64,000 bases of DNA. It comes from Fistulifera solaris (taxonomy: Eukaryota). This document shows positions 1-64,000 of this stretch, piece after piece. Position 1 is the stretch's first letter. The number at the start of each line of letters is the position of its first letter. A model generated the notes under the pieces. That model was given only the letters and a program-made list of their open reading frames with translations, was not told where the DNA came from and ran no database searches. Location: contig AP026142.1 in assembly GCA_030295235.1 (NCBI GenBank), forward strand, positions 682,001 through 746,000. The letters are read 5' to 3'. Made by a program: the position numbers and the translations under genes.

Positions 1-10
1 CTCGTAGATA

Positions 11-2895
11 TTAGTCCCTCCATGGCCCTTCCAACCGCACTTTCACGTCCACCGGCGGCGTTTCCTTGCAAACGACAGTAATTTGCAGTTTCGTAAGGAC
101 TTCGATCTCCATTGAATCCCATTCAATAGTCCCCTCACAGGGGCGCCCGTCCTGAAACCTTCTCCGCAAAGGACTCGCTTCGAACCGTCGCGTGCCTCGA
201 TGCTCGCATATGTGACCATTTCTTTGTGCTCTTGCAAGAATAACTTCACATTTACACCCAAAGCAGGCACGAAAACAGAGAACGTTGACTGCCCTACAGA
301 TAAGACAATACCAAGCTGTCCCTGCATGGGCTTGCTTTTGACGTACAACGAAAGAAAAATGACATCGCACCTCTCTTGAGCATTCTTGGAACCCATCCTC
401 TTTTCGTTTGCATGCTCGCAAATTTGCTGTATTTCTTCTGGCTTCAAATGAAAGTTTTCAACAGCCTCTGCACCCTCTATCGTTGCTTGAAGAAGACGAT
501 GGACCATTACATCAGGGTATCTTCTAATGGGGCTTGTGAAGTGGGTGTAATAAGGAATGTTGAGAGCAAAATGTCTCCATAGCTCTTTATCTTCTTCGCT
601 TCCTGCCGCAAAATATTCAGCAGCTTTGAAGGGACTCATAAGCATCTGAGTGATGCACTGTAATATTAATGGTTGATCGCTGTACTCGCGGCTGAGGCGC
701 ACTAAAGACCGATGTAAATCTTCGCTAGATGAAACATTCAATTCGTGCCCTGTCGCAGCAAATACAACAGCAGCAAGCTCACTCAAACCATCTATTTCGG
801 GCTCTTTGTGACAACGGAGAACGGCTCGACTTTCGGCATGCATTATGAGCTTTTGTGCTACGAGGTAGTTGGCAAGTAGCATATATTCTTCAACGAGCCG
901 ATTGGAGTCTCGAATGGGATACGGGGCCGTAAGAAGTGGAGTTTGTCCATCCGCATCCATCATAAATGTCAACTTGATTCCATTGAGAGCGAGGGCACCA
1001 TTTTCGAAACGGAGACGTCTCCGGGCCATCGCCACACGATGCATCAAGCGCACGTCAGCGGCAACTTGATCCACTGTATGATATCCCTTCGGCCGCCTGT
1101 CTACTGGCCACTGCTCGCTGTCCATCTCCGATTCGGCTTCACCCGTTGCTACTTTATTTTCGATGATATTTTGCGCTGTCGAATAGTCCAACCGAGCGCA
1201 CGACTTGATCACCGTTCGCCCATACCAAATAGAATCCTTCGAACGTACCATGGTGCCATCGAGATTCATCCTCCAAACACAAGAGAATGCTAGTCGCTCT
1301 ACGTTTTCATTGAGACTGCAAGCGACTTCACATAAAGGTCTAGGAAGCATTGGAATCGTTCTGTCGACAAGGTAGATGGTTGTGGAACGTCGGATTGCTT
1401 CGTCATCCACAGCCGTTCCAGGACGAACAAAGAAGGAAACATCGGCGATGTGCACTCCGACTTCCACTGTACCATCGTCCAGCATTTTAATATGAAGGGC
1501 ATCGTCCAAATCTTTGGCAGTGGTGGGATCAATCGTAAAGATACGTTCGGTCCGGTAATCCCTTCTCTCAGCATACATACTGGGAGTTGGCTTCCAACCC
1601 AATTGATTCTTTTCACCGGAGCTTGTATCTTCTGTGTAATACAGACCACTTTGTACCGCTTCATCCACATCCCGTAACACTTGTGGAGGATGATCTCCGT
1701 GATTGACATCAAACTCGGAGAGTAGAGCCGTTATCTCATCTTCCAAGACACAAGCCGATCCAATTTTGACAATACGAGTACAGGGCGGCCACTTGTGCGT
1801 TTGTTGCCAGTTTCCGTACTCATACTGCGCTTGGAAATAAGTCGTAAGAACCACATCTACTTTTTTCTTACTGAAGTTGCCGTCCTCCTTCATCTTGAGT
1901 TGCTCCTCTTCACGGAGTTTCGTCAAGATGTCACGTGTCGACGCCGTAGGACATCGGAATTGTGGCAGTGACTTGTTGTTGGGAGTCAAAAGAATAGTGC
2001 TGTCATTTACTAATTTGAGTGTACCGACAATACGACGCGTCGCTCGACGTTCCGTTCGTGGCGCTGCGTTAGACTCCTTAATTTCCGAGTGAATGTCTTT
2101 TGGCGGAATGATACAAACAACGGTTCCCTTGGGTTGTTTTAGCGCCTTTTCTTCTTTTAGTCGACGCCGATCCTCACCCTCACAAATATTAACTGCCTTT
2201 TTGACAGGACGAGGAATGGTGACGAGCGGATTCCACAAATCGACTTGCTGCGGATCTTCTTGCCAGGTTGTTGGAGAATCATCCTTAAAAGCAACATTCT
2301 GAAGTTGCAACGTAATTTCGTCTTCCATTTTAATCAAGTCCTCCTTGTTGTCATCAGTATTCTCACGACAAGGTTCCAAGATGCGCACAAACACAGTGTC
2401 TCCATCCAAAGCACGATTGCGATCGAGTTCGGATGGAATACAGATATCTTGCAAATGCAGTCCTCGATCACACGTCACAAACGATGTCGAAGTAGCGGCT
2501 CCACTGGCCGAGAATGGCAAGACACGAAGTTTTCCTCGCACCAAGGTTCCTTCTGCGTACAGCTTCATGCATTCTCCGAGAGATAAATGCGGAGGATAGG
2601 GAACAAAAGGTGATGAAGACGATGAGTTACTTCTCGCGTTGTTCTTTTGCCGTTGTTATTGTAACCGTTGTCGCTCTGTTTCGTGTTCCCATTATGTTTG
2701 TTGTTTCCAGTCCTGTTGTTCTTTTTTCTTCTTGTTTATCGCGTTATTGGGTGTGGTTGACGATTCGTCGGTATCCGTTCCTTGCGCATTCTTTGAGGTC
2801 TCTTTCTTCGGTTTTCGTGAACGATGATTTCCTCCGGAACGCGACTTTATGACTTGATTTCGCGCGGACTGATCGTTCTTCGCTTCCTGTGTCAT
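11..2895 (-). CDS. DIS3L2: DIS3-like exonuclease 2 (RNase II/RNB family 3'-5' exoribonuclease)
   Basis: ORF 43..2568 has the RNB catalytic motif TIDPTTAKDLDDALH, VGVHIADVS, RSTTIYL, CSLN and YTHFTSPIRRYPDVMVHRLL, plus CSD-type NRALDGDTVFV, and no PIN domain. The frame extends upstream of 2568 (…PFVPYPPHLSLGECMKL) but needs a frameshift to reach the likely start MTQEAK at 2895. The true C-terminus (…EIEVLTKLQITVVC…EGPWRD*) is in the 11..421 frame, with a frameshift near 168. Confidence 0.9.
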
Positions 2896-3720
2896 GGTTG
2901 ACTCTGCTTTCAAGTTTAAAGTAACGACTGCGTAGTTATATCTTGTTGTTTCTGAAGGTAACAGTAAAGAGGGCGATCGATACATTTGTCGCGTGTCAAA
3001 AAGGGCATGAAGTCTGCGCGCAACGATAAGGATATAGCTCGTGACTGAAATACAGTCTTGGTTAAGTTGACACTTCGAATCTAGGGTAGATACGGAAGAC
3101 AACTATCCTCCACGCTTTATGACGTAAAGAATCATGATTGGTAATGCAAATAATGCTGAAGATAATTGCATGGTGCAAAAGACAAATCTTCATTGCCAAG
3201 CTAGCGAAAAAAAAACAGATGTTTCTAGATAAGTCCGGCACGCAAGTAAATCAATTTCGTGACTGTATTGCAGTCGTGGCGAAATACGGACAACACTTTG
3301 TCCTATAGTAGTTATGAAAGACAACTATGCGAAAGATTTTGGTGCTTTTCTTGAATAAAAAAGGAGCATTACTAATGTGCCTTTGGATAGTATAGCATCT
3401 CACGTTGAACATGCTACTTCAAAACATAACGGTGCCTACGATATTTGCGAGGACTTACTACCAGGTAATGTGCTATTACCTTTTTATTGCGACGCAGCGG
3501 CCATATTTTTAACCTTATTGCAGACTAGAGAGACTTTGGTTCATAAGGTCGAAGTAGTCGGACGCGCCGCAATACCTTTCTCCTGCACTGTTTGATCTGT
3601 TTCTTGCCGGCGCACCTCACACTAGAGCAACACGGGAACAGGTGCATTCTTTCTTTCCTGCTTTCTCTCCCAACGCGCCGCATCCCCTTTCTTTTCATCA
3701 GAGTTAATAGTAGCGATAGA

Positions 3721-5019
3721 ATGCACATGTCATACGAAATTCCCGAGTCATATCAGCCAGTTTGCTTTACATCATTACCCACGGAAGTGCAAACAATCTT
3801 TCATGATTTGTCTCGAAGAGCCTTCGAGTTTCCCATTCGACTGTACAGTGTCGAAGCCGTGGAAGCTGCTGCCTTGCTTTTGAGTGAAGACGTAAAGAAA
3901 GCCGTTTCGGCACATCCTGTGTTGGCTCGGACTTTTCGAAGCAACGAATTGTTGGCCACGTTATTGAACGCTTTCTCCATAGCGCTTGCCCCCTCTTATC
4001 ATATCGAAACTATCCGATATCTTATTGAGATGAATCCTCATATGCTATTAAAGGATTATGGTTCTGGAATTGAATCTTCACCCCTTTATACCTTGACGTT
4101 GGATTACAATAAATCTACTTTGTTGCCTTGGATTGCTGAACGGTATCCTTGGATACTTCAGAATGAAGCTTGCCAAAGACTACCCCCGCATCTGGAAATG
4201 ATGGAAAGTTACCTAAATGAGCATGTCGGATTAGAGACACTTCGAAAGTTCTATGAAGTATACCCGCAAGGACTTCGGGAGAAACACGAGGACAAGGGCT
4301 ACCCCCTATCGGTAAGTTTGGAAGGGCCACTGGCACCCGATGCAGAGTTCTTCTTCTGGATGGCGCACCAATACCCAGAAGCAGCTTATTTCAAGAAAAA
4401 CTCGGTTTCGATATTGTACACCGCTTGCTACGCACTTGCTTTGGGAGAATACCAGTGTATGCTGTCTATGAACGCAATATGCCGTTTTCTCATTTCGGAA
4501 CACCCCACGCTGGTTCGCCAAACTACGGACGAAGGGTATTTGCCGATTCACACCCTAACGACTCGCTGCCACCAGCCCATGGTGCAAGAAATCGCGGTTC
4601 TTTTACTCCAAGCATACCCCGAGTGTGTGCATGTGATGGCTGGTGCCGAGTACCCTGCCCTTCCCACAGTCCGATTTATTCAACAAATCCATCCTCTCAT
4701 TCGGCAAGAAATAGAAACCGATGAAGAAATCTCGGAATTATCTAAGGCATCACAAAATATTTCGACAGCCGCAGCCTTATCGATCGGTCACGAATCAAAC
4801 CATGCCGCTCTGTTCTCTTGTCTCTTTGGTTCTCTATCCGAAGTCTTTGGTTCCTGGTCCAATCTGTATATTTGTGAAGTGCTTCTAGCACGGAAGAAGC
4901 AAATTCAAGAATTAATCACGGATACATGTCGTACGCTGGAAACTGATTACGAAGAAAGCGACGACGATGAGAGCGATGACGAGCAAGACGACAATGATGA
5001 TGACTTGATCGATGATTGA
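3721..5019 (+). CDS. Hypothetical protein with degenerate ankyrin-like helical repeats and acidic tail
   Basis: Long ORF with recurring motifs such as 'FYEVYPQGLREK…GYPL', 'FLISEHPTLVRQTTDEGYLPIH' and 'LLLQAYPECV', typical of expanded ankyrin-like diatom families. C-terminus is D/E-rich. First ATG is at 3721. Confidence 0.6.
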   Translation: MHMSYEIPESYQPVCFTSLPTEVQTIFHDLSRRAFEFPIRLYSVEAVEAAALLLSEDVKKAVSAHPVLARTFRSNELLATLLNAFSIALAPSYHIETIRYLIEMNPHMLLKDYGSGIESSPLYTLTLDYNKSTLLPWIAERYPWILQNEACQRLPPHLEMMESYLNEHVGLETLRKFYEVYPQGLREKHEDKGYPLSVSLEGPLAPDAEFFFWMAHQYPEAAYFKKNSVSILYTACYALALGEYQCMLSMNAICRFLISEHPTLVRQTTDEGYLPIHTLTTRCHQPMVQEIAVLLLQAYPECVHVMAGAEYPALPTVRFIQQIHPLIRQEIETDEEISELSKASQNISTAAALSIGHESNHAALFSCLFGSLSEVFGSWSNLYICEVLLARKKQIQELITDTCRTLETDYEESDDDESDDEQDDNDDDLIDD

Positions 5020-5197
5020 TTTGATCGATGAAGACAACCTTCCACCTTCCGTAATTAACAAATTGAAAAAGGCAACCAAGACGTTGCGTCGAAAGAGACT
5101 TTGAGGTGATGAAACCGATACAATTTCCTTATACAAGCAATCCTAATGTAAACGAATTCGTTTAACCGCATCTGTTCTTCAATCGACCACAGTCAAT

Positions 5198-6257
5198 TCA
5201 GTCTTGCTCGACAAAGCCAAACTCGCGTTTGAATTCACGTCCCATCTCCTCCTTTTCACGATCCAGTTCACTTTCGACGGCCATACTTTCCTGATCAGCC
5301 GCGGCCTTTTTCTGCTCGACGCAAAGCTTTGTTCTTTCGTCCACCCATCTTTTCAACATTCTGCTTCTCCAGATGCAAACGGCCCATCGTTTCTCCAAAG
5401 ATAGTTGTTGTCTTGTTCTTATTCTTTTCGGTCTTCTTCTTGCGAAGTTCAGCCGGTTGACGACGTGCCGCCTTGGCCAAATCCGAGTCGGCCCACATCG
5501 TTCGGCGCAAAACGAAATCAAAATCAGGACCGCACGGTTGCAATAGCGGTACGGGTATTTTGCTGGAGAGATCTTTGGGATTCTTTTTCAATTGAATGTG
5601 ATAGGTGCGTTGATGAATCAATACAGTGCCCTGTGCCGGGGCAATCGTAAAGACAATAATGTGATCAATGCCCGTCGCCAGAATCTTATCCACAACCTGT
5701 CCTCGATAGAAATCTGTCAGTAGATTTTGCAAGTTCGGATAATCGGTTGTCGAATATTGCTGCCACAAGTCGCCTTGAAACATGAGCAAGGGTTTCGTAC
5801 CGATTCGTTTCTTGAAGACTTGTCCACCATAGTCGCGAAGACTGCTCTTGAACCGCAAAATTCCCAATTCTGCCATATCAAGGACTTGATGATCAAAGGT
5901 CCGACCAATCACGAGATTGTTGGGTCGTTTCTTGTTGTGTGACGCCACGGCAAAGAGAGCGCAATCGTTCTTGGTGGAAAGAAATTCCAACGACTGCTGA
6001 TCTTCAAATGGAACAATTTGGTTCTTTTTGTTCAACAACTTGACTCTCGGAGCCTGCAAAGCACGGAGTTCCTGTAATACGCGACTCATGGCTTCGGAAG
6101 CTTTGATTCCCTTCAGCAACAATGTGTTTTTGCCATCTTCCTTCAACTTCGATTCGGTCGATTTGAGGTATCTCTGAACGCGTGCATTCGGAACTTTTTT
6201 GCTTCCGCTGAGCTCTTTGGTGCGCGATGCCTTACGTTGCTGTTCCGTGGGAGCCAT
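5198..6257 (-). CDS. RPF2: Ribosome production factor 2 (Brix domain)
   Basis: Motifs SHNKKRPNNLVIGRTFDHQVLDMAELG, KPLLMFQG and GPDFDFVLRR, and C-terminal 'FGETMGRLHLEKQN…RKNKALR'. A frameshift in the T run near 5307-5311 leads into the 5198..5521 frame (…KKAAADQE…FGFVEQD*). Confidence 0.9.
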
Positions 6258-6638
6258 TTTTGTAAGACTTGTTTAAAAATTAACGCAAGTAAAAGGCATT
6301 CCGAAGAAGGATTTGCCCGTCAAAGAAACGAAAAAGAAAAAAGGTTGCGTTTGCAGTTTGAATTTTGAATGGCTCTGGACGAGGGAATCCGGAATCCGTG
6401 TGTCTTCTTGTTACCGCTAGTGCCTAGTGCTTTCGTGACAGTGAATGACCAACCGAAGGCAATCAAACTTTTGAGACGACTTGACTTGGCGTAACTAAGT
6501 AGAGACCGAGGAGAGTATTACTACTAGTCAATCCAGTCTAGTCAAAACGGTCGAGCTAGTACGAGTATGTCGAATGACGACGTTCTTTCCAGAATCAACG
6601 CTAGATTATCTGCAAGCGTTTTAAGTCTTGTTTACTCG

Positions 6639-7695
6639 CTAATTCATTTCGATTTCGGTACCAATACCGAGCTCTCGTGCTTTCTTCACGACAATACTGG
6701 CTGTCATAACATCTTGAATGGCTGTCCCCACGGATTTGAAAAATGTACACGGCAGTAGTGTCTTAGCAGGTTCGTAGTCTTGCTGTAACACTTTGCCAAA
6801 CAGAGTGACGGGATGTTCGGATGGCAGATCCTTCAAATCACCCACCGTTCTCGCTTCTGGAGTATCCATCCAAACACGACAGTGCCGAATGGTTGTTTCG
6901 GTGGGAATTTCTTGCATGTCCGACGTATAACTACCGATCGAGTTGAGATGACAACCAGCGGGCAGTACTATATTGCCATCAAACAGCGGTGTCGCCGTAT
7001 TGGTACAAGTCACAATACAAGAAGCTGTAGAAAGAGCTTGTGCGATCTGCGTCGTATCGTCGAGTGCTAGAATCTGACAGTGAGTAATCTTGTCGAATGC
7101 CATTTGACCCTCCGCACTCATGGATTGAATCTTGTTCGACAGAATGACAGCCCGCTCTAGCGTCCGATTCACTATTGTCAACTGAGATAAATGGCGTTGT
7201 GGTAAGGCTTCCGCAATCATTTGGATATGCAATTCAGCTTGTAAGCCCGCACCAAACACCACCAGATGTTGCATTTCTCTACCTTGCCAAGCCAAGGCCG
7301 TGGCCAACGCACTCCCTGCAGCAGTACGAGCCGCTGTCAAATAGGTACCATCCAAAACAGCATCTACGCTTCCCGTTTCTGCATCTAAATGCAGAATAGT
7401 GGCCGGAACCAACGGTAGACCTTTGGCTGGATTGTTCCTGCGCACACTCACAATTTTACATCCCATCATATCCGATGTTGCGGCCGGTTTGAATAACGTC
7501 CAGTCGGGTGTAGATCCTGACGTAGAAGCAGAATGATACGGAAGACCAATTCGAGAAGGTACAGTCGCTTGTCCTTGAGCCAGCGCAATGAAGGCTTCTC
7601 GATTCACTTCCAAGCACTCACGTAAATGGAGACATTGCTGAACTTGTTGTTCGTTTAAAATCAACATTTTCTGGAATCTCACCAAAGTTGAATGC
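6639..7695 (-). CDS. Ornithine cyclodeaminase / mu-crystallin family NAD(P)-dependent enzyme
   Basis: Motifs LFKPA, GCKIVSV, NPAKGLP, YLTAARTAAGSA, Rossmann VFGAGLQA, HLNSIGS and FFKSVGTAIQD. Start uncertain (MHSTL at ~7695 or MLILNE downstream). Confidence 0.88.
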
Positions 7696-8732
7696 ATTAC
7701 TTTGATCGCATCGGCTGTTATTGCCATCAAAAACAAGCGTCTTTTTGACGAAAAAAAAGCCGAAACAAATCGAGTTCGTTTCTCAACGATCCATGCCGTG
7801 AAACAGCTGTTGTCGTCGCAGAATGAAAAGAAGAGGAGTCGTCACCGCAACAACAATTACGGTTCCTTTTCAGACAAGGACAAAGGGTGTCTCCAGCCTA
7901 TTAAGTAGAGGATGCAACGACGGCTATAGAAGAAAAGTTTGCAATTATTTGATTCCCTTATTCATTCTGTCGGTTGGGTGTTGGTTGGGTGCTTTGAAAG
8001 TTTACGTGTTTCTACATAGCCGCCGTAGGAAATGTATCGATGTAGGGGGTACCCGGACCTGGTTCATTTCGGCCTCATTATTTTGATTACCTAGTACTTT
8101 GTAGTCAAGCCACTTTACACCAAATTTATTCTTAATTTCACCAACATAGAAAATACGCAATTCCAAGCAATGAGGAACAGTTTTTTCAAAACCATTTACA
8201 AAGTAAAAAGAACCTAAGTGCAGCGCATCGAACCTCATACGTAGATTTCACGTGGCCTTTGTAGGGAGATTACATCGACAGTGGGACCGGTACCGGTACC
8301 GGTTCCATTTTGTCGCGTCGGCATTGCACCAAGGTCAATTTTCCTTCGCGCAACCTAGACCATTCGTCATCCTTTGTGTAAATTTAGAAGAAATGTATTA
8401 ATCACGCGTCACATATAAAGTAATCAGGGTTATCGCTGGCCTAAATCATAAACAAGGCATAATGATGGCAACGTTGTCTTCGATGTTTTACCGGCGAACT
8501 AAAGTCCATGTTTCGCAGCCAAACGTCGTGAAAGTTTTCGATTTAGTGATTCATACTACAAAATGAGTGTTGCAAGGTCATGTCTCCCGGGCCCGAACCC
8601 AATCAACTGTTTCTATTGACAAAAGCAAACCACGTACAGCTTTTTTTAAAGTACATTTTGGTTCACCGCGGACAATTAACAATCCTTCAAATGTTTGTTT
8701 CGTTCCTCCCAACTAAATCAAAAGTTGAGGAG

Positions 8733-9227
8733 TCATTTTAGTTCTAGAAAGATCTTGATCGCTGCATGATTGGCGTAACCGGGCCGTCCCAATACATCTT
8801 GCAGAAATTGTGACAAGCGTTCTTGTCGAGTCGCGGCAAAATGATCGTCTTGCCGGTGCAAGAACAAGGGACATGTTCCCGAAGGCATTTCGATCGGTTG
8901 GGTAGTCGTAGTGGTGAAATGCGATGGTATTATCGCTGGAGGATGCGATGTAATTTGTTGATAAAGCCACCAAAAGTGAGTATATCTTCGTTGTATGATT
9001 CGTTTGTCATGTTCCCGACAAACCGTAATGAAATAATAGTATGCCGGAAGACTAATCTTGCCTTGCATCTCACATGGAACGTTTGGTGGGTTGTTTGTGA
9101 TCCGTGCAAAGCCATTGCATTGAATTGTATAAAAGGTAGCGTCGTAGCGGGGCGACCAGTGACACTCCGGAAGATACATCAAAGAAGCATCTTCATTCGT
9201 TGCTTCGTGCCGTCTCGCTTCCGTCAT
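8733..9227 (-). CDS. Small PX (phox homology) domain protein
   Basis: 'IQRRYTHFWWLYQQI…MPSGT…DDHFAATRQERLSQFLQDVL…HAAIKIFLEL' matches the PX consensus (RRYSxF…LP…RR..L..FL…FL). Confidence 0.75.
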   Translation of the reverse strand: MTEARRHEATNEDASLMYLPECHWSPRYDATFYTIQCNGFARITNNPPNVPCEMQGKISLPAYYYFITVCREHDKRIIQRRYTHFWWLYQQITSHPPAIIPSHFTTTTTQPIEMPSGTCPLFLHRQDDHFAATRQERLSQFLQDVLGRPGYANHAAIKIFLELK

Positions 9228-9656
9228 TTACGAAAATTCTTCTTCAATTTTGTGTGTATGTATGTATGTATGTACGAAAAATTCGTTTCATTACCAATGT
9301 AACAATAGAAACAATCCGATTCTTCAATCCTATCACATTTCTCCAATTTTAGGAGTTCGCATATGTGGACGAAGAATAACAAGGTGCGTACAAAAAATAA
9401 AAACGCGTGAAGGTCACGACTCATGAAGGATTCCAGTCGTGTCGACAGTCGGAACTGACCGAGGTCTTTCTCTTTTATCGAAAAGCCAAACGAAAGCTCC
9501 CCCAAAAAACGTGCTTGGAAATCCCTTTTGTAAAAAACGAAAAGTCCACAATTTATAAACGAAACAACACATTACAACAAACCAGCACAGTCGATTCGGT
9601 TTTTCCCTCTAGAGTTCCGCTATTTCAATAATAATCATCATGATAACGGAACTTTC

Positions 9657-10988
9657 CTACATACTGTAAAACGACAATTCGCGTTCCCGATTGTTGACCG
9701 CTCTCTTGTAGGCTTCATCAAAATCCTTGGGGAGCACGACATATCGATTCTCTCGGACCGCCCGCAAGCCGGCTTCCGTACAGATCGCCGCAATATCCGC
9801 ACTGCTCACTTTTTCAGAGCGATTGACATAATCCTCGAGATCCAACTCTTCCGACAAATTCATCTTCGAGGTTGCCGCTTGAAAGACCATGCGCTTTTGT
9901 CGGCGATCGGGATTAGGGAATTCAATTTTACGATCCAATCGTCCCGGACGCAACAATGCCGGATCCAAAGTATCGGCCCGATTCGTGGCCATGATGACTT
10001 TAATGTTGGTCGTTTGATCGAAACCATCCATTTGATTCAACAATTCCAGCAGAATGCGTTGAACTTCACGATCGGCCCCGGTCTGAGCATCAAATCGCTT
10101 GGTAGCAATCGCATCCACTTCATCAATAAACACAATGCAGGGCGAGTTTTCGCGTGCCAATCGAAAGACATCTCGCACCATACGAGGTCCTTCGCCGAGA
10201 TATTTCTGCACAAACTCGGAACCGACCATACTGATAAGGTCGCTTCGGTCGCATTCGCGACCGCCTTGGCTATCATGGTTTTCCCCGTCCCGGGCGGACC
10301 GTACAACAAGACACCGCGCGGTGGATCAATTCCAATTTGTTGATAGAGATGATGTTGAATGAGTGGCAATTCGATGGCTTCTCGGACTTCTTGTTTTTGC
10401 ATATCCATTCCACCAATGTCCTTGTACGTGACGTCGGGTTTTTCGGCCATGAGTTTGACGGTACTATCTGATTCGGGCGGCAATATATCGACGACGGAAT
10501 GACTGTGTCGATGCAAGGCAATGCTGGTATTGGGTTTGAGCAATTCTCGATCGAGTGTACTGAGAACACGGACGTAATAATTGGAGCCCGCCGTCGAGCT
10601 AACAATCCCGTAATTGACATCAATCATTTCATTGAATTGACCAATGACTAAAGGAACACTTTGAATGCGACGAATCTCTTCTTTCGCGCGGAGCAATTCG
10701 CGTTGCAAGTGACGCATTTCGTCCTTGAGATATTCTTCTTGCAATTCAACAAATTCGAGTTGCTTTTCCAGGGCTTTGACTTCATGAAAGAGATCGGGAG
10801 AATGATTGTTTGAGGATGTTTCGGCTGATTCTGCTTCATTGTTTGATAATACGGTAGAAGACTGCGAGAGAAGAAAGAGAGTGACAGAGTTAGTATATAA
10901 TGTCAAGCAGAAAGGAATCAAAAGGAGAGAAGGCGACGAATTACCTTTTTTCTACAATCGGAGCACTCATTACCGCAGCAGATGCCAT
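9657..10988 (-). CDS. RPT3: 26S proteasome regulatory ATPase subunit 6B (RPT3)
   Basis: [34 protein letters not shown], Walker A GPPGTGKT, Walker [33 protein letters not shown] and [13 protein letters not shown]. Exon 1 ([14 protein letters not shown]) runs from 10988, followed by a GT-AG intron at 10862..10944. There is a 1-nt frameshift near 10236. Confidence 0.95.
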
Positions 10989-11250
10989 TTTGTTATAGTT
11001 AAGTAAATCAGTCAAGCGAAGAAGAAGAATCAAAAACTGTCGTTGAATTGATTATGAAACGACAGATTGTAGCCTTGCGTTGCGTTGCGTTGCGCTTGGA
11101 TTATTATTATTATTATCATTCAAATGTCTTCTGTCATGATGGTCAAAAGCAAAAACGATGAACGCCGAACGACGCCGAAAGATGTAGATCGCAGTGGTCA
11201 GAAGATAATGGTCAGACCCACTAAGGATAATGATGTAAAATAAGGTACTT

Positions 11251-11294
11251 TGTACAGGTACAGGTACAGTACCGGTACCGGTACCGGTACCTGT
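11251..11294. repeat. Palindromic hexamer tract (ACAGGT/ACCGGT)n
   Basis: tgtacaggtacaggtacagtaccggtaccggtaccggtacctgt, between divergent RPT3 and SET genes. Similar tracts occur at 8286-8303 and 48211-48231. Confidence 0.8.
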
Positions 11295-11450
11295 GACTCG
11301 AATGAAAATGCAGTCCCGGAACAGGAACGTTCGTGTTTTTCGTCGCAACAAAACGCCAACACCATAACACAATCGTCATTACTGACTATTGACTCTTACC
11401 AGTCTTTTCAATGGTTGACTAGCATAATCTTCTTGATTACAAACTACAAG

Positions 11451-12585
11451 ATGCACTTCTATACACAACTTGTTACAGCCTTATTCGCTTTGCAACAGAA
11501 CCACCATTCGTTTCGGCCTCATCACAATAAGCCTTCTCCATCATCATGTCGTCTCTCCTTGTCATCGGCAAGCCACGCCACCGACGACCAAAAATACCAA
11601 GACATGCTCATATGGTTAAAATCCAAAGGCGCCGATATCAATTCGAAAATAGAAATACGTCCCAGTACACGACAGGGTAGTGGTTACGGAGTTTTGTCAA
11701 GGATGCCGTGGAAGCCGACGAACTACTCTTTACCATTCCAAGATCGGCTTGTATTACGTTAGATCAAGCGTTACAAGATGAAGTGTGCGGGAAAACATTT
11801 CAAAAAATCATTGATCAAGCGGGTCCGGGGGTATCACGGTCGCCATGGCGGGATTCATGGCCAAGGAATGGTTGTTGACACCCACCACGGACAACAAACG
11901 CACGCAGGATACATCGTTTGGACCGTATTTACGGACATTGCCGTGGACCCGGGGTGTCAACAATCAAGAACACATTTTATTTTGGTCCAATCAAGAAATT
12001 GAAATGTCCTTGAAAGGATCCATGTGTTATTCGGAAGCAACGGCTTTGCGAGAAGAAGTCAATTTGGCCATTCGTGTATTGAATGGGATTGTCAAACCAC
12101 CCATTGAAGCACAGCGACGAAAGGAACGAGGAGACGAAGAAAAAGAAGAAGAAGCAGAACAAAACAGTGGTTTCTCATGGCCGTGGCAAACCAAGTCCAC
12201 CGAGGATACGACTACTACTACTATTTTAGAAGGATTACCCGAAGCGGTCAAAGGGGCTTTTGTTTGTTTATTAACACGAGCGTTTGAAGATGGTGAAGGG
12301 GATGCCGAAAAGTTAGTTCCCATGCTGGATATGATGCAACACAGTGAAGATCCTTCCATTTCTCATGTCATGCGCAAATCGGATGGTAGTGTGCAAGTCC
12401 GAGCGCGCAAAGCCTTGGAGGGTGGAGAAGAACTCTTCAATCAGTATCGTTCCGAGCTCGAAGAAAGTATGCCCTATCATCGATTCTTTACACGGTATGG
12501 CTTTGTTCCCGGAGTAGAAGAAGATATGATGAATCTGTTACAGGACAAATCTTCTATCTTCTTTGCCCAAACAGCCGAAGTTTAA
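11451..12585 (+). CDS. SET-domain lysine methyltransferase, Rubisco LSMT/SETD3-like, probably plastid-targeted
   Basis: 'LIWLKSKGA…IRPSTRQGSGYGV', 'FGPYLRTLPW', 'LLTRAF', 'LVPMLDMMQHS' and 'GEELFNQY…RYGFV'. N-terminus is signal/transit-like. Two homopolymer frameshifts (~11695 and ~11830) join three ORF pieces. Confidence 0.8.
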
Positions 12586-13343
12586 CGTTGTAAGATAAGT
12601 CTCGATTTCGATAGAATTTTGGGCGTGTCGGCATTCGTCATGTCGTAAACAATTTCGAGTCCTTCCACTACTAGGTCGTCGTCGTCGTTGTTGCTGTTGT
12701 TGTTCTTTGGGTCGCCGACCTTCCATTTCGTCACCACACGCCGTGGAAAGATCACCGGAATTCCTCGATCATCTTCTTGTGTAACCAATTGAAATTCTGA
12801 ACTAAACACGGATGATTCGTTACGTTCGGTAGCCCGTTTGGTGACTTTGATTTCTTTCGTTTTCCCATTGTTGTATTCCATTCGCAAGACGTTGGGATTC
12901 GATGCCGACCACTGCGACGATCGTACCGTATTAGTAGTTATAGCATTTTCTAAATTGACTTGATTGAAGGCACGATCGGCAACGACGATATTCTTGTCGA
13001 ATAAAAGAAATCGCACGGGATATTCTAACAACAAAGGTGTTGTTTCTTCGTCGTTCTTGCTACTAAATGATACTTGTCGACGCAAATTCCAAGTTCCTTG
13101 CCATGAAACAGGATAGTAGACATCCGGAGCTCCATAACCAGGAATTTTGGCCGAGGCACGACGCAATGTGGTTTCGGGTGGCGGTAAGAGGAGAAGGAGT
13201 GATTGTTGCAATATATCGCGTCGAGCCAAAAATGCTAGACTGCAGATCGTCGTCGTCGTCGTCGTCGTCGTCATCCACGCCGAGATGAATGGAAGGAAAA
13301 AACTGCTTAACAGGCATATTGTCAAGCGGGATGTTAGCTTCAT
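12582..13343 (-). CDS. Plastid/thylakoid-lumen-type protein, DUF6816-like
   Basis: Signal peptide ending …FISA-WM, Thr-rich transit region and a twin-Arg 'ARRDILQQSLLLLL' segment. 'IPGYGAPDVYYP.SWQGTW', 'YPVRF', 'VVADRAFN' and 'WSASNPNVL' resemble a conserved cyanobacterial/algal family (recognised from memory). Confidence 0.6.
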   Translation of the reverse strand: MKLTSRLTICLLSSFFLPFISAWMTTTTTTTTICSLAFLARRDILQQSLLLLLPPPETTLRRASAKIPGYGAPDVYYPVSWQGTWNLRRQVSFSSKNDEETTPLLLEYPVRFLLFDKNIVVADRAFNQVNLENAITTNTVRSSQWSASNPNVLRMEYNNGKTKEIKVTKRATERNESSVFSSEFQLVTQEDDRGIPVIFPRRVVTKWKVGDPKNNNSNNDDDDLVVEGLEIVYDMTNADTPKILSKSRLILQR

Positions 13344-14108
13344 GATACTGATAGGAGATAATGAAAGCAATTGTAGTGATTGTAAATAGCAAAGGCCATC
13401 TGGACGATTTTTCGGATGTATGAAAGTCGTTGTCGTCCAAAAAAGTGAATTGATGAGAAAAGTGAGTCAGTCGTCACACTCCAATTGTCAAAACTCGTGA
13501 CTTGGATCTCGCAAGTTATCCTTATCTCTTATCACTTATCATTAATCGTACTATGAGCTGGTAAGAACTCTGGTGATGATTCAAAAGGGCAACGTGGCCC
13601 AAGATCGGCATCTTTGACATGGACGGAAAGTTCAATGGGGATAAAGAATGCGCACCGAAGTCTTCTGGAGTGGTGAGTCAGTAGTATTTGCAAGACAAAA
13701 TTTCTTGTTGCAAGACATCACGACGTCATTTTACATCTTTCAAGACAGTAAATCGTTTGGAACCTGACGCAGATAGAGGTCACTGAACGAAATCCTGACC
13801 CATTCCGACGGAATTCTCACGAAGGCGGAATCCGATGCGCCACCCAGTCACTCTCGATGAACAGTACCTCTCCAAGTGGTACTCCGAACTCCGTACCTTT
13901 TGTACTGCGAATTCCAACTCAGCGCGATCCGATTGAATTCTCAAGAAGAAGAGAAAAAAATCTCCACAATATAAACAAGCGATCATATTCTTTTGTTATT
14001 TTTCTTGTTGTTGTTGTTATTGAATGAATCATCATCATTAGCTTTCATCATCATGAAGACATCTTCGACTGATAATACAAGGACTGTTTATTCCGGCAGA
14101 AGCGTATA

Positions 14109-15554
14109 TTGCTCTTATACGCTCCTTCTTCTTTGCTTTCCTCACGGACAACAACACTTCAAGCCTACGTGACATCTCCCGGAGCCGTCCCGGTGCATCG
14201 ACAACGCGCCTTTTTACAAGAAATCACTATTGATTTGTGTCAAACGACGACACCGTTATCGAATGAACAACTTTCGCAAGCTCCCAAACTGTTAGAAGCG
14301 TGGAGTAAACAACCGACGGCCCAAGCTGCCTTGCAGAGTGAGAAATTGGTGGCCCGCGTGATTGCGGAAAAGAAAGCGGGAAATGTGGCGGCCGATCTCA
14401 GTGTGCGTGATTACAATTGTTTATTGTCGACGTGGTGCAGTATGCAAAACAACGCGGAGCGCTGTGAACAAATTGTTGAAACGATGCAAGTCGTCGGAGA
14501 GCCTTTGCCGAATTTGGAGTCCTTCAAACTAGTCTTGAAAGCATGGAGGCAACAACGACCCGTCGATCCGACGTATGCGCCATTTCGTGCACAGCGCATC
14601 CTGGATTGGATGATTCGATTGTACAGTGATGGAGAAAACGAACAGGCATTACCGGATGCCGAGTGTTTTGATATTTGTTTGACGATTTGGAGTCGATCGG
14701 GTCATCCCGAAGCACCCGAGCGGACGGAAAAGTTGTTGGGGGCCATGGAACGATTGCATCGCTCAACCGGAGCGGCTAAGCCACGCCATACGAGTTTCAA
14801 TGCGGTATTAGCAGCGTGGAGTAAGTCCCATCGTCCGGATGCCGCTGATCGGGCGATGGATATTTTGAGTTTCATGGAATTGTTGGCTTCACACGGAGAT
14901 TTGACGCTCGATGCAGCATCGTACAACACGGTCATGAATACGGTAGTCTTGACAACCGAGGCCGGGGATGCTTCGTTGAAAGCACAAGCCATTCTCAAGC
15001 ATGCACTCAAAGCACAGAAACAAGATCCGGAACATGTGCAGTTGGAAACGATTCTGTTCAATTCTGCCATGGGTGCGCTGGCGAAAAGTAAAACTTCAGG
15101 AGCTTTCGTCAAGGCCCGAACCATTCTGGATCGACAAATCACATTGTACGAAAATGGCTGCACGTCGTGTCGACCGGATGTGGTAGGATACACTTCCGTA
15201 ATTGCTTGCTGTGCTGCAGAGACAAGCGATCGGACCGCGGCATTTGCTACCGCCATGCAAACCTTTCAAGAAATCGAAACACCCAATCACATTACCTACG
15301 GCACCATGTTGAAAGCTTGTGCCAAGCTATTACCGCACGAAGTACCCGCCCGTCGAAAAGCCGTGCGCCAATTGATGGCACAAGCCAAAGAAGCGGGATG
15401 TGTGGGAGAAATGGTCGTTTCGCGGTTGCGGGAAGCGACTCCGGAATTGTACAAGGAATTGCTGGAAGGACACAGCAAGAAGCAATTACCGCAGCAATGG
15501 ACACGAAATGTTGATGAGTCGACGAAGAAAAAGAGACGTCGGGCCGAAGTATAG
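14109..15554 (+). CDS. Pentatricopeptide repeat (PPR) protein, organelle RNA-binding
   Basis: Repeated PPR units: 'DYNCLLSTW', 'PNLESFKLVLKAW', 'PDAECFDICLTIWSRSG', 'SFNAVLAAWSKS', 'SYNTVMN', 'PDVVGYTSVIACCA' and 'PNHITYGTMLKAC'. True start is uncertain (possibly ATG ~14053 with a frameshift). Confidence 0.85.
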   Translation: MLLYAPSSLLSSRTTTLQAYVTSPGAVPVHRQRAFLQEITIDLCQTTTPLSNEQLSQAPKLLEAWSKQPTAQAALQSEKLVARVIAEKKAGNVAADLSVRDYNCLLSTWCSMQNNAERCEQIVETMQVVGEPLPNLESFKLVLKAWRQQRPVDPTYAPFRAQRILDWMIRLYSDGENEQALPDAECFDICLTIWSRSGHPEAPERTEKLLGAMERLHRSTGAAKPRHTSFNAVLAAWSKSHRPDAADRAMDILSFMELLASHGDLTLDAASYNTVMNTVVLTTEAGDASLKAQAILKHALKAQKQDPEHVQLETILFNSAMGALAKSKTSGAFVKARTILDRQITLYENGCTSCRPDVVGYTSVIACCAAETSDRTAAFATAMQTFQEIETPNHITYGTMLKACAKLLPHEVPARRKAVRQLMAQAKEAGCVGEMVVSRLREATPELYKELLEGHSKKQLPQQWTRNVDESTKKKRRRAEV

Positions 15555-15715
15555 CTTTCTTGGAACGGCGTTGCATTCATTTTGATCCATTTTTGTACAA
15601 TTTTTCCTCCATCCAAACCCGTTTATCATAAAATTAGAACTATACGTAGATTATTATCATAAATGTGTCTTTATCATTTCTATTGCGTACTAGTCATTTA
15701 TGAATGATTTTTTGG

Positions 15716-17956
15716 TTACAGTTGCTTCAAGGCATCTCGTACCACTTCACAAGCAGCAATACCATCGTGTTGGTCTGTTATCTGTTTCAACTTCGTTGTG
15801 TCTAGTGAGCACGCCGCTTTCCACAGCGCCTTGACTTGCTGAATGTTGTAGATGGCTTCTTTCACTGGATCACTTCGCTGGGGGAACGTGTCAAAATAGA
15901 AATGCCCTCGATAATTTGCTTGACGTAACTGATACATCACTTCTAACGCCATGGAAGGATGAACGGACCCAAACAACAAGCCGTCTTCCGCAGCCAATCG
16001 CGTGTACCCATCGTTTAGTTGTATGCCGAACAATTTGTCGTGCTGTGCCACCAATGCAATACTTTGTGCTGGATTCTCACCGGCCATCAGCATGTGACCC
16101 ACGTCCATCGTCAACCCAAAATTATCCCTTTGCACATCTTGACACAACAATAACGCCGTACCCGTGCTCGGAACCAAAAAGAAGCGGGTATTCTCGTCGG
16201 TTGGTTTGAATTCTAAGGAGAATTTGATTTGCGGGTAAGCATCACAACACCGTTGGAAGGCTTGCACTATTTGTTGCCATTTTTCGCCATAATCAATTTG
16301 AAAAGGATAATCGTATCCATCAAAGGCGGACCAGACTACCACCTCTCGACAACCCAAAAACAAGGCCGCTTCAGCCGCTTCAAGTGTCATTTGGATTGCT
16401 TCTTCACGACGCTGTGCATCTGGATGCAAGAATGACCCCAACGCGAATCGTTCGGCTGGATAGCGCAAACATACGGCACCTGCCTTCAAGCGATAGGCCG
16501 CTAGGGCGTCTTTCAGTTCCGATAAGGAATGCGAATGGAAATGCTGCGGATAATTGAAATCGATACAAGTCAATCCTGGTATTGTCGCTTGTCGTTTCAA
16601 CCATTCCATGACCGACCCCTTGTTATTCGTTTCGTCGGTACTCCACAAATCCCATCGATCCTTCATGGAATTCAAACGGGAACCAATGAGAAAAGGAAAT
16701 TCGGTCTTTTTGGCTGGATCTGCTAGTGCAGGTCTTTGTATGGAATCTCTGTCCGTTTTGCGCACGTCGCTCTCCTCATCTACAACATGTACTGACATTG
16801 ACTGAGGATCGTTTTCTCCTCGTTCCTCGACGGATTGCCACAACGACAAAGCCTGGTCGTACTGTTCTTGTACTTGTTCCCAGGTCGGAGCCGCCGCGAC
16901 GGCTCCCATGGTTTGTACCGCACACGCTCCCGCCGCCGTAGCCCACGCCAATGGTGGTTCCTGTCTTTGTAGTAAAGCAGCCACAAAGGCCGCACGAAAA
17001 CAATCGCCCGCCCCCGTTTCATCCACAACGGTAGTAACGGGTACTGCTGGAAGATGTAATGGTCGGTTCGTCGTTGTCGAAGTATCAGCACAACGAGGAG
17101 GAAACCATGTCGCTCCTTGTCGACCTTGTGTGACAATCACATGATTGGCATGACAGTGCTGTTGTAAGAACTGGACTTGTTCCATCACAGTAGTAGACAG
17201 CGGATTGTTGGTGCCGTGAGTATCATAAATTTCACTTTTCAGTTTCTGTACCAGTCGCTGTAATTCAGTTTCATTGGGCATAAGATAATCGACACACGCC
17301 AAGTGATGCATAGGACGATCGGCTCCACCCACATCTTGTACAGTGATAATGTGGGGAAAATGGGTCTTGACATAACGACACAAGAATTGATTGACAAAAT
17401 CGGGAATCTCGCATTGCAATAAAAGGCATTGAATGTTCTGTGATTGAATCAGTTGGTGCAAATAAGGCCAAATCATGGTAGGTTGTTGTTGAAATTGTTT
17501 TCCGATCGTTTTCCATTCATCCCAACCGTATTCATTGCTGCCTCCACTAACAATGGCACTGACTTGTCCCGTGCTTTCACATAAAGTGATATAACCTCTT
17601 CCGCAGGGTAATTGTGGGTGTGATCCGCATTGCCAATGTAAGGAAGAAGAAGAAGAAGAAGACAGAAGATCCGATGGATCGGGCAGATCGTAGCCCACTT
17701 GTCCTAGGAAACACACTTTGCCTTTCATTAATTTCGACAAAGCCACCGCTTGCGTCAATCCTTTCCCGCCCCATTGATGCCACGGCATTCGTAAGGTTGT
17801 CAAGTTTTCTCCTTCTTGCGGCATTCGTTCGACGGGTAAATACGTATCGATATTGACGGAACCCACCACGAGGACATTGGCGGCAGCGTGAATCAATAAT
17901 AATGTGAAATGAAAGCATATTATTATGCAAAGGATTCGAGCAGATTGATGTAGCAT
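15716..17956 (-). CDS. Fusion of PfkB/ribokinase-family kinase and xylose/rhamnose-isomerase-like TIM barrel
   Basis: Single uninterrupted 746-aa ORF. N-half has VVGSVNID, GGKGLTQA, PNETE and VVDETGAGDCF. C-half has DFNYPQH, VVWSAFDGYDYPFQ, LEFKP, MDVGH, QLNDG and YFDTFP. Confidence 0.85.
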   Translation of the reverse strand: MLHQSARILCIIICFHFTLLLIHAAANVLVVGSVNIDTYLPVERMPQEGENLTTLRMPWHQWGGKGLTQAVALSKLMKGKVCFLGQVGYDLPDPSDLLSSSSSSSLHWQCGSHPQLPCGRGYITLCESTGQVSAIVSGGSNEYGWDEWKTIGKQFQQQPTMIWPYLHQLIQSQNIQCLLLQCEIPDFVNQFLCRYVKTHFPHIITVQDVGGADRPMHHLACVDYLMPNETELQRLVQKLKSEIYDTHGTNNPLSTTVMEQVQFLQQHCHANHVIVTQGRQGATWFPPRCADTSTTTNRPLHLPAVPVTTVVDETGAGDCFRAAFVAALLQRQEPPLAWATAAGACAVQTMGAVAAAPTWEQVQEQYDQALSLWQSVEERGENDPQSMSVHVVDEESDVRKTDRDSIQRPALADPAKKTEFPFLIGSRLNSMKDRWDLWSTDETNNKGSVMEWLKRQATIPGLTCIDFNYPQHFHSHSLSELKDALAAYRLKAGAVCLRYPAERFALGSFLHPDAQRREEAIQMTLEAAEAALFLGCREVVVWSAFDGYDYPFQIDYGEKWQQIVQAFQRCCDAYPQIKFSLEFKPTDENTRFFLVPSTGTALLLCQDVQRDNFGLTMDVGHMLMAGENPAQSIALVAQHDKLFGIQLNDGYTRLAAEDGLLFGSVHPSMALEVMYQLRQANYRGHFYFDTFPQRSDPVKEAIYNIQQVKALWKAACSLDTTKLKQITDQHDGIAACEVVRDALKQL

Positions 17957-18375
17957 CTTTTTGTATGTATCTATACAAGTAGTTATGAGATGAGAAACTT
18001 CGTGGGTTCGTCGTCGTGCGTGTATGATTTATTATTACTCCGTACTTTGTACGAAAGATACGCGATACGCCATCCTGCGTCATGGTCGACTTTTTTCGTG
18101 CCGAGAGCCGAGAAGAATCATACTCCGTACTATGTTGTGATGACGCACAGTGTAGGATTGAAATCCAGTCGTGATACTTGTTCCTTGTTGAATGGACAGA
18201 AAGGCAGACGCATTGGGATGGGAGCGCCTTTTTTTCACACCAACAAAAAAAAAAAAGCGGCCGCGTATTTCTTTTGCCTTTTGTCTTGATTTGCTGTCTT
18301 GAAACTTTATAAACACCCTACCTTACGGCAAAGATTGGTCGATTCGTATTTCGTATAAATATACACTTTAATAAT

Positions 18376-20538
18376 ATGAAACGAACTAGACCATGGGACA
18401 AGCACGATCGCCCTAATCCGTTCATAAAGACGACGACGACGACGACGACGACATTTACATCGACTACAAAAACGAAGAAAGTAACTCGAAGTGTTACTGC
18501 CATTACTGCGTCTCCACACGATAGCAATCATCATACTCGCAAGAGCATTCCTTCTATTGAAATTGAAGGTATTCCTTTTTATAGTGATCGCTTTTATTTG
18601 CATCGCACAATCTACGATACGGATGATGCACACGACGCTTCTCGACCCAACCGTATCCATAATAACAAATGCCATTGCGGAGTCAAACAGCCGCTTCCTC
18701 TATTCGATCGAGCAGCTTTGCTTCGTTCTTTGAATTTAAAAGCTGTCATTTGGAGTACTTATACGATGGAACCGGAAGCATGGGCGTCGGAATATCCTAC
18801 TTTGTTTGGACGGGATGCGACCATTCCGACATTGGTGATGCATGGAAAAAGGGATGGACGTGGAACGAGTACACACAGCAACAACAACAACAACAACAAC
18901 AACAGCAACAATCTGTGGATGATGAAGACTCTATAATAGCAGAGGAAGAATATGTTCGACGGGACGACGATAGTATTGTGACACAACCTCCGGATCCAAC
19001 TACGACGAATCAACCGAACAAACACAATTACTATAGGTTTCCTGAAACGGTGCATTTCAGTGAAATTACTGCGTCTTGGATAGCTCCCAATGATCTGGCG
19101 CGTGTTTCACGGATCATGGACGACGAAACGGGATGCTTGTCTCCCGAGTTGTTGGCAGTAAGAAAGTCGTGCAAAGGTGTGCATCATCCAAAGTACATGT
19201 TGTTATTCGAAACCAGCGGGGCATTGATTGTGGTCGTGTCTACCGCCAATATGACGACCAGTCGAACCATTGATGCGTCTTGGATGCAGCGCTTTCCTCC
19301 TCTGGATCGCAAGGGAAATACTCCAACACCATCCTCGTCCAGTAGTGACTTCGGTCTCGCCTTGGCGCATTTCATGCAGCACCAAATGCTTAGTACACGA
19401 GCCAATCAAATGACACTCACGGTATTTCTGCAACGTCATGTGGGATGGAAATCTTTGCGTGATTTGTTGCGTCTGTATTCTTTTGATAAGGCGCAAGTGC
19501 ATCTCATGCCCATTGTGCCGGGGATATTTCCTTTGGACGTGCCAGTACCCCATCGGGCACCACCGAAAGAAGAAAGTAAGAAAAAGTCTTTTGTTTTCTT
19601 CGGACAGCAGCGTATGGCTCAAGTCTTGCAACAACTTACGGCAGGAAAGTCTCCGTGGTTGCCCCCGGATTTATTGTCCGATCATGATCGTTTGCTGTGT
19701 CAACCGACGAGTTTGGGCGCCGAATGGACGGTCGAACAAATGTCGAGTATGGTACACGCTTATTTGAGTCATGCCATTCCACAACGTCCACAAGTTGATT
19801 CGTTGAAGCGATTGGATATCATTTGGCCAACGGATTACTATGTTCAACAAGTCAAAGCTGTTCTTCATGAAGGAGTCACAACTTGCATTCCGAATGCTTT
19901 TCCTACTGAATACAATGCTCACGCATCGTCACAACTCGCGTGCAGCGGATATCTCTTCTTGTCATCCGAGACCTTCAATCGCATACCTATTGACTGTCTT
20001 TCACAAATGGTGCTTTGGGAACCATGTTACCCCAGTCCGCAAAAGACCACACTGGTGCCACACATCAAAAGCATCGCTCGCGTCTTTCACGGCAATGACT
20101 ACCGCATCCGCAAGGATTACGGAATTCCGAAATGCGAAGAATTGTTTCCGTGGTTTTTGTTGACAAGTGCGTGTCTTTCGCGAGGAGCACAAGGCGTTTG
20201 CATCGACCAGGCCATGCATTATGCCAATTTTGAACTCGGTGTACTGTTTTCCAGTCGATTGGATCACGAGGAGAAGCGTCTGTATTGCTGGAAGCCATCG
20301 CAATGTGTATGCCACACCAAAGCGAATAGTACGGCAAGCACCGCTCGATGGATTCATTTGCCTCTCCCCCTATTGTGTACGTCCACCCCGTTACCAAGAA
20401 GACGAAGAGGAAGTGGGATTCTGTGAGACACCGTATTTTCACGAAGTGACTTCGGGCTCTGTTGCCGTGGGTAATATGCGATTCACACCGTACGGCGCCG
20501 CCATGGCAGAGAAACTAGCCAAGAAAGACAGTTCGTAG
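18376..20538 (+). CDS. TDP1: Tyrosyl-DNA phosphodiesterase 1-like (PLD superfamily)
   Basis: First HxK motif GVHHPKYMLLF…VVSTANM, then QPTSLG and IIWPT, second motif PHIKS…WFLLTSACLSRGAQG, and NFELGVLF. Frameshifts at the A run ~18846-18850 and the C run ~20366-20370 join three ORF pieces. Confidence 0.85.
18876..18911 (+). repeat. (CAA)n trinucleotide microsatellite (poly-Gln in TDP1)
   Basis: About 12 CAA/CAG units. Other coding trinucleotide tracts lie at 13247-13273 (TCG)n and 18429-18452 (GAC)n. Confidence 0.85.
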
Positions 20539-20652
20539 TAGCTTGTTAGATTTTTTTATTAGCCAGTACTTATTTCAGCCAAGTCTGTGTAAATATTATA
20601 CGTCCTTAGATGTAAAACAATAAAGATATTCATGTTGTTACGATGTTGCTGA

Positions 20653-21513
20653 TCACATCGCTTCCACAAGCAACACGAGACAGCTAACTCCGAGACCAAA
20701 ATTTACCACACAATTGTTAGCCAAAGAGGTTGCAGTTGGTTCTACTATAGTGGTAGAAGGAAGAAATGCATCACTAGGAGCTTCCACTGGAGCGACAACA
20801 GCACTTTCCGCGTCTGCAGTGGGCTGTGAGTCTGATTCGACCGGAGAAGGCACCGGAGACTCCTCCTCCTCCTGTTCGTTAACGACCGGCGATGCCACCG
20901 GTGACGAGGCAACAGGCGAGGAAGACAAAACAGTAGATAGTTGTGAACAGTCCTCCTCACCATCATCACCCGGCACATCCAAATAGATATCAAAACGAAC
21001 GGCACGACTCCCATCGTCAGCTTCCGCAATCTCGACCGCTTGCAATGTGCGACTGGGCTGATAGCCAAATTCGTCCCCTACAAAGTACATTTGCGTCACT
21101 AACAATTCTTCGTCACCCCGTGACGCTCGAACATGAACATGTAAAGGTCGTCCTGTATAGAGAGCTGGATAGGTTTGTGTATAATTGTACTGTCCGCACG
21201 CTTCTGTCACCAGCATTCCTCGATATTCATCATCGCGATACCCTTCTTCGCCCGCGTACCAGATTTCAATCGTAATGCCTGACAGTCCTTTGGTACAATC
21301 CTGAGCACTGAGAACATTACCAGATACTTTCAACTGATTGGTCGGATCTTGCAACAAATCTTCAGGTCCAATGAGGGTAGAACGAGGCGAGGCTGCAATA
21401 TAAAACGGTCCTAACATATCTGTCGGCGTTTCACTGGAAGGACACGTCTGACTGACGACCACAAGGAATAATCGTAGCATGAGAATACAGCGTATGCTTT
21501 GATAAAAAACCAT
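20653..21513 (-). CDS. Secreted/surface intradiol ring-cleavage dioxygenase-like protein with Ser/Pro/Glu stalk and hydrophobic C-terminus
   Basis: 'TPTDMLGPFY', 'LKVSGNV', 'IEIWYA…GY', 'YRG…T…GQYNY', 'YPALYTGRPLHVHVR' and 'LVTQMYF' match the intradiol dioxygenase C-domain with Tyr/Tyr/His/His iron ligands. Hydrophobic N-terminus (MVFYQ… start at 21513); terminal 'FGLGVSCLVLLVEAM'. Confidence 0.8.
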   Translation of the reverse strand: MVFYQSIRCILMLRLFLVVVSQTCPSSETPTDMLGPFYIAASPRSTLIGPEDLLQDPTNQLKVSGNVLSAQDCTKGLSGITIEIWYAGEEGYRDDEYRGMLVTEACGQYNYTQTYPALYTGRPLHVHVRASRGDEELLVTQMYFVGDEFGYQPSRTLQAVEIAEADDGSRAVRFDIYLDVPGDDGEEDCSQLSTVLSSSPVASSPVASPVVNEQEEEESPVPSPVESDSQPTADAESAVVAPVEAPSDAFLPSTTIVEPTATSLANNCVVNFGLGVSCLVLLVEAM

Positions 21514-22340
21514 GTTCATTGCGTGAAAGATTGTTGACGAAAGAGGAAATGTGTCGTCGTTCATTTTCTCGCAATGCAGGGGAAATGCATCGTGCCAAAT
21601 TGCGCAGTAACGGACCGACAAATGATTGATTTCATTCTTGCGGAATGCCGAATGCTCGCATGTCTAATGTCTACGTCTTTTCCACGTAGTCCCCGTAGGA
21701 AAATTATCGAGATAGGGAAACCTGGATATCATGCAACTTCGACCTCATCAATTCTCAAGTTTGATTTGTGTCAATGGCATCATAACTTTTACCAACACGT
21801 TTTGGGCCTACCAACAAACGATAATCGACGCCAAGGTGAACTCGAAACGCAAAAAGATTAAAGATGCGACGCTTGGAATGTCTACGAAGATTTTATGTAG
21901 CTCTTGTAGCTACAAAGTACTAGGTACTTTGTATGTTACGGAAATTTATGTATCGACGATCGACAGAAAGGAACCCAGATATAACTACGTCACCCTCGTT
22001 TAGGGACCAGGTTCTGTTGAAGGCTTCGATCGAAACAACGCGAGCAACGCGAGCACCAACGACGTCCGAATAGAATCTCCGCCACGTCGACGACTATGAA
22101 CCAAAAAGAACATGAACGGCGTCGAGTTATTTTCGATCGAACGGTCCACTCTTCCAGTTTGCGCACCGCAACGGACACCTTTCGAAAGGAAAAAAGGCTT
22201 TTTGCTAACACACACCATTTTCGTTGAATGAATAATTTGCTTCCTGCTGTTGCTCGTCGTCTAAGCTAGCAATAACATTCCCTGCGACAACATTATCAAT
22301 CAATTAATTTACTGAACGAATGTAAGAAAGGGCAAACAAC

Positions 22341-24132
22341 ATGGAAGAAACGATCGCTCGAAGAATCGACGAACGACTGCCGCACGAAGAGGAAGAAGAT
22401 GTTCACCATCCGTTTGTGACGGAACCCGAAGAAGAACCAGGACTCTTTCAGCTCTGTACGGGCATGAAAGAAGATCTCGCGGCACGTATTCCTCTCTATA
22501 TGAATGATTGGGGTGCTCCGAAACACTTCTTTACTGTCTTTAATGCAACGATTTACGCTTTTGTGATTCAACTCATTCCGGCTCTCATCTTTGCGGAACT
22601 CATGGCTACAGAAACAGAAGGAAATTTGGCAGTGATCGAAATTTTGTTGAGTACAGCAATTATGGGCGTCATTTATGCAGTATTTGCGGGACAGCCGATT
22701 GTCATAATGGGTGTGACAGGTCCAGTGGCCATTTTGTTGGGGACCTCGTACAAACTCACCGAACAATTTAATGCCGAATACTTTCCTTTCTTCTTCTGGA
22801 CGTGTCTTTGGGCCGGTCTCCTTCACATTATTACGGCCATGGTGGGATTGGTATCGTTGGTTTGGATCGTCACGCCCTTTACGACACAGATATTTGAATT
22901 ATTCATCGGCTTGACATTTGTCTACTCCGCAGTCAAAGAATTGGTCGAGCCCATTGCGCTGACACAAGGTGGACTTCAAGAAGACCGCAGTCAACAGTAT
23001 GCTTCGCTTATCATTGGTCTTATTACGTTGTGGGTGGCGTGGACCTTGCATTTTGCTGAAACGTGGTCTTTCTTTACGCGCGGTACACGAGTTTTCCTGA
23101 CGAGTTACAATACCATCATTGCGGTGGCTCTGGGCACGGCTTTCAGTTATCTTCCTGGTGTAGATCTTTCCGATGAAGATCAAGTTGGAATTGAGCGCGT
23201 CAATGTCACAGCTCCATGGGACTGGAAGCCCACCGCGGATCGAAATTGGATCGTTCATCCACTGGAAGGCATTGATGCCCAGGGAATCGCGGCAGCCTTT
23301 GTACCCGGTCTCATGTTCTTCTTGCTTTTTATTATTGATCACAACGTCAGTTCCATCATGACACAAAAACCCAAGTACAATTTAAAGAAGCCCCCGCCTA
23401 CCATTGGGACTTTTTCGTGCTCGGTCTCACCTTCATTCCTTGTGCGGTGCTGGGCGTCCCACCAGGAAATGCTCTTATTCCTCAAGCTCCACTTCATGTC
23501 CGAGCATTATGTACCCGCCGTTATTTGGTTGACGATCATGGTGTTGAACGAGAAGTGGTGATTCATTGCGAAGAACAGCGATGGTCGGGTTTATGTCAAG
23601 CTCTTTTGATGTTCGTTGCCCTGGTGTCATTTGAAGTTGTGAGCTGGATTCCTAGAGGGTGTCTGTTCGGCTTGTTCCTTTATTTGGGCATTTGTGCTTT
23701 CTACGGCAACGAAATATGGGAACGCATCAACTTGACATTTATGCAACCATCCAAGCGTCCCGCCACTTCGATTGTTCGTAACGTGGCGTGGGGCAGTGTC
23801 ATGATATATACGGTGATTCAATTTGTTCTCGCCTTTTCTGTATTCGCGATAGCTCAGTTTGCTAGTGTTGGTAAGTATTGTGTGCAAGAACGAGTAACAT
23901 GCGGATTGAGTAGCGTGCTCATTTCTTCCGTTCCACAGGATACATTTACCCCGCCCTATTGATTGCTTTGGTGCCCATCCGAATTTACATCGTGAGTCGT
24001 ATCTTGAGTGCCGGTGATTTGGATTACCTGGATCCGTCGAGCGAGTCCGCAGAAGAATTTGTAGAACAACAAGAATTGATTGAAAAGGCCTTGCGAATGG
24101 AGTTAGATACGTCCGACGAAGACAACAATTAA
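22341..24132 (+). CDS. SLC4 / BOR-type bicarbonate/borate anion transporter
   Basis: 'RIPLYMNDW', 'QLIPALIFA', 'FAGQPIVIMGVTGPVAI', 'TPFTTQIF', 'FIIDHNVSS…YNLKKP(P)AYHWDF', 'PQAPLHVRAL', 'EEQRWSGL' and 'LFGLFLYLG'. Frameshift in the C run at 23391-23395. Intron 23871..23938. Last exon ends GYIYPALLIALVPIR…LDP…DEDNN* (TAA 24130-24132). Confidence 0.9.
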
Positions 24133-24676
24133 AGGAGAACACTGATTGTAACCTGCAAGTCGCAGCGATAACGGAACGATCGAGGAGGATAGCACTTTGA
24201 GACGGTGCAAGACAACACTCACAAGCTTGTTACAAAAAGTATGTACATAAGATTTTCATTGAGGTTATTTTTTGTTCCTTGTCTCTACAGCCTTTTGGGT
24301 ACCAGGTAATAGACTCCATCAAGTTACCGTACAAAGACATCAGGTTGCGAGATTGGCGATCAAGAAAACGACTCGGAATAGAAAACACTCTCTAGATTAG
24401 CTGATCATTGCCGTGACTCGATAATACAGTTGACGGTTGAGGACTCCGAAGAAACTATAGTCACCGAAACACTTTACACTACAAAGTATAGGAGTAAAAA
24501 ATTGATGCGGCACTCGAAGATTGACGTGGCTCAAAATCAAAACGCATCCCACAGTCCCACAACACCATAATCGCGTCAGTATCAGTTTCAACAAGAAAGG
24601 ATAACAATGAGCGAAATGCACAAGGACGATGCTGTTATCGTCGCTCTTCTTACTTATATAGTTGAACCGTACGAAT

Positions 24677-25600
24677 ATGAAGTTGTACGCCATTACTATC
24701 TTCAGCGCGCTATTCGCTTTGATTGAATCGTTGGCGCTTCCGAGGATACTTTCGACGCGAGCAACACGCCTCCTTCATCGTCATGATGCTATTCTTCCTG
24801 TCAACAATTTACTCGACGAATCAGTTGCCAACACCATCAGCGCAACATCCGAATTACGACAGTCTGCGCTGACTTTCACGGCTGACAACAATGACGCCGC
24901 GAGCCGCACGGCACTGTTAATTCCGATTCTAGGAATGCTGACTGGTTTGACGGGCGTTCTTTGCTACCGTCGTTTCAATTGTTTTCTTCATATGATGACG
25001 GGATGTACGTTTCGGGCTGCGACATCGTTGGTCGAAGGAAGTTGGAGTGCGGCGGCACTCGATGTTGGCATCATATTGTCGTTTATTGCAGGCACGGCTT
25101 GTTTTCGGCTCATCGAAACGAAGCAAGCGTCAACGGCATTTCCTTTGCCTCTCGCCGTGGCATTGTCATCCTCGACGGCCTTTTGTCTCTCGGATATATT
25201 CTATTGTCAATCCACTGTATTGTCTCGTCTCGTTTGTCCTCTTTTGGCGTTTGGTTTTGGTATCTTGAATGCATTTTCGACCACTGTTTTGGGTGTCGTC
25301 ACATCGGCGGCCACCGGTCACTACACCAAAATTGGATTGGGCTGTGCCGAAACGGTATTGTTGGGCAAGAACAACAATTCGCAAACAAGTCAAGCCTATC
25401 TGAAAGGGTTCATCCCCTCGGTACTCTTGGTTTCGATTCTCTATCGACAATGGACGACACGATCGACCGGACTTATTTTTCCACCACCATTGGGCGCTAC
25501 ATTGGCTTTGATTTATACAACAGTCTTTGCCTGGTACAGCTACGGTTTTCAAAAGATGAACTTTCGATGGAAATCGATTTGGAATAAAAATCTAAAATAA
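24677..25600 (+). CDS. DUF1275 (YoaK-like) multi-pass membrane protein with signal/transit peptide
   Basis: 'FLHMMTGCT', 'SFIAG', 'LLAFGFGILNA' and 'VTSAATGHYTKIG' match the DUF1275 pattern (MTGN / SF..G / MG..NA / TT..TG). N-terminus MKLYAITIFSALFALIESL is signal-like. Confidence 0.7.
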   Translation: MKLYAITIFSALFALIESLALPRILSTRATRLLHRHDAILPVNNLLDESVANTISATSELRQSALTFTADNNDAASRTALLIPILGMLTGLTGVLCYRRFNCFLHMMTGCTFRAATSLVEGSWSAAALDVGIILSFIAGTACFRLIETKQASTAFPLPLAVALSSSTAFCLSDIFYCQSTVLSRLVCPLLAFGFGILNAFSTTVLGVVTSAATGHYTKIGLGCAETVLLGKNNNSQTSQAYLKGFIPSVLLVSILYRQWTTRSTGLIFPPPLGATLALIYTTVFAWYSYGFQKMNFRWKSIWNKNLK

Positions 25601-25640
25601 GAAGCTACGGAACGTAAATCCTTGCTATAACGTGAATCAA

Positions 25641-27234
25641 TCAATCACTTTGGTTCAAGAGACGCGAGGTCATACGTTGAATGGCCGCAACGAGGCGAGC
25701 CTTCAGCTTACCACAGGACGTGCGATTGGCCAAGGATACCATCCAAGGGAGTAAATTTAACTTCCTTACAAAAGAGTTGATGCCATGTTCTGTCGTTAAC
25801 ATGAGATCCAGCAGAATATTCAGTGCGGCGACGAGGCTTGAACGATCTTTAGTCTCATTGCTTGTGACGAAGTCAGCCAAAGCATTTACACATTCTTCAC
25901 ATTGAAGAAAGTAACGGTGATTTTGCGAGTCTGAAACAAGAGTTGTGCATATTTGAATGACAGCCACTCGCTCTTGTTGTGACCCATTGTGAAGGATTAC
26001 ACTTATTTTTTCCACAAAGCTTGTTTGACAAAAGAGTACCTCCGCTATGGATGGCTTCCAAAATATTTGATCTTGCATCATAACCAAAGCTTGAGAGCGT
26101 ACAGGGGCGTGTGAACTGGCCATCAAATCAACCACGCGACTTAGAACGTTAGCTTCTTGTATGCATTTCGAAGCAATTTTCAAATAGCAAGCAGCTGCAT
26201 GTTCCGTGCCGTGCAGGCGATTGCCATCGGTCGCAATTCTTGCCAGTGCTTCTAAAATATCTGCTTTGAGGCGTGCGACGAGAGGTAAATTTTCACTCGT
26301 CATAATGCGAACTAACAAGTCCAAGATATTCTTCAAGAGAGATGCGTCGCTCTCTATTGATGCGCCTTCCATCAGGGCTTGCACTACATATTCCATATTC
26401 GATTCAAATATACCCGCAGGTCCATTTTCCAACTCGTGATTTTTTTACTACAGCATCCAGGATTTCGAAGACCGAACGTCGAATGGCTTTGCCGTCGTGA
26501 TGCAAATTCTCTTTGGCTACAAGGATGCAACACTTTCGTCTAGCCATCTTTGCGAAATGCGTGCTCGAAATCATTAACGTTGCTAGTGCTTTCATGGCTT
26601 GCTCCGCGTTCGTTTCCGTACACGTTACGGCAGAGACGCTGAGTATAGACACAAGGCGTTCGCAGATTTCGGCATCGAATTTGAACATTGTGTTCCTTTC
26701 GTGTGTCAAGAAGTTTGCTACGCACAGCGCAGCCTCTGTTCGAACATCCGCGGGCATGTTCTCATTTAGTAAAGAGGTTGTTGAGTTTAGGAAATCTGGT
26801 GGGAGTTGCTCCAACAAAGGAGCGAGACGGTGCATTATTCTAACGGCATTGATCACTGTCGTTGGTTGTAGAGAGTCGTAGCCTTCTAATGTCAGCATCA
26901 TGTGTGCTACATACGGAACTGGTTCAATAAGGTGTTGCTTCATCGTGGCATGACAAGATGATTTCAATTCCGAGTCGGAACAACGCAAGATCACTGCTAG
27001 TGCTTTACACAGCACTGAAATGTGAAGTATTCTTGCGTTCTGGACTGTTTTGGATTCCGCTACGTCAGATACGCATGCTTCGAGCGACTGTTGATGCAGA
27101 CGACATTGATCACAGAGTGATCTGGCGAAAGCTTCCGCGGTTCCATTTCGCAATAGGGCATCACGACCATTCACGTCCAAACGTTCGAAGTAGTGAGAAA
27201 CGCTATCGAAGAGAAGAACTGGGTCATCTTTCAT
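25641..27234 (-). CDS. Armadillo/HEAT-like helical repeat hypothetical protein
   Basis: Two long Leu/Ala-rich helical ORFs (26404..27234 and 25641..26432) joined by a frameshift at the T run ~26440-26447. Repeat-like segments 'DVRTEAALCVANF', 'EQAMKALATL' and 'PVRSQALVMM'. Confidence 0.6.
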
Positions 27235-27736
27235 CGCTTTTGCGTGCTGACCTGTAAATTGATACAGCAGGTTATTTTACAAAATCAATAGCGTAAATCG
27301 TCATTAATTTCGACAAAAGAACTTACTGTACTTATGGAAACTTTCCATATGAAAGCTAACTGCCGACGTGCCTCACGCTTTGCGTCTAGCTGTGAACAAT
27401 CGACTTTAATAATGATGCGTTTGCATTTCAGTCAGCTGTTTACATTTCTTACGGCTGCTCACTATTTCATGTTTTCAGGATATTTGAATGACTTCCCCAC
27501 AAAGCCTTAGACCAGAGGTTCTTTCTACCTTACAGTGTTTTTCAGTACACATCCTACACATTTCCTACGTGAGGAATTATGGCGCGCTTCAAAATTCTAG
27601 TCCTCCTCGCGTTTTTATTCGCACAAAAAGAAAAAGGCGGTGTCATTTTTTCACTTTTCAAGAACTTTTGACTTGACCTTGTAATATTGCTTGCTTTCTT
27701 TCTGATTGATACTTTCCGTTTGTATTTCTCTTCATT

Positions 27737-28197
27737 ATGGCTTCTGTTATTAATTTGTTAGCGTCGGACGACGAAGATGATCTGCCAACGTCTTCCGGTT
27801 TGAGGTACAATCCTTCGACGACTACTACAGCCCGTCCAGCCGCATCTACGACTGCTACACCTACCGTCGCCGCTACTCGCACAGCCTCAGCGCTGAGCAC
27901 GGTCACACCTGCCACTAAAACAACAGCGCCGCCCAAGAAGAAACAAAAACTTCCACGAAAGCTTATGCGGTGTTGTGGGTTTGCACGCACGGCAAAGGTC
28001 GCAGCAACACATGGCGCAAGAAGGACTTGCAGGTCATGGGTGTTTATTCATCCAAAGTGGCGGCAGAAGAAGCCAAGAAACAAATCATGAGTCGACACGA
28101 TTGCTACGGTCACGGAGACATTTGTGTTGGTGGTACATGGGAAGATGAAATTGATTTGGTCATTCGTGAAGCTCCTCTCCATTTGGAAGAAACTTAA
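27737..28197 (+). CDS. Small hypothetical nuclear protein
   Basis: ORF 27737.. (VINLLASDDEDD, Thr/Ala-rich, PPKKKQK NLS-like) continues by a frameshift near 27945-27950 into the 27970..28197 frame (YAVLWVCTHGKG…VMGVYSSKVAAEEAK…IDLVIREAPL). Confidence 0.55.
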
Positions 28198-28944
28198 ATA
28201 CTCTGGTCTCCCTTGGAGATCATTACAAAGAACAATCTTGAATTGTAAGTTCTTTAATCAAGAATACTTATACATTGCAGTATCGCAGTATAACGCAAGC
28301 TTCAGCGTAAGATGCGTTGTAAGCTCTCTAGCTTAAATCCCTCAACATGTATTGGATGTCTTATTATAAAAAATGAGGATGACTTGACTCTTGAGATCTT
28401 TGTCCTGGAAAATGCCAGAGAAGTCTTACTGCTCGTATTCTACACTTTGACACTATCTGTCTCCCTTAATTCAAAGCAGATCAAGGTCAAATGGATGAGG
28501 TTCTCCTAGCTGATGGAAATCCAGGAATGGTTTGATTTGTTATTGATTGTTAACGTGAGCATGCAGCTCTCTTGCTTAGAACACGTTGTACCTGTCCCGA
28601 CTGCAGACCGACTGGAATTCCCGTCCCAAACTCGATTTTGTCTTATCTTTACTCCCATTTAGAGTTCTTTTTCAGCTTTTATCGTTTGGACTGTGAAGAC
28701 ATAATATTCCGTAACTTTTACTTGATGTCGTGGATGCTAAGATGGCTTATTTGGAGATGACTCAAGTCGAATTTAGTTCAGCGCATTATTTACTATAAGT
28801 CCAAAGTGTGTTGGTTTTTCGACACGTTTGACTTTCAGTCATGAGAGAGGTCACCTTGCAGCGCAAACTTTATATCACTACTAAAAATCAAAGTTTGTCT
28901 ATTCATAACATCAAAAGCCCACCGAAGAAGCTCTTTACTGTCTC

Positions 28945-29799
28945 ATGTCGCAAGTACGAAACGAACGAAATCATTTTACAAATCACGGGCGCAAGCGATC
29001 GAGAAGCAGTCAACGACACAAACGTCCTCCGAATGTCAAAGTGAATCACAGTAATATGAAAGACAAAATATCCATTCGTTTGTGTTCCGTTTGCGAGCAG
29101 GTGCCACAGCCAAAATACAAATGCCCGAAATGTCGAGCGACTTATTGTAACATCGCTTGCTGTCGTCAACACAAGGAAAACGGCTGTGCGACGACATCGG
29201 CGGTCACCGTTGCCACTGAAGCTACTGCGAACAGCAAGTATGTAAGAGAGGCATCGAAACTCGCGCCAGAAAAACTCGTAGCCCGCAAACGGTCTAGTCA
29301 AGGCAATGGCAACGCGGAGGATCGGGAAGAAGGATGGATAATTACTTCGGAAATGAAAACACGCTTACAAACGAATGATTGGCTTCGCAAAGAACTTCGA
29401 GATGCTGGATTAAGACAACTTCTGGTTCAAATTTACGAGGCACCGAATGTGGTTTCCAAAAAGAAACGACACGGATTTAACGCTCAAACGGAGCAGGAAC
29501 AAGTGTTGGAGAAAATCAAGGAAGAGAACCCTCAATTCAAATCGTTTCTGGACAAGTTATCGCTCGTTGCCGGTGTTTTAGAATACCCAGGCCCAGCTGC
29601 AGTAAACGAATTGCTGTCTCGTGATTTAAACGAAATTCGAGAACACCTCACGCTTGTTCCTGATAAGACACGAGCTTCAACGAATGCGATCACTGATCGA
29701 ATAGACGATTCGACCGATGACGGAGAGGATTCGACAACAAGTGGCGTCGACGATTCAAGTAGCGCGGCCAGTACGAGTGCTGACTCGGATAGTGAGTGA
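28945..29799 (+). CDS. zf-HIT domain protein (ZNHIT3/Hit1-like snoRNP assembly factor)
   Basis: CSVCEQVPQPKYKCPKCRATYCNIACCRQHKENGC is a HIT zinc finger. 'WLRKELRDAGLRQLLVQI…NPQFKSFLDKL' resembles the Hit1 C-terminal domain. Confidence 0.8.
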   Translation: MSQVRNERNHFTNHGRKRSRSSQRHKRPPNVKVNHSNMKDKISIRLCSVCEQVPQPKYKCPKCRATYCNIACCRQHKENGCATTSAVTVATEATANSKYVREASKLAPEKLVARKRSSQGNGNAEDREEGWIITSEMKTRLQTNDWLRKELRDAGLRQLLVQIYEAPNVVSKKKRHGFNAQTEQEQVLEKIKEENPQFKSFLDKLSLVAGVLEYPGPAAVNELLSRDLNEIREHLTLVPDKTRASTNAITDRIDDSTDDGEDSTTSGVDDSSSAASTSADSDSE

Positions 29800-29961
29800 T
29801 AGAGTTCAAGTTTTCTGATTTTATTGTAACAATGATAGTGTAGTAGTGTATAATAAATTGGAGACAGGAGCCTGGATAACTGATCCATCGGTTTGAGCTG
29901 ACCGTGGCAAGATGCATGTTTCCATAGCCCCAACCTTTGAGAAGGGGATGCGGGATATAGG

Positions 29962-31318
29962 CTATAGGTGTATAGCACTTAGATGCTGGCGCACGTTCTT
30001 TTTTTGTGAGTGGGTAGTCAACATGGCGGACAAGCCCTTGGCCTGACGTAAATCGGGTCTGGCGCGTCGAATATATGTTTCAGCGAAAGACCGAGCCTGA
30101 TCTGGAGAGATTTCCAAGTCCAACGGAGCATGGTGTGTGCAGATGTAGCGCATCTGCTGCGTTAATAGTTGCAGTTGTCCGATGATCTGAACAGGAGATG
30201 GCGATGGTACAAACATGACACTTTTGGGAACCGCAGCGAGTTGATCCGCGACAATTCTAACTGCGGTACGTTCTTCCATGGAATCGCCGAAGGAAATGAT
30301 TTCCCTTTGGCCGCAAGACTCGCGAGAAAAGCTAGAATCAAAGGATTCATCGGATTCGAAACTTCCGGACGCAGTGTTTACATCATCACTCTCGTCCGAA
30401 GTGCTCTGGTTTTCGAAATACTCGTTGACCTCATGAGCAAAAGCGGCCGCCTTCCAGCAAAGGGTCTGCCCCGGGTAAAATTTCTCGTAGGCGGTTCTAG
30501 CTGAAACTATGCGATATTTCTCGATGATTGGAAGTAAGCAAGGAACAAACTTTTCGCACGAATAATGAACCCATCCCTCATCTGAGTTTGTGATGATAAT
30601 AACCTGAAAATGATCATTTGAAAAGGGGTGTCAGAAACGGGCTAGCACTTCAGGGCTGGGCACATGATGTACAGCGACGTGAACTAGTGCCATGAAATCG
30701 GTAAAATAGTTTTCGGACAGCAGGCCGACAGCAATTTGTCCATTCTCGCTAATCGTACCAAGAACCGCACGTTGCGACAGCGTCCCGCGTCCACCAATTT
30801 GGGGCTTCGCGCCATTTCCGGAGTACTTATGAGACTATTTAACGGCATTTTACCCGTTTTAGTCTGTTTTGCACCCCGGCGGAGAAAAACAAGACGCACC
30901 ATGGCCGACGAAGCAACACGATTCAAATAACTTAACGATTGTCGATATGACGATGAATAAAACTCACCTCTCCGTATTTGGATGCCTCCTGTAAGCAGTG
31001 GGCGGCGTATTTGGCAACATCGGCGAAGAGATTTTGGAACTGGGATGATGTCAAGACAGAAAAGTTGTCAGTGGGCTCGGCTCAATAAAACAGAATTCGA
31101 GAGAGGGGTCGTTTCATTACAGTTCATCCATCAAGGTAATAAAGCTTGATTTTTCATAAATTTCAATTGCCGAGGCTTGACACACGGGGACTTACATTTT
31201 CTGCCATCTGGTCTACACGATCTATTTGATATCGATCGACATACGTGGACGGGCAAATGGTGTCATCATAATCAAAGATGATAATCTTTGAAGAATCTGG
31301 CCTGTCTCGTAAGCCCAT
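29962..31318 (-). CDS. HAD-superfamily hydrolase, 3 exons (31196..31318, 30968..31039, 29962..30603), ~278 aa
   Basis: Manual splicing at canonical GT-AG sites gives a stop-free product: MGLRDRPDSSKIIIFDYDDTICPST…|FQNLFADV…KYGE|VIIITNSDEGWV…IVSAR…WKAAAF…IISFGDSMEER. HAD motifs I (DxDxT), II (TN), III (K) and IV (GDSxxE) are all present. Confidence 0.85.
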
Positions 31319-32102
31319 AGCAATGTGCACTAAAGATGTGAAGAAAGGAGATGTGACTGCACCTTTTTGATTTTATAAAAGAAAAACAGAAGAGGAAGGC
31401 AGATCAGGAACTCCGAGAGCCGACAAGTTTTGAAAATATTTGTCCAACAGCTACAAATGTACCTGGCTAGTTTTGTGTTACACTTTTCATTAGACTGACA
31501 ACGGAGACTGGAGTGCGCGCGAAATTTCCCCTCGACCTACATCTGAGGATTTGAAAACAAGAGTTCTACTCTTTTCAAGTAATCAATTCAAACATTCTTC
31601 TTATGTACTAGATTATATGGTCGATAACACGGTGGCTATTAGAGGTGATCAAATTTTGCCGTTATTCGATGGTTAAAACTGGTCAAATAGGTACCTTTAA
31701 ATACCTCCCTCGCGCCAAAATTTGATGATTCGCGGTCGAAAATTCGAGCCCCGTTATCAATTTTCGTTAGACTTCTTACTTACGTCAACGATTTTCAAGT
31801 CTGTTTCACATTTAAGCATAGGATTGGCTCACCTGTTGACAGGTTGCTTTGTTGAAGCACGTCCGGCGTAAAAGGCATTCCACTAAAGTACACAGTGGAC
31901 TCTAACGAGGAACGAAGAATTTTCTTCATCGGCATCATCGTCTCATCATTATTGGTCGTCACTAACTGGTAGTCATAAGTAATTAGGCCATCAATCCCTT
32001 GTAACTAGGAGGAACATCCAACGATTTAGGTGGGAGAAGCATATCCAATGACTAATGACAGTGCTCAATCTAGGGTAAGATAATAGGGCTAGTCCATTTA
32101 CT

Positions 32103-33503
32103 TTATGGATAAGGAAGCCTGACTAACCCCTCATCGATCGCATAAGTATACGTGGGAAGCATAGTAGATGCACCAAGAACGGTTAGTTCTGGGAGGAGAG
32201 TGTTATCTGGAACGACAAGTTTCTGGGAAAATTCTGCGCCCATGAGCGCATACAAAGCCGACCCGAGTGAGGAAGCAATTACGGGTGCTCGCGCCGCACC
32301 TCCCAATAAGAGAATATGGTCGACGTTCATTGGGGTTTTCTGAGAGAATTCGAGTAGCTGTGTAAGCGAGGAAGTAAAGAGTGAACTGAGATCCGTCGGC
32401 GGTGGCATGTGAGGTGACAGAGCTGATTCGGTTTGCGCAGCCTGTACCAAGTACTCCTTGACGTCGTCCTTGATCGCTTTTTCCAATACAGACCGTGAAA
32501 TTGAAGTATCTAAATGATGTTTCGTCGGATCGGCGAAAAGATAATGCACATGGATATCGGCTCTCGATTTTGCAGACAGTTCGGCTAGAGCCATGCGGGC
32601 ATGTGTTTGCAGGGCCGTGAGGGACCTTTCGTCTTCCAAAGGCTCACTCGACTCTTTTCTCAAGAGATCTACCATTATTTCAATCCATCGCTCTCCTCCC
32701 CACGGAAGCGTGATAGACGACAGAACGACATCCTTTTGCACCATCGAAAGTGCCATGCTCTTTCCACCTACATCAACTACAAGCGTCGTTCGTCCCACTC
32801 TACCTTCTTCTGTCGGCAACAAAGACTTCCACTGGGCTCCCCAAACAGCAGCAACCGGTTCGGGCAGAAATGTGGTGGCTACATTCGCAAAAGCCGCAGA
32901 ATATACGTCCGAACGCAAGTACACGGCCGGTACGGTGACGACGCTGCGTAGTGCCGTCGAGGTACTTTCTGGATTGTATCCTATTCGGTCGAGCGTTTCA
33001 TCCAAAGCGAGTCCTAGAACATCTTCCACAATTTTGGCCGCTTGTTCTGGATCGGAAGACGAGGACGATATAACATTCCAGGGCAGCGTGACTGCCGATG
33101 ACGGTGAATACGAAAACTTCTCCATTGCGCTTCTTCCTTGCGCTTCCACGACCCCGTCTTTGTAGACAATGCCATTAAAGAAGTGACGATCTCCTTCTCG
33201 AGTAGCAATAACTTCTGGTTTCGGATAATTTGTGGCAAGTTTCGTATATATGCTTCCGAGATCAATTGCAATTGTTTTGGTCGTCGTTTCGGCTTCTGTA
33301 TTTTGCAACATTTGCTTTTCATATTGCCTTAGCTGCCATTGATAATCTTCCCACTCTTCATCCATTCGCTTCCACGCTTTGTAGGAATAACGGCCCAAGA
33401 CAAACACTGTAGCGACTCCTACGAGCGGCAAAATCTCTCTCCGTGCCGTCGCATGATAAAAGCGTTGAGTTGCCAACGACTGTCGCGCTACAATCCTCCA
33501 CAT
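32103..33503 (-). CDS. Mitochondrial, membrane-anchored Hsp70 nucleotide-binding-domain-only protein
   Basis: AIDLGS, EVIATREGDR, VVTVPAVY, PEPVAAVWG, VVDVGG, WGGERW, LLGGAARAP and ELTVLGA follow the order of the Hsp70 NBD motifs. The ORF ends before any substrate-binding domain. An Arg-rich presequence is followed by a hydrophobic helix. Confidence 0.75.
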   Translation of the reverse strand: MWRIVARQSLATQRFYHATARREILPLVGVATVFVLGRYSYKAWKRMDEEWEDYQWQLRQYEKQMLQNTEAETTTKTIAIDLGSIYTKLATNYPKPEVIATREGDRHFFNGIVYKDGVVEAQGRSAMEKFSYSPSSAVTLPWNVISSSSSDPEQAAKIVEDVLGLALDETLDRIGYNPESTSTALRSVVTVPAVYLRSDVYSAAFANVATTFLPEPVAAVWGAQWKSLLPTEEGRVGRTTLVVDVGGKSMALSMVQKDVVLSSITLPWGGERWIEIMVDLLRKESSEPLEDERSLTALQTHARMALAELSAKSRADIHVHYLFADPTKHHLDTSISRSVLEKAIKDDVKEYLVQAAQTESALSPHMPPPTDLSSLFTSSLTQLLEFSQKTPMNVDHILLLGGAARAPVIASSLGSALYALMGAEFSQKLVVPDNTLLPELTVLGASTMLPTYTYAIDEGLVRLPYP

Positions 33504-34550
33504 AAAGCTTCACTGTTTCAATAAATACCAATTAACAACTGTGAAAGCAAAAAACTATTGCTTCAAACAAGTAATGAAGGGCTGTTCAGGAAGGAAAGGA
33601 ATGTAAGGATTGGGAGGAGGATTTTTTGCTTACCTGGTATTGTTGACGAAAAAATCAACGGAGGAGAAAAACCTTACTAAATACTCATGACTAAACACAG
33701 TCGCGGGGAAAGGTTGCCTACAATTAAGGATATAGTCGGTTTTGACGTTCCATCGAATCAATGGCATCACTCGTGTAGCTTCGTAATAGCTATCAGCTTT
33801 GTTTAGACAATTCTTTTCTACTAATGTTGTTAATTGACGGAAATAACTGATCATAGACTTCCATTCATTGTGTACGGTGGTGTCTTGTTGTGTCGTCAAT
33901 CAAAATGAGACAAATCAAGGTCAAAGTTCCTTTTCACTGTTCATCGATCTTTTCTTTCTTGTGTTCATGAATGTAAACCTTTCGTGACCGGATGCTGATT
34001 GGAGAGGAGTTAGCTAATGATTTCTCCTGTTTGCAAAAGAGTTCTGAGGTTGGGATCCTAGGTTTTATGGCCTAACAGGCTTTACGAATTTCATACCAGG
34101 TACCAGTACGACGCGGCACTCAACCAACAGCACTCAGGACAGGATGATTTTCGGGACATGAAACCGCCAACAATCTACAATCTACAGTTCACCGAACAGG
34201 TTCGCAGAAACGCTGTCACGTGTCACGGTGGTGTCACAATCTATAAGTCAGTAGTCATTTATTAGTTGTGAGTTGTGAGTTGTCAGTGAACCACTTTGAC
34301 TTGTAATATGGACACTAAATGTGATAGTTGAGAGACAGCCGTGACTGTAATTTGAAAATGTGAGTACTAAATCCAGATGTTCCTTTGTAGATAGTGCGAA
34401 CCAATAAGTAGTATACGTGATTGAAAAAGAAGCCAAGCACCGAACAAAAAACAAAATATTTCGAGTTTCGAGAGGCGAAAAATGAAGTTAAAAATGAACA
34501 ACGTTTGTTCATCTTAAACTTAAGATAATAAACTTAATTGCTAGACAACG

Positions 34551-36530
34551 ATGATCACACGTGCTGCTTTTCTTGCCCTCTTGAGCGGCCTAGTAATTAG
34601 TCAGGTAATTAGAATTCATCCTCGTCACCGCTAGAAAAGGATGAGTAAGCGCGTCTCACGTTTTCATTACTTTCTTGCTCTATTGCAACAAAAAGGCGAT
34701 CGATAACTTCCCTTTCTCTCGGCTTCCCTTCAACAATGAAATACCAACGTCTCAGCTACCGCAATTGATTACTATAACGTTTGATGATTCCGTCACTCCC
34801 TACACGTCGTGGTTGTTTTCAAAAATCGCCAAGACGAAAGATCCTCATACCGGCTGCTTCCTGAAATCCACTTTTTACGTTTCGATTGAAGGAAACACGA
34901 AATGTGAATACGTGCAGGGACTACGGAAAGGTGGAAACGAAATAGGGACGCATACATTGGATCATAAGGGCACTCCTAGTGTCACACAAATTCAGGGTGC
35001 CGTCGACTGGCTCGCAGATAATTGCGGTGTCCCTCCTCAAGAAATGAGAGGCTTTCGAACTCCTTTCTTGAATTGGGATGATAGCACGCTGCAAAACTTG
35101 CATCAACTTGGTTTCTTGTATGATTCATCGATTGGGCCTACCGATCACATTGCCAACGCCAAGGGTGCGAATCACACCTGGCCGTTCACTTTCGACCAGG
35201 CCAACATTGATCAGTTCGAAAATGGCAAACCCAACATCGATATTACACCCGCACCCGGACTCTGGGAAATTCCCATGTGGTCTTTGTATGACACTGCTGG
35301 TCAAGCCGTTATTCCGATGGATTATCCCAATCCGAACGGTCCCAACACTGTTATTCCGAATCTAATTCACCCCAACTTTTTGAAACACTACAACGGCAAT
35401 CGAGCTCCCCTTGGACTTTTCTTTCATGCATCGTGGTTGGTAGCGAACGGAGATGCTTTTGCCGCCTGGATTCAAGACATCATGAATACGTACACGGACG
35501 TCTTTTTCGTGACATCCTACGAGCTATTGCAATATATGAAGAATCCGGTGCCGGCCTCGCAATTCGTACAAAGTTGTCCCAACCAACAGATGTGCTTCGC
35601 GCCACGTGATACAGGGTGTTTGTTTGGAAAGTTCAACGGAGTTACTTGTCAATGCGATTGCTCACCTCCATATTGCCGAGGCCCCGATGGAGCGTGCACG
35701 GAATACACCAACTGTCCCGTGGGTCCTACAGCACCCACCGCACCTGTAACTTCGCCCGTCGCGGCCCCTGTTCCTCCTTACACTGGACCCGGGTGCTGCT
35801 CTCAAACGTTCAAAAGTTGCGATGTGACTTGGTGTGGAACGACCGAAGCTCAGTGCAACGCGTGCTCGGGTCAACTGAAGTGGTTAGCCAGTGGACCTTT
35901 GACAAATTGTATGGGTAACTGGGCTTGGGGATGTTCGAAAGATACGGATTGCTGCGACGGACTTATTTGCAATGCCAGTTCTTGCACTCCTGGTATTCGT
36001 TCTCCCACGCCCGTGGCCGCGCCGGTACCGATCGCTCCTGTACCAGTACCTACACCCATTGCGGCTCCAGTACCGGCACCGGTCGCCCCTGTACCAGTAC
36101 CAGTACCTACACCCATTGTGGCTCCAGTGCCGTTACCCGTCGCTCCTGTACCAGTACCTACACCCATTGCGGCTCCAGTGCCGGTACCCTCTCCTGTCAG
36201 GGCCCCTGTTCCTGTGCCTGCTCCTGTAAGAGTACCGACACCCGTGGTGGCTCCCGTCCCTGCTCCATCCCCTGTCGTAGCTCCTGTCTCAACACAAGGC
36301 TGTTGCTCGCAGGATGCTCTCCAATGCAATGTGAATTGGTGCGGTACTTCCCAAGCGAGCTGCAAAGCGTGTGGTTCTTCTTATACCTGGCTGGCCAACG
36401 GAGCTCCTGCGGCAGGAAGCTGTTTGGCGCGATGGGGCACGTGTGGAGGCTCCGTGCCGTGCTGTCCCGGAACCTTTGCGACCGAAAAAGTCAATGGCAT
36501 TCCAGTTGCGAGCCTGGTCCCACTTGGTAG
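34551..36530 (+). CDS. Secreted CE4 polysaccharide (chitin) deacetylase with EGF-like and Cys-rich carbohydrate-binding modules and Pro-rich linkers
   Basis: Exon 1 34551..34604 (signal [18 protein letters not shown]), intron 34605..34695. CE4 motifs [31 protein letters not shown] and [10 protein letters not shown]. Two CCSQ…C…WC…C..C…WL modules. A frameshift near 36476 gives a CBM1-like end …[17 protein letters not shown]. Confidence 0.88.
36001..36290 (+). repeat. Coding tandem repeat ([16 protein letters not shown] Pro/Val/Ala linker)
   Basis: Near-identical nucleotide units 'cctgtaccagtacctacacccattgcggctccagt' occur several times within the deacetylase CDS. Confidence 0.85.
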
Positions 36531-36888
36531 AGCGCTCATTTGTGATCGCAATAGCTGTTTATGTTTTAGAATACGTCAGTCATCGTCTGCTAACTTTCGA
36601 TTGATTTTTACGTGGCCTTTCGTGCAATAGACAAAATCATTCGAACATTCAAAGAGAGACACGATGCAAATGTAGCTATCAAATGACTCATGACTGAAAA
36701 TTCATTCGCAGTGAAGGGAGCTTACACTATGGTTCATAGTGGAAATGGCACTGACGCTGACGGGTTCGGAACGAAATTCTCCAGAACAACAACAAAAAAC
36801 AATAAGAGCGCCATGTTCATGGGTGTGTTTGATACTACGTAGTAATGTCATTATTTCATGAACACCATAGAACTAATACAAGCCAAGG

Positions 36889-38619
36889 ATGATAGAACCC
36901 AGATCTTCGCTATTCTATTTGCATCGCAAATTGTCATACTCACGACCTGAGGAAACGGAGGAATTCTTCTATTCAGAAGCATTTGATGATTTGCAACCCG
37001 AACGACCAATTCATCCTGCTCTCGAATATGAAGTGCTTCTTCAGGAAGAGGACGAAGAAGATGGGAATATCAACAACAATCCAAGCAATTCTTCACATGA
37101 GAACAAAGAGGATATGACTGTCAGTGCAGCAACTCCCGAAACACCGACAATACACAGCACGAAAACAAACAAATCACGTCTCGTCAAACTCGTGTTGAGT
37201 TTCATTCTGTTACTCATCTCCGGCACGGGCACGGTCGTTTTGATGAAGCTACAGGCGATTCCCATGTACAATTATCCCAATTTTATCAATCTCTTTTGTC
37301 ACTTTTGCTACATTCCCCTTTCTTTCCTCTATATCATTCCCATGATTCGCTACGGAACACGCATCACACCGGAACACATTGCCATGAGTCGAACGCCCTT
37401 CCTAATCATGGGTGCACTCGATTGTCTGGCATCCTCCTTACAACTCTTTGCGGCCATCTATGTACCGGGAAACTTACTGGTCTTGTTACCACAAGCCGTC
37501 ATACCTTGCAGTATGGCCTTGTCGTATATGTTGCGAAGAGAGCACTTTCACTGGCGGCAATACACGGGAGCACTCATTGTATTGCTGGGACTGGTGGTGG
37601 TACTAGAACCTCTATTGACCTTTCATCATGCTACCGACTATTATTGTGAAGCGGTAAATGTCGACCATGATTGTACTGTGTGTCAATCGGAAACGACACA
37701 ACAATCGTGTTTGTCGCATGTACAGCCGATCGACGACGTTGGTGAATATGCGAATCTTTGTCAGTGGCTGCCCTATCAGCAAGCGTCGAGAAAGGACGAT
37801 GAATTGACGTTCGGATGGTCTCTGCTATTACTGGCATCGGCCATCCCTATGACGTTGTCTGCCATGTACAAACAAGCCGCACTCGATATCGCGGAACTCG
37901 ATCCTGTTTACTTGAACGGATGGATCTCTATCTTTCAGTTCTTTTTGCGCTCCTGGTAGCGGTTCCGGCGGCTTGGATGACAAATGTTGCTCCGTTCGAC
38001 GTACCGCAAAATATGTGGGATGGTTTGACTTGCTTTCTGGGACACGGTGCGTATATTCCCGGGTCTGTGTTTTGTTGCCATCACAAGTAATTCTCATTTG
38101 TTGCTGTTCTTTTTTGTAGATACAAACGACTCGGGTTGTCATCCGGATGCTTGCTCCTCTCATACTCCGATTCTTGTGGGAGCGTATCTTGCTTTCGCTA
38201 TGCTCTATTCCACATGTATGCTGTGCGTGCTCAAATACGGATCCACATCCATCTTGTTTCTCGCGCAGACTATTCTAGTACCAGTAGGAAATTTAGCCTT
38301 TTCGTTCCCGCTGTTTCAGAACAATTCGTCCCTTTATACTTCGTATGTGATGGGATTGGTTGTGATTCTCTTGGGACTCATTCTGTATCGATTCTGGGGT
38401 GACGACGAGCCACTCCGTGACGATCCATCACAGGGCACGAGCCCGTGGGTTCAACAATATTTACAAGTCCAAGGAGAAGCACCTTCCCCGTGGTATCTGG
38501 ATATGATGGAACATTTACGGACACAAGTGCAGCAAACGGGGAATACTCCGTGGCTGAATGAGTTGCTACGCCACATGGAAGAACCGCTTTTGCAGGGTAG
38601 AAATATTGAATATCATTGA
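36889..38619 (+). CDS. CRT-like (chloroquine-resistance-transporter-like, DMT superfamily) transporter
   Basis: 'VLMKLQAIPMYNYPNF', 'FLIMGALDCLAS', 'LLVLLPQAVIPCSM', 'QYTGALIVLLG', 'IPMTLSAMYKQ…YLNGWISIFQF', 'WDGLTCF' and 'LKYGSTSILFLAQTILVPVGNLAF'. Frameshift at the T run ~37942-37946. Intron 38047..38119. Confidence 0.85.
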
Positions 38620-39001
38620 ATGCATGCAATACCTCGAACAATTGGTTGGCCGCAATCAACGAAGTAACAACGTAATAGGCGCTCTTCCTTCTCGACCACG
38701 ATAGGGCAACACAAGTCTATAATCTAGCTAATTTCAATCTAAGCTTCCCACTAACAACTCGATGAAATTTGTGTCCTTTAATATGATCGTATTCTAAATC
38801 CGATCCGGTGAAATGTTATAAGTTATGATGTGAGGTGCGGCACACAAGGTGATACCATGTGCGCAAAAAATGAAAAGGGTGCTGTGTGTGCAGTGTAAAC
38901 AATCACGTCCGCTCAAGACGCGTGATTCGATGTGGGAAACAAACAAGTGGCTGGTGTGCGATCCAATACATATTCCTGTGCAAATAATAAAGATTGCAGT
39001 T

Positions 39002-40012
39002 TCAACAGCCGACGGCCGTTGCGGCAGGACTGGACACGGAGTAGTATTTGGACGAGGTTCTTTGACGTTTGCCAGGACCCGATAGCATATTCACATGCTC
39101 TTCTTCATCGTGGCTGTCATCGGACGCGGAGCTTTCATCCGACAGCGCAACCAGACTGCTCGCGATCGAGCGAAGAATATCCGGAATTGGAATCTTTGCG
39201 GGGGCCGACTGCGACGACGCCTTGACCGCTGGGCGCCCACGTTTCGCAGTGCTCGTTGCTGGTTTTTCAAATGCAGTTGCCGCCTGCAGTAGCTTGCTCA
39301 GCTGATTCGAAGGAACTTCTCCATCCGAAAGGGAGCACGGATCAACTGTCTCAAATGGTTCTTGCTGCGCTGCCAATGTCGGCGATGACTGCTCCATGCG
39401 AGGAATCGACGAAACGAAGTTGTGATCCGGGTCGATCTTGGTAAGATAATCCAATAGAGCGTCATTCTCATCTTCCAACTGTCGGCATATCTCTGACATT
39501 TGCTCGGTAAACAATCGTTTTCTATCCCGCGTGCGCTTGGCGTGCATGCGGTTTCGCTCACGTCGAATCCTATCCAACTCTTCGGGTGAACACTGGGATC
39601 TATCTTTCCCGAGCAACTCATAGTCAATTCCGTCTTCTGTTTCGTCGGCAGTACTTTCTTGTAGGGCCTTGGCATTCCTTGACGCATGTTGACCCGGTAA
39701 GATCAAAGCAGGCAACTCTGAGACCTTCGACGCGTCAGGAATCTCATCGACAGGACGTTTCAAGAGATTTTCTACCTCTGGATCTTCTGCAGATGACTGT
39801 ACATTGATAGGAGACTTGGCGAAAAGACCAACCAGAATCGAAGCAGTGTTTTTCTCGTTAATAATTTGTCTCAAACGGAGTTGTTCGACTTTCAAATCTC
39901 CCGCGCGGCTTTGAAGACTTTGCATTTGTTCTTTCTTTCGCTGACGTGTTTTTCGTGCATGAATGCGATTCCTCTCGCGACTGGCAAGCGTAGTTCGAAA
40001 AGTTCGTGTCAT
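39002..40012 (-). CDS. bZIP transcription factor with two basic-leucine-zipper domains
   Basis: bZIP1 'RERNRIHARKTRQRKKEQMQSLQSRAGDLKVEQLRL' and bZIP2 'RRERNRMHAKRTRDRKRLFTEQMSEICRQLEDENDAL'. The N-terminus may include an upstream exon. Confidence 0.85.
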   Translation of the reverse strand: MTRTFRTTLASRERNRIHARKTRQRKKEQMQSLQSRAGDLKVEQLRLRQIINEKNTASILVGLFAKSPINVQSSAEDPEVENLLKRPVDEIPDASKVSELPALILPGQHASRNAKALQESTADETEDGIDYELLGKDRSQCSPEELDRIRRERNRMHAKRTRDRKRLFTEQMSEICRQLEDENDALLDYLTKIDPDHNFVSSIPRMEQSSPTLAAQQEPFETVDPCSLSDGEVPSNQLSKLLQAATAFEKPATSTAKRGRPAVKASSQSAPAKIPIPDILRSIASSLVALSDESSASDDSHDEEEHVNMLSGPGKRQRTSSKYYSVSSPAATAVGC

Positions 40013-41341
40013 GGTCGATTATGAAGAGAGTAAACAAGAATTTGAAGGCAATGCGTCGAAGATTTTGACAAGCAATAACATCAAGTGAGAAAGACAAAAA
40101 GGAAAAAAACCTCAACATGGCTCGAGGCCGATTACGGCGAACAAATGCACAACGAAAACAGAAGGCAAAGTACATTTTGGGCGACAGTCAGGAGTGATGA
40201 CACGTCTCGATGCCCAATAAAGCTGTAAGGAACGCAAATGGCAGTCGCAAAGAATAATTCTTAGCAAACTCGTAGCGAATCGTGGTGCGACGGACCGGTA
40301 CCCTTGGAGAGAGAGTGCATTTGGAAAAACCATCTGCGCGCCAAGCGCCAATTCAAAGCAGAAGGATTTCGCGCGAGCCACACCCAGACCCTTTCTGCTT
40401 TCTGTCGTAGGTCCTGTCGCAGGTCTTCACTGTACGGAAGACAGTGGTGACGCTTCCGAAGAAGGAACCGCTCCTTCCACATGACGGACACGATTTTTCA
40501 AGCAGTTGCAGCTTGCGAAATGACAGCAGCCATCACGTCGTGTATTACCGTGTCGTCGATACGGGAGATACTCAACGATCAACGAGCAAGAATTATCAAC
40601 CAAGAATCTCCAATCACGTACCATCTTTGTGCGCGCTCCTTCACATCCTCTTTCTTAGAGCTACCCGATTGTCGAGTGGCTTTCGACGCCCCCAAAGAAG
40701 CGCGTGTCTCCGATCTTTCACCCTCCATCACACCCTACTTTTTCCCGCGTTGCAAACAACAATGCCACAAAGATGACAAAATGCTACAAAAGAATGTTTT
40801 CAACAAGCAGATATGAGTAGCTAATCGAATCAAAAGACAACAGCTTCTACGAAAAATGAGTGCGTGGTGAACTCCGAACGAAGATGGTCGCATTTTCTGT
40901 CGTATCCGCCACTCGGAGGAGTCGTGAAACCTCGCATCGATTTCGAAACATCTCATGTTTTGGTTCTTCTCTCCTTTCACTTACCTCTCTTTCTTGTTTT
41001 CAATCAAGATCTACGACAAAGAAAAGAAACAACAATCGAAGATGAATGTCAATCAGTTGTGCAGAAAAGAAAAAACGGCGGAGGTTGTGATGGCGCCAAA
41101 CGATCGAAATTTTGGTTGCTTCTGCTCGTGTGTTCGGTGGTCATCGATGAGTCGTCGATGAGCGGCGTAAAAATGCACGGCAGATGGTACGTACAGTACA
41201 GAAATGCAAGACTCCACGTTTAGGCTACAACTAGCGAGAGTGTATCGTTGTTCGCGTTCCGAGTTTCTGAAGCATACCTAATTTGTACTATAAACGATAT
41301 TTGCTAGGGTCATTAGTCTTAAGTTAGCTAATTCTTGATGT

Positions 41342-43669
41342 TCAACTCAGCTTGGACAGAGATTTTTCGAGCGTAGGCAGCTCTTTGCTGACATGCAAGA
41401 TGTGTGTGATCTGGTCGTAAGAGCTGTTAACAGAAAAAAGGAATGGTGAGCATCTTTGCCAAGGATTAGTTATTGTCTGAAAATACAAGAATGAACTTAC
41501 TTGGTCAGCGGATAGGAGCAGACAAACTCGATGAAATCTCGACCATCTTTGCTGTAATGAATATTCGTCGAACACGCTGGTCGACCCATGGCAACCTCCT
41601 CCAATAAATGATTGGGTTTGCCTGGACGAATTTTCGCCTCCTGCACTGTTCCCTCGCCTTCCAGCAGCGAGATGTATTCTTTGCCTTCCACTTCCATTTG
41701 TGTGTAGCCAGTAATGCGCGTCCAGGCTTCGTTCACATTTACAATCTTGAAAGGAGGCTCTGCAAGTGTTATCACGCGTGCCTCTAAGTGCGTGGGTGCC
41801 AACGCCATTTCGAGCGATCCCGGAATGATCTGAGCGCTGCCTTCATTACCACTGGCTCGTTCTAGCTGCTGCATGAATCCCATGGCGTCATACACAATCT
41901 CGATACTCAAAAGCTTATTTCGCGAGCTGAAGCTTGCGCGAAGCATTCCCGGCATGAGACAATCTGCCAAGGCACCGCACAATACGGCATCTTGCGATCG
42001 GAAAACAAACGGGCACATCAACACGTTATCCACCAAAATCATGAAATCTTCGTTGACATGAAACGAAGCACGGATCTGGGCTAGATTGTTCTCCGAACTG
42101 CCCGAGGAAGATTCAGCGTCGTTGGATATGATGACAGGGGCTGCTCCACTGCCGTTGCTCGACGAAATCTGATTTGACGAAAGAGGAAAGACTTGCGGAG
42201 CTCTCGTGTCGCTGAAATTTGGAGGCCGTAACATTGGTCGTCCGTTGTCTTCGAGAGCCACGGGGCGAATGTTGTGCGGAATGCCTCCTTTCTTGGCGAT
42301 ATTGGGGGCAGCAAGCCTTCACTTCGTGTCTCATCGGCATTTTCTCCGTGTCTTCTACGCTTGGTGGGACGGGATGCGGCGATGGCTGCCTGCGAGTCGT
42401 CACCAGAAGAGGAGTCCGTGCTAGTGCGTTTGCCCGACGAGGTTTCATTCGACTCTTCCGGTGAATCTTCCGCAGCAGGACTGCTCTCCTCGGAGTCGCC
42501 AAGTTTTGGATCTGGTAAAGGTCTAGCGTGATAGTCATGGAAATCATTAGACGGAGGGCGCTTCAACCGACTATCATTGCTGCTTCCACTTGATGAGCTC
42601 ACTTTCTTGGCGTGTTGTACGGAGTCGCGGGTATTCTCAATTGACTGCTGGGGCGCCTTCTTCATTGCTGCCGTGTCTTCTCCACTCGAAGTGTTGTTGG
42701 AAAAACCGGAATTGGAAGACAGACTGGAAACGGCGTGTTGAAGCTTTCCATCCTGCGGAGCGACACAACGAGGCATTTTTTTGTTTCCTCTTTTGGAATG
42801 TTCTAATAGCAGGAATTCATCACGCTTTATCTGCATCCAGCGACTACTTCTCGATCCAATATTTTCAATCATGACGGATAAGCTAGCGGCTTCGCATATC
42901 ATGGCTTGCACACCCCTAGAGCATCGACATTCCTAATCAAGAGCCACAAGTAAGACAAACCGTATTGGTGTTGCTGATTCACATTGTATGATTTCGCACG
43001 TACCTTTTCAATTTCACATCTTCGAAAAGACCTGTACGGTGTAACGGGCTGCTTTAAGCAAAAGTTATCTTCTGCCAAGGTCTTCCACTTCCGTTCGTCC
43101 GTTTCATATTTGGACAAGAATCGAAGAAAGTCTCGCACGACATTGCGGCGAACGTTTTGCACCTCTGCCATGTGCTGTATAGCAACGCGACGTTGACGAA
43201 CTTCTTCGATTCGTTCCGCATGCAATCCTTCGACCAGTTCTTTCAGCTTTTGTACGTATGCTTTCTTCCGCAGTCTGGTTGATCTGGCATGTTCCCGATT
43301 CCTATCGCGATTTTGTTGAACCTTTTCAGTCGTCAGTACATCGCCTTGGTGCGATGTTGGATTGCTGTCAAAGTCGGCGGTGTTACCAGAAGCAACCAAT
43401 GACGTTGGCTGAGCGCCATTCGCCATCATCAGCGAGTTCGCTCCTAGCATGCGTAGGAACGCGTTCGAGTCGGGCATCAGGGACGCAGTCTGATATAGCT
43501 GAGCTTGATTCGTGTTCGTCATGAGATTGAGAAGCTGGCTTGACATGTGTTGATTGTTTACAGCAAGCGCCTGCGCCTGATTTGCCGCATTCATTCCTCC
43601 TTGCATTGATAATCCGGCGTCGTTAGCACTCGATTGGTGGTTTCTTGATGGTAAATGATTGTTGTTCAT
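41342..43669 (-). CDS. bZIP-PAS transcription factor
   Basis: bZIP 'NRDRNREHARSTRLRKKAYVQKLKELVEGL' and C-terminal PAS 'EARVITLAEPPFKIVNVNEAWTRITGYTQMEVEGK…NIHYSKDGRDF…SYPLT'. Introns at 42933..43003 and 41424..41500. Frameshift near 42290. Last exon ends …HILHVSKEL…SKLS*. Confidence 0.85.
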
Positions 43670-44314
43670 GGTTCCTACGATGTGTTTGTGATGTTTATGG
43701 TGTGTCTTTTCCTCGTTTGGGAGGACAGAAAATCCGTGGAGATGATGTGTGAGGAATTTTCTAAGTGATACGTGATCGTCAACGATCACCGAAACTGTGG
43801 GGGTTTCCGAAAACCTGAACTCTTCGATTGAAAATCAAGTACTAAATAACAATTTCAGCAAAAGTGAAATGTGCGTACTTGAAACTCAGAAAACGAAACT
43901 TCTGAAAGGGGTGCTTCTGGTAAGAGAATGTGCGTCAAATGTGAGAGTAAACATGAGAGGAATGGTATACGACAACATAGCTCCTCGGATGGGTACGCAC
44001 CTGCATTTGCTTTTAGCCAATCAAAATGATAGATTTTTCGCTTGATATGATTGGTTTCTAGATCTTGATGAACGAATTCTCTACCGCTGGGAGGCGCAAT
44101 ACCTAGGAGTACTGTCTGCACTGACGCACTTGTCTGAAAAATCTTTTCAGAAATCTACAAAAGCTCCACCCCCGCCGACCTGCTACCAGAGTACCACAAC
44201 CATGGGGAATGATGGGCCATGGGCCATCCGCCGCCGCCAGCGTTTTTAATGTCAACGTCGGCAACTGCTTTTGTGTTCGTGTTTGTAGCACTCTGCAGAC
44301 TAATCAGCTAGGCT

Positions 44315-44935
44315 ATGAGAGGATATCTTGCAGCTTTACTGTTTGTTTTAGCCAGATTAACCGTGTATCGTGCTTTAAATGCGGCTGGCCCGCGATCCTC
44401 CTTATCACCGATAGCTCAATTTAGGGTCGGAAGTATCTTTCGCACCAGAAATGCCCAGTTGCGCCTTCACAGCCATCAAAATTGTGATGAAGACGACGAT
44501 GACAAGGATGAGGATGAATGCATGTTTTCTTATGGAAATAGGTCGCCAGCATGGACGTCAAAATACCGTTCTCTTTTGTCCTATGACAAAGCTCGAGCAT
44601 CCGTCATGCATCTCGGGTTACGATCGAAAGAGGAATGGGATGAATATGTTAGTGACGGTAAACCTTATCACGGGCCTTACTTGCCAAATAATCCGGAGGA
44701 GATGTATACTTTAGACTGGGTCTCTTGGGAAGACTTTTTGTGTGTCACACGGAGCTACGACGATTCAAAGGCATTAATACGAGACGTATTAAAACTGCGA
44801 AGCGAACAAGCGTACACGGATTTTATTCTTATGGATTCACGTAGAGCTGCGGGGCTAAGATTACCATTCAAACCTGCCGTTGTCTATCAGAACGCAGGAT
44901 GGATTTCGTGGGACGATTACCTTGGATTGGGCTAG
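44315..44935 (+). CDS. Probably plastid-targeted protein made of two 'integrase repeat'-like units
   Basis: Signal/transit-like N-terminus, then two repeats: 'SYDKARASVMHLGLRSKEEWDEY…LPNNPEEMY..DWVSWEDFL' and 'SYDDSK…LKLRSEQAY…LPFKPAVVY…GWISWDDYLG'. Confidence 0.7.
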   Translation: MRGYLAALLFVLARLTVYRALNAAGPRSSLSPIAQFRVGSIFRTRNAQLRLHSHQNCDEDDDDKDEDECMFSYGNRSPAWTSKYRSLLSYDKARASVMHLGLRSKEEWDEYVSDGKPYHGPYLPNNPEEMYTLDWVSWEDFLCVTRSYDDSKALIRDVLKLRSEQAYTDFILMDSRRAAGLRLPFKPAVVYQNAGWISWDDYLGLG

Positions 44936-44963
44936 TTGCCCTACTAAACCGCGACGTTTCGTC

Positions 44964-45646
44964 CTAATGTTCCTTCATTTTCGGAGGTATCGCGATCGCA
45001 AGGAAAACTATAAAAGAAATATTCCCATGAATATTGCTCCAAACAGAACGCTTGCTGCAAATAGGGGCGAGAGCCCGAATCGGTTTTGCGACCAGGCAAA
45101 TACTTCAAGCGCTTTGACTCCGAAATTTATCAGTGATCCTTGAAGAATGCCGATCGGTCCCATTGGTGATGAGTAAAACGGCAAAGGTTCTATTTTCTTA
45201 TATCCGCCTTCGGCAAATTGAATCATGTTTTGCTTGGATCTGGGCTGCTCGAAAGGATACACTTTATAACCGTCAATGATAAAGAATGAAGGATAGCCAT
45301 AAATATTGAAACGAGAAGCCAATGCTTTTTCCATATTTCCGTCTACCTTTCCGACCTTGACCGTGTGAGAAGTCGAACTGTGGAATTCGTTAGCAATTTC
45401 ATCATATGTTGAAGCGAATTGCGTGCAGTGAATACAGTGCGGCGAATAAAATTCCACCAACCATACATTTCCGTCTCCCACATGTTCTGCAAAGTTTTTC
45501 GTTGTAAGAATGACAGGCATTTTAGTTTCATCGAGCGTAGCCGACTGGGACGCGGAGGATGGAATCTCCTTTTCTGCGTGTGCGACTTGTGCAGCGGGTA
45601 AGCATGATGAGAGAGCAAGTAGCACAATGGACTTTAGCGATACCAT
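44964..45646 (-). CDS. Thioredoxin-related transmembrane ER protein (PDI/TMX-like)
   Basis: Signal peptide, 'WLVEFYSPHCIHC' (CxxC), 'VGKVDG…LASRFNIYGYPSF' and a TM helix. Correcting a frameshift near 45012 gives the C-terminus …PPKMKEH* (KxKxx ER-retrieval motif), stop at 44964-44966. Confidence 0.85.
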
Positions 45647-46008
45647 TTTTCGATGAATAAAGCAAAGGTGAATACTTAAATGCAGTAGCGTTTTCAAGAT
45701 AGAGCCTCTTTCTCTTCTTTTCCATCAAGTGTAAAAAAGACTTGTCGATCGTCGATATGATAACTGCTTGCCGTTGTCGATGAAAGTGTGTCACATTTAT
45801 AGGAACACGTCCAGTCATGAATAAGATGACAGCTGATGACGTATCGGTATTTGTGAGGGCAATTGAGTCACGTTTGAACCTTGATTTGAACCGTGCATAG
45901 CGTAATGAAAGGAAAGTATTATAAAGATGTTTTCGTCAAAGAATAATAGTTACATCAATATTGATCACATTGCTTTTACCGGCAGCATCTTTGGCTTTGT
46001 CTTGTGTT

Positions 46009-46821
46009 CTAGGCCGCTGCAGCTGTAGATCGTAAGCAAGATGAGTACATGTCGTCTTCCTCTAAGAATTCTTCGAGAACATCAAGAAACACTGTAGTGT
46101 AATGCTGGAAAGCATCGTAGGGAATTCGCAGCGCAGGGGCTAATCTGTCCAGGGCGTGCAAGATGAGTAAGGTAAACGGTAGAATCCGTGTACGGAGCTC
46201 GTTCTTCTGTCCATTCATGCAACTGTACTGGCACACCGATTCAAGGTTTGAACAAGCGAGCTGCAGCATTTGGTATGCTAAAGCAAGGTATCGTTCTGCA
46301 ACATGGGAAAAAGCCGATGTTGTGGCAACACAAATGTAGGAAGCTGCCAAATTATTTAGAAGGATGGAGCGTTCGGTACCTCTGAAGTACGCCATACCTT
46401 CCCGTATTGTTGTCTCCGATAGCTCTATCCGAATAATGTTTAAAGAAAATTGGCTGCTTGCTTTGCTGTCGTCGCTTTCATTGAAACCTGTTTTCACAGT
46501 GTCGGCAAAATCGTTTTCGGTAATAACACGAAATCGAACAAAGCCGTTATTTTTTGCCAAAGGACTGCAATGAGAAACTTCACGATAAGATTTTTCGAGC
46601 GTTGCATTAATGGCTGTTAAAGAAAGATGCGGCTCACACATCGACGCGTCATGCATAATTGCAGTTGCATCTGTAAACGCCTCCAACGCCTCGTCGTAAC
46701 AACGTCGAGCAAGGAGAGACGCACCCACATTATTCAGCGCTATGGCTGCTGTGTAACGGAATTGAACATCTGTGCACATGAGTTCTGAAGTGACAATGCG
46801 GAGATTATACGACTCATTCAT
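46009..46821 (-). CDS. Hypothetical TPR-like helical protein of a diatom-expanded family
   Basis: 'AIALNNVGASLLARRCYDEALEAFTDA', 'SILLNNLAASY' and C-terminal 'TAAAA', a pattern typical of lineage-expanded diatom families. Confidence 0.55.
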   Translation of the reverse strand: MNESYNLRIVTSELMCTDVQFRYTAAIALNNVGASLLARRCYDEALEAFTDATAIMHDASMCEPHLSLTAINATLEKSYREVSHCSPLAKNNGFVRFRVITENDFADTVKTGFNESDDSKASSQFSLNIIRIELSETTIREGMAYFRGTERSILLNNLAASYICVATTSAFSHVAERYLALAYQMLQLACSNLESVCQYSCMNGQKNELRTRILPFTLLILHALDRLAPALRIPYDAFQHYTTVFLDVLEEFLEEDDMYSSCLRSTAAAA

Positions 46822-48626
46822 GATTTTTATGGTGTGATGTTTTGTTTGTGTTCGCAATTTTGCGGTGTTGAAAATACCTTCGTTATTCTACCGACCTTTG
46901 ACGTAAGATGGATTTTACTTCTCCGTTATCCGCGATGGCCGCTTTGGCAAACGGAATAAATATCATGCAGAATGCAGAGAGAATGAGTTCCTTTATAGTC
47001 TCTATTTTTCAATAAGGTGTGAAGTGTGAAGAGAGAAGCTATCTCTCGAGTCTCTAGTCTCTTGAGTGTCATACTACTGTACAGTTAGGGACTGCGGAAG
47101 TATTACCGGTACAAGCACTTCAAACTCCAAGCTTTAACGAAAAACGCAACGTTAATGTCGACATCGAGTGAATTAAAACTTTTGGGTGAGTTTTCGAGTC
47201 GATTTCGCAACACGAGTAGTCTAAATTCTAAACAAAGAAGGACCTTCGATAAGTAATACTACGTAAACAAAGATGCGTTTATGGTTTATGGTTTATGTCT
47301 CTGTTCCATGTTCCATGACCTATAGTGAAATTGATTATGAAAAATTCTGTTCTTTTGGTTAGCACATTGAAGTTGAACTTATTTGATCAATACACCATTC
47401 GTCATTATTTATCTTTATCTCTTGCATTTTGCATTTAACGATGTGTCTATTCTTTGTTGTTCTTTATTAAATTCTGGGCCCTTGCCTTCTGCAATCGACT
47501 ACCAGGTACAAGTAACAAGTACCAACCGTTAATCGTCAATGTTTGCTCGAAATGACTTGAGTCAAATGCGCCATACAAGCGCAAAATCCGAAACGGTTGG
47601 AGCATTGGAGCGTGCCGCCGCAAACCGCAAATGGACAACATTTATGACCCAAGACCAAATCAGGATAAGGTTGCATGCAACACTCGGGTACTCGTAAATT
47701 CGTGAATGATTGCTTCTCAAAGTTTCAGGAAAAATAAAAATAAACAATGTATGCTCGGGGGACTTTTTTCAATCAGTTTTTCATCTAAAATAATGAGCAA
47801 ATAGCTAGGCTGCTTTGCCGTTGCACATTCATTTTTCGAAAAGCCGGTTAGCTGCCATCCATGCTCTGACTTTACTCTCGTGCTGAACGGCACCAGTCTA
47901 GAGGCGACAAGAATACCAAGGAGTCTTTCGTATCGCAAAAATAAAATGCAGGGCAAAATCCACCGTGGACGATCATGGGAGCAAACCGTAAGCTATGATT
48001 TACGGAGTATTATTTATTGCAACCATCTCCATTTTTAATTGTCTCGATCAGCCGCACTTACCAGGCCAGCCAAAGCTACGCACGAAACGATGAGACGCTG
48101 GGTAACATCCAATTCCGAAAGGCCGAATACATTGGTGGTCGAAGAAAATATAATTAAAGGTTAAGATAAAAATTAGGCCAAACGCTACCACGAGTCAGGT
48201 TATGCGTTACTAGGTACGGTACCGGTACCGTTCGCCTTTCGTTAAGCCCAGATTGTGTCCCCTTTCAACGTACATTTTGGAGAAGACTATTGAGAACCGC
48301 ATTGAATGTCGCAAGTGACGCTACAAGACCCGGAAGTTGTTTTCTCCGTCGACGTCGAAAGAAAGTGTTCCGTTGGCGGTTGGAGTTGGCCATAAAAAGG
48401 CTCACCGGACCGCACACAGACAGGCGACCGCTAACTTTGCTGCCAAAATAAACAAGTAGCACTTCCAAAAGTGTTTACTTCTTCTTGTTGTAAATATCTA
48501 AGGTTTCGTTGGAAGTCGTATAGTCCTTTGCTTTCGCTCGATTAGATCAGTCACTCTCCAGAAAATTCATTCCAGCGCTTTACATTTCGATCGAGATATA
48601 TTTGAAACACAAAAGAGAAGGCCAGA

Positions 48627-49287
48627 ATGAGTACAAGTGCGAGGCGCCGTTTAATGCATGACTTCAAGCGGTGAGTGAATTGATAGCATAGCTGCGTGAG
48701 ACTGTGGCTGGGTCGAAAAGAGCTACCTAGATAATGAAGAAAAGACTTTGCTGGCGCAACGGCAGCGAAAACAAAAAGACTTTTTTTCAAAGCTTCCCTT
48801 TGGTAATTGCAGTCTTACTCACCCAATTTTCTTTCTCCACTCCATTTGCTAAAATTTACCAAAACACAGTCTGCAAAATGATCCACCGTCCGGAGTTACA
48901 GGCGCTCCGATGGATACCAACATTATGTTGTGGCAGGCCGTCATTTTCGGCCCCGACGACACTCCGTGGGAGGGCGGCACTTTCAAGCTCGTGCTAGAAT
49001 TCACCGAGGACTATCCCAACAAAGCTCCGCAAGTTCGTTTCTTGACGAAAATGTTCCACCCGAATATTTACAATGACGGACAGATTTGTTTGGATATTTT
49101 GCAGAATCAGTGGAGTCCTATTTACGACATCTCAGCCATTCTGACGAGCATTCAGTCATTGTTGTGCGATCCGAATCCGGCATCGCCGGCAAACTCGGAA
49201 GCTTCTCGCTTGTATAACGAAAATCGTCGTGAATACAACCGTCGCGTTCGAGAAATTGTGGAGCAGAGTTGGTTGGATGAATCATAA
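48627..49287 (+). CDS. UBC2: E2 ubiquitin-conjugating enzyme RAD6/UBC2
   Basis: Exon 1 48627..48670 ([15 protein letters not shown]), intron 48671..48869, exon 2 LQNDPPSGV…[15 protein letters not shown]…[25 protein letters not shown]…[12 protein letters not shown]. Confidence 0.95.
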
Positions 49288-49413
49288 ACTGCGCTTGGAG
49301 TGATCGATGAGGAGAATAATTAGTCCGAACGACGGGGTCTCTTTCAACTAGAAGCACGCGATGATGGGAAGAAAGGCCCTACATACGAACTGAAATAGTT
49401 TAGTATATATACT

Positions 49414-50068
49414 CTAGGAAACTACTTGCTGGTTTGTAGCCGGTTTCTCTCGAGGTGTTAAGCGGAGCTCTGGGACTTTTGCCGCGACAAAGGATGTAAA
49501 CGAATCCACATCCTGATGAAATTGCATTTCTTCTGTAGATATTACACTTCCATCTTTTTTTCTTGCGACTCACAAAAACCATTATGGATACTTGTTTGAG
49601 TCGCAAGACCTGCGCGAGTTTATTTGCGTCCAAGTACAAGAATAGCGGAATGTTGCGTTCGTGACAAATAGCCGGAATGTAATTCCATGGCAATGAGTTT
49701 CCATGAGGAACAATGGGTAATACGACAAGTAAGGGTTGCTGGTGCTTTTGCTTTTGCGTGGAAGATGTTGAAGGTTGCAATAAGGCGCGAGCACATACAT
49801 TGTATCCTATTTTAATGCGTTGTCGAAACCATTCATTTCTTGTCCGAGATAGCGTGTTCTTGTTATTCACTTTACTAGGTTTCGTCCAGTATTTTTGAAC
49901 CAGTTCTTTGTCGAAGCGTTCCCAAAAGAGTTCTTGTCGTGAAAACGAAACAGGTGCGGCTTGCAAGAGATCGGAAGACGTGAAGGTTGTGGTTGTGAAA
50001 AGCGATTCGCAATCGATCCAGGATCGTGGCTGCTCTCGTCTTTGTCGCTTTGTTTTTGGCGAATACAT
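49414..50068 (-). CDS. L7Ae/L30-fold protein (RNase P/MRP Rpp38/Pop3-like)
   Basis: 'IKIGYNVCARAL…PLLVVL…YIPAICHERNIPLF…LAQVL' matches the L7Ae fold pattern (G.N…KAL…H.P.LC….VP). A frameshift at the T run ~49555-49561 gives the end …FHQDVDSFTSFV…QVVS*. Confidence 0.6.
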
Positions 50069-50627
50069 CTTCTTTTCTCGTTAACGAAGTACTACTATAT
50101 TAATGAAGAGCTCTACGATGTTGCTTTTATCAATAGGGAGATAATTATCATTATTTCGCAACTTTTGCTTGCGCAACACAATAAGCACCCTTGCTCGTGA
50201 CTTGTTTCCAGTCGTGTTATATCTTGATTCTATTATAAATTCGTAATCGCACGGTCCGGAACTAATACCGCCGTAACATATTCAGTAGGCAACGAAGTGT
50301 GAGTCCCTATAAATGCTTGGTATAAAAGTGGCGGTGCTTGAAAAAACAACTCATTGCTAATCATCACGACAGTCATGGCCGTGTATTTAGAATTTGGGTC
50401 GATCAAATCATCGTTTCCGACTCATGACTCATGACTGATGTCCAGTCGCATGCAGTTGACTACGGAATACGGAGTATTATTTTTGCTTCGAGCATCCGGG
50501 TGATCTTGGCACACGCCTGTCGCCTATTTTTTTATTTGCTGTTCATTATTTTTTTCCTATAAAAACAGCCATTTTGTTTGAATTGGCGACATCAAGTCTC
50601 TTTGTTATTATATTTTCCCGTTCAGAC

Positions 50628-52331
50628 ATGTCATCCTTACATCGGCTTATTTCCACTTCGTTGACGCAATCGATCCAAACGAGCAAACGACGAAAACGAA
50701 TACTACCAAGTACTTATGTACTCTCTCCCTCTTCTTTCAAGTTTTCAACATTGACGACTGCCCCGCAGTCTCTTCCGGGCGAACGTCTTCGTGTCGCGGT
50801 CGTAGGGGGAGGATGTGCCGGTTTGTCGTCGGCTTTGCATTTAGCCCCGCTCGTCGAAAAAGGGCTCCTTGCTTCTCCCATTGACATTTACACACACGAT
50901 AATCATTTGACGGCGCATCAACGTGACATTGGTGTCGGAGTGTGGAGTACAGCGTTAGATCCGTTCCGTCTGGAACAGGATCGACCCAGTCATCAACTGG
51001 CTTACAAAAGCTTGATTCAAGCGGGCACTTGGGTCACCAACGTTGGATATCGTACACCGGATGGATCTTGGTTGATGAAGTCACATTTGCCTTCGAATCA
51101 CTTGGAAGCGGATCAAAGGAATATGCCGGCTTTGTTGTTTTTGCGTGAAAAGGATTTGTGGAATTCCTTATCGACCGCGGTGCACTGGGAGCAACAACGT
51201 GGAATGATACAAATTCATACACAGCAAAAAGTCACGCAATTGTGGGAACAATCCACTCGGCCGTTTAGTACTCATTTAATGATTGAAAAACAGGGAAACA
51301 AAGGTCTTTCGTTACCAACAGAACGCGAATATCATGTCATTATTGCTGCGGATGGAACACATTCATTATTGCGACAACAATACGGGGGCCATGATGTGGA
51401 GAGACGGGTGCGATTAACTGGGACGGGGGCTTTACCGATGCCTTTGGATATTCCTGCGGAAGGACAACATGCTTCTGCGGCGGATTGGAATGAAATGCAA
51501 CGACAGACGGGGATTGGATTGCAAGATAGGCACTATACCGTCTATCGGGGAAATTCGGTGCTAACGCGCAACGAGATGGGATTGGATGATACTAGTTTTC
51601 AAACGTGGGGAACGGGTAATAGTATGCGGTTTGCAACAGTTCCCATGGTATATCCAGTGGGAAATCGGAAAGAAGAACGACAAGTATGGTTCATTACCTG
51701 TAACGATCCCGAAATTGCACAAGAAACGAATCCGAGTAAGCGGCAAGACTTGCTTTTGGAGAAATTCCAAGGTTGGCACGATCCCATTCGCCGGATTGTG
51801 GAAGCAACTGGTCCCAACGAAATACTCGCCGACCGTGCGATAGCACATCGCTACGCTACTTCACCTGTTCTGAATTTCAATCATGTGGTGGAAAAGATGC
51901 GTGGTATTAGGCCTCCCAACTCGGGGAGTGGACCGTTTATTATCTTCGTTGGAGATGCTTTCATGACAATTGATCCGATTCTGGCTCAAGGATTCACGGT
52001 CGGTATGGAGGGGGCGTACATTATGAAAAAGGCCATTGAGAAAGCATGTGTCAAGTGTGAGAGAGACTCGTCATTAAACTATGATCCCTACTTGTTAGAA
52101 AAAGTATTGAGAGAACGCGATGAGTCTCGGATGAAAAGGCTCGTTTGCCTTTTAAGAGCAACAGAGTTGGTCCAATTTTTGGGACAACCAAGTGGGACAC
52201 TAGGGCAATTTCAAACCAAGATACTTCGCCCTGTCGTGCAAATGATTCCAAACTTGATTAAGTCTCCCATCTTTGATCGAGTGCTCAAATACTCCTTAGG
52301 AATCACACCGTTCCGCACGAAAGGGGAGTAA
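50628..52331 (+). CDS. FAD-dependent monooxygenase (class A, UbiH/zeaxanthin-epoxidase-like), probably mitochondrial
   Basis: VAVVGGGCAGL (FAD Rossmann), IIAADGTHSLLR (DG motif), FVGDAFMTIDPILAQG (GD motif). Ser/Arg-rich presequence. Confidence 0.85.
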   Translation: MSSLHRLISTSLTQSIQTSKRRKRILPSTYVLSPSSFKFSTLTTAPQSLPGERLRVAVVGGGCAGLSSALHLAPLVEKGLLASPIDIYTHDNHLTAHQRDIGVGVWSTALDPFRLEQDRPSHQLAYKSLIQAGTWVTNVGYRTPDGSWLMKSHLPSNHLEADQRNMPALLFLREKDLWNSLSTAVHWEQQRGMIQIHTQQKVTQLWEQSTRPFSTHLMIEKQGNKGLSLPTEREYHVIIAADGTHSLLRQQYGGHDVERRVRLTGTGALPMPLDIPAEGQHASAADWNEMQRQTGIGLQDRHYTVYRGNSVLTRNEMGLDDTSFQTWGTGNSMRFATVPMVYPVGNRKEERQVWFITCNDPEIAQETNPSKRQDLLLEKFQGWHDPIRRIVEATGPNEILADRAIAHRYATSPVLNFNHVVEKMRGIRPPNSGSGPFIIFVGDAFMTIDPILAQGFTVGMEGAYIMKKAIEKACVKCERDSSLNYDPYLLEKVLRERDESRMKRLVCLLRATELVQFLGQPSGTLGQFQTKILRPVVQMIPNLIKSPIFDRVLKYSLGITPFRTKGE

Positions 52332-52639
52332 AACTGAACAATCTTAAGTGAGTTACCGGTTACCTCGTACGTTAGATTAGAGATTTGAGCGATTGTTACT
52401 TGTTAAAGCTCGTAAAGTAACAGAAAATTTGGATTCGAACCTGAAGCTCAATAAGATGTGAAAGAGTCAGTCTTGTCAAGAAAACACGCAGCACGAATGG
52501 AAAAAGGTTGGTTAATCTTGTTTTTCCGGGCACATCGCAATAATTTTATTGAATGATGGCTCAAATGAAGCTCCAAGCAAAGTTAAACTGTGTTCAGTGT
52601 TAAGTGGCTGCATTGTAGATTTGTCTATCAAAAAGCAAT

Positions 52640-52712
52640 TTCCGGTACGGGGACTCGAACCCCGGTTTGGAACGTGAGAGGCTCCTGTGATAACCACCTA
52701 CACTATACCGGA
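52640..52712 (-). tRNA. trnE: tRNA-Glu (anticodon CTC)
   Basis: Minus strand reads TCCGGTA TA GTGTAGGTGGTTATCAC A GGAGC CT-CTC-AC GTTCC AAAC CGGGG TTCGAGT CCCCG TACCGGA A. Acceptor, anticodon and T stems pair. A T5 Pol III terminator follows (A run at 52630-52634). Confidence 0.95.
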
Positions 52713-53500
52713 TTTCATTTAACATCGAAATAGTTAAATTATTTCTTAATAGAAACGCATTGTCAAAGTTACCGACATTCACTTTCACTCATCATCAACA
52801 GGTTGTTCGTCCCAGTCGACTGCGTCACTAGCTAGAAACAACTGAGTCACATTGAGGCTATAAGAACCAGCACCATCTAAAACAATGCCTTGTAAAGCTG
52901 GAAGAATACGTCGTTGTATTTTGCATCGTTCATTGCTTGCTGCAAATGGGGGCAGCAACAACGGTCGTAACCATTCTTCGACATGTCGACATCGAAAGCT
53001 TTTGTTTTAATAATATATATCCTAAATGCTGCAAAATCTCCATCCACTGTAAGCGCCACTGGATCCCCATCTTCAATCTTTTCCGCGAGTGGAAAGTGAC
53101 ATAGCTGTATCGCCAAGTGCAAAGGTTATGCACTTATCGAACTGTCGCCCCTGGAAAAAATTTTGCGAAGCGTTACAGCTCATTTATATTCATAGAGCTA
53201 GTAATCAAGTTGACTGTTGTCGTTTTCGACCCGTGATGATTGTTGGATGTCGTTTTCGTCTGGTCACAAAACGCTTTATGAACATGATAGTACAAGTACA
53301 AGTCCTCCCGAGACTCATCTGACTCGATGAAACGTGAGACGTACGGCTGACGTTCTTACGGCGCGCACTGCGTAGGTCTACTATTATACGTAGTATCTAT
53401 TATCGACCATCAATTTTTTCGTTTGAAAATCGTTCCGTGATACCTTTGCTTCTTTGCTTAATTGATTGCAACTTCTTTCGATTCAATTCTCCTTCCCAAC

Positions 53501-54325
53501 ATGTCAGACTCGGAAGAATCATCCGCTAGCGTTTCTTCAGCCTCGTCGGACGAAAAGAGGCCCGTGGCCGACGAAAAGGGAGGATCGTCCAGTAACAAAA
53601 AGAGAAAAATAGTCTCGGAAACTCCTCTCGAGGTGGTCGCCTTGCCGAGCAATGGACCTCTTCGGAAAGACAAGCCAATCATTATATTACTCGATCAAGC
53701 TACCATTGAGTCTATGAAAAACAAGCGAAATATCTACGAGTTGCTCAACTGTGATGATCACCGCGACTATTGCAAGAAGAAACTTCGCAAGGACCCGAAT
53801 GAATTTCGACCGGATATTTTGCATCAAGAGATGCTGGCGTTGTTGGATTCGCCTCTCAACAAGGCAGGACTAGTAAAGTTGTATATACAGACGAAGAAGC
53901 ATGTTCTCATTGAAGTAAATCCATCTCTGCGTATGCCACGAACGTACAAACGTTTCGCAGGTTTAATGGTCCAATTGCTGCACAAAATGAAAATCAAATC
54001 ATCCACCGAATCGACCACTTTGTTGAAAGTTATCAAGAATCCTTTCTCGCAGCATTTACCAGCTGGAACACGGTGTTATGGTTTCTCGTCACAAGGTGAT
54101 TTGTGCAGTCCCATTGCCTTGGCCAAGAACTTACTGCCACCTTCACCCGACGACGGAGCAGCTCCCACATGCTTTATTGTAGGTGCTATGTCTACAGGTC
54201 ACGTAACGTTGGAAGATCATCCGTACATGGAAAAGATGTTAAGCATCTCCGAGTATCCTTTGTCAGGGGCCGCCGCCTTGTCACGAATCATGGGGGGAGT
54301 GGAACATTACTGGGGTATTGTTTAG
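53501..54325 (+). CDS. EMG1: 18S rRNA pseudouridine N1-methyltransferase Nep1/EMG1
   Basis: YELLNCDDH, RPDILHQEMLALLDSPLNKAG, LIEVNP..RMPRTYKRFAGLMVQLLHK, LLKVIKNP, VGAMSTG and SISEYPLSG. Confidence 0.95.
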   Translation: MSDSEESSASVSSASSDEKRPVADEKGGSSSNKKRKIVSETPLEVVALPSNGPLRKDKPIIILLDQATIESMKNKRNIYELLNCDDHRDYCKKKLRKDPNEFRPDILHQEMLALLDSPLNKAGLVKLYIQTKKHVLIEVNPSLRMPRTYKRFAGLMVQLLHKMKIKSSTESTTLLKVIKNPFSQHLPAGTRCYGFSSQGDLCSPIALAKNLLPPSPDDGAAPTCFIVGAMSTGHVTLEDHPYMEKMLSISEYPLSGAAALSRIMGGVEHYWGIV

Positions 54326-54912
54326 TAATATTAAAGTAGGCTGTATGGAAAACAAAGGAAAGTTAAAGCGTTCTTACTATTAGCGTTGTTTATTAGCCAA
54401 CTGTTTGACGAGAGCAAGACAACCACTATTTTCAGTGACGTCCATGACGGCTCACTCGTGATTTACTTTGCGATATGACAGAGCGGTATTGGTATTGTAA
54501 TGGCCATCAGGGCGAAATTCGGAAGCTTGCACGTTTAGTAAAGGGTCAGGACGTCGCCAATCGGCATTTAAGGTACTCTAACTATCAATGGTGTCGCACC
54601 TTTTTCCAAGTACTTTTTTAGAATGACTTTCAATAACAGTCTCACCCTGGTCTCGACCGCACCACTTCCTCTATGTAATTATCCTCAACAGCTATTTCAA
54701 ACGCGCGCATTTCCTCAAAACATTGACGCGAACAAGACGCAGTTGGGCGATCGGCCTCATCGCTTGTTTATTTTCATCACTATTGCACTGCAACAACAGA
54801 AACCAGAACCTGTTCGAACATCTCAATTTGCAATCGATACATTCAAAAACCAGAAGGAAACACATACTTTGTAAAATAATCGTCGAAGGCTTCCGTCGGT
54901 TGTTACAAAAGA

Positions 54913-57540
54913 ATGAGCGACGCTCGGCCCGATCCCAACACCAAGTCGGCGTTTCTAAGCCCCACACGGCTGGCCGCCCGACGCCTTTCGCAGCATCAGT
55001 ATCGTGGACCTCGAGCTTTAAGTCCCACCGGATCAGATGTTTCTGCTTATAGTTCACGCAGTCGTCGCTCGCAAAGCATGATTCGATCACCGGAAGACGC
55101 TGAAGTCTTTGAGAACATCAGCTCGGCAACAGGAGTTCGGATATCGGCTTCGCAAAATAGCAAGCGAAGGAATCATCAACAACAGCAACAGCATCGAATG
55201 CGGAATTTTACATCGCCTCCTGTCACTAACTCACATAATCTCGGCAGCGCGAGTTTTGCAGCCCGTGAATTAGAAACATATTCGAGCATGAGCATGGATG
55301 TGAATGATGACAACGATCCTCCAAAGAACGATTTCTTCTACTCGGACCACAGTGGGGCACATGGAGAGCAAAAGGACTTTTTTCGGAAAGATCCTATGAT
55401 TTTAGAACCATCGACAAGCCTAGATTTTGTACACAATGATAATTCGTTTCAGGTTTTAGCCAATGTTTTGGTGGATTTCTTTGACGCGCGAGTGAGACGA
55501 GGTCAACTGACTCTGGAAGCCAACGACGCAGAACTCATTGAGCGATTACTTCCCGCTTCCGCACGTCGACATTTCATTGAAGCTGTACAATACCGATTGG
55601 AGCGAACGCCCGCATGTCCGAAATCACAGCTCGATTTTCTGACACTACAATGTCAGGAATTGGGATTGGATCGCGATGGGCCCGAGAATCCGATCATTGC
55701 CACGGCCATGCTGGATGAAAATGAGACATATGTGACCTTGCCTGTTCTTTGCACCAAAAGTAAAGAGGAAATCAAAGCATCGAATTCGGACGAAAGTGAT
55801 AGCTCCGAGCAGGATTGGGTCGATCTTACGAAAGCAGACTTAGAGCAACCAACGCCGGTCGTTATCGCCAAAAATAGTCAGATCATGAAAGCAGGAATGG
55901 CTACGTATGAAACCAATCGTGTAAAAGTTGCCAAAGAAAAGATTGTCACATGCACTACGACAGCAGTCAACGCACAACAACAAGCTCCAGAACCCACTCC
56001 AAGGCAAAAACCGTCCTTTGATTTTCCGGATCCTGAGTCAACTGACAATATAGTACAACGAACGCTTTTGATGGAATTGCATGAAGCACGCCAAATGATG
56101 CAGGCATCGACATCTTTGGAAACGGTAGAGTTTTGGGAGAGCCATATAGAAGATCTGAAAGCTAAGTATCGAGCGCTGCTTGGAAAACCGAAGCTATCGT
56201 CAGCCCCTATTATGCCACCGTCGCCAACAACTACTATTGATACACACGAATATCATTCTACCCAGCCATCCATGTCCTTGGAATCGGGGCAACAACAATA
56301 CCATCTTTCACAGTCACAAGCGTCTCAGGATCAGGGTTCAGAATTTAGGCAGCCAACACACGTTCAACCACCGATGCAAGCTAAAAAATCAATCTTTTTT
56401 CCGCAGCAATCACCAACGTCGCATCCGCATCTTGAACAAAAAACAGCGGTTTCGATTGGTCCGCCGCAGTGTACTCAACAACCTATGTCAGAGGCATTTG
56501 AACCGCCTACTTTTCAAGCGTCGAATGACCCTACACCGACGGCAAATCACGTGTTGACACCAGTTTCGGTTCTGCCGGGGACTCCCAATCCACCTGCTAC
56601 ACCTTCTGAAGATACCGAGTCGATTGCCCCGCAAACAGCGAACGTGTTGGCCATTCCATTTATAGCCTCAGCTTCATGTCCTCCACCAATAGCGGACACT
56701 CAACCCGACTACAAGGATCCAGCGATGATCGCCCCCGCTACAAAAATTCTGCAACCGGCAAGCTCTGAATTACCGGAGCCAGATTACAATGTTCCGATGG
56801 TGGACGTTGTGGCACCGGCTGATCTGCCAGGCGGTTATAACTTTGAAGCGGAATTTGAAGGACAACGCTTTCTGGCCACAGTGCCCGCCGGTGGCGTGAA
56901 AGAAGGCGAAACGTTCACGTGCTATATGCGTCAACTCGACTCGATGACAATCGATACCCCCATTGGCTATTGGAGAGACGGTATATGCGGTCTTTGCTCT
57001 CACGGTTGCTGTCATCCGGTTGTCTGGAACTCAATTCTTTGTCCTCTTGTGGCGCTGGCGCAAGTGCAGTATAGGGCGAATCTCGATTTTCTGGGTCGTC
57101 CCAATTTATTCTATGGCGCGGCACCGAACCGAGCCATGATGGTTACAATTATCCTGTTCTGGATCGTGATAAACGCGATGCTACTTTTGGGATACAATAT
57201 AAAATGGAGTCAGAACATGGATTTGACCATTGCGGATTGGACTTCTTTGGCCGTGATCAACGGTGCCTATATGTGTTTTATTGTTTTTGTCACTCAGTCG
57301 ACAAGAAGCAGCCTGCGCGACAAGTATCTGATTCGTGAACAGGCTTGCAGTGACCTGGAAGACCTTTGTTGCGCCACTTGTTGCTTACCATGTTCGATTT
57401 CTCAAATGTCAAGACATACTGGAAATTATAATGAATACGAAGCAGTATGTTGTTCCAGAACCGGTCTTCCGGATGGAATAGGGGAACATGAACGGGCACC
57501 ACTTCGGCCATCGCATGGGCCTTCGTCCTATGTTGTTTGA
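54913..57540 (+). CDS. PLAC8 (Cys-rich) domain membrane protein with long low-complexity N-terminus
   Basis: C-terminal 'GYWRDGICGLC…CCHP…LCPLVALAQV…TRSSLRDKYLI…EDLCCATCCLPCSISQMSRHT', preceded by 'VDVVAPADLPGGYNF…VPAGGVKEGETF'. Confidence 0.8.
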   Translation: MSDARPDPNTKSAFLSPTRLAARRLSQHQYRGPRALSPTGSDVSAYSSRSRRSQSMIRSPEDAEVFENISSATGVRISASQNSKRRNHQQQQQHRMRNFTSPPVTNSHNLGSASFAARELETYSSMSMDVNDDNDPPKNDFFYSDHSGAHGEQKDFFRKDPMILEPSTSLDFVHNDNSFQVLANVLVDFFDARVRRGQLTLEANDAELIERLLPASARRHFIEAVQYRLERTPACPKSQLDFLTLQCQELGLDRDGPENPIIATAMLDENETYVTLPVLCTKSKEEIKASNSDESDSSEQDWVDLTKADLEQPTPVVIAKNSQIMKAGMATYETNRVKVAKEKIVTCTTTAVNAQQQAPEPTPRQKPSFDFPDPESTDNIVQRTLLMELHEARQMMQASTSLETVEFWESHIEDLKAKYRALLGKPKLSSAPIMPPSPTTTIDTHEYHSTQPSMSLESGQQQYHLSQSQASQDQGSEFRQPTHVQPPMQAKKSIFFPQQSPTSHPHLEQKTAVSIGPPQCTQQPMSEAFEPPTFQASNDPTPTANHVLTPVSVLPGTPNPPATPSEDTESIAPQTANVLAIPFIASASCPPPIADTQPDYKDPAMIAPATKILQPASSELPEPDYNVPMVDVVAPADLPGGYNFEAEFEGQRFLATVPAGGVKEGETFTCYMRQLDSMTIDTPIGYWRDGICGLCSHGCCHPVVWNSILCPLVALAQVQYRANLDFLGRPNLFYGAAPNRAMMVTIILFWIVINAMLLLGYNIKWSQNMDLTIADWTSLAVINGAYMCFIVFVTQSTRSSLRDKYLIREQACSDLEDLCCATCCLPCSISQMSRHTGNYNEYEAVCCSRTGLPDGIGEHERAPLRPSHGPSSYVV

Positions 57541-57843
57541 ACATCATGTAGGTTCAACTTGGATCGGGCGAAATCCATTGGAGGCTTTTCGGTGACAGGA
57601 GACCAAATTATAGAGCGTTTATTTGCAACGCTCTTTCATGAATAACTATTTGTGATACATAATACTAGTGTTTAGTAATTGTTATTTTTTGGAAATTTGT
57701 TGCCTTCTAATAATAAATATAGTTGTCATGAACAACAGACAGTCTGTTGATAATTTCGATTCTCGCATTTGATTGTGTACTCAGAAAGTATGATGATTAA
57801 ACCTCTTTAATCATTATCCCCCATACCGTATTCCTGTGTCTTA

Positions 57844-58410
57844 CTATCTCAACTGCGGTGGCTCATACGGCAGACCTCTATCTTTGTCATCGTCTTCCAC
57901 ACCATCGAGCTGTAACGATTGTACTTGTTGAATGGTTTGCGTTATGGTCCAATCCAGATTGACCACTTTCTTAGATCGAAAAAAAGAATCATAGTCGGCG
58001 AAAAAGCGACGTCCTTTCTTCTTGGTTTGTTTCTCGAACGAAAGGGGTCGAGTGATATGTCGGGGTGCCGTCGGTGGACTCTTTTTGGCTGTCATATCTA
58101 ACTCGTTATCGAGCATACGTTTCAATTCGACATGAAACAACTGGTGCGTCTTTTGTACAAGTGATTGTGTGGAAGGGGACAGGTGTTCCGAACGAGTGAT
58201 CCGACTGGAAAGCGCTTCCCAGAACGAAAGACGGCTCTCGGCCGATACTAACGTACAGCAAATCGCCTCTTGAAAGGAAAGATTGAGTGCTTCGTAGCGC
58301 GCCAGCAAATTCAAAGCTACGCTATTGAAGAATTCGTCGTCATCGTACGTTCCCGTCGTACGGAGGGGGAGGGGGTCGGGAATATCCCACGCTGACGGAA
58401 TGATCGGCAT
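57844..58410 (-). CDS. Hypothetical protein
   Basis: 188-aa ORF with coding-like composition and no recognised motif. The start may lie further upstream. Confidence 0.45.
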   Translation of the reverse strand: MPIIPSAWDIPDPLPLRTTGTYDDDEFFNSVALNLLARYEALNLSFQEAICCTLVSAESRLSFWEALSSRITRSEHLSPSTQSLVQKTHQLFHVELKRMLDNELDMTAKKSPPTAPRHITRPLSFEKQTKKKGRRFFADYDSFFRSKKVVNLDWTITQTIQQVQSLQLDGVEDDDKDRGLPYEPPQLR

Positions 58411-59124
58411 TCGGATAATGATGCTGCAAGTGATTATCGAATACCCTCATACTGATGCTACTAGAAGGAATTATTGCAGCTGTTGATTACCTTTTCATGA
58501 CACTCGTGCAAGAGGATAAGAAATAGTTGTGGCTATGGTAAGGAGAGGAGTTTTCCCCTTGTTGCTTGCTTTGTTGTTATTGTCGTCTCTGGAGGGTGTT
58601 TTATTTATTTTTTTTTTGAGCGAACTTGTTTTGTGAGCGAGCGTCGCCCTTCGTCGCCAATGGAACTTTTCTTCGCCGAGACTAGACTTGACTGTACAGA
58701 TATGACGTTTTCGACAGCGCGAAATAGACCCTACCCCCTACCCACACATAATTCCATACAGCCGAAAATAGCTTTGATGATTTCCAAAAAAATAATGCAC
58801 CGACGTTTAAGATGTTTTAAGGTTAGCGTTATTCTTAATTCTGTATACTATCTAAAAGTAGTCTTGACTTCATTCCCACTAGTTCTTGACTGGTCGCTTT
58901 GACGCTTGGATCGAGACTGCGGACTGCGGACTGCGGATATCGGATGCGAAAACTGACAAAAAAGAATGAACACTTCACAATGAATTGAATTAATAATGCG
59001 AAGCATCAACAATGTTGGCTGGGGAATACTTATTTTTGCTATTCGAAAAGCTACAATCGGTCTTTGCTGCTGGAGAATACAGGCAAAGTCATCGTCGTCA
59101 TTTAAAGAAAGCAGACAAGACGTT

Positions 59125-60383
59125 ATGAAAGCTTCGAATGCAGCAACACTGGGCGGAGGAGAAATTAATGAAAAATTACGAACGTTTCATACAGCAACCA
59201 ACGACTCTGATGAAAAAGGGCTTCTCTAGTCGATCACTTGGATGGTTTTCAACCGCAGATCTGTAAAGCACATTTATGGCATGCACTGGAGGGCTTTGAG
59301 CGTTATCCGAACTATTTCCATCGATGGAAAAGTAGAATAGATTCTCGCGAGCAAACTGAAGATCATAGTTTGAGCTGCTACAGCGAGTCCGATCACAGCG
59401 AAAAGGAAATGCATGATTTGCTGAAACTCGAACAAGCCCTACGTGACACAGCGGATTCCGTGCGTCGAGAAAGAGAACGGATTACTCAACAAAGAACGAC
59501 CTGGATGCAGAAAATACCACAATTTTTGCAAGAGTATCCTCAATTTCGTAAGTTTTGGGACGTGGCTTTGTATGATGAAGATTGGGGGAAATGGTGCCAT
59601 GGTATCTTGCATCCGAAACTACAGGAACTTGTCTTCACTACCAATACTACGACGGGCGCCACTCAATTGAAAGCATGCCCAGAAGCCACGGTCGCGCAAA
59701 TCCTCTCCGGTGCTGTTCGCGTGGAGTGGAATATATCGCTTCTCACAAAACTACTGGATGAGGAATGTTCAGATGTTTTCTCCATACCCATTCTTTCTGG
59801 TGCCTTTTGTCGCGAGTTGATTCAATTGATTCGTTCCCTTCGACAATTCTTCGCGCAAGACACTACGATCGAACCGCCTCGATTCTTTTCATTGTCTCAT
59901 TTGGGAATCACGTGGTTGGACGATTTTCTCTTTCGTGTAATTCTGTATCCCATCAGTATTCATTTGTTTGACAATATACATCTCGATTGGTATCATAGCT
60001 TTGTCGCCGGATACGCAGCTCAACCCAATTGTGTCACTCCTCGTCAGTTCTTGGTACCCCACACAGATGACTCCGAAGTGACTTTGAACGTGTGTTTGGG
60101 CGACGAAGACTTTGAAGGGGGTCTCTTGGAATTCGGTCCGATGCGTGGTCAGCTAACGAAAACAAAAATACAGACAGACAAGGTACAGCCGAGAATTGGT
60201 TACGGATTGCTGCACGTAGGTCGGTTAATGCATCAAGTTACACCGATAACTGCAGGGGATCGATTTGCTTATATTGTATGGACTCGTTCTTGGACGGATA
60301 CGCGTGCGAAGCAGTGCCCTTGCTGTTGGCTCAATCATCGCAAGGATGCCGGTACATGTATTTGCGGACCGCAATGGAATTGA
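59125..60383 (+). CDS. 2-oxoglutarate/Fe(II)-dependent oxygenase (PLOD/OGFOD2-like)
   Basis: 'LVPHTDDSEVTLNVCLG..DFEGGLLEF…LLHVGRLMHQVTPITAGDRFAYIVW' gives the HxD…H facial triad and the 2OG-binding Arg. The N-terminal piece (58996..59229 frame) joins via a probable frameshift near 59215-59220. Start uncertain. Confidence 0.85.
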
Positions 60384-60498
60384 TTTCATTGCGCATAATA
60401 CTACAGCTCTACCAACTTCAAAATGATATATTATTTATTATTCGCACTACTGCGCTATTGACTACCAGAATTTTCCGCTATTTGCACACAAAGTAGTC

Positions 60499-62831
60499 TT
60501 ACGAACGCAAAAAGCAAGGATGGATTTCACCGACCTCAAAAAGTGATTCCATCACGTCCGTTTCTATGACAGAGACGCCGCATGCATCCGAACAAAACAA
60601 AGAATCGAAACGGCGGTGTCGAGTGCATCCTTTACGAACACATAGAGATGTTTCACGTCCTGGAGTTGGAGTCGATTCTTTTGCTCCAAATCTATTGTCT
60701 GGATCAAATATATTTGTCACTTCTCGCTCGAATCCGACGGGCTTTTCCCTAGCTGTATCTCGCATCAAGAAGTGTAACATATTGTGCCGATCTGTATAAA
60801 CTTCTGCGTCTTCAATTGACACGAGCAGGCGCTCTAACTCTTTGCTCGACTCCGGGCTCTATCTTTCGCACGGTACCCTAGTCCGCGTCCAAGCCGCTGC
60901 ACCATATCCGACCATTGCTTTTCCGCTTTTTCGTGACGAGCTACTACGCTGCGTGTGTGGCCATCAATATGAGAGACAGACACGCTTCCCAAAGGCCATT
61001 TGTATGTTCCTCCATGCCTGGAAAACGAGGCCTGGCGCATGACAGCCGAAGTAGCCAATGCTCGTCTTAGTTGGACCATACGTTGGCGTTCAATACGCTC
61101 GGCACCACGAGGAAATTCTTCCAGGAAGCGAACCTCTTCGTGACAAAAGTCACAAATAGGAATAAAAGGTTCTTTCATGTTCTTTCGAATGGAGTAGTTC
61201 TCGTAATGCCCCCCACAAGCAGGATGACGCCATGTGCCGCATTTAGAACAACATACCATCAGCTCATTCGGATATAATTCAGTAACTTGAAAACAATATG
61301 CAAATTCAGGTTGACCCTCTTTTGTGCGAATTCGATGTATTTTACAATGAGGCAATTTCTCCAGACATCCCGGCTCCGCAAGACTGGAGAGTCGTTTTCG
61401 TATCTTCCTTTCGTTGGCCCGAAATTTGGCAGTCTTCATGTCTTCTGATTCTTTGAAATTGTCCTCATCACTCGTTTCCCCTGCTGCATGGCGTTCGCGT
61501 CGGATACCGGTCACGGAGGGCCACCATGTATCAACAGGTACGGAAGGGGTCACAACGGCTAATATCTTTTTCTTACTCGCTTTTACCCCATTGGAGTCTT
61601 TCTTGGTCCCGTTGCGTGAAGCATCAGCTATTGTATTTGCGGAAAGAGAAGTTGTCGTGACAAAAGAGCTTGGAAGTTGATCATAAGATTCGTCATAAAC
61701 TGGTTCGGGCGGCAAAGAGGTAATCCAGATTGAAATCGAGCAGTTGAGATGGATTCATACGGCTCGATAGAAAAAGAAATCGTTGCACTCTCTTGCCCCA
61801 CGTTAATTTCAAAAAGGCTTCCTCTGCGCCTAACTTTTTCAAGTCAAGTAAAACCCTGGCCTCCTGATCCGTTCTGGCCACAGCAGCAGCGGCTTCCACT
61901 AGCATGTCCATAGTGCCGGCTGAAGGCATCGGCGTTTCCTCAACGATCTCGGCGTCTTCGTAGACTTTGTGTTCAGCGCTGCTATTTTCGTTCGGAGGTT
62001 GTTTTAATGCTACATTAAGGGGTGAAAGCGCTCGAGAATTTTGGCGGGGTCGCTTGGACTTGGGGAGTTTTGACCCAGATGCTTCCGAAGACGTCCTCCT
62101 TTTCTTTGATTCTTTCGGAACTACACGTGATGGGTTTTCATCGGCACTTGCTAGAGAAGCCGCAACAGGCACTTGCTTTTCAGGAGGTGGTGATTGCGAA
62201 GGACTATGACTTGTTTTTTTGGTCACTTGCGAGGAGGGAAGCAATGGGACTGGCGATTGCTGCTGTGCACGGAGTGCGGCCGCTAGTAACGCGGGAGAGC
62301 TGCTAGCGCTCAAATTGGGAGAATTTGATCGCGAAACATCGTCGACTGTAATCACCGCCCCAAGTTGCTGGCGTCGTAACTCTTCTTGATATCGTAACTG
62401 AGCCTGCGCTACCTGCTCGCGCCGAAGATTTAGCTGTTCGGAAAGCAACAAATTCTGGTAATGCTGCAGATCCGACAAGTCATGTAACGGATCTGCCAGC
62501 GCCCTCAACTGATGACTTTGTACGTGCTGGCCAAGCTGTTCCTGCAAAAGCAGTTGTCGGATCTGCTGGTCTCTTTGCAGATCATGCTGTTGACGTTGTT
62601 GCGATTGTAATAACACCGAAAGGTCGTCGACTTGCGTTAAACCGAGCGCTGCTCGTAGCTGTGCTTGAGTCAACTACAACAAAATAATAATAATATTATC
62701 AGAATAAAGAGATTTGGTCATGATGAAATCGCTCTCTTGACTCCGAAAACATAAGATATCTTCGCTCGTGATAAACATACCTGAGTATTTCCATTTCCAC
62801 CAGCTGCGTCGAAAGGGAATCTTCGGTCCAT
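60499..62831 (-). CDS. PHD-finger chromatin protein with Gln-rich N-terminus
   Basis: Exon 62781..62831 (MDRRFPFDAAGGNGNTQ), intron 62674..62780, then a Q-rich region. PHD-like 'MVCCSKCGTWRHPACG…ICDFC' and a terminal 'CVRKGC…DSLFCSDACG' zinc motif. Several frameshifts (~61790, ~61710, ~60840). Confidence 0.7.
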
Positions 62832-64000
62832 GATCTTGCTTCGCAATACTTCGACAGCCTACAACGATATGAAAGAGAAGGGGATGAGATCTGTCGAAAA
62901 GATGCGAATAGAAACAATACGTTAATACAACGCCTTGAGACACACCCACATTCTGTTTATCCGATGAACACCGTTATGCGATATATATCGATATTTCTCT
63001 CGATAGCACGATTCAGGCAACTTACCTTGTTAACAAAAAGAAATTCAAAACGAAGAAGCAGCAAAACAAGTGATTAACCGCAAGAATCATGAATTGCCGT
63101 GATACCTCTATAACGCCGCTGTGTTGTAAAAAAGTGGCTTGTGCCTTCGTGGTGCTTTTCGACCGAAAGACGAAGCAGCCACACAACGCTCACCAAGGAA
63201 GACGACGAGAACAACACGCGGGACGCGGGCAACGCTACCCCGAGCGAGTGTACAATTTGGGTCACTGCTAAATGGGACTAACTTCATACTCGACTTCAAT
63301 GTAGCATGTAGAAAGACGGAGGATTGCCCTTCTCGAAGGCTCTTCGATAACAAGGGTCTCGAAATGTCGCTTTTCTTTCATGTTCGTATCTGACAAAATG
63401 ACTTTGTCAGATTTACTAGTGTGAGTGCAAACGGTCATCAACACGAATTGTTCTTTGTCTATAATTTGTACAATGAGGAACATCACCGGCGACATAATAC
63501 TCACGGATTTTGGTCATTTGTGTCTTTTTATTATCGACTGTCGCGTAACTGGTAAAATGTACTCTTGAGCGGAAGACCATAATCCATAAACATAAACTAA
63601 ACCAGAACCTGGTTTAGGACGCAGCAACCATAGCTTGAAGCTAAAACCCAAAGGAGTCTCTGCTTAACCTGCGCAACGGCCCACAATGCACATTCAGCCG
63701 AACACATTGACATCTATAAATCTAAATGGCAAGCCCATTGCTAAATTACAATCAAACATTCCAAACCTCAAATGTATGAGAATTCTAGATGTCTAGTCAA
63801 CACACACACACACAGATAATCCTCGTCTTTATTCCTAATTTCCTAGAGTCAGATTGCAAATTTGCGTTGACGTCAAGATTGATTCACTTCTATCTATCCT
63901 CTAGCGACGTGGCCTAGAATAAAGAGAAGAAGTAGCAAAGGTGATTGCAGGCAACGTTATTTAACCTCTATTCGTAGACAACTGACCAATTGAGCACCCC

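Follow-up and report, generated by a model that had tools for sequence, protein, structure and literature searches.

A kinase-isomerase fusion with a signal-peptide-like leader in Fistulifera solaris and other algae, a candidate two-step sugar enzyme

Sugar isomerases and sugar kinases serve together in the FucI-FucK-FucA and RhaA-RhaB-RhaD routes for L-fucose, L-rhamnose and D-arabinose, which use FGGY kinases and isomerases unrelated to, or larger than, the one considered here. Each half of the protein reported in this work has described relatives. Ribokinases (E. coli RbsK; Arabidopsis RBSK, 6ILR) share the fold and the signature motifs of its kinase half. The TIM-barrel fold of its isomerase half is that of class I D-xylose isomerases (Streptomyces/Thermus type) and of P. 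stutzeri L-rhamnose isomerase, together with their Trp, E-x-K-P, D/E-x-x-H and FD metal-site columns. The closest solved relative of this barrel is 3KTC, a putative sugar isomerase of Pectobacterium atrosepticum deposited by structural genomics as 'xylose isomerase', for which our literature search found no function in print.

The gene lies in a 64-kb window of F. solaris DNA, the whole stretch analysed, and its coding sequence occupies 15716..17956 of the minus strand as a single exon of 746 codons plus stop, from an ATG start to a TAA stop codon at 15716-15718. The original prediction of one stop-free 746-codon ORF with no frameshift at the domain junction was borne out by the ORF listing of the window and by the translation, in which the number of internal stops is 0 and all the quoted kinase, barrel and leader motifs were located. 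In addition, 15 diatom homologues align collinearly with the ORF, which requires neither a frameshift nor an intron. These data confirm a four-part protein, in which a hydrophobic leader is followed by a PfkB kinase of the ribokinase family, a linker that is disordered, and finally a TIM barrel resembling xylose isomerase. The proposed single chain of PfkB and xylose/rhamnose-isomerase type agrees with Pfam matches above cut-off for both domains, and the proposed domain limits coincide with ours (kinase ~17875-16865 from the ribokinase model, barrel ~16714-15731 from the A2 HMM).

The public gene model begins at Met45 and thus lacks both the leader and the opening strand of the kinase. The different start could be taken as a sign of a gene-model artefact, with two neighbouring genes or a missed intron joined into one ORF. 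We regard such an artefact as extremely improbable: the 746 codons run stop-free in one frame, the linker keeps the reading frame, the fusion is spanned by complete transcripts of other diatoms, chlorophyte and haptophyte genomes carry it too, and the fused layout, with both Pfam domains, was present in 120/120 homologues among the matches listed. The sequencing run X1 gave even coverage over 30/30 bins of window positions 13500-20800, intergenic DNA included, and thus resembles genomic DNA and is silent on transcripts. The flanking genes in the window, encoding a PPR protein and a tyrosyl-DNA phosphodiesterase, bear no relation to the fusion.

The fusion is real and conserved, and extends beyond diatoms. 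The proposed search for it in other algae revealed named carriers in three groups of algae: besides diatoms, these are the chlorophytes Chloropicon, Tetraselmis and Nannochloris, and a Pavlovales haptophyte. The isomerase domain was found in 31/31 selected fusion proteins, one of them with only a partial domain. The objection that the two halves might be transcribed or encoded separately was also checked; six MMETSP transcripts marked complete cover both domains, and the algal homologues listed were all fused. As to the novelty claimed for the fusion, full-text literature searches for a kinase-isomerase fusion found no relevant paper, and as far as they reach the statement that no enzyme with this architecture has been characterised holds; on the other hand, the NCBI name "ribokinase/xylose isomerase" already exists on the fusion in Chloropicon primus and in a Pavlovales haptophyte.

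The kinase half, a ribokinase-family (PfkB) sugar kinase according to Pfam, NCBIfam and solved relatives, comprises residues ~28-364 (16865..17875, minus strand). Its match to Pfam PfkB (PF00294; 3e-31, 109.3 bits) is above the gathering cut-off of 25.8. Against the NCBIfam ribokinase model TIGR02152 it scored 119.9 bits over residues 28-364, under a cut-off of 299.65 that was made for bacteria; the score with a second ribokinase equivalog, NF008353, was also below the cut-off (70.1 vs 341). Ribokinase was the top NCBIfam model in 7/7 other fusions tested, with 152-235 bits for TIGR02152, all under 299.65. Since the scores are under the curated cut-offs, the name "ribokinase" is unjustified, and this label in the annotation is unsupported. 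The best solved kinase relative is the Arabidopsis ribokinase 6ILR (9.1e-29; Foldseek 4.1e-24, TM 0.83).

The motifs GSVNID, GGKGLTQA, PNETE and DETGAGD are present in the window translation, and GSxNxD, GGKG, NExE and GAGD occur in 16/16 diatom kinase halves, in columns that are invariant in alignment A1. We take DxxGAGD to be the PfkB anion hole with the catalytic Asp, and the GG/GSxNxD region and NxxE to be PfkB signatures. The intact catalytic motifs support a predicted catalytic competence of the kinase half. Compared with ribokinase, this half contains an insertion of ~30 residues as well as a poly-Ser run, falls below the equivalog cut-off, and is fused to an isomerase with a hydrophobic leader in front. 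It also differs in one motif, as GGKGxTQA is found in the window protein and in all 16 named diatoms and the canonical GGKGxNQA in 15/15 non-diatom fusions; the Asn replaced by Thr is presumably the ribose-binding residue of E. coli RbsK.

These kinase data bear on a reading in which the kinase would act first. The N-terminal half would then be an ordinary ribokinase converting D-ribose into ribose-5-phosphate, the barrel would act on its product or on an unrelated substrate, and the fusion would serve ribose salvage, with the barrel as an accessory domain, instead of being an isomerase-then-kinase pair. The rank of ribokinase as best NCBIfam model for the seven fusions and the window, the canonical motif of the non-diatom fusions, the true ribokinases among solved structures, an Albugo candida protein annotated as ribokinase among the nearest standalone kinases, and the domain order, kinase then isomerase, all argue for it. 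However, the Thr at the presumed ribose-binding Asn in 16 named diatom halves does not, nor do the scores of all halves below the ribokinase equivalog cut-off. Moreover, the solved relatives of the barrel are all named xylose or rhamnose isomerase, and these enzymes act on unphosphorylated sugars. Finally, a separate true RbsK adjoins the isomerase-kinase pair in 10/13 SAR324 loci, so the partner kinase there is not simply RbsK. Altogether, we consider the kinase-first order unlikely.

A charged interdomain linker (residues 379-417; 16706..16822, minus strand), with a pLDDT of ~30-43 in the AlphaFold2 model and differing in length and sequence among homologues, leads to a TIM barrel of xylose/rhamnose-isomerase type at residues ~415-742 (15731..16714, minus strand), assigned from Pfam, the A2 HMM and PDB matches. 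The barrel matches Pfam AP_endonuc_2 (PF01261) with 9e-22 and 78.4 bits, above the gathering cut-off of 31.1, and the HMM derived from A2, the isomerase alignment, gave an envelope of residues 415-742 with 529 bits. In the PDB, it matched 3KTC (1.1e-44), class I xylose isomerases (~1e-13) and P. stutzeri L-rhamnose isomerase (~1e-11); with the family profile at E <= 1e-5, all 46 solved structures were xylose or rhamnose isomerases, or 3KTC. The barrel did not reach the equivalogs xylA_Arthro (67.8 vs 447), RhaI_grampos (58.1 vs 531.35), L_rham_iso_rhiz (45.2 vs 646.75) or xylose_isom_A (15.8 vs 533.25).

The translation contains the barrel motifs SRLNS, NYPQH, VVWSAFDGYDYPFQ, LEFKP, DVGH, QLND, AEDG and YFDTFP. 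Alignment with a Deinococcota class I xylose isomerase, in which the column of the ring-opening His was not confidently aligned, placed W542, E582, K584, D618, H621, Q646, E657/D658 and D689 in the xylose-isomerase Trp, Lys and metal-ligand columns. We assume for the metal-site ligand columns and for the catalytic Lys of E-x-K-P the same roles as in the Streptomyces xylose isomerase. The active-site residues from W542 to D689 are invariant in alignment A1, in favour of a predicted catalytic competence of the barrel as well. The column of the metal ligand Asp245 of xylose isomerase is occupied by Gln646 in the window protein and by His in some relatives. In comparison with xylose isomerase, the barrel is shorter and has no long C-terminal helical arm, and its subfamily is marked, unlike xylose and rhamnose isomerases, by a conserved N-terminal SRLNSMK motif. 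The short (~330 aa) form of the fold is shared with 3KTC, which was matched by phmmer over domain residues 36-331, by the family profile with 1.4e-58 and by Foldseek with 3.0e-20 (target TM 0.85); 3KTC is a standalone bacterial protein with Asp, instead of Gln, at the Asp245 position. The best reading of these sequence comparisons is a putative divalent-metal aldose-ketose isomerase of a distinct subfamily within the xylose-isomerase/L-rhamnose-isomerase superfamily, which would also include 3KTC and SAR324 and Deinococcota proteins. The bacterial style ascribed to the barrel at the outset is consistent with the SAR324 relatives, ~50% identical to it.

At the other end of the protein, a hydrophobic signal-peptide-like leader occupies residues 1-26 (MLHQSARILCIIICFHFTLLLIHAAA; 17879..17956, minus strand), as judged from Kyte-Doolittle analysis, AlphaFold2 and homologues. 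The sequence ILCIIICFHFTLLLIHAAA, on which the original prediction of a signal-peptide-like N-terminus was based, was found in the translation. The Kyte-Doolittle maximum for a 10-residue window was 2.92, within a 20-residue uncharged run, and the AlphaFold2 model shows a helix at residues 2-22. The prediction gained from comparison with homologues: a hydrophobic core is present in 15/16 aligned diatom leaders, whose sequences vary, and leaders were recognized by inspection in 12/15 non-diatom fusions. A signal-peptide-like leader is thus common to several algal phyla. Sec-type signal peptides combine an n-region with a hydrophobic core and have small residues at -3/-1 ahead of the mature domain, and AxA-like ends were observed, by eye only, in the diatom alignment (HAAA|N, VYA|T, VQA|I, SEA|K). 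In the window protein, the cleavage site read by eye leaves Asn at +1, with the kinase fold starting directly after. The bipartite plastid presequences of diatoms recognized by ASAFind-type analysis have Leu or an aromatic residue at +1 of the cleavage site and then a stretch resembling a transit peptide; longer Ser/Thr/Ala-rich extensions were seen in a few homologues (Nitzschia, Mayamaea, Fragilariopsis, Pavlovales). Such a leader is odd on an ATP-dependent kinase for free sugars, and its conservation makes it an unusual feature of this enzyme.

The closest standalone isomerases were found in bacteria. A single-sequence search of genome contigs yielded no related locus, and a profile search yielded 14 loci; altogether 17 bacterial loci were considered (13 from SAR324, 1 from Trueperaceae and 3 from other Deinococcota). 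The SAR324 and Deinococcota isomerases in them are standalone proteins, ~50% identical to the window barrel. In 17/17 loci, a ribokinase-family PfkB kinase, its identity backed by Pfam checks of the annotated loci, starts a few tens of bases downstream of the isomerase gene. The FGGY type, named at the outset as the usual kinase partner of bacterial aldose isomerases, thus does not apply to the loci of these relatives. Unlike the algal fusion, the bacterial pair consists of two separate genes, isomerase then kinase, and has no leader; the algal domain order is the reverse of this gene order. Neighbouring genes often encode RbsD/FucU, true RbsK and sugar ABC transporters, and 10/13 SAR324 loci contain RbsD/FucU and a true RbsK, the latter with 312 bits against a cut-off of 299.65. 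The best model for the Deinococcota binding protein was the D-allose binder (194.9 bits), followed by RbsB (111.8 bits). In one SAR324 locus, L001, a FucA-like aldolase gene overlaps the isomerase start; its product scored 262.4 bits, against a FucA cut-off of 264, and 172.5 bits with the ribulose-1-phosphate aldolase model. The logic of this overlapping string of aldolase, isomerase and kinase genes is like that of the fucose, rhamnose and arabinose routes, although the kinase here is a PfkB enzyme and the algal fusion has no known aldolase partner.

The bacterial loci also bear on the suggestion that the barrel is related to D-apiose isomerase and that the fusion would salvage apiose through apulose. 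In one locus, L003, an FGGY kinase gene lies upstream of the isomerase. The closest solved structure, 3KTC, which may be the apiose isomerase (ApsI), comes from Pectobacterium (Erwinia carotovora atroseptica), and an apiose cluster containing apsI has been described in this genus (PMC13001218). However, the apulose kinase gene aplK of E. coli SE15 (ECSF_RS02700) is annotated as FGGY, the partner kinase is PfkB in 17/17 loci, and the pathway requires a split transketolase, aptA/aptB, whereas the annotated bacterial loci contain no AptA/AptB-type pair, the E1 subunits in L003 being of pyruvate/acetoin-dehydrogenase type. Since the apulose kinase is an FGGY enzyme and the partner here is PfkB, the apiose lead is unsupported, and we consider it very unlikely.

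The origin of the two halves was addressed with trees. In a quick isomerase tree, the SAR324 isomerases were nested among algal sequences. The AU test gave p = 0.586 for a clean split between bacterial and eukaryotic isomerases, the constrained tree being 2.58 lnL units better; as this split was not rejected, the claim of an isomerase transfer from eukaryotes to bacteria was dropped. The bacterial partner kinases group in a single clade (SH-aLRT 95), and the free kinase trees placed the algal halves beside eukaryote-type ribokinases, apart from these partners. This position means that the pairing may have arisen twice, or that the half may be the cell's ribokinase; the free trees suggest that the algal kinase half was recruited independently. 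When fusion kinase halves and bacterial partner kinases were constrained to one clade, the AU test did not reject their common origin (p = 0.5). The horizontal origin raised initially thus finds no decision in these trees.

The presence of the fusion in at least three algal phyla and the constant adjacency of the two genes in bacteria strongly suggest one conserved two-step sugar reaction. We favour, with a probability of about 0.68, a bifunctional sugar enzyme in which a single polypeptide with a cleavable-looking secretory leader would carry out consecutive isomerase and kinase reactions on the same free sugar; the isomerise-and-phosphorylate role advanced in the original prediction remains the best reading. 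The barrel would interconvert an aldose with the corresponding 2-ketose, and the ATP-dependent ribokinase-family half would trap one of the two as a phosphate ester, which could then enter central metabolism; bacterial versions could run via cleavage by a FucA-like aldolase. We infer that the reactions are consecutive, with the isomerase preceding the kinase. As for the sugar, our guess is that a ribo/allo-configured one (D-ribose/D-ribulose, D-allose/D-psicose) or a 6-deoxyhexose, for instance L-fucose, fits best. Several observations stand against the two-step role: both halves stay below every NCBIfam equivalog cut-off, the domain order is reversed relative to the gene order, the algal kinase halves are apart from the bacterial partners in the free tree, the leader is odd, Gln replaces Asp245, and a FucA-like aldolase adjoins the pair in only 1/17 loci.

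A broader reading, which we regard as doubtful, is that the fusion and the bacterial pair represent an undescribed free-sugar route made of a xylose-isomerase-like isomerase, a ribokinase-family ketose kinase and a FucA-like aldolase, located in the endomembrane system in algae. As an example, D-ribose would be converted into D-ribulose, ribulose-1-phosphate, and finally DHAP and glycolaldehyde, or an allose/psicose or 6-deoxyhexose variant would operate; the algal enzyme would reside inside the ER, the chloroplast-ER lumen or the vacuole. We know of no phosphorylation of free sugars by PfkB kinases in the endomembrane system. Among the major marine primary producers are diatoms, haptophytes and prasinophyte-like greens, and SAR324 is a heterotroph abundant in the ocean; the occurrence of the same pair in algae and in marine SAR324 means that a shared sugar route could involve a compound exchanged in the sea.

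Two further candidates from the SAR324 phylum, G079 and G080, with weaker xylose-isomerase-like matches (E ~1e-45), were placed outside the family. Their neighbours encode RpiB, Dak1/Dak2 and transaldolase, a predicted erythrulose-like context that differs from that of the isomerase subfamily of the window protein.

The fusion gene corresponds to an open reading frame of 746 codons at 15716..17956 on the minus strand, with an ATG start and 0 internal stops (ORF listing and translation). A kinase and an isomerase barrel are present in one chain, as the original prediction held and at the coordinates it gave, and every motif quoted there was found in the translation. Analysis with Pfam assigned one half to the PfkB kinases (3e-31) and the other to AP_endonuc_2, the xylose isomerase (XI)-like TIM barrel family (9e-22), both well over the gathering score. 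In an AlphaFold2 model obtained from 16 diatom sequences (mean pLDDT 78.9, pTM 0.51), the kinase domain and the TIM barrel were modelled with confidence, along with a leader helix at residues 2-22 and an interdomain linker at residues 379-417 with a pLDDT of ~30. The public model of this gene is 702 aa long and starts at Met45, leaving out positions 17825-17956 (minus strand). That start appears to be mis-called, since it omits the hydrophobic leader and the VVGSVNIDT strand that is conserved in all homologues. The flanking genes are unrelated to sugar metabolism. On one side, the gene of a PPR-repeat protein (14109-15554, plus strand) meets the fusion tail to tail; on the other, a divergent gene (18669-20426, plus strand) encodes a homologue of tyrosyl-DNA phosphodiesterase that contains a poly-Gln run.

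The fusion occurs widely among algae. When the whole protein was used as the query, 468 of 8000 scored candidates matched, and both Pfam domains were present in all 120 matches listed. The named ones among these were from diatoms, namely Fistulifera solaris at 87-89% identity and Nitzschia, Mayamaea, Epithemia, Cylindrotheca, Seminavis, Fragilariopsis, Pseudo-nitzschia and Amphora; six of the matches listed were MMETSP transcripts marked complete. Searching cluster representatives with the kinase half revealed more proteins of ~700 aa at 32-40% identity, and 14 of the 20 longer representatives checked carried both domains by Pfam. The members of these clusters extended the same fusion to Pavlovales sp. 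CCMP2436 ('ribokinase/xylose isomerase'), Chloropicon primus ('ribokinase xylose isomerase'), Tetraselmis sp. GSL018 and Nannochloris (Chlorella) desiccata. In the ESM Atlas, two clusters of 56 and 230 members showed the kinase-isomerase architecture and were 98-100% eukaryotic. A literature search found no paper on the fusion, which is new as a studied entity, although databases already name it. Two cluster representatives, P0246 (1139 aa) and P0249 (953 aa), had ~420-430 additional N-terminal residues before the kinase, and in P0246 this extension sits ahead of a full kinase-isomerase fusion.

Evidence for a single transcript came from transcriptomes of other diatoms only. Sequencing run X1, which contains contigs of the window, covered genes and spacers alike and is therefore uninformative on expression. 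The X1 contigs differed from the window by tight clusters of substitutions at 14810-14966, 15881-15938, 16623-16641 and 20104-20183, spaced within clusters mostly by multiples of three, and these differences look like a second allele or a homeologous copy of the same genes.

The signal peptide-like N-terminus first noticed in the window proved to be a shared trait. Of 16 aligned diatom proteins, 15 have a hydrophobic stretch ahead of the first kinase strand, their best 10-residue Kyte-Doolittle windows averaging 2.09 or more; the one that lacks it is probably a short gene model. By inspection, a similar leader was present in 12 of 15 non-diatom fusions, green algae among them. Many leaders are closed by AxA-like triplets directly ahead of the kinase fold, and a few homologues bear longer Ser/Thr-rich extensions. 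By eye, the leader is more like a Sec signal peptide than a plastid presequence.

Regarding the barrel, its top solved relative was 3KTC (1.1e-44), a Pectobacterium structural-genomics protein without assigned function, followed by class I xylose isomerases (~1e-13) and the P. stutzeri L-rhamnose isomerase (~1e-11). With an E-value limit of 1e-5, the family profile matched 46 different PDB sequences, all of them xylose or rhamnose isomerases or 3KTC; the relatives of the barrel are all aldose-ketose isomerases acting on free sugars. Alignment to one class I xylose isomerase of the outgroup set placed W542, E582, K584, D618, H621, E657/D658 and D689 in the columns of the Trp, the E-x-K-P motif and the metal ligands, with roles that we take to be those of the Streptomyces enzyme. 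The column of XI Asp245 is occupied instead by Gln646 in the window barrel and by His in some relatives.

The kinase half (residues 28-364, positions 16865-17875, minus strand) retains the sugar and ATP motifs of ribokinases, as judged from its sequence: GSxNxD, GGKG, NExE and GAGD were found in all 16 diatom kinase halves, with GGKGxTQA in all 16 named diatoms and the canonical GGKGxNQA in 15 of 15 other fusions. The main rival explanation is that this half is simply a ribokinase, the barrel acting afterwards or on something else. Its alignment to the ribokinase model (NCBIfam TIGR02152) runs end to end, and its top solved relatives are true ribokinases, Arabidopsis 6ILR first; its score of 119.9 bits does not reach the equivalog cut-off of 299.65 bits. 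Neither half, by its sequence, fits a characterised equivalog.

Standalone bacterial isomerases of ~320 aa showed about 50% identity to the barrel. When one genome for each species was scanned with the profile, 14 loci were obtained, 13 of SAR324 type and one from Trueperaceae; the close form occurred in 14 of 88 SAR324-phylum genomes. In a sample of 101 Deinococcota genomes, five had a full-length relative at 275-382 bits, the remaining matches being ordinary XI-like proteins. In each of the 17 loci compared by tblastn, the isomerase has a ribokinase-family kinase directly downstream, as Pfam confirmed in the annotated subset. These partner kinases scored 164-247 bits on the ribokinase model, under the cut-off, and a second kinase in the same SAR324 loci was a true RbsK (312.4 bits). 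Ten of the 13 SAR324 loci have RbsD/FucU and RbsK alongside the pair; in several loci, genes for a TRAP transporter, a class II aldolase and for an ApbA-type reductase are divergent from it. At locus L001, the start of the isomerase gene is overlapped by that of a FucA-like aldolase (262.4 bits against a cut-off of 264; 172.5 bits with the model of ribulose-1-phosphate aldolase). The Deinococcota pair has a ribose-type ABC transporter after it, whose binding protein matched the D-allose binder model best (194.9 bits), with RbsB second (111.8 bits); a DeoR regulator was seen there as well.

Their fusion in algae and constant adjacency in bacteria argue that the two halves act on the same metabolite, which, together with the isomerase relatives and the kinase motifs, points to an isomerase and a kinase that catalyse successive steps. 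The fusion is a genuine and conserved protein, its halves belonging to well-known superfamilies, and a putative bifunctional enzyme: the barrel would isomerise a free sugar between aldose and ketose, and the kinase half would phosphorylate one of the two forms. We infer that the isomerase acts before the kinase on the basis of gene order in the bacteria and of the fucose and rhamnose precedent (isomerase, kinase, aldolase). As a guess, the substrate may be a ribo- or allo-configured sugar or a 6-deoxyhexose, because the RbsD/FucU, RbsK, AlsB/RbsB-like binder and FucA-like aldolase neighbours would fit. The points of interest are the identity of this sugar and the conserved secretory-type leader.

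An apiose substrate, the lead offered by the original prediction, was also considered, and 3KTC may be the apiose isomerase. The bacterial partner kinase is PfkB-type in all 17 loci, whereas among the E. coli SE15 genes aplK, aptA and aptB, named in the excerpted text of PMC13001218, aplK is an FGGY kinase and aptA and aptB are two transketolase subunits by RefSeq annotation; on this difference, apiose was set aside as the main reading.

Quick maximum-likelihood trees grouped the fusion kinase halves in one clade, with SH-aLRT 99 both for 31 fusion halves in 63 rows and for 15 in 39 rows; in the latter tree the bacterial partner kinases formed a separate clade (SH-aLRT 95). An Albugo candida protein annotated as ribokinase was among the nearest standalone kinases. 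In the isomerase tree (57 rows), SAR324 appeared nested among the algae. After removal of 12 near-duplicate or problematic rows, AU tests did not reject a clean bacteria/eukaryote isomerase split (p = 0.586) or one clade of fusion halves and bacterial partner kinases (p = 0.5), so that neither the nesting nor the separate kinase clades were upheld. The clade made up of the fusion protein of the window, two Fistulifera and two other proteins has a long branch in the kinase tree, at 1.3-1.4 changes per column, against only 0.5 in the isomerase tree. The kinase half also contains a run of Ser at residues 99-105 and an insertion at about residues 145-175, and it seems to evolve faster than the barrel.

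Other bacterial layouts were also observed. In one SAR324-type lineage (L003:6390-13141, and L002), the pair is flanked by an FGGY pentulose-kinase-like gene, pyruvate/acetoin-dehydrogenase-type E1 alpha and beta genes and a lipoyl-domain/alpha-beta-hydrolase protein, and the downstream chemistry differs from that of the L001 aldolase. Next to the divergent TRAP transporter, L009:1819-4743 (also L005 and L011) encodes a short methyltransferase resembling MetE (NF005085, 442 bits), together with a protein of the class II aldolase superfamily and an ApbA/PanE-type reductase. Finally, in two large SAR324-phylum genomes (L028:3815-8962 and L029:1459-6423), a more remote XI-like barrel, matching the profile at E ~1e-45, shares a gene string with RpiB, transaldolase and the Dak1/Dak2 kinase subunits, an arrangement that recalls tetrose/erythrulose pathways.
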